Source: Heptranchias perlo (taxonomy: Eukaryota). Taken from it: 64,000 nucleotides of DNA. Below the pieces are notes generated by a model, which saw nothing but the letters and a program-made list of their open reading frames with translations, did not search any database and was not told where the DNA came from. A program made the position numbers and the translations under genes. Below are positions 1 to 64,000 of the stretch, piece after piece. How positions within the stretch are numbered: position 1 is the stretch's first letter; every line of letters starts with the position of its first letter. Location: contig NC_090326.1 in the NCBI RefSeq assembly GCF_035084215.1, positions 156,054,001-156,118,000 of the forward strand, in the 5' to 3' direction.

Positions 1-712
1 CAGTGCTATGGGTGTTGGGCAGGTGCTGATCCTTACTGGGGTCCAGTGCTATGGGTGTTGGGCAGGTGCTGATCCTTACTGGGGTCCAGTGCTATGGGTG
101 TTGGGCAGGTGCTGATCCTTACTGGGGTCCAGTTCTATGGGTGCTGGGCAGGTGCTGACCTCCTACTGGGGTCCAGTACTATGGGTGCTGGGCAGTTGCT
201 GACTCCTACTGGGGTCCAGTACTATGGGTGCTGGGCAGGTGCTGATCCTTACTGGGGTTCAGTTCTATGGGTGCTGGGCAGGTGCTGATCCTTACTGGGG
301 TCCAGTGCTATGGGTGCTGGGCAGGTGCTGATCCTTACTGGGGTCCAGTTCTATGGGTGCTGGGCAGGTGCTGATCCTTACTGGGGTCCAGTTCTATGGT
401 GGCTGATCCTTACTGGGGTCCAGTACTATGGTGGCTGATCCTTACTGGGGTCCAGTACTATGGTGGCTGATCCTTACTGGGGTCCAGTACTATGGGTGCT
501 GGGCAGGTGCTGATCCTTACTGGGGTCCAGTGCTATGGGTGCTGGGCAGGTGCTGATCCTTACTGGGGTCCAGTACTATGGTTGTTGAGCATATGCTGAT
601 CCTTACTGGGGTCCAGTACTATGGGTGCTGGGCAGGTGCTGACTCCTACTGAGGTCCAGCACTATGGGTGACAGGCGAGTGCTGATCCCTACTGGGGTCA
701 AGATCCATGGGC
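1..712. repeat. 43-bp minisatellite (CAGTRCTATGGGTGYTGGGCAGGTGCTGATCCTTACTGGGGTC) with some 32-bp deletion variants; runs off the window start
   Basis: Unit recurs at 1, 44, 87 and onward; shortened units at about 389-485; decays near 660-710. Confidence 0.95.
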
Positions 713-1629
713 AGTCATGCTCTGATATCTTGTCCTACTGACCTTCATTATCTCCTCCCCAGAAAGAGAATAGTCACCAGTTAATCATTAGACAAGTGAC
801 GAGGTTTAAGCCCTTATGAGGCAGACAGGATAGCAGGAACTGCTCACAAGCGGCAATCTGTATCAATGAATTGCCACCATCCTCCTGACTACTCTGTAAA
901 CATACACACACTCTATCCTATTGAAGAGATTCCACTGTTTGGAGGTGTGGAGCTTCAACAGCAGCTGTGTTCATCTCTACAACCCAGCCATGCTATGCAC
1001 CAAGCCCTGGATAACATAGGCACACCTTCCCGTACCCGGTTTCCATGTGATTGCTTCCAGCAGCCGTTGTGCCAAGAGTCAGAGCTTCCTCTTTGGCTCT
1101 TTTTGGGAGACATCTCAGTTCAGGTGGAAGGGCAGCTTGCATTATGCCAGGCCCTCACCTTGATGTTCTAGACATCCACGTGTAGCGCCATGTTCCAGGC
1201 TCATTTGACACCCAGCTGTTTAATCCTCATGTAAGAGGTTTTGCCTCTGACGTGAGGTTTTGTGGGCCTTCAACACATTCTGAAGACGAGGCAGAATTTT
1301 GTATGACAGTAATGTAGCCAAACTAGTGAGTCTGGGTTTAGTGCCACAACACAGGACAGAAACATGCTCTTGCAATCTCAGTAATGGGACATTTCAATAC
1401 TGCTTAAAGGGGGCTTTTCAATGACCAGTACTCCTGTATAAAAGGCAACGTTGCAGAAGGATGGTTATTACTTTCAACTTCTGTTTGGCTGTTGACTCCT
1501 GTTTGAACTATATGGAAAGAACTGGTAGAGATGTTAACTATAACCAACAGTCCAAGGGAGCTGAATAAACACTGTAGAGCTTCCAGAATCTCTTTTTAAT
1601 CCAAAAAATGTTTTAAGTCTTCTCTGATG

Positions 1630-1810
1630 TTTTACGTTATGAAGGGTTTTGATAGGGTGAATAAGGAAAGACTATTTCCTCCGGTTGGTGATCATCAATT
1701 TAAAATTGTCACTACGCGAGTGAGAAGAGAGGCTAGGAGAAATGTCTTTACACACAAGGTTGCTGGAGCATTGTATATTTTTCCACAGGGAGTGGTTGAG
1801 ATCAGGCAAT
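1630..1810 (+). mobile_element. Degraded CR1 LINE 3' fragment
   Basis: Translation MKGFDRVNKERLFP...RRNVFTHKV matches the CR1 ORF2 C-terminus seen elsewhere in the window. Confidence 0.75.
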
Positions 1811-2349
1811 GCATTCATATATTTTTGCAATGAGTTGGGTTGTGTAGACTGCCACTTGTGAGTAGCAGTGGTATTCTGCCTGCCGAGCAAGGGCTTAAAC
1901 TTTGTTACTTGTCTAATGATTAACTGGTGACTATCCCCTTTGTGAGGAGGAGGTAATTAGGTTTTCTTTGTTATTGAGGTGGTTCCAAGTTGATGCTCTT
2001 GGTGATGGTAGATTGGAATTGAGTCAAACTTCTGTGACAAGATGGTGGTAATCTGTTAATTTAGCTAGGCAGATCCACAGTACTCTTGGGGGAAGTGGTA
2101 ATGATCGACCAGCCATCCTAGCTCATTAATGGGATCTGGAAGAGTAGACCCTTGACTCAGGGCTGGGGTTCTTTGGCTTGGCTTTCAGATAATCCTACAA
2201 GCCAATACCCTAACAGGTGGAGTTGTCCTCACTGCCTGGTCAGCTCGAAGCTTGCTAGCGCCTTGTGCTGGTTTTAGCTGATTAACTTGGGAGCCATAAC
2301 CCTTGGTTGTTGGTAAGCTCTCTGAACTTTGGGAAATGGTGTGTGTCTG

Positions 2350-2798
2350 CCGTGGCATAGTGGTAGCACTCTCGCCTCTGAGTCAGAAGATTGTGGGTTC
2401 AAGTCCCACCCCAGAGACTTGAGCACAAAATTTAGACTGATACTCCAGTGCAGTACTGAGGGAGTGCTGCACTGTCAGAGATGCCGTCTTTCAGATGGGA
2501 CGTTAAACCAAGACCCTGCCCATTTCGGGTGGACGTAAAATCCCATGGCATTAGTTTGAAGAAGAGTAGGAGAGTTCTCCCCGATGTCCTGGCCAATATT
2601 TATCCTTCAATCAACATCACTAAAACAGATTATCTGGTCAATATCACATTGCTGTTTGTGGGACCTTGCTGTGCACAAATTGGCTGCTGCGTTTCCTACA
2701 TTACAACAGTGACTACACTTCAAAAAGTACTTCAGTGGCTGTAAAGCACTTTGGGACTTGCTAAGATTGTGAAAGGCTCTATGTATGATCTTTCTTTC
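2350..2798 (+). mobile_element. Full-length tRNA-derived DeuSINE (SacSINE1/AmnSINE1-like)
   Basis: Pol III A box TGGCATAGTGG (2353-2363) and B box GGTTCAAGTCC (2396-2406); Deu-like body (TCCTGGCCAATATTTATCC...GCTGTTTGTGGGA); L2-like tail. Confidence 0.85.
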
Positions 2799-2810
2799 AT
2801 TCTTCATTTC

Positions 2811-3038
2811 ATTTTCAAAAAAGGGGAGAGGGATAAATCCGGCAATTACAGGCCAGTCAGCCCCATGTCGGTCGTGGGGAAACTTCGAGAGGCAATAATC
2901 CGGGACAAAATGAATTGGCACTTGGAAAAAATATGGGCTAATAAATGAAAGTCAGCATGGAATTGTTAAAGGAAAATTGTGTTTAACTAACGTGATTGAG
3001 TTCTTCGATGAAGTAACGGAGAGTGTTGATGAAGGTAG
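2811..3038 (+). mobile_element. Outer CR1 LINE, RT 5' part (interrupted; resumes at about 10254)
   Basis: FKKG...GNYRPVS...QHG...FFDEVTESVDEG, which continues in register with VVDVVYMDFQKAFDKV at about 10260. Confidence 0.9.
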
Positions 3039-3039
3039 A

Positions 3040-5338
3040 TTTTTTTTTTTATTCGTTCATGGGATGTGGGCATCGCTGGCGAGGCCGGCATTTATTGCCC
3101 ATCCCTAATTGCCCTTGAGAAGGTGGTGGTGAGCCCCCTTCTTGAACCGCTGCAGTCCGTGTGATGAAGGTTCTCCCGCAGTGCTGTTTGGAAGGGAGTT
3201 CCAGGATTTTGACCGAGAGACGATGAAGGAACGGCGATATATTTCCAGGTCGGGATGGTGTGTTACTTGGAGGGGAACGTGCAGGTGGTGGTGTTCCCAT
3301 GCGCCTGCTGCCCTTGTTCTTTTAGGTGGTAGAGGTTGCGGGTTTGGGAGGTGCTGTCGAAGAAGACCTGGCGAGTTGCTGCAGTGCATCCTGTGGATGG
3401 TACACACTGTAGCCACATTGTGCCAGTGGTGAAGGGAGTGAATGTTTAGGGCGGTGGATGGGGTACCAATCAAGCAGGCTGCTTTGTCCTGGTTGGTGTC
3501 AAGTTTCTTGAGTGTTGTTGGAGCTGCACTCATCCAGGCAAGTGAAGAGTATTCCATCACACTCCTGACTTGTGCCTTGTAGATGGTGGAAAGGCTTTGG
3601 GGAGTCAGGAGGTGAGTCACTCGCCGCAGAATAACCAGCCTTTGACCTGCTCTTGTAGCCACAGTATTTATGTGGCTGGTCCAGTTAAGTTTCTGGTCAA
3701 TGGTGACCCCCAGGATGTTGATGGTGGGGGATTTGGCGATGGTAATGCCGTTGAATGTCAAGGGGAGGTGGTTAGACTCTCTCTTGTTGGAGATGGTCAT
3801 TGGCTGGCACTTGTCTGGCGCGAATGTTACTTGCCACTTATCAGCCCAAGCCTGGATGTTGTCCAGGTCTTGCTGTATGCGGGCATGGACTGCTTCATTA
3901 TCTGAGGGGTTGCGATTGGAACTGAACACTGTGCAATCATCAGCGCACATCCCCATTTCTGACTTTATGATGGAGGGAAGGTTATTGATGAAGCAGCTGA
4001 AGATGGTTGGGCCTAGGACACTGCCCTGAGGCACTCCTGCAGTAATGTCCTGGGGCTGAGATGATTGGCCTCCAACAACCACTACCATCTTCCTTTGTGC
4101 GAGGTATGACTCCAGCCACTGGAGAGTTTTCCCCCTGATTCCCATTGACTTCAATTTTACCAGGGCTCCTTGGTGCCACACTCGGTCAAATGCTGCCTTG
4201 ATATCAAGTGCAGTTACTCTGTCCTCACCTCTGGAATTCAACTCTTTTGTCCATGTTTGGACCAAGGCTGTAATGAAGTCTGGAGCTGAGTGGTCCTGGC
4301 GGCACCCAAATTGAGCATCGGTGAGCAGATTATTGGTGAGTAAGTGCCGCTTGATAGCACTGTCGACGACACCTTCCATCACTTTGCTGATGATTGAGAG
4401 TAGACTGATGGGGCGGTAATTGGCCGGATTGGATTTGTCCTGCTTTTTGTGAACAAGGCATGCCTGGGCAATTTTCCACATTGTTGGGTAGATGCCAGTG
4501 TTGTAGCTGGAACAGTTTGGCTAGCGGTGCGGATAGTTCTGGAGCACAAGTCTTCAGCAGTAAAGCTGGGGTGTTGTTGGGGCCCATAGCCTTTGCTGTA
4601 TCCAGTGCACTCAGCCGTTTCTTGATATCACGTGGAGTGAATCGAATTGGCTGAAGACTGGCTTCCGTGATGGTGGGGATATCGGGAGGAGGCTGAGATG
4701 GATAACCCACTCGGCACTTCTGGCTGAAGATGGCTGAACTCATGTGCTGGACTCTGCCATCATTGAGGATGGGGATGTTTGCAGAGCCTCCTTCTCCCGT
4801 TAGATGTTTAATAGTCCACCACCATTCACGACTGGGTGTGGCAGGACTGCAGAGCTTTGATCTGATCCATTGTGGAATCGCTTAGCTCTGTCTATAGCAT
4901 GTTGCTTCTGCTGTTTAGCATGCATGTAGTCCTGAGTTGTAGCTTCACCAGGTTGGCACCTCATTTTTCGGTACGCCTGGTGCTGCTCCTGGCATGCTCT
5001 TCTACCCTCCTCATTGAACTAAGGTTGATCCCCTGGCTTGTTGGTAATGGTAGATTGAGGAATATGCTGGGCCATGAGGTTACAGATTGTGCTGGAATAG
5101 AAATCTGCTGCTGCCGATGGCCCACAGCGCCTCATGGATGCCCAGTTTTGAGCTGCTAGATCTGTTCTGAATCTATCCCATTTAGCACTGTGGTAGTGCC
5201 ACACAACAGATTGGATGGTGTCCTCAGTGTGAAGATGTGACTTTGTCTCCACAAGGACTGTGCGGTGGTCACTCCTTCCAATACTGTCATGAACAGATGC
5301 ATCTGCGCCAGGTAGATTGGTGAGGATGAGGTCAAGTA
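3040..5338 (-). mobile_element. LINE family B (CR1/L2-group non-LTR retrotransposon), APE-RT, poly(A) tail; interrupted at 5338, resumes at 10150
   Basis: Poly(A) at 3040-3050; RT ORF 3105-4481; APE motifs DLILTN...SDH in ORF 5019-5357; frameshift near 4500. Confidence 0.92.
3105..4481 (-). pseudogene. LINE family B reverse transcriptase (disrupted ORF2)
   Basis: NYRPISLLS, QFG, LDIKAAFDRV, GVPQGSVLGP, CADD (variant of the Y/FADD motif). Confidence 0.9.
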
Positions 5339-5540
5339 CATAAGAACAGAAGAACATAAGAAATAGGAGCAGGAGTAGGCCAATCGGCCCCTCGAGCCTG
5401 CTCCGCCATTCAATAAGATCATGGCTGATCTGATCCCAACCACAAATCTAAAGAACACAAGAAGTAGGAGCAGGACCCGGCCACTCAGCCCCTGTGCCCT
5501 CTCTGTCACCCACAGGGCTTTGACCGATCCGAACTCAGCT

Positions 5541-6977
5541 TCATGTCCAATTTCCTGCCCGCTCCCCATAACCCCTAATTCCCTTTACTTCTAGGAAACT
5601 GTCTGTTTCTGTTTTAAATTTATCTAATGATGTAGCTTCCACAGCTTCCTGGGGCAGCAAATTCCACAGACCTACCACCCTCTGAATGAAGAAGTTTCTC
5701 CTCATCTCAGTTTTGAAAGAGCAGCCCCTTATTCTAAGATTATGCCCCCTACTTCTAGTTTCACCCATCTTTGGGAACAACCTTAGCGCATCCACCCGAT
5801 CAAGCCCCTTCACAATTTTATATGTTTCAATAAGATCGCCTCTCATTCTTCTGAACTCCAATGAGTAGAGTCCCAATCTACTCAACCTCTCCTCATATGT
5901 CCACCCCCTCATCCCCGGGATTAACCGAGTGAACCTTCTTTGTACTGCCTCGAGAGCAAGTATGTCTTTTCTTAAGTGTGGACACCAAAACTGTATGCAG
6001 TATTCCAGGTGCGGTCTCACCAATACCTTATATAACTGCAGGAATACCTCCCTGTTTTTATATTCTATCCCCCTAGCAATAAAAGCCAACATTCCGTTGG
6101 CCTTCTTGATCACCTGCTGCACCTGCATACTAACTTTTTGATTTTCTTGCACTAGGACCCCCAGATCCCTTTGTACTGCAGTACTTTCCAGTTTCTCACC
6201 ATTAAGATAATAACTTGCTCTCTGATTTTTCCTGCCAAAGTGCATAACCTCACATTTTCCAATATTATATTGCATCTGCCAAATCTCTGCCCACTCACCC
6301 AGCCTGTCTATATCCCCTTGTAGGTTTTTTATGTCCTCCTCACTCTCTACTTTCCCTCCCATCTTTGTATCATCTGCAAATTTTGATATGTTGCACTCGG
6401 TCCCCTCCTCCAAATCGTTAATATAGATTGTAAAGAGTTGGGGACCCAGCACCGACCCCTGTGGAACACCACTGGTTACTGGTTGCCAGTCCGAGAATGA
6501 ACCATTTATCCCAACTCTCTGCTTCCTGTTAGATAACCAATCCTCCACCCATGCCAGAATATTGCCCCCAATCCCGTGATTTTTTATCTTAAGCAATAAT
6601 CTTTTATGTGGCACCTTGTCGAATGCCTTCTGGAAGTCCAAATACACTACGTCCACTGGTTCCCCTTTATCCACCCTGTACGTTATGTCCTCAAAGAACT
6701 CAAGCAAATTTGTCAGACATGACTTCCCTTTCATAAAGCCATGCTGACTTTGTCCTATTAAATTATGCTTATCTAAATGTTCCGTTACTGTCTCCTTGAT
6801 AATAGACTCCAAAATTTTACCCACCACAGATGTTAGGCTAACTGGTCTATAATTTCCAGCCTTCTGCCTACTACCCTTTTTAAATAACGGTGTTACATTA
6901 GCAGTTTTCCAATCTGCCGGGACCTTTCCTGAGTCCAGGGAATTTTGGAAAATTATTACCAAAGCATCCACAATCAT
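5541..6977 (-). pseudogene. CR1-A ORF2, RT and C-terminal domain (open 478-aa segment)
   Basis: GNYRPVSLTS, QHGF, YLDFQKAFDKV, GVPQGSVLGP, FADD, RPHLEY, RRNFF. Confidence 0.95.
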
Positions 6978-8480
6978 ACTGCCACTTCCCTCAAGACCCT
7001 GGGATGTAAGCCATCAGGTCCAGGGGATTTATCCGCTTTGAGTCCCATTATTTTACTGAGTACCAATTCCTTAGTGATTTTATTCGTATTTGGCTCCTCC
7101 CCCCCCCCCCCCTAGAGCCCCTGTTTGTCCAGTGTTGGGATATTCTTAGTGTTCTTTACCGTAAAGACTGAAACAAAATATTTGTTCAGCATTTTTGCCA
7201 TCTCCATGTTTCCCACCATTAATTTCCTGGTCTCGTCCTCTAAGGGACCTACGTTTGCCTTAGCCACCCTTTTTCTTTTTATATAACTATAGAAACTCTT
7301 GCTATCTTTTTTATATTTTTTGCTAATTTCTTTTCATAATCTAACTTCCCTTTCTTAATCAATCCTTTAGTTCCTTTTTGCTGTCTTTTGAAGACTTCCC
7401 AATCTTCTATCCTCCCACTAAGTTTGGCTACCTTATATGTCCTTGTTTTTAGTTTGATACTATCCTTAATTTCTTTACTTAGCCACGGATGGCGGTCATT
7501 TCTTTTACACCCTTTTTTCCTCAGTGGAATATATTTATTTTGAAAGTTGTAAAATAACTCCTTAACTGAACCACTGCTCATGTACCGTCTTACTCTTTAA
7601 TCTATTTTCCCAGTCCACTTTAATCAATTCCGCTCTCATACCATCATGGTCTCCTTTATTCAAGCTCAGTACGCTTGTTTGAGAATCAACCTTCTCACCC
7701 TCTAATTGGATATGGAATTCAACCATGTTGTGGTCACTCATTCCAAGGGGATCCTTAACTAGGACATTATTAATTAATCCTGACTCATTACACAGGACCA
7801 GGTCCAAGGTTGCTTGCCCCCTTGTAGGATCAGTTACATACTGCTCAAGAAATCCATCCCTAATGCACTCAATGAACTCTTCCTCAAGGCTGCCCTGCCC
7901 AATTTGATTTGTCCAGTTAATATGATAGTTAAAATCCCCCATAAGTATAGCTGTTCCCTTGTTACATGCCCTGACTATTTCCTGATTAATACTTCTTCCA
8001 GCAGAGTTGCAACTATTAGGAGGCCTATATTCTACGCCCACTATTGTTTTTTCCCCTTATTATTCCTTATCTCTACCCAAACTGTTTCATTATCTTGATC
8101 CTTTGTCCCAATATCATTTCTCTGTATTAGTGATTCCTTCCTTTATTAACATAGCCACCCCACCTCCCCTTCCTTCCTGCCTGTCCTTCCTGATTGTTAA
8201 ATACCCTGGCATATTTAATTCCCAGTCGTTGTCACCCTGCAGCCATGTTTCTGTAACGGCCACAAGATCATACCCATACGTAGTTATTTGTGCCGTTAAC
8301 TCGTCCATTTTGTTACGAATGCTACGTGCATTCAGATAAAGAACTTTCAAATCTGTTTTGTGACACTTAGTTGCTGCTTTTTCCTTTTTTAACACTATAC
8401 CTATTACTCTATACCTTCTGTCCCTTCCTGATACGCTTTCCTCTGTCTCCCTGCTCAGGTTCCCAACCCCCTGCCACTTT
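6978..8480 (-). pseudogene. CR1-A ORF2 apurinic endonuclease domain and linker, frameshifted
   Basis: YLNARS, VTETWL, RGGGVA (ORF 8114-8647); MGDFN, LDLVL, SDH (ORF 7562-8041); PWLS linker (ORF 7279-7581). Confidence 0.9.
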
Positions 8481-9429
8481 AGTTTAAACCCTCCCCAACA
8501 GCACGAGCAAACACTCCCCCTAGGACAGCGGTCCCGGCCCTGCCCAGGTGCAGACCGTCCGGTTTGTACTGGTCCCACCTCCCTCAGAACCGGTTCCAGT
8601 GTCCCAGGAATTTGAATCCCTCCCCCTTGCACCATTCCTCTCGCCACGTATTCATTTGAAATATCCTCCTATTTCTACTCTGACTAGCACGTGGCACTGG
8701 TAGCAATCCTGAGATTACTACCTTTGAGGTCCTATTTTTAAATTTACCTCCTAACTCCCTATATTCTGCTTTTAGGACCTCATCCCCTTTTTTACCGAAA
8801 TCGTTGGTGCCTATGTGCACCACGACAGCTGGCTGTTCGCCCTCATCCTCCAAAATGTTCTGTAGCTGCTCCGAGACGTCCTTGATCCTTGCACCAGGGA
8901 GGCAACACACCATCCTGGAGTCTCGGTTGCGGCCGCAGAAACGCCTGTCTATTCCCCTTACAATTGAGTCCCCTATCACTATAGCTCTTCCACTCTTTTT
9001 CCTCCCAGCCTGTGCAGCAGAGCCACCCGTGGTGCCAGGAAGTTGGCTGCTGCTGCCTTCCCCTGATAAGTCATCCCCCCCAACAGCATCCAAAGTGGTA
9101 TATCTGTTTGAGAGGGGGATGGCCACAGGGGACCCCTGCACTACCTGCCTGCACCTCTTATTCTTCCTGGTGGTCACCCATTCACTTCCTGCCTGTATAC
9201 CCTTTACCTCCGGTGTGACCAACTCGCTAAACGTGCTATCCACGAGTTTCTCTGCATCGCGGATGCTCCACAGTGAATCCACCCGCAGCTCCAGCTCCGA
9301 GATACGATCGGTCAGTAGCTGCAGGTGGACACACTTCCTGCACACATGGTCGGCAGGGACACTGGTCGTGTCCATGACTTCCCACATCTTGCAGGAGGGG
9401 CATATCACGGGTGCGAGGTCTGCTGCCAT
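8479..9429 (-). pseudogene. CR1-A ORF1: zinc finger, coiled coil and SGNH/GDSL esterase; premature TGA at 8584-8586
   Basis: CPSC...CRKC; IGDS, LPGA and GTND blocks. Reading through the stop gives GRWDQYKPDGLHL...GLN* ending at 8479, which restores the DxxH block. Confidence 0.9.
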
Positions 9430-9703
9430 GACTTGCCTTAGCTTAGTTACCCCTTTTAAATTACGTTGAAATTAGAAAATGTTAACTATACTAGGGACCT
9501 AGGCTCACTAAAAAAAAAAACACTGCCTGCTATAAAACCTGCAGATCTTCCCTTTCTTATTACTTTACTTACAGTAAAATGGTAGAAATACTCACCTGAA
9601 CCTACTCACCAATCAGCTGCCTCCCCTGTGCCGCGTCAATTTCTGACTGGTGACATCACCCCGAACTCTGCCGCTGGTCTCAGAGTCTCGCTCTCAGAGT
9701 AAG

Positions 9704-10146
9704 CTCTGGTCTCTCCGCGCTGTTTATATCCCCGCTCTGGTCTCTGGTCTCGGTGATTCTCCCGCTCTCGGGCCTCGCCTTTTATAATTCCGATCCGATC
9801 CCGCTCTGGTCTCTGGTCTCGGTGATTCTCCCGCTCTCGGGCCTCGCCTTTTATAATTCCGATCCGATCCCGCTCCGGTCTCTGGTCTCGGTGATTCTCC
9901 CGCTCTCGGGCCTCGCCTTTTATCCCTCCGATCCGATCCCGCTCCGGTCTCTGGTCTCGGTGATTCTCCCGCTCTCGGGCCTCGCTTTTTATAATTCCGA
10001 TCCGATCCGATCCCGCTCCGGTCTCTGGTCTCGGTGATTCTCCCGCTCTCGGGCCTCGCCTTTTATAATTCCGATCCGATCCCGCTCCGGTCTCTGGTCT
10101 CGGTGATTCTCCCGCTCTCGGGCCTTGCCTTTTATACCTCCGATCC
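9704..10146 (-). promoter_or_regulatory. CR1-A 5' tandem array: six about 69-bp CpG-rich monomers, five with TATAAAA on the element strand
   Basis: Period 69 (TTTATAATTC at 9781 and 9850); lies at the 5' end of the element. Promoter role is inferred. Confidence 0.7.
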
Positions 10147-10149
10147 CTT

Positions 10150-10253
10150 GGTTTCTCCCATGTGTTGGTTCGCTCACCACCTGCCGCAGGCCCAATCTGG
10201 CAGCTGTGTCCTTCAGGATTCAGCCAGCTCGGTCAGTGGTGGTGCTACCGAGC
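10150..10253 (-). mobile_element. LINE family B, 5'-most fragment (APE region)
   Basis: GLRQVVSEPTHGRN joins LDLILTNL at 5338. Confidence 0.85.
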
Positions 10254-11457
10254 GAAGTAATGTGGTTGATGTTGTGTATATGGACTTTCAAAAGGCATTT
10301 GATAAAGTATCACGTAACAGACTCGTTAGCAAAATTAAAGCCCATGGGATTATAGGGAGAGTGGCAGCGTGGATATAAAATTGGCTAGGGGACAGAAAGC
10401 AGAGAGTAGTGGTGAACAATTTTTTTTCAGACTGGAGGGAAGTATACAGTGGTGTTCCCAGGGGTCAGTATTAGGACCACTGCTCTTTTTGAAATGTATT
10501 AATGACCTCGACTTGGGTATAAAGGGCATAATTTCAAAGTTTGCAGATGACATGAAACTCGGAAATGTAGTAAACAATGTGAAGGATAGTAACAGACTTC
10601 AGGAGGACGTAGACAGACTGGTGAAATGAGCAGACCTATGGCAGATAAAATTTAACGCAGAGAAGTGTGAAGTGATACATTTTGGTCGGAAGAATGAGGA
10701 GACGCAATATAAACTAAATGGTACAATGTTAAAGGAAGTGCAGGAACAGGATGACCGGGGGTTGTATCTACACAAATCTTTGAAGGTAGCAGGACAAGTT
10801 GAGAAGGCTGTTAAAGTATATAGGATCCTGGGCTTTACTAATAGAGGCATAGAATACAAAAGCAAGGATGTTATGCTAAACCTTTACAAAACACTGGTTA
10901 GGCCTCAGCGGGAGTATTGTGTTGTTAAATTCTGGGCACCACACTTTAGGAAGGATGTCAAGGCTGTAGAGAGGGTGCAGAAGAGATTCACTGGAATTGT
11001 GCCAGGGATGAGGGATTTCAGTTATGTGGAGAGATTGGAGAAGCTGGGGTTGTTCTCCTCAGAACAGAGAAGGGGAGATTTGATAGAGGTGTTCAAAATC
11101 ATGAATGGTTTTGATAGAGTAGATAAGGAGAAACTGTTTCCAGTGGTAGAAATATCAGTAACCAGAAGACACAAATTTAAGATGATCAGCAAAAGAGTCA
11201 GAGGTGAAATGAGGAAACATCTTTTTATGCAGTGAGTTGTTATGATCTGGAATACACTGCCTGAAAGGGTGGTGGAAGCAGATTCAATAATAACTTTCAA
11301 AAGGGAATTGGATAAATACTTGAAGGGGGAAAAAAAATACAGGGCTGTGGGGAAAGAGCAGGGGAGTGGGACTAATTGGATAGCTTTTTCAAAGAGCCGG
11401 CACAGGCACGATGGGCCAAATGGCCTCCTCGTGTGCTGTGCCTACTATGATACTATG
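10254..11457 (+). mobile_element. Outer CR1 LINE, RT 3' part and tail
   Basis: DFQKAFDKV, QGSVLGP, FADD, RPQREY, RVQKRFT; CR1 3' tail. Confidence 0.92.
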
Positions 11458-12214
11458 TGTCCCTACGGAGATAAAACTTGCATACCATATTAAGCAAACA
11501 GGAATTCTACCTGTCTGGAGCTCTGGACCTGGGTTTAGATACTGTTGAGCATGGTGATGAGGTACCATGTGCTTCGAGTGTTTCGCTGACCCAAAATAAA
11601 CCTAAGGGGTCCAAACTTGGACCAATTTCCAAACATGTTGTGTAAAATTGCCATCAAATACCATAGAGTGAAATTGCTCAATTTGGGTTGTATGGTGAGG
11701 ATTACAAGTTTGCGATCACCCCGCTAGGTGACATTGGGGCCCTACATATTTTGAATACTTAGCAGAATTTTTGTGACAATTATGCAGCCGAACCAGAGAG
11801 ACTGGGCTTGTTGCCACAGCATTGGTGCTAAATTTGGTTTCAAAAGCACTCATTCAGTTTCGGTTAATCTTGGATTCTGACTAGCTGTCACATACCACTC
11901 TTAACTCTAGTGAGATACCTTCGTGAGATGCACGATACGTTCCTGCATGGTTACGTGCCAGAGTTGGTCGTGGTGCCTTTCTTTAGCCAAATGTAAGGCC
12001 TGATTCCTTGTGTTAGGCTGTACGTATTTTTGCCAGACTCCTTGTGCTTTGCTCATCCTGCCCTGACTCGTACGGCTACAAGCAATGGTGGCCCTCTGGT
12101 ATCTTTCTATCTTTCTCTTGCTGAGTCGTTGCAAGGAGTCTTTTACCAGTAGAAACAATCAGACACGTTTGTCATGTGCCTGAGTTTCATTTGTAGGTGT
12201 GTTTTATTTATTTG

Positions 12215-12370
12215 TACAGGGATGATACCAGAACTGAGAGGATATAACTATCGGGAAAGACTGAACAGGCTGGGGCTCTTTTCTCTAGAAAAGTGAGGAT
12301 TGTGGGGTGATCTAATAGAGGTCTTTAAAATTATGAAGGAGTTTGTTAGGGTAGACTTAGAGAAGACGTA
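12215..12370 (+). mobile_element. CR1 fragment
   Basis: GATGATACCAG...GGGTGATCTAATAGAGGTC matches the CR1 ORF2 3' region. Confidence 0.7.
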
Positions 12371-12726
12371 CCCCCTGATAAAAGGTCCATGATGTTAAAT
12401 GCTCAAATTGTGCAAAAGTATGATGGAATAGCGATAGTATACTTGTGAATACTGTTAGGCTGAGGAGAAGGGGAGTTAATGATTGGGTGCTCACTGTGTG
12501 AACGAGAGTTCAGTATGCTGGTGTCGCACTGTATTGTAATCTGGGCCTGGTACACGTGAAGTAGCAAAGCTACCACTTTTATAATTGTTCAGTGACTGAA
12601 ACCATATACAGCAGCAAGTTATGGGATTGTTCCCACTGTCTCAAAACTTAAAAAGCATAAGTTTTGGGTACAATTCTAGACTCGTGTTTTTTTTTTAGAG
12701 GTGGAGTCCACATTTTTAAAAAAACA

Positions 12727-13176
12727 ATAGCACCTTTCATGACCTCAGGACGTCCCAAAGCACTTTACAGCTAATTAAGTATTTTTTTGAAGTGTGGTCA
12801 CTGTTTGTAATGTAGGAAATGTGGCAGCCAATTTGCGCACAGCAAGATCCCACAAACAGCAACGTGATAATGACCAGATAATCTGTTTTAGTAATGTTGG
12901 TTGAGGGATAAATATCGGCCAGGACACTGGGGAGAACTCCCCTGCTCTTCTTTGAATAGTGCCTTGGGATCTTTTACATCCACCCGAGAGGGCAGACAGT
13001 TCCTCGGTTTAATGTCTCATCCGAAAGACAGCACCTTGAACAGTGCAGCACTTCCCTCAGCACTGCACTGGAAGTGTCAGCCTAGATTACGTGCTCAAGT
13101 CTCTGGAATGTGACTTTTCAACCCAGAACCTTCTGACTCAGAGCTGAGAGTTCGACCCACTGAGCCACAGCTAACA
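12727..13176 (-). mobile_element. Full-length DeuSINE
   Basis: Reverse complement of the 2350-2798 element, including the tRNA head. Confidence 0.88.
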
Positions 13177-14239
13177 CCTAACGTGTCAACTTCATTAGTT
13201 GTTTTTAAAATTACAAAAAAATGTGGAAATGAAAAACACTTTTTGTCAGGACAAAAAAATCGGTTAAGATTAAATTGTTGCAAACTCACTTTTGCGATGA
13301 TTTCCCCTCCAAAAAGCTGGGCTTTCTTGGTCAGCTGAGAAGTGTGCTGCTTTTTGTATAAAATTTATAATACTTGAGAATGTGTAAGCTCTTGAAACTC
13401 TGTGTAAAAGCAGTGATGGGATTTAAAAACCTAAAATAAAAGCATTAAATACCAGAAACGCACAGCCAGTCTATCATCAACTGAAATTTGTCCCTTTCTC
13501 CAAATCGACCTTGGTTCTACCCGAAATGTAAATCTACTTCTCGTTGTAGATGCTGATGGAGTCGCTGTGTGGTTTTTTTTTGTTCAGCGTTTCCTATTTT
13601 TATTACCCTGTAGAAAAAGAATGCACTTTTACACGAGACATGATTCCTCTTGTAGTTTTGTGTAATAGAGTGAAGTATCGCCCAAAGGCTTATGAAACGG
13701 TGCTGAATATTTTTGTTGGAATGAGGAGAATTATGCAGTTACTTGCTTTTGGACTGTTTTCATACGTTGTTATTCCCATTGTCCTAGCTGAACATTGTAC
13801 TTGCATGAGAGTAGCCCGAGGCTGGGTACGATGAGGAGAAAGTATCCTCCTGACCTTTTTTGTGCAGTGTCGCTGTGTGCATGACTTGTTGACTTGTTCC
13901 AGTCTGCCTGCGCGGTTAGCAGCATTGTGAGTTGAGCTGGCAGAGACTCTGTGTACAGCAAGAGTGAAGAAGTGACTCCGAGCTCATTTCTAAGGTGAAT
14001 GTGAGGAGGTAGAATGTGTTGCAGTTTTGGGGTATCTATTTCAGCTGAAATCAGCGATACTGACTGGGCAGAGGGATTTTTTTTTGTTGTTGTTTTAAGC
14101 TTAAAACTAGAGGTGTGATTGGTTTTCGTAAAGCGACTGTATTGAGTGGCTTGTGATAACCCCGTTGCCTCTGCTGCGTTTGAGTTGTACTGCTTTCAGA
14201 CTACTGTCCGCAATGGTAGGATTTGAAAGAGAGGTAGAA

Positions 14240-14520
14240 CCTCCATTTATATAAGTGACTTTCATGTCCTCAGGACTTCCCAAAGCTCTTTATAACCAGT
14301 GGATTTGTTTTGAAATGAGTCACCCATTTTGTAGGCAAATGCGGTGGGCAGTTTGCACACACCACAAGGTCTCACAAGCAGGAATGTATGAACGACCAGT
14401 TAATCTGTTTTTAGTGATGTTGGTTGATGGAGCAATGTAGGCCAGGACACTGGGAGAACTTTAGTCATCTTCAGATATTGCCTGGGGATCTTTTGCAAAC
14501 ACCTGAACGTGCAAATTGGG
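14240..14520 (-). mobile_element. Degraded DeuSINE
   Basis: Tail and body motifs (AATCTGTTTTTAGTGATGTTGGTTGA, GGCCAGGACAC). Confidence 0.7.
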
Positions 14521-14612
14521 TGTCTTAGCAATGGTTATGTTCATATTGGGATAAGCGTGTAGCCTGGTTAACAGCAAATGTGTTGTCCCATTAAGAAATA
14601 ACTTGCATTTAT

Positions 14613-15290
14613 ATCATAGTATGATACAGCACAGAGGATGCCGTTCGGCCCCTCGTGCTTGTGGCGGCTCTTTGTGGTACAGCTATCCATTTAGTCCCAT
14701 TCCCCTGCTCTTTCCCCGTAGCCCTGCAAATTTTTTCCCTTTACGTATTTATCTAATTCCCCTTCGAACATTATTACTGAATCTGCTCCACCACCTTTTC
14801 AGGCAGTGCATTCCAGATCATAACAACTCACTGCGTTTAAAAAAAAATGTTTCCCCCATGCTGCCTGTGGCTCTTTTGCCGATCACCTTATGTCTGTGTC
14901 CTCTGGTTACTGACCCTTCTGCCATTATTTACTTTATCAAAATCGTCCATGATCTTGAACACCTCTATCAAATCTCCCCTCTACCATCTCTGCTCTAAGG
15001 AGAACAACCCCAGCTTCTCCAATCTCTCCACATAACTGAAGTCCCTCATCCCTGGTACCATTCTAGTAAATCTCTTCTGCACCCTCTCTAAGGCCTTGAC
15101 ATCCTTCCTAAAGTGTGGTGCCCAGAATTGAACACAATACTCCAGCTGAGACTAACCAGTGTTTTATAAAGATTTAGCATAACTTCCTTGCTTTTATACT
15201 CTATTAATAGCCTTTTCAACCTGTCCTGCCACCTTCAAAGATTTGTGTACGTACACCCCCAGGTCTCTCTGGCCCTGCACCCCCTTTAAC
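14613..15290 (-). mobile_element. CR1 3' fragment
   Basis: Reverse complement of the CR1 3' region at 10750-11457. Confidence 0.85.
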
Positions 15291-15984
15291 ACCTTTAGCA
15301 CCTTTCCTGTGGTTTGGAGATCAGGGCAATAAGTGTTACAGCCCTATCTCTGATTCATGTCCAACCAAGCTCCACGCTTAGCAGAGCTTTGTGAAATCAT
15401 CCTTATTGTGTATGGAAAAACACCTAGCGCTACAGTTAGATTTTGCCCTTCGACCCTGGTGTTTAATAGCTTGAAGTACTCAACCAGAGTTTGAGCGAAT
15501 GTGGTCTCAGGCCTCTCTCGTGGGGTAGTGGAAGAAGCAGTTTGTGCTGATGAATTAAGAGTATCACGCATGAAAGCATATTGGAAATAGAACTACACTT
15601 AAGCCTGCTGTTGGTATAGTTGGTAAGCTGAGGTACAGTGCAGGTTATGGTCATGAGCACAGCATTGAAATTCCGCTGTGGCAGAATATGCCCCTCGACC
15701 GCCATAGAAACCACCGTGTTGTGACTTTTCCGCCTGTATTTACTCCTTGGATCAGTTGCATTTGCCAGTACTTGACGTGTCCATGTTAGAGTGTGTGCTC
15801 TCGTGCTGTTGAACTCTATGATGTGTTGCGCACACATAGACCACACCGTCGCCAGTGGCCTTTCCGAGTTGGAGGAGGCTGGGGTGCCCAGTATATGCAA
15901 CGATCGTAATCCGATCACGCCAAGTACTAGCACTGGTCAGAGTCGGACTAGCACCAGTTTGTAAGACTATCAAGAGCGATGAAT

Positions 15985-16180
15985 TCTTACGATCTAGGAT
16001 GGACTGCCTGTAAGGGTGGTGGAAGCAAATTCAATGGTAACTTTCAAAAGGAATCGGATAAATACTTGAAAAGGAGAAATTTGCAGGGCTATGAGGAAAG
16101 AGCAGGAGGAGTGGGATTAATTGGATTGCTCTTCCAAAGAGCCAGCACAGGCCCGATGGGTGGAATGGCTGCCTTCTGTC
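15985..16180 (+). mobile_element. CR1 3' tail fragment
   Basis: GGTGGTGGAAGCA...GGATAAATACTTGAA...GAATGGCTGCCTTCTG. Confidence 0.75.
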
Positions 16181-16651
16181 CTCAAAGGTGATTGGTGTTC
16201 TTAAGGCGTTGCTGCTCTTGTTTTTCTTAGTGTTAGCGGTCGCAGGGCTGGGCAGTACCGTTAAAGTGACCTTAGTGAGTTGCTGCAGTGCACCCTATAG
16301 AAAGTAAGTACTGCTGCCGCAGTGCGTCGATGACGCAAGGGGGCGGACGTTGAGTCCGGAGGCAGGGCGCTCTCTTCCGGATGGCGTTGAACTTCTTGAG
16401 TGGTGCTGAGGCTTGCATCCATTCAGGAAAATGGTGAGTATTCCATCGCATCCCCCCCCCCCCCCCTCCCCCCGACTTGAACCTTGTAGCTGAGCCGTTC
16501 TTCCACACATACCTTTGTAACACGCACTCCGTCTTCCTGTAAACCAGCCGCACTGTGGTGGCCTGCCGTTGCGTGTGTGCGCCGACTGGCCCTGACACTT
16601 CAGCCGGTATGTGGGTGTGGCATAGCGACATCATGATGCTCAGTCGCGACG

Positions 16652-17100
16652 TGGATGGAGGTGCAGTGCAGACTCACCAGAATGATACCGGGGCCGAAAG
16701 GGTTAAGTCATGAGGACAGGTTGCATAGACTAGGCTTGTATTCCCTCGATTATAGAAGATTAACGGGTGATCTAATTGAGGTGTTTAAGATGATTAAAGG
16801 ATTTGTTAGGGTAGATAGAGAGAAACTATTTCCTCTGGTTGGGGGAGTCCAGAACAAGGGGACATAACCTTAAAATTAGAGCCAGGCCGTTCAGGGATAA
16901 TGTCAGGAAGCACTTCTTCACACAAAGGGGAGTGGAAATCTGGAACTTAAACTGAGATTGATAGATTTTTGTTAGGCAAGGGTATTAAGGGTTACGGGAC
17001 CCAGGCGGGTAGATGGAGTTAAGGTACAGATCAGCCACAATCGAATTGAATGGTGGAACGGGCTCGAGGGGCTGAATGGCTTACTCCTATTCCTATGACA
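16652..17100 (+). mobile_element. CR1 3' fragment
   Basis: RLTRMIPG...GDLIEVFK...; CR1 tail. Confidence 0.85.
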
Positions 17101-17380
17101 TCACTGCAGAAGGAACAGCGGGGCGAGTATCTTGTCGGCACCGCTGCGGCTCGAGCTGCGAGATACGCCCCCTTGAACTGGACTCTCCGAGCAGAGGAAA
17201 TAGGGTTTGCAGAGAGAAACTATCAACTCCTTTTAATCATCAGAAACACCTCAAAGTAATGGGTGGTCTTGTCCGATGTTTTTTTTTTCCCCCCCATTTG
17301 GTTTCTGTCAGTGTGGCTGCATGAGACGTATGCGATGGGAGCTGGCTGTCGGAGACCAATATAAAGGCCTAATAAGAAAT

Positions 17381-17561
17381 GATGTGGAGATGCCGGTGAT
17401 GGACTGGGGTTGACAATTGTAAACAATTTTACAACACCAAGTTATAGTCCAGCAATTTTATTTTAAATTCACAAGCTGACGAAGGAGGAAGCCTCCGAAA
17501 GCTTGTGAATTTAAAATAAAATTGCTGGACTATAACTTGGTGTTGTAAAATTGTTTACAAT
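17381..17561 (+). mobile_element. Penelope-like mini-element P1: 34-bp tail plus perfect 63-bp inverted repeat; 11-bp TSD
   Basis: Arms 17415-17477 and 17500-17562 are exact reverse complements; TAATAAGAAAT at 17370-17380 and 17562-17572. Confidence 0.85.
17476..17508 (+). ncRNA. Minimal hammerhead ribozyme core (stem I partner missing)
   Basis: CTGACGA-A-GGAGG-AAG-CCTCC-GAAA-GC-TT-GTGA. Confidence 0.7.
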
Positions 17562-17896
17562 TAATAAGAAATACAAATAGAGCATTGACTTTTGAAATAG
17601 TCAACGTGCACAATGCAAAAACCTGCTTGTAATTCAGTACTTATTGGACACTGACTTAAGTAAGTACAATTTTTCAGCTGTTTGTGCGGAAAAACGTTGG
17701 GAGAATTTTCCCTCTTGTCCTCCATCCTCACCCCACAACCAGCTTTCGTATGAGGTGTGACTTCCTCCGCTGAACACTACCTTCTTTCAGCAAACGACAG
17801 AAATTATTTGATCCTTGGCGTTCTCATTTTCTTGTGGATGCATTTCCTGTTGTTTTCTTGCGGGGCAGGGTTTTAGGTTCTTGCCCCAGTGGGACC

Positions 17897-18455
17897 AACA
17901 TAGAAACATAGAAAATAGGAGTAGGCCATTCGGCCCTTCGAGCCTGCTCCGCCATTCAATATGATCATGGCTGATCTTCTATCTCAATACCATATTCCCG
18001 CTCTCTCCCCATACCCCTTGATGCCTTTTGTGTCTAGAAATCTATCTAGCTCCTTCTTAAATATATTCAGTGACTTGGCCTCCACAGCCTTCTGTGGTAG
18101 AGAATTCCACAGGTTCACCAGCTTCTGAGTGAAGAAATTTCTCCTCACCTCAGTCCTAAATGTCCTACCCCGTATCCTGAGACTGTGACCCCTCGTTCTG
18201 GACCCCCCAGCTAGGGGAAACATCCTCCCTGCATCCAGTCTGTCTAGCCCTGTCAGAATTTTATACGTTTCAAAGAGATCCCCTCTCATTCTTCTAAACT
18301 CGAGTGAATACAGGCCGAGTCGACCCAATCTCTCCTCATACGACAGTCCTGCCATCCCAGGGATTAGTCTGGTGAACCTTCGCTGCACTCCCTCTATGGC
18401 AAGTATATCCTTTCTTAGATAAGGAGACCAAAACTGCACACAATACTCCAGGTAT
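17897..18455 (-). mobile_element. CR1 3' fragment
   Basis: ORF 17984-18439 QFWSPYLRKDI...RRNFF; tail ATAGAAACATAG. Confidence 0.9.
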
Positions 18456-19444
18456 TGTGAAGCGACCGGGAGTTTCTGTCTGTTGCACTGAATCTATGAC
18501 TCACAGTAAGGGGAAGGGCTTGAGTGAATCTGTTTAGGTCAGGACTACAATACAGTTGTGGTTTCTAAATTCTAAAGGAAGTGCTTTGCTGAAGTGTTTT
18601 ATTTTCCCCTGGGAAAATGGCACTGGTTTGATGGGTAGTGCATTTAAAAAAAAAATGTGAGAGCACGCAAAATGACCCTGGGTCTGCCCGCAAGGGTGCA
18701 ATCTGCACCCAGACAATCACCAATAACCCCCTTTAGCTGGATGCTGAGAGGGGAGAGTATTACTCCAATAACCCCCTTTAGCTGGATGCTGAGAGGAAAT
18801 GATAAGGCAAGTCACAGGCTACGGTGTGTATTAAAGCATGGGTATTATTCTTGGTTGGTGGGGCAAGAATAAGGTGTCTGTTAAGTTTTTCACACTCAAA
18901 TCTTCAATTTATATGAACTACTGTTTGGCTTGGATTCGTGAGTCTGATAAGCGGTAGATGGTTTAAAAGGCTGTGATTGGATCATTTTGGGGGGGTGGGG
19001 GAGGGGAGAGAGATCAAAAGTAATCCTGGTATTGCTTTGAAAGTTTCCAGTGTCAATCCTGCACCTGCATAAAACTTTACTTCGCTGTCCAAAATACATA
19101 CGTTATTTTGGGTGTGGGAGAAGGGAAAGAAAAGAGATGTGCACATATAGGTGGTATTGTGTCATTAAAGAGCCTTTTATATTACAGGCTGGGTCTTGAA
19201 ATAATGATACGAGCCCTCCTCTCCCGAATTTGCCTTCAATTCCTACTTGCAGCTCCCTTTTAAAGCGGAGGCAAAGTGCATTCCAAGGAGAGTGAGTGGT
19301 TGTAACAACTTGGCCACAGTGCATGAGCAACGTCATCGTGTCGGCCTTCATCATCTCGTGACATTGTGACACGCAAACATTTACAGGACGAGTTTGTTTA
19401 CTTGATGTCACGGTGTAATGTCATCACCAAGGTGTGCCTTTATA

Positions 19445-19665
19445 AGAAAGAACTTGTATTTATACAGCGGCTTTCATGACTTCAGGAGGTCCCAAAGCGC
19501 TTTCCAGCCACTGAAGTACTTTTGAAGCATAGTCACTGTTGTAATGTCGGAAACACAGCAGCCAATTTGTGCACAGCAAGGTCCCACAAACAACAAGGAG
19601 ATAAATGACCAGATAATCTGCTCTTAGCGATGTTGGTAGAGGGATAAATATTGACCAGGACTCGA
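19445..19665 (-). mobile_element. DeuSINE 3' half
   Basis: Tail and body match 2580-2798. Confidence 0.8.
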
Positions 19666-19739
19666 ATATTCACAGCGACGGTCACGCTGCTGCCAGTACA
19701 ATGCTTTTACTGAACAGGAAAGCCAGCGCGGGTGCTAAA

Positions 19740-20107
19740 AGTCTGTACTATCCACAGGATGCACTGCAGCAACTCGCCAAGGCTTCTTCGACAGCACCTC
19801 CCAAACCCGCGACCTCTACCACCTAGAAGGACAAGAGCAGCAGACCCATGGGAACAACACCATCTGAACGTTCCCCTCCAAGTCACACAGCATCCCGACT
19901 TGGAAATATATCGCCGTTCCTTCGTCGTTGCTGGGTCAAAATCCTGGAGCTCCCTTCCTAACAGCACTGTGGGAGAACCTTCACCACACGGACTGCAGCG
20001 GTTCAAGAAGGCGGCTCACCACCACCTTCTCAAGGGCAATTAGGGATGGGCAATAAATGCTGGCCTTGCCAGCGACGCCCACATCCCATGAACGAATAAA
20101 AGAAAAA
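19740..20107 (+). mobile_element. LINE family B 3' end
   Basis: Near-identical to the reverse complement of 3040-3410. Confidence 0.9.
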
Positions 20108-21082
20108 TAAGATCCAAGGGAAAAAAAAGTATGTCTTCCTGGCTACCAGTCTTAACTTTTTTTAAAAAATGTAAATACCTCCATCTGACTACAGCAACTG
20201 GTGGCCAAAGAAGAGCCAGGACTGGCAATGACTTAGACAGCTCAGATTAAATCTATCTGGTCCCCAGGACAAGTAAGACCAGCATGGAATGCCGCATCCT
20301 CGGTTTCCGATAAATGGGGCTCACCGCAATCTGGAAGGACAGGCACGGGTTTGGCATCGGTGTGTTTAAAGGCAGCTTAAATCACCCTTGCCGGTGGGGG
20401 GGGGGGTGCCTCAGTATAACTGCCCTGCCGGCCATATTGTTGCCTGGAAACAGTTGTCATCTGTAATGCTACACGGCTGAAGATCCCGCGTGCTTGTTAT
20501 CCAAGTCTCCCCGCTGTGACTGTAGTATAAACAGGCTAGGACAGATTCATGCTGTGGCGCCCAGCTGTACCAGAGGTTCTGTAACTCCCAGAATAAAGTA
20601 GCCTGAGGAAATAAACGTCTGTGTCTCGCTTATTTTAGAAGTCTGATGGCTCGTTTTTGCCCCTGAAACCCTGCCCTCTATAAATGCGAGTTTCTTTCCA
20701 TCCATCCCCCGTGCTGCACTGATGCAGCGACGAGGAGCTGTAAAATGTACTGCTCGTCATGCTAGGTGGTGTGATACTTGCACCTCTGATAAGTCCGTTG
20801 TGAATTGCATGTTAATCTCTCAAAATGTACATGGTAAGAGGTAACCAATACATCCCATCATACCGCCTAATAGAGCTCCTGATTGTTAAAGAGTTTCAAC
20901 CACTGCAATCTTTTAAAAGAAGCTGCTTAGTTTAAATTTTTTTCCCCACTTATTCTTAAAATCTAGATTTTACCTGCAACCTTTCTCTGGGAGCTTGATT
21001 TCCGCTGGTTTAATGTATCTAAATCTGAAATTGCTTTGCACAATTTTAATGCAGTTGCTAACCTGTTGCAAAATAAATAAAC

Positions 21083-21675
21083 CTGTTGAGTCGACTAGGC
21101 CTATATTCACTAGGGTTTAGAAGAATGAGAGATGATCTCATAGAATCATAGAAGTTTACAACATGGAAACAGGCCCTTCGGCCCAACATGTCCATGTCGC
21201 CCAGTTTATACCACTAAGCTAGTCCCAGTTGCCTGCACTTGGCCCATATCCCTCTATACCCATCTTACCCATGTAACTGTCCAAATGCTTTTTAAAAGAC
21301 AAAATTGCACCCACCTCTACTACTGCTTCTGGCAGGACTAGACAGACTAGATGCAGGGAGGATGTTCCCAATGGCTGGGGAGTCCAGAATCAGGGGTCAC
21401 AGTCTCAGGATACGAGGTATGTCATTTAGAACCGAGATGAGGAGAAATTTCTTCGCTCAGAGGGTGGTGAACCTGTGGAATTCTCTACCACAGAAGGCTG
21501 TGGAGGCCAAGTCATTAGATGTATTCATTAGATGTATACAAAAAGGAGATAGATATATTTCTTAATGCTAAAGGAATCAAGGGATATGGGGAAAAAGCGG
21601 GAACAGGGTACTGAGTTAGACGATCAGCCACGATCATTTTGAATGGCACAGCTCCTATTTTCTATGTTTCTATGT
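21083..21675 (+). mobile_element. CR1 3' fragment interrupted by an antisense tail of another CR1 family (about 21139-21333)
   Basis: Inner piece is the reverse complement of about 33050-33240; outer piece matches 37258-37662. Confidence 0.85.
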
Positions 21676-21689
21676 AAAGGAGTTAATGA

Positions 21690-21969
21690 AATAAAAGCAA
21701 GAAATGCTGGAAATACTCAGCAAGTCAGGCGGCATCTGTGGAGAAAGAAGCAGAGTTAACATTTCAGGTCGATGACCTTTCGTTAGAACTGGAAGTTAAT
21801 GAATTAACAGTTTTTAAGCAAGTACAGAGCCAGGGAAAGTGGGGGGATGGTGGGAAAGATGGGGAGGAGAAGGAAGGAAAGAACAAAAGGGAAGGTTTGT
21901 GATAGGGCGAAGGGCAGGAGTGATTAAATGACAAAAGGGATCATTTGCAGTATTTTGCTTTTGCTTTTG
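21690..21969 (-). mobile_element. Penelope-like mini-element Q1 with decayed hammerhead core; 14-bp TSD
   Basis: AAAGGAGTTAATGA at 21676-21689 and 21970-21983; minus strand reads AGTT-CTAACGA-A-AGGTC-ATC-GACCT-GAAA-TG-TT-AACT. Confidence 0.8.
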
Positions 21970-22954
21970 AAAGGAGTTAATGACTTGAGCTAAAGTAGCA
22001 CACACACAGAGGAATATTGTTGGAACTCAATAGCCACTGCATTACCAGAGAAAATTAAAACCTATTGTAGGATGGGTGGAGAGGAATTTCTCCTGTTGGC
22101 CTTTTATAGTGAAATCGTGATCTCGTGTATAAAGATCGTATTGACGATTTCTCTGTATAGAGTCACCGGTGGAAATCCTCCCCCCCGTGGTCACTACAGA
22201 TCCATACGAGGGGTTAAAACACTGCTAGAATTTGTAAGGCAAGCAATGTAGTGTAATTAACCCCTCGGCGTCTCCAGCTGTTTCTCCCTCTCGTCTCCTT
22301 TCCTCGGCTGGAGCCCGTGTCGACTGGAAGTCGGTCCTAAGGCTCCGTTGTGAGGGTGAACAGGTTCAGTGGCTGTAAGCTGCCAGTAAGCTATTTTCCC
22401 CGTTAATGTGGGATAGGTGATGTGATCTTTGGGGATTGGTGGCATTCGATTATGAAACGTGTGGTTTAAAGGCAATTTAATAGGTACCGCAGTGAAGGGT
22501 AACCAATGGGTCCTCGCTACTATAACACTCTGATGTATTTGCCAACTTTTCTGTTGGCTATATGTCTACATGCCATGGCATTGGCTGCTTAAAGGAGCTG
22601 CTCCAAAACCTGCTGTCTGCCTCCTGGGCGAGTTGCAGTAAGATGCACCTCAGTGAGTCCGTACGGCCGTAGCCTGGTCCGTCGGGGGTGAGGGGCGGAG
22701 GGGATGTAGTGGGATGCTGTACTTTTTCTAAAGGAAAATATAAACGATTGGTGCCCTCAGTCAGAATCACAATATTAGGAACTCTGGAGTAGTAACAAAA
22801 AAAAACCATTAAAAAGCTAAAGCCGGTTGTCCGAGCTATCAGAGGCAAGTGCTTTTGTACCCTGAGCCAGTCAGTGCTGGCCATGCAAGGGAGTGGGGAA
22901 GGGGGCAGATAACTGCTAGACCGACTCTGCGCCTCGGGGTTTATAAAGGACTAA

Positions 22955-23215
22955 AGAATTTGCATTCATATAGCGCCTTTCACGACCTCTGGAAGTCCCA
23001 ATGTGCTTCCCAGCCAATTAAGTACTTTTGAAGTGTAATCACTATTGTGATGTAGGAAACGCGGCAGCCAATTTGCGCACAGCAAGGTCCCACAAACAGC
23101 AATGTGATGACCAGATCATTTTTGAAGGCATTGGTTGAGGGATAAATATTGGCCAGGTCTCCCTTGCTTTTCTTCGAAATAGTGCTAAGGGATCTTTTAC
23201 ATCCATCCGAGAGGT
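22955..23215 (-). mobile_element. DeuSINE 3' part
   Basis: Similarity to 2350-2798. Confidence 0.8.
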
Positions 23216-23359
23216 TCCCTATGGGTGACAGCCAATAGAGAGAGAATCTGTATTCTTTGTTTGTCATTGTGGGTGGGGAAAATGTGTTGCCAGTTTCCTA
23301 GTGATGGTGTTCTTGCACAGCTATTACCTTTTGCTGTGCATATGGGGCTATACATACCA

Positions 23360-23720
23360 GATAATCTAGAGTGACACTCGTAGTGCTGGACTGAGGGAGT
23401 GCTGCACTGTTGGATGTGCCATCTTTCGGATGAGACGTTAAACCGAGGCTCCGTCTGACCCCTCAGGAGGATGTAAAAGATCCCATGGCACTATTCAAGG
23501 AAGAGCAGGGGAGTTCTCCCTGGTGTCCTGGCCAATATTTAATCCCTCAAGCAACATCACTAAAACAGATTACCTGGTCATTATCACATTGCTGTTTGTG
23601 GGACCTTGCGATGCAAATTGGCTGCCACGTTTCCTACATTACAATAGTGGCTACACTTCAAAAGTGGTGTCTTTGGGGCACCCTGAAGGCGCTTTATAAA
23701 TGAAAGCTCATTCTTCCTTT
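23360..23720 (+). mobile_element. DeuSINE lacking the tRNA head
   Basis: CTGAGGGAGTGCTGCACTG through to the tail. Confidence 0.85.
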
Positions 23721-24504
23721 CTCCTTTTTCTTTCTCTTCTTTTTCTTCTTCTCTCAGCTCCCTGATACCTCTGTCCAATAACCATCCCTCACCTGTCAGC
23801 CCTGGCAATGAGTGTTAGCAGGCTCTTTCACCAGGGGTGCGTCACAGCCGAGCTATGTTCTCGTCTCTCCAAACACTGACACGCGTGCAACTGCCAGCAA
23901 AATATGGGTGGCTAGCGATCGAGAGAAGGGGTGCCCACTAATCAACTGACTGGTGGGGAGCTGGTCTGTGCTGCTTTATTGTTCTGTGTAATTTTTTTTG
24001 GTGTTGCTGTACAATATTTAGAGGATATTGCTAAAGGGACCAACGCATATGGTATTAGTGCTGTCTACCGTTCATTTGTAAAGTAGTGGAATAAAAATGG
24101 CTGTAGTTCAGCTTTGCCACCTCCATCGCGGGAACCTGCTATTTGTTGCTGTCGACCGTGATGTTTGCTGTCGGCCCAGAGGAATCCAGCTGAAAACTTG
24201 CCCGTAGGCTGTGTGCACCTTAGAAAGAGTAGGGCCAGTTGTGGTGGGCCTCAGGGACTCGACGCCTCAGGAGTTCTGATAAACTGCTGACATTTTTTTC
24301 TCTTGTGGCTTTATCAGGTTGTTTGGAGCCCTTGATGCGTTACTGTCTCGCAACACACCTTCAGCCTACGTGTTATCCTGCGTTCATTACACGAGAGAGA
24401 TAACTCTGATGGTAGAGGTGGAGTTCAGTAGTTTTCTAATTATTTTCTCGCCGTACTGTTAAAAGTTGGGACTGATAGTTCAACTTTCAGCCAGTGCACT
24501 CGAC

Positions 24505-24725
24505 AACAACAAATTGCATTTATATAGCGCCTTTAACGTGGTTAAAATATCTCAAAGCGCTTCACAGGAGCGATTACCAAACAAAATTTGACACTGAGCC
24601 ACATGACCGGACCGGGAGTCAATGTAGGCCAGCGAGCACAGGGGTGATGGGTGAACAGGACTTGGTGCGAGTTAGGACACGGGCAGCAGATTTTTGGATT
24701 AGCTGAAGTTTATGGAAGGTGGAAA
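24505..24725 (-). mobile_element. L2 LINE 3' fragment with internal deletion
   Basis: (CAA)n tail; KLQLIQKSAARVLTRTK. Confidence 0.75.
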
Positions 24726-25009
24726 GTTCATAATTGGTCTGGGAGAGATGGAGATTGGATCTAGCAGACCAGCTGACACCTTTACGCTGAAGGGCAGGAT
24801 TAAGTAAGGACTTCACAGTGTAAACATTGTGCTTCAATGTAGCGTAAGGATGTGGAACTCCCTTAATGGGCAAGAGGTGGTTGTTGGTACAAGTCGCAGG
24901 TTACTTCGATTTATTTTCCAATTTTCAAGGAGCAGCTCGTGTTGCTTCCTCTTCCACAGGTGTTAAATCCAAGTGGCATTTGTCACCTGTCCTACTTGCT
25001 TTCCCACTC

Positions 25010-25395
25010 ATCCCCCACCCATCATAAACTCCAGCTTGTCCATAATTCTGCTTCGTCGTGTGCTGCTCCACATTAAGTCGCGTTCACCCATCACCTCATC
25101 CTCGCTGATCTACACTTTTTAACCCTAACGCTGGCCCCAAAATGCTTTGAATTTAAAATCCCTGGCCTTGCCTTCAAATCTCTTGAGTCCTTCCTCAAAA
25201 CCGACCTCTGCAACCTACTCCAGCTCACAGTCCCTATCCTGGAATTCCCCTGTGGGAGCACACCGCAAGGACTACAGTGGTTCAAGGAGAAGGCCCACCA
25301 CCTCCTTCTCAGGGAAATTAGGGGGTGAGGCGATGGGCAATAACTGTGGCCATACCAGCGTCGCCCACATCCCGAAAATGATTTAAAAAAAAAAA
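25010..25395 (+). mobile_element. L2 fragment followed by a LINE family B tail
   Basis: CATAAACTCCAGCTTGTCC... then GGGCAATAA...CGCCCACATCCC and poly(A). Confidence 0.7.
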
Positions 25396-26759
25396 TGGCA
25401 TCCTTGCAGCAATTTAACAATCACTACACAATTTCCTGAGTGTGAAATTCATGAAAGAACATTTGCATCTGAGACATTCACTGTTAAATGTATTCCATCC
25501 AGTCACTGTTGATGAGATCACTTTATCAATTGTGTAATGTTAATTAACAGCAGTAATGGCACTGTATGATATTGTGCCCTTTTGCAGGGCAGAATCGGCA
25601 CTGTGCTTTAGCTGTCAGTAACGTGGCTAAGTAGCTCGCAAGCAAGCTGCCAAACTTTGTTTTTATTCATAAGGAGAACTGTGCAGTACAATGAACAAAT
25701 GGTGAAAAGGCACAACAATGTTGTGTTTCTTTTAAAATGTATCTTGTTTAGCTCTACACGCGGCGTCGAGTAACCACGCTGAGGAGGAAACTCCAACGTT
25801 GCATTTTAAGCAAGGGATACTTAAGTGTCATAACTGGGAGAGAATGGCTCCTGTGATTTGTGAGTGTGAACAGAAACTGCCAATTAAACTACAGTTTTAT
25901 AATTGCCCGGATTCATTATTCTCCTTATCTTAAAATCCAACTATGGAGACAGTGAGGGACTGCAAACAATTTTAGTAATAGTTAATTTTGAAGAACTGTA
26001 ATGCTTTGTTCGTCATGTGTCTGTAACAATGATTTAGTTTCTAGTGACTTGGAGGTGTGCTCCTCCATCTCGAAAGTATAATTAATCGTGTTGTTATCGA
26101 GCTGTGCCAGATGGTATGTGGAATACATCCTCAGTGATTGCCTCCACTGATTGACCCACCCAGCAATTGTGTGCTTCCCGTTACAATTTGTTTTTTTCAG
26201 CGCATATTTAATAGAAAACATGCGAGTAACTTTGTAGAATTGTTTCCACTGGAAATTATACTCATTTCATTTTGGACACTTGACAGCTTCAAGAGGGATG
26301 AGACTTTTATCTTCCCGTCTGGTGAGGGATTAAACTGTGGCCCTGGAGATGTTTGTGGGTTGACTCCACCACCCACTGTGCACCACCCACTGCCTGGGGA
26401 GATCGAATTTAAATCTTTCCCACTCAAATACCCTCCTGTTCCATATCGCCACCTGCTTGGACAGCCCCTACGTGTTTGTTACGAAACTCCAAAAATACTT
26501 CCAATCAGGAATGCCCAAGTCTATGCCTTGATGGGCCGTACAGGAACATACCATGGAGCAATAGGGGCGATGTTTGGAGTTTAAATCTATGTTGCATTCA
26601 TTTGCACATATCTTAATTCAGATTGTCAGAAAAGATTAGGGTAAAATTCCCATTTCTGTTGTGTTATTTACTTTGTTTAATTCAAATTATTGGATAGTTC
26701 TATTTTAATGCAAATAAGGAGTTGGAATCAGCGAGAGTATCTCCAGTTGTTGATATCAA

Positions 26760-27075
26760 CAGATAGAATCTTAGAAAGGTTACAGCACGGAAGGAGGCCA
26801 TTCGGCCTATCGAATCCATGCCAGCTCTCTGCAAGAGCAATCCAGCTAGTCCCACTCCCCCGCCCTATCCTCGTAGCCCTCCAATTTTTTTTCCTTTCAG
26901 TTCCCTTCTGAAGGCCGTGATTGAATCTGCCTCCACCACTCCCTCTGGCAGTGCATTCCAGATCCTAACTGCTCGCAGTGTAAAAAAGAAAGAGGTTTTC
27001 CTCATGTCACCTTTGGTTCTTTTACCAATCACCTTAAATCTATGTCCTCTGGTTCTTCATCCTTCTGCCAGTGGG
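26760..27075 (-). mobile_element. CR1 3' fragment
   Basis: Reverse complement of the CR1 3' region at 41480-41775. Confidence 0.82.
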
Positions 27076-27314
27076 ATTGTGGTGTTTTAATTAAGGATTT
27101 ATCCACCGCTGAGGGTACAATGCTAAAAATAGCCCTTTCCAAACCTCCAGACCCACAAAATTCTAAGCAGGACAAACTAGAAAATAGTCCCATTTGCGCT
27201 CATACTTACTGAGTTGTCTGAGCTTCAAGGGTTGGGTTGCCGGGGAGGGGGGTGGGGGCTGCATGTGGCCCTCAGGCTGCTGGTTGAACATCCATGAACG
27301 AGTCTACTTTTACC

Positions 27315-27850
27315 TATGTTGCTGTTTGTGGGACCTTGCTGTGCGCAAACTGGCTGCCCCATTTGGCTCAATTACAGCAGTGACTACAACAACAACTTGC
27401 ATTTCATATATTGCCTTTAACATCGAGAAAGATCCCAAGGTGCTTCACAGAAGCGTAACCATAATTCGCTAAAGGAGGAGAGGTTAGACTACACTTGGCA
27501 AAGTGCTTCAGGATGTTCTGAGGACATGAAAGGTGCTGTATAAAAGCAAGTTCTTTGGTTTTTAAAAAAAAATTATTCTTGGGATGTGGGCGTCGCTGGC
27601 AAGGCCGGCGTTTATTGCCCATCCCTGGTTGCCCAGGGAAGGTGATGGTGGATTTTCTTCTTGAACCGCTGCAGTCCGTGTGGTGAAGGTTCTCCCATAG
27701 TGCTGTTAGGTAGGGAGTTCCAGGATTTTGACCCAGCGACGATGAAGGGTCTGTTTGGAGGGAACTTTATATAACATCAGTCACTGCACTTCAAAAAAAA
27801 AAGTAATTAATCACGTGAAGTGCTTTGAGACGCTTTGACGTGAAAGGTGC
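27315..27850. mobile_element. Mosaic of DeuSINE, L2-tail and LINE-B tail fragments
   Basis: Recognisable short pieces of each family; LINE-B tail at about 27575-27745 (-). Confidence 0.65.
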
Positions 27851-28866
27851 ATTATAACTGAAGTACTTTTTTTTCCCTGGTTAACCTAAGTCCATGAGAG
27901 CAGAGGTAGATGTTGAAGCTGGCAGACCGGCAGACTCCAATTATTAGGCTGAACGCACTAATTTTTGCTCCCAGTGGAGCTGCAGGGTGCGATTGTTTCT
28001 GCAGTTGTTGTGCGCTGGTGGTGGGGTATCGTGTTACCGCACAGCCTGCCATTGGGTAGCCGTCCTGTGCAGCGATAGTTTGGCTCACGTTCGCCAGCGG
28101 TGCCACTTTCCCCTGTGGCTCCTTGAGCTTTTAATTGGGATGCACTGTAAAACCACAGTGCCAGTGTGTGAACCCACGCATTATCCAAGTTAAACCCGTG
28201 CCCTGTTTTGTTCTGTTTTTAAAACCGCCTCTTACATTTGTCTTGCTTCTCGGGGTCATGCCAATGCCCAGAAGATTTTTGTTTTTCCTCTTATTTGTCT
28301 TTAATTCCGTTTAACTTTGTGTTTGAGGGGGGTTTATTCTCGTTGAGTAATCTCAAAACTTCCCTCACTGGTACCCAGACACGTGAGATGCTGGGACCTA
28401 CCCGTGCAATGGGCTGTGCTCTCCTTCCAACCAACATTACACTACATTAACTTGCATTAGAAATTGTTTGTTTTAAAACGATCAATCAATTGTTCAAGCT
28501 CATTGAAGTCTCAGCATGTTCTCCATCCCCCTCCCTCCCCCATATGCTGCTACCATCTTCTGCTCCTCAACTGAACGGTATCTTATCAGAACGCCCAGGG
28601 CTAATGGAGTGTGTGCTTTCACTTTACATCTGCTGGGGTGTAAGATTCTTTAGTGTCTTTTATTGAGTTTTCAAACCAGTTTTGATACAACAAAATAAAC
28701 CTGTAGTTTATTCACAAATGTATTCTTGAGGAAAACAGTAATAATAGACATATATTTGAGCGTGTTGAATGTTTTACTTTTATTTCTAGATTGTTTTTTT
28801 TTATCTGTCCTTTCCTTGTACATTGAATTTTGGTGCTGGGTTGCACTGTGTTCAATACGAATGGGT

Positions 28867-29295
28867 CATTATTGTCCAATCCAGTTAGCCACAGACCCAC
28901 ATGTGGCTAATTGCGAATCCAGATGTGGCTAATTGCATTTCTGATTAGTAACGCAAAAAATTAGTATTAGACACAGTCGCTGGACATGTGACCTCAATCC
29001 TCTTTTTGGCATGGCGTATGCGTGTGAACTTTAACCTTTTTGTGTGTTTGTTGGTAATACGGTGAGACGAAAAGCAGAGAGTGCGAGTGTTTTCTTTTTG
29101 ATCATTGTGATTGCTTTAGTTCCTTGATTATTGAACAGTGGTTTATGTTAAGTACGTATACACGCCTGAAGTACATTTACCTGTATTGTGTGAGTGTGTG
29201 TGAGGCCTTTTCTACCGCAGTTAGTGCATGTGGTTAAAATGGTGTCGGCATAGCCACACCTGTGGCTGGTCAGGGGTTTCAGTTGGACAAGACAG
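28867..29295. mobile_element. hAT-Charlie-type MITE (MER3/MER33-like ends)
   Basis: Imperfect TIRs CATTATTGTCCAAT and GTTGGACAAGACAG; subterminal TAGCCAC...TGTGGCT motifs at both ends. Confidence 0.6.
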
Positions 29296-29849
29296 GACTA
29301 GATCACAGTGCCGTGATCACAGAGTTACATTGCGGTGACGTTTGGTGCAACTCTCCTCGGATTCTGTAGCTCTCACTTGTGCTGTTGGTTCTGCTCTGTT
29401 TCTACTTTGTGGTTTCCACAGCTAGTTTCTTTTGGCTGTATTTTCTCTTGTAAGTTTTTGGCTTGCTATCCCTTCTCCTGTTTGTTGTTTATGCTTATCT
29501 GTTTTTAATCATGTTTTAATTATTTTTCTTTATCTCCCGTATGATTTATTGAAGTCTGACTATGATACTCACTGCTATTTGGAGGTTGTTCGAGCCCTCT
29601 AGTTTCCCGACAACCCACCCCCCACCTTCCCAGACTATGTAAGGTACGGATCATCTATGATATATCACAAATATTGTGTATAGTACACTTCCTGAGCTGG
29701 GAGTTGCTATTCCTGACCCTGCATGGGTCTCAGCCTCTGCAGGAACGCACATGGGCCCCCCGTGGATTCCAGGCCTGGCAACCCCAAAAAGGACCGGTCC
29801 CCTTGTTTAGAGTTGGGGGGGAATGGGCTGGGCAACACCTTCCTCCCCC

Positions 29850-29880
<31 letters not shown>

Positions 29881-31169
29881 CAGGGGCAGCAGTCGGAGGT
29901 TCTGGGTGCATGGGGATGACGGGCGCCAAAGAAGTGATGTCGGCGTCATGCAAATGGGACAAACCCCCCCCCCCCCCTCAATGACCCTGCTAACTTCCAA
30001 TGGCGATTATTGTTAGAGGGCACCAGCAGTCACGACTCCAGCACAACCACGGGTCGCAGCCCAAGGAATCGCAGCGCCATAGTTTCCAAGAGTCATTGTC
30101 TTGAGTTCCCTGCTCAAGTACCATTCTGTCTTGGAGGGGCTTGCTCAAGGCAAGAGGCTTATCATTGCTGCTCTTTGGCTGCTAGGAATTGCATGAATTT
30201 GACTCCAGATGACTTGTGTGTGCGCTTGGGTGCGTTTATTTACGTGGATGTTTTTGTTAAGTTTCCAAATGTTGTGTCTCCATTCACCTGTAGATCTTCA
30301 CTGAGATATTGGGAACATCCAAGGATGTAGTTCCCATCTCCTTCTTCACCTGTCTCTTCACCGCCCCCCACCCCCTGCTTCCCCCGCTCCTCAGCTATGC
30401 TTATGCAGTAAAAGCCTGGGTTCCTTGATATAATCACAGACCTATAACCTTTAATGGGGATGAGAAACTAAAGCTATGAGGAGAGACTGGAGATACATCT
30501 CATCTATTTTATAGCATCGTAGAATTTTACAGCTCTGAAAGCCTTTCGGCTCATCACACCTGTGTCAGTTCTTAAAGAGCTATCCACTTGGTCTCATTAT
30601 CTGCATACATTCCCTGGATATTTTTATGCTTTTGGTTTTAAAGTGTATCTGTTGTGGACATGGGCTTTACACATTAAATTATGTAAATCAGGGATCGAGA
30701 ATATTGGAAGTCAATTGAAATGAAAATTGGGAGAGATTTATAACGGGCGGCTGATCCGATATCGCCCAAAGTCAAAGTTACCCCAATTGAAACAACTATG
30801 CCATTGTTTTGTACTTATTTCTTTCCATCAGGTTGTATTGAGTATATTAAAATAGAAACAGTCTCATTAGGATTGTATTCAATTTGCATGCTCTGTATTT
30901 TTGATTTTTTTTAAGCCATTTGAAATGTTTGTGGTGTCTTACAGGTATGTAATTTGCATTCTGTTAGTAAAGAGGATCAGTTTGTGTGAAACGTAATGGA
31001 GGGGACAGTAATAGAAACAAACTTTGGTTTGAAGACACGCCTGGTGGTTACCGAGGTGTCACAGGTCAGGGGGGTCATTATCTTGAGCTGTACATCAGGA
31101 AATACAAAATGGCACCTTGTGTCAATAGCTCTAAATATGTTTCGGAGAATAACGAATGATGCGTCTCAT

Positions 31170-31570
31170 CAGCTTGGCTCACAGGCACTCTTGCCTCTAG
31201 AGTCAGAAGATCTTGGGTTCAAGCCCCACTCCAGGGCCTGAGCATAAAATCTAGGCTGACGCTTCCGCACTCAAGCCGCTGCCTTTCAGATGCGACGTTA
31301 AACCAAGACGAGGCGTCTGCATGCTCGGGTGGATGTAAAAGATTCCTTGGTACTATCCGGAGAAGAGCTGGGTTGTTTTTTTCTGGTGCCCATTTATTCC
31401 TCAATCAACGTTATCAAAAACAGATTATTTAGTTGTTTGTAGGACCTTGCAGTCCGCTAATTGGCTGCCGCATTTGCCTACAGAATAACACTTCAAAAAA
31501 TAATTGGCTGTGAAGCACTTTGGGGTGTCCTGAGGACATGAAAGATGATATATCAATGCAAGTTCTTTCA
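31170..31570 (+). mobile_element. Degraded full-length DeuSINE
   Basis: B box GGTTCAAGCCC, body and tail. Confidence 0.8.
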
Positions 31571-32604
31571 CATTAAGTGAACATCAGTGTGACCCATTCA
31601 CATTAACCAGTGCTGGGAGACTGCAACACTGTTCAAAATTTGGTTTATTTATGCCGTTTTAATTTGTTTTTTTTTCTGGAGATGAGAAGGGAGGGTTGTG
31701 TATTCGCTCTTGGAATGTATAATAGTCAAACCAGTTTGTGACTTGAGGCCAGATGGTGTTTCAAGGAACAATCTGATGGCCACTTTAGTAAAATGCAATG
31801 TAAAAGCAGGAAAATTGGGTTGGATATACAGTAGTTTGTAGACTTGAGGGGAGTTAAAACACATTTGATACTTGGATTGTGCACCAGTGGAAATGTGTAA
31901 GGGTATCAGTGAGGAGTAAATAAACGCACAGACAAAGCAAGAAGAAAAAGCAAGACCACTTGCATAATCTGTAATTTCTAGAAAGATCGGGGCGATTTTT
32001 TTTTGAAAAAAAAAGGCGCTCCATTATTGGTGAGACCAATTTTAATATTTTTGTGTGGGGAGGGAAAGAGGCTCTGTTGGAAATGGCAGGATTCATGAGA
32101 CTCCAGAGCACAGTGCACTCTTGTCGGAGTGTGTTTCTGACTGACTGACTTCAACCACTCTCCAGGGTGTAAACTTACCAGCAGTGCGCGTAGTGTGTTT
32201 CAGAACAGCAGCCGTGTTATTTTTAAATTCCAGCAGGGAGGATGGGGGGAAACGTTTCTATATTTACAGTTGAGTTTGAAGCATTTCTCTGAGCTTACGA
32301 GTGAGATAATTATTGCTGGCGAGACACTAGTCGAGTCGGCGAAGAAAAATGAGGCGTTGAGCTGAGCTGTAAATACTTGTTTAAAATGCAAGTTTTATTG
32401 TTTAATACTGAGTGACTGGAATATTGGAATGCTGAGTTAGCGAGCGCCTCAGTTTGACAATAGTGAAACCACACGTTGTAGATTTGGTCGGTCAGGCTGC
32501 TCTGCCAGCCCAGTAGCAGCTTGTTTGTGGGGCACACACTTGGGGAGCAGTGAGTTCGTCATCTGATGGACAGGCAGAGATGGTTGACCATCTTTTGTAT
32601 AAAT

Positions 32605-33240
32605 GCATGCTTGGTTTCATGGGTCAGAACATTCAATACAGGAGTTGGGATGTCTTGTTGAAGTTGAACTTCAACATTAGTAAGGCCACACTTGGAATAC
32701 TGTGTACAGTTCTGGTCACCCTATTATAGAAAGGATATTATTATTAAACTAGAAAGAGTGCAGAAAAGATTTACTAGGATGCTACCGGGACTTGATGGTT
32801 TGACTTATAGGGAGAGGTTGGATAGACTGAGACTTTTTTCTCTGGAGAGTAGGAGGTTTAGGGATGATCTTATAGAAGTCTACAAAATAATGAGGGGCAT
32901 AGATAAGGTAGATAGTCAAAATCTTTTCCCAAAGGTAGGGGAGTCTATAACGAGGGGACATAGATTTAAGGTGAGAGGGGAGAGATACAAAAGGGTCCAG
33001 AGGGGCAATTTTTTCACTCAAAGGGTGGTGAGTGTCTGGAACGAGCTGCCAGAGGCAGTAGTAGAGGCGGGTACAATTTTGTCTTTTAAAAAGCATTTGG
33101 ACAGTTACATGGGTAAGATGGGTATAGAAGGATATGGGCCAAGTGCAGGTAACTGGGACTAGCTTAGTGGTATAAACTGGGCGACATGGACATGTTGGGC
33201 CGAAGGGCCTGTTTCCATGTTGTAAACTTCTATGACTCTA
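32605..33240 (+). mobile_element. CR1 3' fragment
   Basis: ORF 32692-33162 EYCVQFWSP...RGNFFTQRVV. Confidence 0.9.
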
Positions 33241-33469
33241 AATGTTTAACTTGATTAAAGTAGGTAGACCATAGAGGGTTTACATTAGTCTAGTTTCTCC
33301 CTTTAGTCACCATCGTTGCTGTTACTCTATAGCATAAACAATAGTGTGTGCGTGGTCCCAGATGGGTGAATATTCAGACTTGACACTTTGGGTTACATTT
33401 TATGCGTCCAAATAGCGAAAAATCTGTACGCGAGAGATGTAACCCAAAGAGAATCTGTCTAGTTGAAAG

Positions 33470-33990
33470 AAGTTCAGTTCAGGGCACCGGACCTCAGGAA
33501 GGACATATTGGCTTTGGAGGGGGTGCGGTGTTGATTCACCAGAATGATACCGGGGCTAAAAGGGTTAATTTATGAGGACTGGTTGCATTCCCTTGAGTAT
33601 AGAAAATTAAGGGGTGATCTAATTGAGGTGTTTCAGATGGTTAAAGGATTTGATAGGACAGATATAGAGAAACTATTTCCTCTGGTGGGGGAGTCCAGAA
33701 CAAGGGGGCATAACCTTAAAATTAGAGCTGGACCGTTCAGGGGTGATGTCAGGAAGCACTTCTTCACACACAGGGTGGTGGAAATCTGGAACTCTAGCCC
33801 CCCCTCTCACAAAGGTTGTTGAGGCTGGGGGTCAATTGAAAATTCCAAAACTGACATTGATAGATTTTTGTTAGGTAAGGGCTAAGGAACTGAGGCGGGT
33901 AGATAGAGTTAAAGATACAGATCAGTCATGATGTAATTGAATGGCGGAACAGGCTCAAGGGGCTGGATAGCCTACTATTGTTCCTATGTC
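33470..33990 (+). mobile_element. CR1 3' fragment
   Basis: ORF 33544-33822; same family as 16652-17100. Confidence 0.85.
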
Positions 33991-35296
33991 TTTATATTGT
34001 CATCCGTTCTGAAGCTGTGTGTGTGTGTGTATACGTACATACGTACACACATGCCTGCTTGTGAGTGATATATAATTTGGGTGGCTGTCGTAGAATCTTT
34101 TCCTTTTTGTATCATTGATGTTGTTTTAGCCCGAGTTTGTCACTTTGCACTGTGCATGGGCTGCGGAAATGTAAGCTTAACTGAAAGTCACCTAAAGGCA
34201 ACTATGGAGCCTAATCTAGAAAATAATTTGAGCTTTCAGAAAAACAATACCCTAAAGCCAATCATGGTGCAGGCTGTACAGTGGAGTACCTGTCATGGTC
34301 TTCTATTGAACTGTTGTGCCATCACCTCTTACTGAGACAGGCCTAATCGTTTCACAGACAAATTACTAGGGCAGGAGGTTCGCATTGACCATGCTTTGTT
34401 TATACAATGGAACTTTGATTATCTACACTTCCAATGTCTGTACTCTAGATTACCTGCCGGAATTTTCACCGGAGTCGGGGTTTTGGATTTTGGTGGGGGT
34501 GGGGGGATGCGGTCCGGATTTGTTCTTAATTTTTAAAAAAAGTTAATTAAATTAAAAGGCGATTTGGGGATTCTCAGTCTCCTGGCAAGTTCCATCATCC
34601 GTTGAGGAGGTTTTGTTGAGACTCCTGACTGGGAGCTGGCAGTGGTGGGACTTGGGTGAGGGTTAATATACTCTCCTGTGTCAGTCTATGCGATCCCATC
34701 CCTTATTTCCCAGTTCCTGCACCGTATGACCGGTATTTGTTAAGTCTTACCTGGCTAGTTAGAAACCAGCAATCATAAAAGGAAAGAAGCTAGCTTTCAA
34801 GTGGCCTGTGTGATTAACTTTGACAGGAAGAATCTGAGTTTCCTGTTTTTTTTTAAACTCCCGTGTTTCCTTCATTGTGCTTGATCCTGCACTCTAGGAA
34901 ACTGGGGAGGCCAGAGCAGTGGCAGTGCCTTCTCTGGGGTAGAAGCCCAGTGTTCGAAAGCCATGTGCCCCGTCCAGGCTTCTTTTTTTGGGGTGCCATA
35001 GAGTCTGCTCTCAAGTATGTTGGGTCGTGCAATTATTTTTGTTTGTGGAAATATGGCCAGGGGACCAGGAGTGTTTTTTTTCTCCCACACAGCTGACTTT
35101 AGCGAGTGTCCCAGCGAATATGGGGGCTTTAGATTCACATTACATAGCGTATAACAGAGCTGATCAATAAAGATTTGGGGATTAGTGCGGTGAAGATCAG
35201 AATCGTAATTTTTTTTTTCCCCTGCACTTTTTAGTTTAAAAGCTGTGTGTGTGTGTGTGCGCCCCCATTTACCTCTGCTTTTTAGATTATCCCTTG

Positions 35297-35625
35297 TATA
35301 GAATCATACAGCATAAAAGGAGGCCATTCAGCCCATCGTGCCTGTGCCGGCTCTTTGAAAGAGCTATCCAATTAGTCCCTGCGCTTTCCCCATAGCCCTG
35401 AGAATTTTTCTGTTTCAAGTATTTATCCAATTCCCTTTTTTTGAAAGTTATTATTGAATCTGCTTCCACCACCCTTTCAAGCAGTGCATTCCAGATCACA
35501 ACAACTCAGTGTTTTAAAGAAAAAAGTTCTCCTCATCTCCCCTCTGGTTCTTGTACCAATCACCTTAAATCGGTGTCCTCCTGCCAGTGGAAACAGTTTC
35601 TCCTTATTTACTCTATCAAAACCCC
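35297..35625 (-). mobile_element. CR1 3' fragment
   Basis: ORF 35287-35499 IWNALLERVVEADS. Confidence 0.85.
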
Positions 35626-36546
35626 TCGCATCAGGTCTCTCTTTTGGTTCTTAAGACAGAAATCTATATTTTGGTGTGTATGAGAACAGGACAGACCAGA
35701 TCGTCATCTCACTTTCTCCTTACTACATCAAAATCCAACTGCCCCCTTCCCACCACTGACCTAAAGAGAAGTTACTTTAAAATTCCATGTCTTGTTGAGA
35801 GAGGCTGGGTAGGTCTCACAGGTATTGCACCCTGTCACGTAGAATTGGGTTTGGGTTTAAAATTATTCTGAGTATCTGTGAAGCATTCCAAGAGATCTTG
35901 CGTTTCTCCTCCGCTCCCCTCTTTCCTTCTTGCAGGTCCAGCCCCCAATTTACCTCAGTGCCCTTGAGCTGGGGGCGGGGGGCGGGGGTGCAGAGGGAAT
36001 CTGCCAGGGTCTCTGTTCCCAATAGCTCCCCCAGTGAAAGGTCCCCAACCTCGATGGTTCTTTCATATGGTCTAAATGTCTAGTGATTGAGTGTCTTTAA
36101 GCAGGAGATTGGCATCCTGAAACAAGTAGAAGACTTGAAATACCTGGTGGATTTTTTTTTTGTGACTCTTTCCTCAATCAGACAGCCACGATCAGTCTAT
36201 TTCTCGACCTCTTTCCAGTTTGACGCCCTGACTGAGAATTGATGACGTGAGTTGGACTGAACGATTTAGATGACGGCCCAGTCCTTGGACTCTGGATAGT
36301 TGGAATGTGTAAATACTGAAGCTTTTATCGTACAATAACGTAACCGTCCCAGTGCACTCCGAGCGGGGCTCATGGCAGTCCACAGGAGGGATTCTTTTCC
36401 CTCTCATGAATTTTTGTTTGTGGCAGGAAAGTACCAGAAAGGGCAGCTGTCGAGCCTTTTCTCGGCTAAACAGTGTTTTGGTGTTAATTGGTGCCAGCCT
36501 TTGGATACGGCTGGGATTTTCTGAAAACAAGAGAGAGCAAATTATG

Positions 36547-36549
<3 letters not shown>

Positions 36550-36588
<39 letters not shown>
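36550..36588. repeat. (GT)n microsatellite
   Basis: Direct observation. Confidence 0.95.
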
Positions 36589-36590
<2 letters not shown>

Positions 36591-36711
36591 TAAAAAAAAA
36601 TTAAATTAAAAACAGCATTGTCTTATTTACGTTTTAAATCACATCTGTATGTAACGTCTGATAGATGGAAATGTTTAATGGTAATTGCACACTTCAATAG
36701 ATAGTCAATCT

Positions 36712-36840
36712 CTGGTATAGGTCATCGACCTGAAATGTAAACTCTTTCTTTCTCCACAGATGCTGCCTCACTTGCGAATATTTCCAACACTTTCTGTTTG
36801 TAGTTCTGATTTCCAGCATCCACAGTATCTTGCTTTTGAT
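36712..36840 (+). mobile_element. Penelope-like remnant Q2 (colinear body plus tail)
   Basis: AGGTCATCGACCTGAAA...CTCCACAGATGCTGCC...TTTCCAGCATC...TTGCTTTTG; same family as Q1 and Q3. Confidence 0.7.
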
Positions 36841-37257
36841 TTTGGTACTTTTTCCCTCTCCCTTATTCACTTGGATGTTAATCTCTCCCAGGAGGTTACA
36901 TGACTAGGGAGGGAGGTAGTGTTTAGTCAGGATGCTCCAACCATCACGAGGTGTGGGGCAGGCTTGATGGACCACCTGGTCCTTTCCTGCCCGTCAATTT
37001 CGTATATTAATAACCTGGTTTCTTCTTTAACGTAACTTTTTTTCTCGTCAATTTTCTCTCCTCTTCCCTCCCCCCACCCCCCCCCCAACTCCTGAAGTTA
37101 TTAACTCCTTCCTTGCTGATATTTAGTTCTGTAGCTGCCTGGTGTCCCTCTAGGGGTGCCCAAGTGCCCATTCCTCCCTCACCTGTGAGCTGGCCTTTTA
37201 AATGTATGGTGGAGCACAGGGGGAAGAGAGAAGAGGGAGGAAGGGAGGGGAGAGAGA

Positions 37258-37662
37258 AGAAACATAGAAACATAGAAAATAGGTGCAAGAGTAGGCCATT
37301 CGGCCCTTCGGGCCTGCTCCGCCATTCAAAATGATCGTGGCCGATCGTCTAACTCAATACCCTGTTCCCGCTTTTTCCCCATATCCCTTGATCTCTTTAG
37401 CATTAAGAAATATATCTATCTCCTTCTTGAATACATCTAATGACTTGGCCTCCACTGCCTTCTGTGGTAGAGAATTCCACAGGTTCACCACCCTCTGAGT
37501 GAAGAAATTTCTCCTCATCTCGGTTCTAAATGGCATACCCCGTATCCTGAGACTGTGACCCCCCCCCCCCCCCCCCCCCCCCCCGTTCTGGACTCCCCAG
37601 CCATCGGGAACATCCTCCCTGCATCTAGTCTGTCTAGTCCTGTTAGAATTTTATATGTTTCG
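37258..37662 (-). mobile_element. CR1 3' fragment with an internal poly(C) expansion
   Basis: ORF 37354-37536; C-run at about 37559-37584. Confidence 0.88.
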
Positions 37663-37913
37663 AAGAGAGGAGGGTGTCTGAGCCGAGCCTGATCCCGTCA
37701 TTGCTACAGAGTAAGGTTTGCCTGATTGTGAATGGGAGTGCGGACCTTGGCATATGCCCCTCCCCCCTCTAGATTAGGGTGCCGAGGACAATGTTACGAC
37801 ACCCCGGATGAGATCAGCTGACTGGGACCTTCAATTTCATATCTCGCAGTCCATTTACTAAATCAGCTATCGGGGGAGGGGTGGTATCTTCTCAAATATA
37901 ACTCTTGTTTTAA

Positions 37914-38066
37914 TAAAATAAAAACAGAAAATGCTGGAAAACACGCAGCGGGTCAGGCAGTATGTGTAGAGAGAAACGAGTTAATGTTTCAGGTCGATGA
38001 CCGTTCATCAGAACTGCCCCAGACTTTCAAGATTTCAGATTTCCAGCATCCGCTGTATTCTGCTTT
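37914..38066 (-). mobile_element. Penelope-like mini-element Q3 with hammerhead core and inverted tail; 9-bp TSD
   Basis: TTGTTTTAA at 37905-37913 and 38067-38075; minus strand reads AGTT-CTGATGA-AC-GGTC-ATC-GACC-T-GAAA-CA-TT-AACT. Confidence 0.8.
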
Positions 38067-38362
38067 TTGTTTTAACTACTTTTTATTGTTTGATAAGCCC
38101 AGATGATTGGTTAACATCCAACTCATCAACACATCAGTCTTGTGAAGGAATCTGTAATTGGACACCGGTGGCCATGAACCCATTTGTCTGTTGAGTCCCT
38201 TTGTGGAGGAGCACACGGTTAGGGAGCATGAACCCACTAAATAGTCCTAATGTTACTTTCCAGAAATCGCTAATGACAATGATCAACTCACTCAACTGAC
38301 TGTTCTTCTCTCTCTTCTCATTTAACACATTTTCTAAACCAAGTATTCCTGTGTTTTAAAAG

Positions 38363-38576
38363 TAGCCATGATGTGGAGATGCTGGTGATGGACTGGGGTG
38401 GACAAATGTAAGGAATCTTACAACACCAGGTTATAGTCCAACAGTTTTATTTGAAAATCAAAAGCTTTCGGAGCTTTCCTCCTTCCTCACCTGACGAAGG
38501 AGGTAAGCTCCGAAAGCTTGTGATTTTCAAATAAAACTGTTGGACTATAACCTGGTGTTGTAAGATTCCTTACATT
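38363..38576 (+). mobile_element. Penelope-like mini-element P2: 39-bp tail plus 88-bp inverted repeat (3 mismatches); 13-bp TSD
   Basis: Arms 38402-38489 and 38492-38579; TGTGTTTTAAAAG at 38350-38362 and 38577-38589. Confidence 0.85.
38487..38523 (+). ncRNA. Complete minimal type I hammerhead ribozyme motif
   Basis: TCAC-CTGACGA-A-GGAG-GTAAG-CTCC-GAAA-GC-TT-GTGA: stem I TCAC/GTGA, stem II GGAG/CTCC, palindromic AAGCTT in place of stem III. Confidence 0.75.
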
Positions 38577-39054
38577 TGTGTTTTAAAAGGATAATGAGGT
38601 ACCTCATAGCTCAGCTGTGATGCTCCCCGTGTCAAATAGCCTGCTGACACTCATTGCCTAGGCTAATGGATGCAGAATGGGTAATGGACAGAGGTACTTG
38701 GGGGGAGGGGGGGAGGGGGGGGGGCGGGGTGGGTGCTGCTGCTGGCAACCTTAAAGAAAGAAAGAAGAAAGAGCTGGTTTCACCAACAGGAGGGAGAAGG
38801 CAAATGGACCGTGGTGGCAACAACACTCGGGGCTCAAATTATGCCTTTGTCACAAAAGCACCGGAAGGGGAGAGGGCCTTCTGAATCAGTGCAGCATCTC
38901 TTCAGTGAGTCTGGATGCCTTGATGTTGTAGATTTCTACTTGCCTTTCCACATTTCCAGTATGACTAAAGAGCAGCCACAGCCCTAATAACAACCGTCGC
39001 AGTGCGCAAGCCTGTGAATTCACCACTCCGCTGAGCTAATGTGATGCTCACAAA

Positions 39055-39245
39055 AAGAAAGAACTAACTCGCATTTATATCGCGCCTTTCACAACCTCAG
39101 GACGTCCCAAAGCGCTTGACAGCCAATGAAGTACTTTTGAAGTGTAGTCGCTGTTGTAATGTAGGGAAACGCGGCAGCCAATTTGCGCACAGCAAGATCC
39201 CACAAACAGCAATGTGATAATGACCAGATCATCTGTTTGAGGGAT
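39055..39245 (-). mobile_element. DeuSINE 3' part
   Basis: Tail and body match. Confidence 0.85.
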
Positions 39246-39799
39246 GAAAATTGGAAAAGAAACTATAAGGGGGCAGGACCTTTTCTTCAACGCACTCCCC
39301 CTTTTTATGAAAGAAAATTACGCTCTTAACATATTTGATTTAAAAAAAAAATCTACTTCAGCACTGAACAGGAAACTTGAGTACGGCCGTCTTATCTGCA
39401 GCAAAAGATGCCAAGTTGTGAACTTCATTACAGGGAATCGCCCCATTTGTCCTACAGCGGCTCCGCTGCAGTCAGCGGGAGTGCAACGTCAGGAGCAGCT
39501 GTTGAGACGCCCGATCCCAGGAAACCCTCATCAACGCTGGGGAAATCCGAATTCCAGGCCTGCAACAGGGTTTCCCAGGGCAGGCAGCTCTAGAGCAGCC
39601 CTCCGGCCTCTCTCAACTTCCAGATGCCACTGTTTGCAGTGGAGCTGCTTCAGGAAGCTCCCTGTTGTTAACATCACTGGAACGACCTAGCAGGAAGCAT
39701 GGCCCTACTCAAAGGTATGCCAGGTCAGTGCTAACATTGATGTTTTTAAAAACTAAACCTTGAAGAAATATGGGATGAGAATATCATTTTCTCTAATAA

Positions 39800-40075
39800 A
39801 AAACAACACCTTGCATTTATACAGTGCCTTTAATGCAGTAAAACGTCCCGAGGCGCTTCACAGGAGTGTTATCAGACAACATTTGACACCGAGCCGCATA
39901 AGGAGATATTAGGACAGGTGGTCAAAGGGGAAGGTTGTAAGGAGCATCTTAAAGGAGAGGAGAGGTTTAGGGAGGTAATTCCAGAGCTTAGGGCCTGGGC
40001 AGCTGAAGGCGCGGCCGCCAACGGTGGAGCGATGAAAATTGGGGATGCGCAAAGGGCCAGAATTGGAGGATCTTG
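39800..40075 (-). mobile_element. L2 3' end
   Basis: Reverse complement of 56460-56770. Confidence 0.85.
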
Positions 40076-40814
40076 GTGGGTTCGGAGGGAAGTAGTTTGA
40101 CAAAAAAAAAACTGACCGTAAAAATTCCGACCTTTTTTTTGAGTTTGTGTTTTTCGTTTGTTTGTTTATTTCAGCTAAATGTCCTTCCACAAATCTATAC
40201 CGGACCCTGAAAGTTAGAATTAAAGGGCATGTACTTATCATAACCATATAACAAAACTGGGTGAAATGCTCAGGAAAAATAAATTGCATTTATAAAATAC
40301 TCGTAATTTATTTTTAAAAAATGGACTCCCAGCCAAAGAAGGAGATGCTAGGAGGGGTGACCAAAAGCTTGGTTGAAGATCTGAGTTTTAAGGAGGGTCT
40401 TAAAAGAGGAGAGGGAGTTGGAAGGGTTTAGGGAGGGGAAAATGTAAAAAGATTCTTGACTCAATTTGTGCTGGTTTTCACCTGCGGGTTCGCCAAGCTG
40501 CTCAGTTTTGAGAAATGTCTGTGTTTTTGGAGAGCATGATGGGATGTGGCTCTGTGCACACCCACACCCTAGACCATGATTTGTATTTGTCGCACTTCAT
40601 CGAACAATGTTAAATATTTGTTTAACCTAGATTGAATAAAGAAAAGCAGCCTGTTGGGGGAAGAGACTTTAAAACCAGATGTAACTGGTAAAGGGGGCAA
40701 AATTTTAGTGAAAATGTTTAATGCATGGGCCACCCTGTTGGCTAAAGTTGTCAAGATCAGGCCTTTCACCCTTTTTAAGTGATTTTGATATCATTTTGAT
40801 ATATATTAATACGA

Positions 40815-41965
40815 GGACCACTGCTTTTCTTGGTCTATATTAATGACACAATTTCAGGGCACAATTTCAAAATTTGCAGATGACACAAAACTTGCGAGTG
40901 TAGTAAACAGCGAGGAGGATAGCGATGGACTTCAAGAGGATATGGACAGGCTGGTGGAATGGGCGGACACGTGGCAGATGAAATTTAATGCAGAGAATTG
41001 TGAAGTGATACATTTTGGTAGGAAGAATGAGGAGAGGCAATATAAACTAAATGGTACAATTCTAAAAGGGATTCAGGAACAGAGAGATCTGGGGGTATAT
41101 GTGCACAAATCTTCGAAGGTGGCAGGACAGGTTGAGGAAGCGGTTAAAAAAGCATTTGGAATCTTGGGCTTTATAAATAGAGGCATAGAGTACAAAAGCG
41201 AGGATGTTATGTTGATCCTTTGTAAAACACTGGTTCGGCCACAACTGGAGTATTGTGTCCAATTCTGGGCACCGCAATTTAGGAAGGATGTGAAGGGCTT
41301 AGAGAGGGTGCTGAAAAGATTTACTCGGATGATTCCAGGGATGTGTGACTTCTGCTCCATGGATAGACTGGAGAAGCTGGGGTTGTTTTCCTTAGAGCAG
41401 AGAAGATTTGATCGAAGTGTTCAAAATCATGAAGGGTTTAGGTAAAGTAAATAAAGAGAAACTGTTCCCACTGGCAGAAGGGTAGAGAACCTGAGGACAC
41501 AGATTTAAGGTGATTGGCAAAAGAACCAAAGGCGACATGAGGAAAAACTTTTTTTTACGCAGCGAGTAGTTATGATCTGGAATGTACTGCCTGAAAGGGT
41601 GATGGAAGCAGATGCAATCGTGGCTTTCAAAAAGGAACTGGATAAATACTTGCAGGGAAAAAATTTGCAGGGCTAAGGGGAATGGGACTAAATGGATTGC
41701 TCTTACAAATAGCCGGCATGGGCTCGACGGGCCAAATGGCCGCCTTCTGTGCTGTAACCATTCTATGATTCTATGAAGTGTTACGATCTGAATACACTGC
41801 CTGAAAGGGTGGTGGAAGCAGATTCAATAATAACTTTCAAAAGGGAATTGGATAAATACTTGAAGGGAAAAAATTTGTAGGGCTATGGGGAAAGAACAGG
41901 GGAGTGGAACTAATGGGATAGCCAGCTCGGGCACAATGGGCTGAATGGCCTCCTTCTGTGCTGCA
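40815..41965 (+). mobile_element. CR1 RT 3' part, followed by a second CR1 tail (41778-41965)
   Basis: ORF 40843-41445 with FADD and RPQLEY; two successive 3' ends. Confidence 0.9.
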
Positions 41966-43349
41966 TCGTTCTTTGAAGTGTCCAGTGCTGAATTTTTCCC
42001 TGCTGAATTTTATTTTTCCGTGTAGTGACACTTTCTATCTACTTTTCACGTGGAAAATTTGTCCTCTTATTCTGCTCACGACTGTTACCTGGTTTCAATT
42101 TTTGAGACGCAAATTGAAAAATTCTGAAGAAATTAAAAACGCCTGTAAATAAGCATACCTAGAGTGTTCTTCTCCACCCACTCCACTGTTGGTTGAAGAG
42201 TCATTAGCCATGACAATCCACAGTCTGGAACTCTTCCCAAACCCCTGTACCTTTCCATCTCTGTTCAAATTTTGTTTGCAAATTGCTCCTGTGAGGGGCC
42301 TTTGGAGATTTTACTACGTTAAAGGTGTTATATGAATGCGAGTTGTTAGAACCATCGAAAAGATACAGCACAGAAGGGGGCCATTCGGCCCATCGTGTCC
42401 ACGCCAGCTCGAAGAACAACCAGGTGCCCATTCTAATCCCAGCTTACAGCACTTTAGGTGCAGGTCCAGGTATTTTTTTTTACGTTACAGCACGGAAGGA
42501 GGCCATTCAACCCATCAAGTCCGTGCCGGCTCTATGCAAGAGCAATCCAGCTAATCCCACTGTCCCGCCCTATCCCCCTTTGTTGTTCCCATCTTCAAAC
42601 CCTTATCTGTCCAAACATACCCTCCGTCGCCTCCTCTTACCATCTCTCCCACTTCTTGTCCCCAGTGCCCCTTGATCTCCCACTTCCCGCTTGGTGTCTC
42701 CCAATCTCCCAATTTATTAAATAAAAGACTCTTTTACATATATGAAAAAAAGTTATTGGGAACTGCAGCACCAAAATATGAAGTAACCATGTTAGTGGGA
42801 TTACGAGAATTTTGGTGTAATTCTGTTGCCGGGTTGCTTTGTGGCTTTTAAATCAAATTAATATTTTACCAATGGAGCCCAAAGATCACCAACAAACATT
42901 GCTCGCCTGTTGTGTAACGCCTCAGCCTGCTGGTTTGTTCACATGTTGTGAGGCATTAACTCCTCGCAAATATCTGCTGTGATGCTGTGCTCTTTGAAGT
43001 TCGCAGTCTGTAATTGAAAAATGGGGCTTTTTATGTGTATTCTGCAAACAGCTGTGTGTGAACCACTTTTTCCTCTCTTTACATAGTGGCCTAATTGACA
43101 CGTACGAGAGTAAGTTCATCCGCATCAAAGCGAGTTGCAGTTGTGTGGAAGGGAGCTGGTCTGTCGAATGTGTGGCCGTCATTTGGGCTTCAGTGTGAAA
43201 GTGCAGCGTTGGAGTCATTGTGAGGTGCTGTGTTACCCCAAGCAAAACAGTGCATGTCGTGCCATTTGAGGGGGCTGCCATAGTCTAAGGCCCCTGTCAA
43301 ATCTTTCAAGGGAGGTGGCACAAGTTAATAGTCTATTGTGGTTAAATAA

Positions 43350-43690
43350 AAGAAAAGAACTTGCATTTATATAGCGCCTTTCGCAATGTCCATTTTCGGC
43401 ATGTCCACAAGTGCTTTACAACCAATGAAGTACATTTGAAGTGTAGTCACTGTTGTAATGTAGGAAACGCAGCAGTCGATTTGCGCACAGCAAGATCCCA
43501 CAAACAGCAATGAAATAATGACCGGGTAATCTGTTTTAGTGATGTTGTCTGAGGGATAAATATTGGCCAGGCCACAGGGGGAGAACTCCCCGGTTGTCTT
43601 CGTGGGATCTTTTACATCCACCTGAGAGGGCAGACGGGGCCTCGGTTTAACGTCTCACCCGAAATGTAGCACCTCCGACAGTGCATTACT
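43350..43690 (-). mobile_element. DeuSINE lacking the head
   Basis: Similarity to 12727-13050. Confidence 0.85.
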
Positions 43691-44534
43691 GCAGCGCCCG
43701 TGGGGAGCTCAGTAATATGGGCCAGATCTACATCCCTTTAGATTCCAATGCACGGAAGAAGAAAGTGCGCATACGTGGGCATCGGGTATGATCTCCCCCG
43801 TGTAAAAAAAAATATCCTGTCGACCCTCAGGATCTTACCCCCACGTGTGAAGAATGGCCACTTGGACTGCCAGTGCAGTTGGAATCTTACACCATCAAAA
43901 GTCAGCACTTTACGGATACGAGGTGATTTTAAGAGAGAAAATGAGGATGGGGATGGGGAGAAACACTAGTTAAAGCCTCCAGAGGTGGGACTGCATTGCT
44001 TCTGCTTTGGTCAGTATTCCAAACCTCCACGTGGGCCTGATTTATTTGTATTTGTCTTGCACAGTGGGTTTTTAGGCAACCACAGAGGCACAGCAACATG
44101 GGTACGATGCTATAAAAATACTACCCAATTACGATTAAGATGTTATGATTTAAATTATTGTTCTTGGAAGCTCAAGAGCTTTCTGGCTCTCTGACAGCAA
44201 CTTAGCACATTAACCATAAACCCAGCACAGTAGAAGCCACTTTAATGAGGACTCTTAATAACGAGCATGCTCTCTATATATAACTAGCAAACAACAGCTG
44301 ATCTTGATTCTACCCAGGGGTAGCTTCATCTGGCACAGGCAGTATATCTGAGTAAGAACATTCTTTCTCGAATTATTCAGATCCCAATTGTCAGAATCTC
44401 AACCTCTCGGCTTGTCATGAGTTCTTGATAAGTGTTAAAGAACTGCAAACTGGAAAGCTTATTTAAGATAGTATTTACCCTCCCCTCCAACCTTCCATCT
44501 TTTATCTACTATTATCTATATTTATATATAGATA

Positions 44535-45030
44535 TTAACCCTCCGTAAACTTGAGATCATCCAAAACTCTGCTGCCCTTATCCTAACTCGTACCAAGTCC
44601 TGTTCACCCATCACTCCTGGTCTGGCAACGCCTCGATTTAAAAAAAAATCACATCCTTGTTTTCAAATTCCTCCACGGCCTTGCCCTTCCCTATCTCTGT
44701 AACCTCTTCCAACCCTATGACCCTCCGAGATCTCTGCGCTCCTCCAATTTTTGCCTCTTGCACATCTCCGATTTTCATCGTGTCACCATTGGTGGCCGTG
44801 CCTTCACCTGCCTAGGCCCTAAGTGCTGGAATTCCCTCCCTAAACCTCTCTGCCTCTCTACCTCTCCTTTTAAGACGCTCCTTAAAACCTACCTCTTTGC
44901 CCAAGCTTTTGGCCACCTGTCCTAATGTCTCCTTATGTGGCTCAGTGTCATTTTTTTTGATAAAGGTCCTGTAAAGCACCTTGGGATGTATTGCTACATT
45001 AAAGGTGCTATATAAATGCAAGTTGTTGTC
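44535..45030 (+). mobile_element. L2 3' fragment
   Basis: Matches 56235-56770; tail ATAAATGCAAGTTGTTG. Confidence 0.88.
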
Positions 45031-45034
45031 AATA

Positions 45035-45370
45035 CCTAGAAGTTACAACGCAGCAACAGGCCATTCGGCCCAACGAGACAGTGTTGGCGTTTTACCTGCC
45101 ATGGAAGTGAATAATTCTAATCACATTTACCCACCCAGTTCCCATATCCCTTCAACCCCTTCTCCTTCATCCACCCATCCAATCTAATCTTGAATGTTGA
45201 CTTAGTTTCTGCCTCGACCTCTAACCCTGGAAGTGAATTCCACTGCCCCACAACTCTGTGATGAAGTTTCTCCTGCCCTCTGTTCTAAATCTCTTGTGCA
45301 TGATCTTGTATCTGTAGCCCTTCATTCATGACTCCTCAACTAATGGAAACAGTATGTTTCTATCTACCCT
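45035..45370 (-). mobile_element. Old CR1 3' fragment
   Basis: GGCCATTCGGCCC tail hairpin; GAATTCCAC...GAAGTTTCTCCT. Confidence 0.7.
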
Positions 45371-45879
45371 GGCATTTTTTGTGTGTTTGTGAGGCATTAA
45401 ACAACATCTTTTGTGGGCGTCCTGTACCTGTCTTGTGTTCATGAAGTTCCAAGAGACATTACTTTCAGCTGAAGAGACTTGACAATGAATAAGTTGTGCT
45501 TGCAACTCCTGGGATTTTTTTTTCATGAGTGACTGTATCGAAGCAGACTTATTAAATACCTCTGCGAATGGTTCTGGTTAAATATATACATGTTTAAATT
45601 TAGGATTTTGTTCAGAACTCTCCTCCAAACATAAATAATAGCCGTACACCGAGCTTGCCTGTACTTGCTGATTGTGAGCCTCAACACTTCCAACATTCCG
45701 GTGTTTCATTGGAACATTGCTGAGGACAAAAGTACCAAGGGAACCTCTTCTATACAACATCAGAGGGTGAAGCATGAACTCTTCAACTTTTCCTGAGGTA
45801 AGTTTGAAAGGGAAAAACAAAATGTACGCAATATAATTGATCTTCTGCAACTTCGGTTAGCAAGTACAGTTAAGGGAGG

Positions 45880-46875
45880 GCTGGGGCAGGGGCACTGGGG
45901 TGCGGCGAGGTCGGCGGGAGCGAGGCGGGGGCACCGGGGCGGGAGTGAGGTGAGTGGGGGGCACTGGGGCAGGAGTGGGGGGGCACTGGGGCGAGGCGGG
46001 GGCACCGGGGCGGGAGTGAGGTGAGTGGGGGGCACTGGGGCGAGGCGAGAGCACTGGGGCAGGAGTGGGGGGGCACTGGGGCGAGGCGGGGGCACCGCGG
46101 CGGGAGCGAGGACGGGGGCACTGGGGCGGGAGTGAGGTGAGTGGGGGGCACTAGGGCGAGTGGGGGGCACTAGGGCGAGTGGGGGGCACTAGGGCGAGAC
46201 GGGAGCACTGGGGCAGGAGTGGGGGGGCACTGGGGCGAGGCGGGGGCACCGGGGCGGGAGCGAGGACGGGGGCACTGGGGCGGGAGTGAGGTGAGTGGGG
46301 GGGGCACTGGGGCAGGAGTGGGGGGGCACTGGGGCAGGAGTGGGGGGGCACTGGGGCGAGGTGGGAGCACTGGGGCAGGAGTGGGGGGGCACTGGGGCAG
46401 GAGTGGGGGGGCACTGGGGCAGGAGTGGGGGGGCACTGGGGCGAGGCGGGGGCACCGCGGCGGGAGCGAGGACGGGGGCACTGGGGCGGGAGTGAGGTGA
46501 GTGGGGGGGCACTGGGGCAGGAGTGGGGGGGCACTGGGGCGAGGCGGGAGCACTGGGGCAGGAGTGGGGGGGCACTGGGGCGAGGCGGGAGCACTGGGGC
46601 AGGAGTGGGGGGGCACTGGGGCGAGGCGGGGGCACCGCGGCGGGAGCGAGGACGGGGGCACTGGGGTGGGAGTGAGGTGAGTGGGGGGCACTAGGGCGAG
46701 ACGGGAGCACTGGGGCAGGAGTGGGGGGGCACTGGGGCGAGGCGGGGGCACTGGGGCGGGAGCGAGGCGGGGGCACTGGGGCGGGAGCGAGGCGGGGGCA
46801 CTGGGGCGAGGCGCGACGATGAGTGGGGGGCACTGGGGCAAGGCGGGGGCACCAGTGCGGGAGCGACGATGAGCA
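45880..46875. repeat. G-rich compound minisatellite (GGGGCACTGGGGC alternating with several spacers)
   Basis: Direct observation; a higher-order block recurs at 46081, 46441 and 46621. Confidence 0.95.
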
Positions 46876-48231
46876 CAACTCTTATCTTTCGTCGTGTTCT
46901 AAATGTTTACACCAGCTGTGGTTCTTTTATTTATATTGATGGAGGTCGCTGCTAAATGAGTTGAGATAATAGTGATGAGTTGTGGAAGTAAGAATATCAT
47001 TACTCATGCTTAGAGGAAAGTTCTGAATAAATTCCTGAATTTAAAGATTTTTAGATTTGGTTGGAACCTTTTGGTGATAGTTTTGCGGGAGTACCTAGTA
47101 AGGTAGGTATTGTTACAAATTAATTTAAAGTTTGGATTTTGTGGCCTTCACTATAAAAGCCTAACAGATGGACAGTAAAGATAAGGAGCTACTCCCCCAT
47201 AGTGAACGCGGAGATTTATTTTTGTAAGTGTAATATGTGAGGAATCAAGTTTATTTATCTACCCTTCAGCGGGTGAGGGAAATACTGTTTATTTTGCAGG
47301 AACTATTCACACTGTTTATTTTTGCAGGACTTAAAAAAAAAGCATTTCACTATCTCTAGGAAGATTTCTTACAAACTTCTCTCCACATTCTTTCGATGGA
47401 GATTTGTGACCCTCCCCGCCTTCCACACCCTAACACTCTCCTTCACCCTTGCAACCCGATGATTTATTTTGGAGATGACTGTTAGCTTCTTGCAGCAGTA
47501 TCTTCTCTTATTGCTGGTGTTCCTGTTGATCAAATAGACAGGGTGGGTGAGTGCCTGTGTAAATGTTTTCTTTTAAATGATCATTCCTATCAACAGGTGT
47601 GTGTAGTGTTCCAGTTATTAATATATTGTGTTTATTTTGCCACTAAACAAGATAATTTGACCTCTATAAATGCAAGCCCAGTTTTCTAATATGGGCTCGG
47701 AGTGGAAGAGAGAGGGAGGGGGGATATAATTGATTCTAACTTAAAATACAGCTGTCATTTTGCCTGCGTGAAAGGCCTTTTGTTGCTTGTGACTTGTGCA
47801 GTCCTCACGCTGGTGAGATATTCCTAGCGTTCAACAGTTCCGAGTGTGAGGTCCAAGTCACTGATCATTATTCGGGTTTGGCGCCTTGGGAAGTTTTACT
47901 ACGTTCGAGGTGCTGTATAAATGCAAGTTGCTGTTGGCGGCAGTTTTCTTGGATATTTAATTTTTAGTCGCTCTCCTGTTAGCAGTTTGCCTTAAGTGGG
48001 GCTCAGTACGTCCATAAGCATCTTAGCAAAACCGAGCAGAATCCAATGTCCCAGCAGTAAAATGGTGCTCTCCCAAACTTGGAGGGTTGGGAATTATGAT
48101 CTTCACTAAATCTGAACAGTCCTAGTAGGGTAAATTTCAACCATTGTTGGACTGGCTACTATCTGGTGGAGCTTTGCCTTGCGACTTTGTGTGTTACTAA
48201 AGTGAGGGGCAGAGAAATTAGCAAGACCCTC

Positions 48232-48525
48232 TGTGGAACTACACCCTTCAGAGCATATCTGCAAGCTGGACTGTCTCATCTCCTGGACTGGTTTTGATTG
48301 CCTGAGGTCCGAGGGGGGGGGGTTGGTGAGGAATTACCCAGTGTATTTTTCCCCTTATTGGCCCTGGGTTTTTTCTCTTTTTTTGCCTCTCCCAGAAGAT
48401 TACATGTCTGCAGGGGTGGGGGGAATAAGTGTTTAGTCAGGATGCTTCGGCCATTGTGGTGTGGGGCAGGCTTGATGGACCAGCTCATCTTTTCCTACCC
48501 GTCACTTTCATACGTTCGCACGTTT
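48232..48525 (+). mobile_element. CR1-type 3' UTR of a further family (second copy at about 36845-37005)
   Basis: Both copies share AGTGTTTAGTCAGGATGCT...GTGTGGGGCAGGCTTGATGGACC...TTTCCT.CCCGTCA. Confidence 0.6.
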
Positions 48526-49512
48526 TGTACATTCGTAACATCTGTTCAAAGGAAGGAAGAGATGGTGACAGAATAAAAGTTAGCAGGAGAGAGAATTTTA
48601 AAAAGTCCAGTCCGTACAGAGCTTAAATAAAATGCCTTTTTATAACAACCGTGCTTTGCTACATGCAAAAACTATTTACTAAAAATCAAAACTAATGTTT
48701 TTAATTTAAAGCAGAATTAGAATAATGTTAAGCATTATTGTTCATTCCTGCAGAGCTCCTGAAATATTTATATTTCTTTTTCATGATGACTGAGGAATGC
48801 TTACTGCAGCCCTCCAAAGGATTCAGACATGAAGTACTGAAAGCTTTGTGTTCTTAGGAATTTATGGCTCAAAATTCCTGTTTGCAAAACGTTGATACTG
48901 TGAAAACAGGCTGTTGAGACGTCAAACATGGCAGACTGCGATGCAACTCACTCTTTTTATTAAAAATGCAGTTATAGCTATTGTGGCCCTACAGGCCTAC
49001 GGTTATAAATGACACACAGCACCAGTATCTTGGCCAACACTGGGGAGATATCGCTACAGGCAAGCATTGGTTGTGTGTGAAAAGCTTTCTGGAGGGGTCA
49101 AATTACAGACTTATTTGCCAGAGGTTGCACAGCCCAATGATTAGTGAAAGCCTCTTCTCAGTTCCTGGCTGGCAAATCTATAGGTCTGAGGGTGGTGGGG
49201 GGGGGGGGTGTTTGACTCCAATTATTGCTAGGAGGTGGGTTGGAGGCTACCCTGTTTTCTGAACAGTATGGGTATTATTAGCAAAGTGCGATGGGGAAAG
49301 TGTTAGAGGAAGTAAGGGTGACAATTGTGGGATGTGCATGCTGCACGTAAGACTTTTAAAGATAGAAAAAAAAAGCAAGCCAGGTGCTGATTTACTGCTG
49401 CACTGTCTGTTTGTTTGTTTTAATCAGCTTAAGGTTGTACCACGATGAATATTGGGGACAATTTTATCTTGAAATAATTTACCTGAAGTTTTTGACAAAC
49501 TCATGCCTGCTT

Positions 49513-49876
49513 CCCCCCCCCCCCCTCCTCCTCCCACTCGTTTGCCCCCCCCCCCCTCCTCCTCCTCCTCCCACTCGTTTGCCCCCCCCTCCCTCCTCCC
49601 TCTCGTTTGGCCCCCCCCCCCTCCTCCCTCTCGTTTGCCCCCCCCCCCCCCTCCTCCACCTCCTTCTCGTTTCCCCCCCCCCCCCTCCTCCACCTCCTTC
49701 TCGTTTCCCCCCCCCCCCCTCCTCCTCCCTCTCGTTTGTCCCCCCCCCCCCCCCCCTCCTCCTCCTCCTCCCTCTCGTTTGGCCCCCCCCCCCCTCCTCC
49801 TCCTCCCTCTCGTTTGGCCCCCCCCTCCCCCTCCCCCCTCCTCCTCCCTCTCGTTTGGCCCCCCCCTCCCCCTCCC
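49513..49876. repeat. C-rich minisatellite (Cn-TCCTCC-CTCTCGTTTG)
   Basis: Repeated CTCGTTT anchors separated by variable C runs. Confidence 0.93.

Positions 49877-64000: not shown

Follow-up and report, generated by a model that had tools for sequence, protein, structure and literature searches.

A Penelope-like element has left thousands of short mirror-image insertions in Heptranchias perlo, among them a 181-bp palindrome

Is a short palindromic insert with a hammerhead motif in its loop a mobile unit of its own, or a residue of the insertion of another element? The question is raised by a 181-bp insert (17381-17561) in a 64,000-nucleotide stretch of Heptranchias perlo DNA, the whole of which we call the window. 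The inverted-repeat search returned a single maximal exact inverted repeat, with arms of 63 bp each lying 22 nt apart, and the 34-nt unpaired tail and the 11-bp TSD were found as the initial annotation had described them, together with the length of the insert and of its spacer. Reading the sequence also confirmed the CTGACGA-stem II-GAAA arrangement that had been placed across the spacer. Base 17562 is shared, being the final base of the right arm and the first base of the TSD. The coordinates of all features are collected in Table 1.

Table 1. Features of the insert and its borders, in window coordinates (PMC4209133 as far as its accessible text goes)
Feature	Position	Strand	Basis or remark
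Left TSD, TAATAAGAAAT	17370..17380	+	last 2 nt (AT, 17379-17380) match the parent too
Tail, the 34 nt of the parent pLTR immediately 5' of the ORF ATG; on this arm only	17381..17414	-	inverted-repeat search and parent comparison
Tailed arm, pLTR copy in leftward reading	17415..17477	-	inverted-repeat search and parent comparison
Head-to-head junction, 2-nt overlap CT common to both pLTR copies (gap -2)	17476..17477	.	sequence
Minimal type-I hammerhead core (candidate)	17476..17504	+	motif in sequence, fold prediction, PMC4209133
22-nt spacer, the stretch of the tail-less pLTR copy beyond the reach of the tailed copy	17478..17499	+	parent comparison
Tail-less arm, pLTR copy in rightward reading	17500..17562	+	inverted-repeat search and parent comparison
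Right TSD, TAATAAGAAAT	17562..17572	+	inverted-repeat search

Inverted-repeat and repeat comparison revealed no tandem units at this locus, which holds a single head-to-head insert. The right flank (17573-17880) is single-copy in the H. perlo genome, so there is no paralogous empty site. Among the sequencing runs listed for 17190-17890, none was an RNA run. Among the contig matches listed for four sequencing runs, we found neither a join skipping the insert nor a piece spanning it. We identified no host exon in the vicinity of the element, and the six-frame open reading frames of at least 130 aa resemble, by eye, LINE fragments or simple repeats. Just to the left of the element there are three collinear inverted matches (16776-16866 against 17164-17254), which probably represent two LINE fragments in an older inverted arrangement.

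Regarding the source of the arms, the same genome contains a Penelope-like element (PLE) in tandem units with an intact 902-aa ORF (L101:4372-7080), the parent with RT and GIY-YIG domains that the initial annotation had proposed to look for. Using Pfam, we found RVT_1 in this ORF (E=3.3e-10) and GIY-YIG on its last 169 residues, the latter with E=5e-4 and 20.7 bits, below the Pfam cut-off of 22.6. The motifs YIDD, VVYLI and WYIGET are present, and a CX4CXXC linker (CHGNLCKTC, residue 753) precedes the endonuclease. According to the accessible text of PMC8557442, a CX2-5CXXC linker between RT and EN is the mark of Neptune and Nematis PLEs; judged by this linker, a feature that Nematis also has, the parent would be a Neptune-type PLE. 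A PDB sequence search with the parent ORF gave 0 matches at E<=0.01. Two loci (L101 and L102) show ORF-pLTR-ORF tandem units with a period of about 3.08 kb and open 902-aa frames, and in five loci the tail continues directly into the ATG and a long ORF, the upstream sequence encoding the C-terminus of the same protein. The 30-mer across the tail/ORF junction occurs 686 times in the genome. Contigs from three runs that were tentatively taken as RNA, but may contain DNA, cover all 30 bins of the parent unit. Two unusual arrangements were also observed: at L101:1254-3992 the upstream parent copy has, owing to an inverted junction, an open 912-aa frame whose N-terminus is foreign, and C2:21273033-21276294 carries at least nine tail/ORF-start junctions with a 404-bp period, an array of head-to-tail pLTR plus ORF start with a retrozyme-like layout.

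In the parent pLTR a TATA box is followed by the hammerhead and then by the tail, which ends at the ATG. Taking the ATG as 0, the hammerhead C3 lies at -121, the predicted cut at -92 and the arm end at -35, and TATAAA is found 39-47 nt above C3 in 21 of 23 long pLTR copies. The tail and tailed arm of our insert correspond to parent positions -97 to +1, with 100% identity over 99 nt to the pLTR of the intact parent, in agreement with the young age first proposed, while the whole tail-less copy (17476-17562) corresponds to -121 to about -35. The insert consists of pLTR only, without TATA box and without ORF start. With an inverted pLTR, a tail and a minimal hammerhead motif all present, the PLE origin given in the initial annotation also holds.

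We searched the whole 3.25-Gb H. perlo genome for exact matches and obtained 62,115 for a 32-mer of the arm and 30,313 for a 34-mer across the arm/tail boundary, compared with 0 for the reversed control patterns; hence, the insert is not a chance structure. The window itself holds two further full copies and one fragment of the same family. At 38367-38579 there is a second palindrome of a diverged subfamily (86-89% to the parent), with its tail on the left, a 13-bp TSD (TGTGTTTTAAAAG) and arms that differ at N7 and in loop II. The copy at 52342-52477 is a lone tailed pLTR without a mirror arm, 98% identical to the parent; it begins roughly 12 nt above C3, with a repeat of about 12 bp on either side. 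A diverged tail-less arm fragment adjoins an N run at 62340-62384. The palindrome under study thus belongs with thousands of similar short, mirror-image inserts that a PLE has left behind.

To avoid selection for likeness, we took the first 100 tail-junction places listed on C1 in order of position, a sample covering the first 8.6 Mb of one chromosome. Six loci that were neighbour-flank duplicates or tandem partners (L059, L060, L063, L065, L066 and L075) were dropped, leaving 94. A tailed and a tail-less arm stood head to head in 52 of them, 50 of which were short palindromes; another 15 loci were short single arms and 29 were longer or more complex. A TSD of at least 10 bp was present in 44 of the 50 palindromes, mostly of 12-13 bp (24 of 12 bp), and TSDs were 73% AT. 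Among the 45 inserts with a TSD, the one studied here included, lengths ranged from 118 to 321 bp, with a median of 218. The outer ends were confined to two places: tailed arms ended within -2 to +2 of the ATG in 65/94 loci, and tail-less arms at -34 to -42 from it in 49/52. Longer insertions had outer ends of the same two kinds, tailed and tail-less (e.g. L132/L133, 3.1 kb apart). Exactly one tail was found in 47/47 exact-arm pairs within 400 bp, a set that includes a few pairs from three-arm structures or duplicated loci and in which tail-free pairs are under-sampled, since most sampled loci were picked by their tail. With a palindrome share of 50/94 (interval 43-63%), extrapolation from this one chromosome end gives an estimated 13,000-19,000 perfect hairpins from this subfamily, of the order of 16,000.

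Where the arms stop at their 5' ends was measured per nucleotide at risk (n=146). The frequencies were 0.048 at TATA+23..35, 0.023 at +36..+50 and 0.022 at 0..+22, and fell to 0.0036 beyond TATA+50, 0.003 in the next 100 nt upstream and 0.001 further up; since these ends come from BLAST alignment to 23 long copies, positions may carry an error of a few bases, and any subfamily absent from that set would raise the bin adjoining the hammerhead. The commonest single position was TATA+30, with 8/115 short-arm ends. The ends form a broad hump with no sharp stop, 27/146 of them run beyond the TATA box, and those of our insert (TATA+39 and TATA+64) are earlier stops than the commonest. RNA starts generally lie about 30 nt downstream of a TATA box. 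The arm ends would accordingly fit run-off near an RNA start predicted from the TATA box and this spacing, and stalling of the RT at the ribozyme fold, which lies at the same place as the hump, could be an alternative.

According to these results, we read the locus as a single young insertion made of two head-to-head, 5'-truncated pLTR copies of a Neptune-type PLE, one of them tailed, likely made anew at this site by reverse transcription primed from both nicked strands and likely immobile now; we give this reading a probability of roughly 0.7. Intact tandem parents are observed in the genome, and from the end points we infer the steps that would follow. An endonuclease would make staggered nicks in AT-rich DNA, as the prevailing length of the TSDs suggests. 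One 3'-OH would start cDNA near the ATG, giving rise to the tailed arm, and the other would start about 36 nt upstream, giving rise to the tail-less arm. Both cDNAs would be copied from one source RNA, over an identical short stretch at its 5' end, and would stop mostly near the start predicted some 30 nt downstream of the TATA box, not at the ribozyme cut; their ends would be joined by short overlaps or filler, here by the 2-nt CT overlap. If a single RNA is to be copied twice along one stretch, strand displacement would be needed.

A comparable process is the twin priming of L1, in which two primers from two nicked strands give an inverted product with short junction overlaps, the second primer landing upstream so that the two parts do not overlap. 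Our insertions would resemble it in their two-strand primers, inversion and short overlaps, but here both parts copy the same stretch, which yields a palindrome. In our literature search, with most subscription papers and Repbase outside its scope, we found neither twin priming applied to PLE pLTRs nor a description of this PLE family.

Priming from two strands is suggested by analogy with the Poseidon protein PAc of Anolis carolinensis, for which the accessible text of PMC11167929 reports that it cuts and extends both strands in vitro, that two internal start sites bound the tail, that a dimer is predicted and that insertion does not need hammerhead cleavage. Both systems have two end points about 35 nt apart bounding the tail, a hammerhead in the pLTR and AT-rich targets. 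In PAc, hammerhead stem II marks the beginning of the ORF, which contains the start sites, whereas here the ATG follows C3 by 121 nt and stands at the end of the tail, and the parent has a Zn-finger-like linker of the Neptune/Nematis type. Two contigs of a related subfamily, from a run guessed to be RNA and matching at 17515, terminate in an A-run shortly after the AATAAA region of the pLTR (17515-17520, inside the tail-less arm). Such ends possibly mark a poly(A) site that would lie upstream of the two priming sites.

At a more general level, the palindromes may record how the PLE inserts, a proposal whose odds we consider about even: a dimeric RT-endonuclease would prime both nicked strands at two fixed 5' sites of the mRNA, and two run-off cDNAs, stopping near the transcription start like retroviral strong-stop DNA, would join head to head. 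If true, this model would explain the tail, the inverted pLTR, the tandem copies needed to move the ORF and the large number of hairpins.

One could argue that the mirror arm is produced by fold-back instead, with one cDNA, or an antisense RNA (PMC3846280), self-priming and copying itself, which would leave the origin as a PLE by-product unchanged. The arms of one insertion are indeed nearly always of the same variant. Loop II variants differ in 3/35 arm pairs and stem I variants in 0/15, compared with 22.2 and 10.0 expected if the arms were independent, so that both usually come from the same source variant; 34 of 51 pairs are identical over the compared stretch, with a mean of 0.8 differences against 2.4 between loci. 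Many junctions are also near-palindromic, and the accessible text of PMC3846280 interprets palindromes at junctions as the outcome of self-priming, with an antisense RNA as template. Polarity, however, speaks against fold-back of the tailed cDNA, which predicts a spacer on the strand of the tailed arm. The tail-less arm reaches further 5' in 20 cases and the tailed arm in 16, both ending within 3 nt of each other in 14; hence, 20/36 informative cases are opposite to the prediction, which fits an even split (p=0.62), and our insert is of this opposite kind. The spacer might also have been inverted between its arms at a later time, which could likewise even out polarity. In our insert, neither arm is a plain copy of the other, given that the tail is found only in the left arm and the core only in the right copy. 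Self-copying would moreover need later conversion for the few pairs that differ at polymorphic sites, and it leaves the stop of the second arm at the second known start site unexplained. Taken together, we regard fold-back as unlikely. In L085, L086, L099 and L159 (around 1330-1520 in tail orientation), the arm differences lie at family-polymorphic sites, a hint of two template RNAs or of later gene conversion.

The hammerhead motif of the insert comprises CTGACGA (17476-17482), an extra A (17483), stem II GGAGG/AAG/CCTCC (17484-17496), GAAA (17497-17500) and the palindrome AAGCTT (17499-17504), with the cut predicted after 17504. As far as the accessible text of PMC4209133 describes them, the minimal type-I hammerheads of metazoan PLEs share with it CUGANGA, an extra nucleotide before G10.1, the G10.1-C11.1 pair, GAAA and a palindromic 15.2-16.2, and the identity as a hammerhead is proposed from this motif and that description. 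The model search suggested in the initial annotation did not add to it, as an Rfam scan of 15000-20000 returned no hammerhead family at E<=5. The same scan gave generic hairpin matches to miRNA models, all below the gathering score, and a miRNA reading was rejected. The core is present in all 23 long pLTR copies, which had been chosen for it. In parent-type pLTRs, stem I (e.g. TTCAC/GTGAA) and stem II can form, and the predicted monomer folds pair some core bases. In the window copy, the mirror arm stands in for the native 5' strand of stem I, and C3, U4 and the cleavage nucleotide (H17) are predicted to be paired with a probability of 0.99-1.0. Forcing the core open would cost about 10 kcal/mol (-103.2 against -113.6, predicted), and the palindrome required for a dimer is predicted to lie inside the long stem too. 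PMC4209133 also mentions paired hammerhead motifs on opposite strands, 100-700 bp apart, derived from truncated PLEs; compared with the hammerheads of that paper, our insert differs in its single core, in the absence of the native 5' strand of stem I and in the predicted burial of that core in the stem. Of the ribozyme first assigned to the insert the motif letters stand, but the structure around them is altered: with the core buried in a 63-bp stem, this hammerhead is predicted to be inactive. It is a passenger of the pLTR.

The initial annotation had interpreted the insert as a member of a non-autonomous retro-MITE family, and a self-propagating palindrome, retrozyme-like, would undergo transcription, cleavage by its own hammerhead and reinsertion in one piece. 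At first sight the best 40 BLAST candidates seem to agree with this, covering almost the entire 181 bp, and the junction of our insert recurs, its 24-mer being found at 7 loci (against the 30,313 tail junctions of the genome); non-autonomous PLE derivatives have moreover been described in what is accessible of PMC8557442 and bioRxiv 10.64898/2026.07.22.740005. The BLAST set, however, was selected for likeness and still shows many different spacers in the 30 candidates examined, while in the position-ordered sample 48 different junctions were found among the 50 short palindromes. The fold-back points therefore vary across the sample, a result that the initial annotation itself had named as speaking against a family. 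As for the 7 same-junction loci, they carry 5 spacer variants, which also mark different parent copies or subfamilies, the exact variant of our insert occurs once among them, and the tail is on the same side as in our insert in 4 and on the opposite side in 3. Thus, the junction recurs through the short CT overlap and not by descent from one master. A copy without TATA box and ORF start and with a core predicted to be so costly to open also argues against propagation as a unit. Non-LTR retrozymes, in the accessible text of the bioRxiv report, are alike in being non-coding, hammerhead-bearing and derived from PLE pLTRs, but they consist of head-to-tail tandem units with a hammerhead in each, whereas our insert is a single head-to-head palindrome with no shared master. 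The retro-MITE reading is therefore largely refuted, and we find it very improbable. Equally improbable is a fold-back point set by hammerhead cleavage of the template RNA: the hammerhead is central in most palindromes and a few arms (L040, L041, L057, L173) end near the cut, but only 3/115 short-arm 5' ends fall within 2 nt of it, most arms, the tail-less arm of our insert included, run through an uncut core, and cleavage is unneeded for insertion in vitro, where uncut RNA is the main template according to the accessible text of PMC11167929.

Returning to two head-to-head pLTR copies as the preferred reading, an arrangement that combines an inverted pLTR with a tail on one side and a TSD has already been published (PMC3846280 and PMC8557442, in their accessible parts). 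Pen2a_Av of Adineta vaga and the scheme of PMC8557442 present the same head-to-head inverted, 5'-truncated pLTR, a tail of 30-40 bp at one end only, a TSD and a palindromic junction. In contrast with these EN+ PLEs, as far as those texts describe them, the 181-bp insert is all pLTR with no ORF, such pLTR-only stubs make up about half of the sampled tail-bearing copies (50/94), and TSDs are mostly of 12-13 bp here and of 8-10 bp there. The locus is an ordinary young product of an intact PLE family, with a known layout.

Its interest comes from the whole population of such stubs, against which models of PLE insertion can be tested. Self-priming on antisense RNA was proposed for the inverted pLTR in PMC3846280, and PMC11167929, in its accessible text, leaves the post-priming steps unvalidated. 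Since this family is young, still has intact parents and offers about 30,000 exact tail junctions, end counts can discriminate between rival insertion models. Formation of a cruciform in DNA or of a dsRNA hairpin, as first suggested for this insert, is plausible, and heavy A-to-I editing has been described for a palindromic repeat in frog and for Penelope in lizard (PMC5625713, accessible text). If about half of the junctions are short, near-perfect palindromes, the H. perlo genome would hold about 16,000 ready-made dsRNA hairpins.

Follow-up and report, generated by a model that had tools for sequence, protein, structure and literature searches.

Structure of the fold-back insertion

The window, that is the whole 64,000 nt stretch of Heptranchias perlo DNA that was analysed (contig NC_090326.1; positions count from its first letter), contains a 217 nt element built of two 88 nt arms (38402-38489 and 38492-38579) that face each other across a 2 nt centre with 85 of 88 paired identities and 3 mismatches; a 39 nt tail (38363-38401) adjoins the left arm. 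The element is flanked by a perfect 13 bp target-site duplication (TSD), TGTGTTTTAAAAG, at 38350-38362 and 38577-38589, the first 3 nt of its right copy overlapping the end of the right arm. An earlier note on this DNA had described the 88 bp arms, the 2 nt loop and the TSD, and all three are confirmed; the tail was missing from that description. The predicted fold has an energy of -148 kcal/mol (z = -21), a stability reached by 0 of 200 shuffles.

Table 1. Positions of the focal fold-back's features and of its sister copies P1 and P3 in the window (pLTR stands for pseudo-LTR and PLE for Penelope-like element)
Feature	Position	Strand	Remark
Left target-site duplication, 13 bp	38350..38362	+	13 bp is the modal TSD length (13/30 sister loci)
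PLE 'tail', 39 nt, left arm only, including the ATG that starts the ORF (38369-38367, minus)	38363..38401	-	Same sequence runs into MATIDTTNC... ORFs in loci L039, L043, L116, L117
Left arm: pLTR copy, 5'-truncated at hammerhead U4, C3 replaced by G	38402..38489	-	
TCA-CC-TGA mini-palindrome at junction	38487..38494	.	741 genome-wide loci with the same junction type; control pattern 0
Minimal type I hammerhead, intact core, extra A after A9, 1 bp stem III, palindromic AAGCUU; predicted cut after 38519	38487..38523	+	Fits the minimal hammerhead description in PMC4209133 (partial text)
Right arm: pLTR copy without a tail; its end falls in the upstream of the two arm-end clusters	38492..38579	+	
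AATAAA, candidate poly(A) signal in the arm, likewise masked by the fold-back	38530..38535	+	Found in nearly all arms
6 bp terminal hairpin TGTAAG/CTTACA adjoining the tail-less end	38559..38574	+	TGTAAA/TTTACA, compensated, in the other main subfamily
Right target-site duplication	38577..38589	+	
P1, a fold-back sister copy from a different subfamily, its arms meeting at the AAGCT palindrome of the hammerhead	17379..17562	.	
P3, solo tailed arm, 12 bp TSD	52345..52480	+	CpG-type G12A change

On the plus strand the hammerhead reads, in order, stem I TCAC, core CTGACGA, an extra A, stem II GGAG and CTCC on either side of a GTAAG loop, GAAA, GC, TT and GTGA, with a stem III of one base pair around a 2 nt palindromic loop. 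Every part of a type I minimal hammerhead (core CUGAnGA...GAAA.UH, an extra base after A9, stems I and II, a palindromic vestigial stem III) is present here, so that the earlier reading of a complete minimal motif stands, in what appears from its letters to be the dimer-type minimal form and not a self-sufficient monomer. The minus-strand copy does lack its first C, as had been proposed: G occupies C3, stem I carries one further change at 38461, and this copy falls outside the minimal hammerhead definition. Stem variants between subfamilies stay paired (e.g. GGGG/CCCC, TTTAC/GTAAA). An Rfam scan gave no hammerhead family match at E<=1; a miRNA model and a scaRNA model were matched weakly, and nothing else. 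Antisense to the hammerhead start (38486-38494, minus), at the hairpin apex of the focal fold-back, lies CAG/GTGAG, which resembles the consensus 5' splice donor. Hammerhead dimer cleavage is reportedly the subject of a paper by Luense et al. With metazoan PLE minimal hammerheads (PMC4209133, partial text) the focal motif shares the conserved core, an extra base between 9 and 10.1, G10.1-C11.1 and a palindromic 15.2-16.2/loop 3; its stem II has 4 Watson-Crick bp against 7-8 bp in the Schistosoma type.

Of the two sister copies in the window, P1 is itself a fold-back, with an intact core on its tail-less arm, unlike the solo P3, in which GAAA is altered to AAAA. The focal copy does belong to a subfamily distinct from both (85-88% identity), but the compensated stems attributed to it are not found in hammerhead stem II, which is the same in the focal copy, P1 and P3; the compensated pair, G-C to A-T, sits instead in the terminal hairpin, where it separates one main subfamily (88 arms) from the other (81 arms). 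By analogy with the stem-loop start of reverse transcription (RT) in PMC11167929 (partial text), this hairpin is a possible RT start signal. A 36 nt piece of the same pLTR family occurs at 62340-62375, and another dispersed repeat, with 20 nt imperfect inverted ends (37921-37940 and 38040-38059) and heavy coverage by contigs from sequencing runs, occupies 37916-38067. LINE-like ORF fragments, presumably CR1-like and L2-like by their resemblance, lie on both strands at 3105-4520, 5541-7013, 7562-9471 and other places, and about half of the 204 kb region around the focal element is repeat-masked. Contigs of four low-share sequencing runs covered repeats and did not cover the unique flanks of the focal element.

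A stub of a Penelope-like element

Searching the animal's own genome (3.25 Gb) with the focal element yielded 881 candidate places, of which all 40 that were scored match nearly the full query, and four exact subfamily patterns count 33,931, 4,626, 9,441 and 15,959 arms (63,957 in all). The junction pattern TCA-CC/GG-TGA recurs throughout the genome (Table 1), 12 of the first 50 junction loci listed being of the focal type by hand count; TSD length in 30 sister loci peaks at the focal value, with no TSD found at 1 locus. At 6 of 30 loci chosen by the 39 nt extension of the arm, an ORF starting MATIDTTNC follows the tail. Sister copies elsewhere in the genome, though not the focal stub, contain a 902 aa ORF continuous with the tail, which matches RVT_1 (40.5 bits, cut-off 29.6), shows a DKG motif by eye, and has a C-terminal GIY-YIG match (PF01541; E=3.7e-4, 21.2 bits) slightly under the Pfam cut-off of 22.6. 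Atlas matches of this ORF stand at 0.96-0.97, one set having GIY-YIG in 31% of its members. Tandem pLTRs flank the ORF at four loci (L116, L118, L119, L120), each with two same-strand copies ~3 kb apart. The focal copy itself has the layout of an endonuclease-bearing (EN+) PLE, namely an inverted 5'-truncated pLTR, a one-sided 39 nt tail and a 13 bp TSD. Because the tail is continuous with an ORF encoding RT and GIY-YIG domains, the focal element is almost certainly a 5' pLTR stub of an EN+ PLE; its layout and motifs suggest membership of the Penelope/Poseidon clade. Separately, in contig C1:4435533-4467206 runs of arms recur at a spacing of ~3.08 kb, as would be expected of full-length PLE units in tandem.

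EN+ insertion units of the Penelope/Poseidon clade combine a pLTR, an adjacent inverted 5'-truncated pLTR, a 30-40 bp tail and a TSD, as drawn in the scheme of PMC8557442 (inverted pLTR, tail, TSD) and as described for Pen2a_Av in PMC3846280 (partial text), which reports an inverted pLTR, a 31 bp tail, a TSD, TATA plus Inr, and junction palindromes. The tail is equally a described feature (PMC8557442; PMC11167929, partial text). Like these units, the Heptranchias family has head-to-head arms, a tail on one arm, a TSD, a junction palindrome and a TATA/Inr-like motif, with an ORF start at the pLTR end and an RT plus GIY-YIG ORF in long copies; unlike them, the focal copy has no ORF body, both of its arms being pLTR stubs, and the modal TSD is 13 bp as against 8-10 bp in the rotifer PLE examples. 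Inverted pLTR, tail, TSD and junction palindrome together are an already published PLE insertion pattern, and the earlier suggestion of an undescribed system is not borne out. The focal locus is ordinary, one of many such stubs.

Arm ends and junctions

Arm ends were mapped in 1.6 Mb taken regardless of structure (90 arms, 26 two-arm fold-backs). Counted from C3, 42 of the 3' ends lie at +77..+91 and 46 at +118..+129, forming two clusters. In 25 of the 26 two-arm fold-backs a tailed arm is combined with a tail-less one, the exception being a doubtful pair. A wider set of 66 pairs from all loci contains one tail in 62, none by motif in 4 and two tails in 0. At the other end, 45 of the 90 arms start at -19..+1 from C3 and only 5 at +30..+37. 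In 45 of 110 arms TATAA(A/G) is found at -36..-47, the only place it takes within 70 nt, and of 53 short arms 50 stop 25-46 nt below this motif; the arm 5' ends would fit run-off at a transcription start placed by the TATA-like motif, and between subfamilies arm 5' ends and TATA position are uncorrelated (Spearman 0.10, p 0.47). Hammerhead cleavage was rejected as the origin of the arm 5' ends, since the cut lies at +28/+29, yet half of the arms begin near C3. A splice acceptor at that end was not supported either: most of the long-arm subfamilies examined have no AG among the 20 nt that precede C3.

Arms of one copy are nearly identical to each other (34 of 66 pairs identical; mean 1.2 differences vs 7.3 for random pairs) across many subfamilies, indicating that the fold-back is remade at each insertion. 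An alternative is that the fold-back itself is mobile as one non-autonomous unit, like a MITE or a retrozyme. In its favour are its compact form with a TSD and the single junction type shared by 741 loci; but both arms of a copy change together across many subfamilies, junctions and arm lengths form a continuum (arms range from ~50 nt to >1.5 kb in 1.4 Mb of introns), both outer ends shift by a few nt at two RT start clusters, and the focal locus has no tandem same-strand units, all of which leaves movement as a unit scarcely credible. More specifically, a non-LTR retrozyme was rejected because tandem same-strand hammerhead units are absent and the two copies are inverted, one without C3, and a MITE or DNA fold-back element because the ends are asymmetric with a tail, the junctions and arm lengths are variable, and the parent encodes RT.

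Probable formation by two primed cDNAs

The head-to-head pLTR copies were probably made in one event in which both nicked strands primed RT, with the hammerhead a passenger and its masking a side effect. Twin priming as the mechanism, read back from its genomic products, is probable. A PLE protein would cut both target strands ~13 nt apart; one DNA end would prime at the downstream RT start to give the tailed arm and the other ~37 nt upstream to give the tail-less arm. Both cDNAs would extend toward the RNA 5' end, which would lie a little upstream of the hammerhead and ~30 nt below the TATA box, and would anneal via the TCA-xx-TGA palindrome, the focal mini-palindrome being their likely annealing point; repair would then retain CC on one strand, leaving C3 on only one arm. 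The hammerhead would travel with the pLTR, and any masking of it by the hairpin in a read-through transcript would be incidental, not a selected switch.

Position of the intact core distinguishes this scheme from self-priming, in which a single cDNA or antisense template would bend back at TCA-GG-TGA and serve as its own template for the second arm. Snap-back of a tailed cDNA predicts an intact core on the tailed arm, which holds at 6 of 15 junction loci; at the other 9, as in the focal copy, the core is intact on the tail-less arm and the tail lies on the arm without C3. That division is expected if two cDNAs anneal symmetrically with either strand winning, and a tail-less cDNA would be unable to supply a tail. 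Self-priming was put forward, on an antisense template, as the favoured model in PMC3846280 (partial text), and it agrees with the palindromic junction and the frequent identity of arms (34/66), but a 3 bp stem with a 2 nt loop would make a poor primer, and chimeric arms exist: 4 of 64 true pairs, two false pairings of separate insertions having been left out of the 66, differ at >=2 common sites, and 15 of 56 arm differences fall on common alleles (chance 9%), one of them in the focal copy. We consider self-priming improbable. Two cross-subfamily head-to-head pairs stand 72 and 754 nt apart; such arm pairs, at contig C1:4023090-4023187 and C1:3868905-3869684, suggest two RNA templates in one insertion.

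In LINE-1 twin priming, two target ends prime on the element RNA and the products join by microhomology, giving an inversion. The LINE-1 cDNAs cover different parts of the RNA, whereas twin-primed cDNAs of the focal PLE would overlap and start at two fixed sites. For Poseidon of Anolis carolinensis in vitro, PMC11167929 (partial text) reports that both target strands are cut and extended, that two RT starts span the tail and that uncleaved RNA serves as template, all shared with the twin-priming reading of the focal copy; the ORF start differs, lying inside the hammerhead in Anolis Poseidon and ~120 nt downstream of C3 in the focal family, and the partial text gives no mechanism for inverted arms. 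A literature search over titles and abstract openings, with subscription papers mostly outside its coverage, returned nothing on Penelope twin priming or on the orientation of Penelope hammerheads in introns.

Predicted masking, core decay and orientation in introns

The predicted pairing probability of stems I/II is 0.96 in the isolated motif (outer pair 0.63), falls to 0.13-0.25 in the solo arm and reaches 0.0 once the whole element is folded, and the energy to free the hammerhead stems is predicted at 37.6 kcal/mol with the left arm vs 0.8 in the solo arm. In silico, then, the upstream antisense arm sequesters the ribozyme as the earlier note had supposed. In the partial text of PMC4209133, which defines the minimal hammerhead and notes hammerhead pairs 100-700 bp apart on opposite strands, a single motif gave no cleavage and dimers low cleavage; the Anolis PLE hammerhead cuts only with PLE protein and is not needed for insertion (PMC11167929, partial text). 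Given both, there is perhaps little to switch off. Inverted Penelope copies have also been linked to siRNAs (PMC3681739, partial text).

The earlier note had cited the lost GAAA of P3 in arguing that the fold-back could be an off switch. One subfamily, with 33,931 arms, has 796 instances of G12A and 892 of its CpG twin C11.1U; since G12A is not above its twin, the catalytic change is not favoured and the P3 loss is ordinary CpG decay, no evidence of selection. An apparent surplus of G12A on the plus strand was put down to chance, the strands standing at 394 vs 402 genome-wide. In a hand tally of 400 listed arms, decay affects 27 of 193 unpaired and 10 of 207 paired arms (p 0.002), but the two CpG positions are hit equally in both classes (12:15 unpaired, 5:5 paired). 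The higher decay of unpaired arms points to age or ascertainment, as this class could include older fold-backs whose partner no longer fits the pattern.

No host gene was found around the focal copy itself: of 210 exon-like candidates in 204 kb around the element, 141 were examined and 0 had Pfam matches, a result still compatible with a long intron or a non-coding gene. ANF_receptor-domain genes form a large cluster in contig C13:3.65-8.74 Mb, probably an array of chemosensory receptors.

Orientation was examined in seven 200 kb stretches (1.4 Mb) between same-strand Laminin-G exon matches on four contigs, each taken to be within a single giant gene, least certainly for C2. They contain 42 insertions (22 fold-backs, 18 solo, 2 tandem), a count that includes the hand split of one solo copy from a fold-back group (41 to 42). 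Unpaired copies number 6 sense, 3 with intact cores, vs 14 antisense, 13 with intact cores (binomial p=0.021 for intact cores, 0.12 for all unpaired copies; core state against orientation, Fisher p=0.061). Leaving out two copies at the sample edge brings the intact cores to 2 vs 12 (p 0.013), with p 0.096 for all unpaired copies and 0.044 for core state. LINE controls in the same DNA lean antisense too (CR1-like 104:128, L2-like 30:40), and against them the intact-core ratio is not significant (p = 0.065 and 0.092). All 20 fold-backs with a hammerhead zone keep an intact sense core, and this small sample leans the way of the earlier note. The antisense splice donor CAG/GTGAG was rejected as a cause of the bias, since the bias it would produce runs the other way.

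The lower number of sense than antisense intact unpaired cores (3 vs 13) is not what a purely neutral by-product would give. It would be predicted by a passive shield with a selective effect, whereby by-product fold-backs are tolerated in introns and unpaired sense copies are purged as their hammerhead or adjacent AATAAA harms the pre-mRNA. Folding predicts the masking that a shield would need, fold-backs show no bias in tail orientation (10 sense, 12-13 antisense), AATAAA survives in all 6 sense unpaired copies, of which 3 lack an intact core, and Xenopus retrozymes are reported as depleted in introns (bioRxiv 10.64898/2026.07.22.740005, partial text). Against this, the sample is small and post hoc, drawn from about four genes with several comparisons; the LINE background absorbs the significance; the fold-back share is alike in introns (22/42) and around the window (7/14); 3 intact sense unpaired cores persist; G12A shows no genome-wide excess over its CpG twin; the greater decay of unpaired arms is equal at both CpG positions; and lone minimal hammerheads are without in vitro cleavage (PMC4209133, partial text). 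The orientation result is a weak hint that leans toward the shield, which we hold to be rather unlikely. Equally doubtful is the broader proposition that twin-primed fold-backs have a built-in mask, that unpaired sense intact copies and not fold-backs are purged from introns, that roughly one in two of the tens of thousands of insertions would be self-silencing, and that minimal PLE hammerheads would cut host pre-mRNA in vivo.

Implications

The Heptranchias PLE family is a good natural data set on how PLEs build inverted ends. Its rule of one tailed and one tail-less arm, its two junction outcomes and the chimeric arms seen now and then speak for two primed cDNAs rather than for self-priming as published. 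With >60,000 arms and an annotated genome, orientation bias could be tested directly in shielded vs unshielded cores, and if the 3:13 signal held, it would be rare in vivo evidence of PLE minimal hammerhead activity on host RNA.
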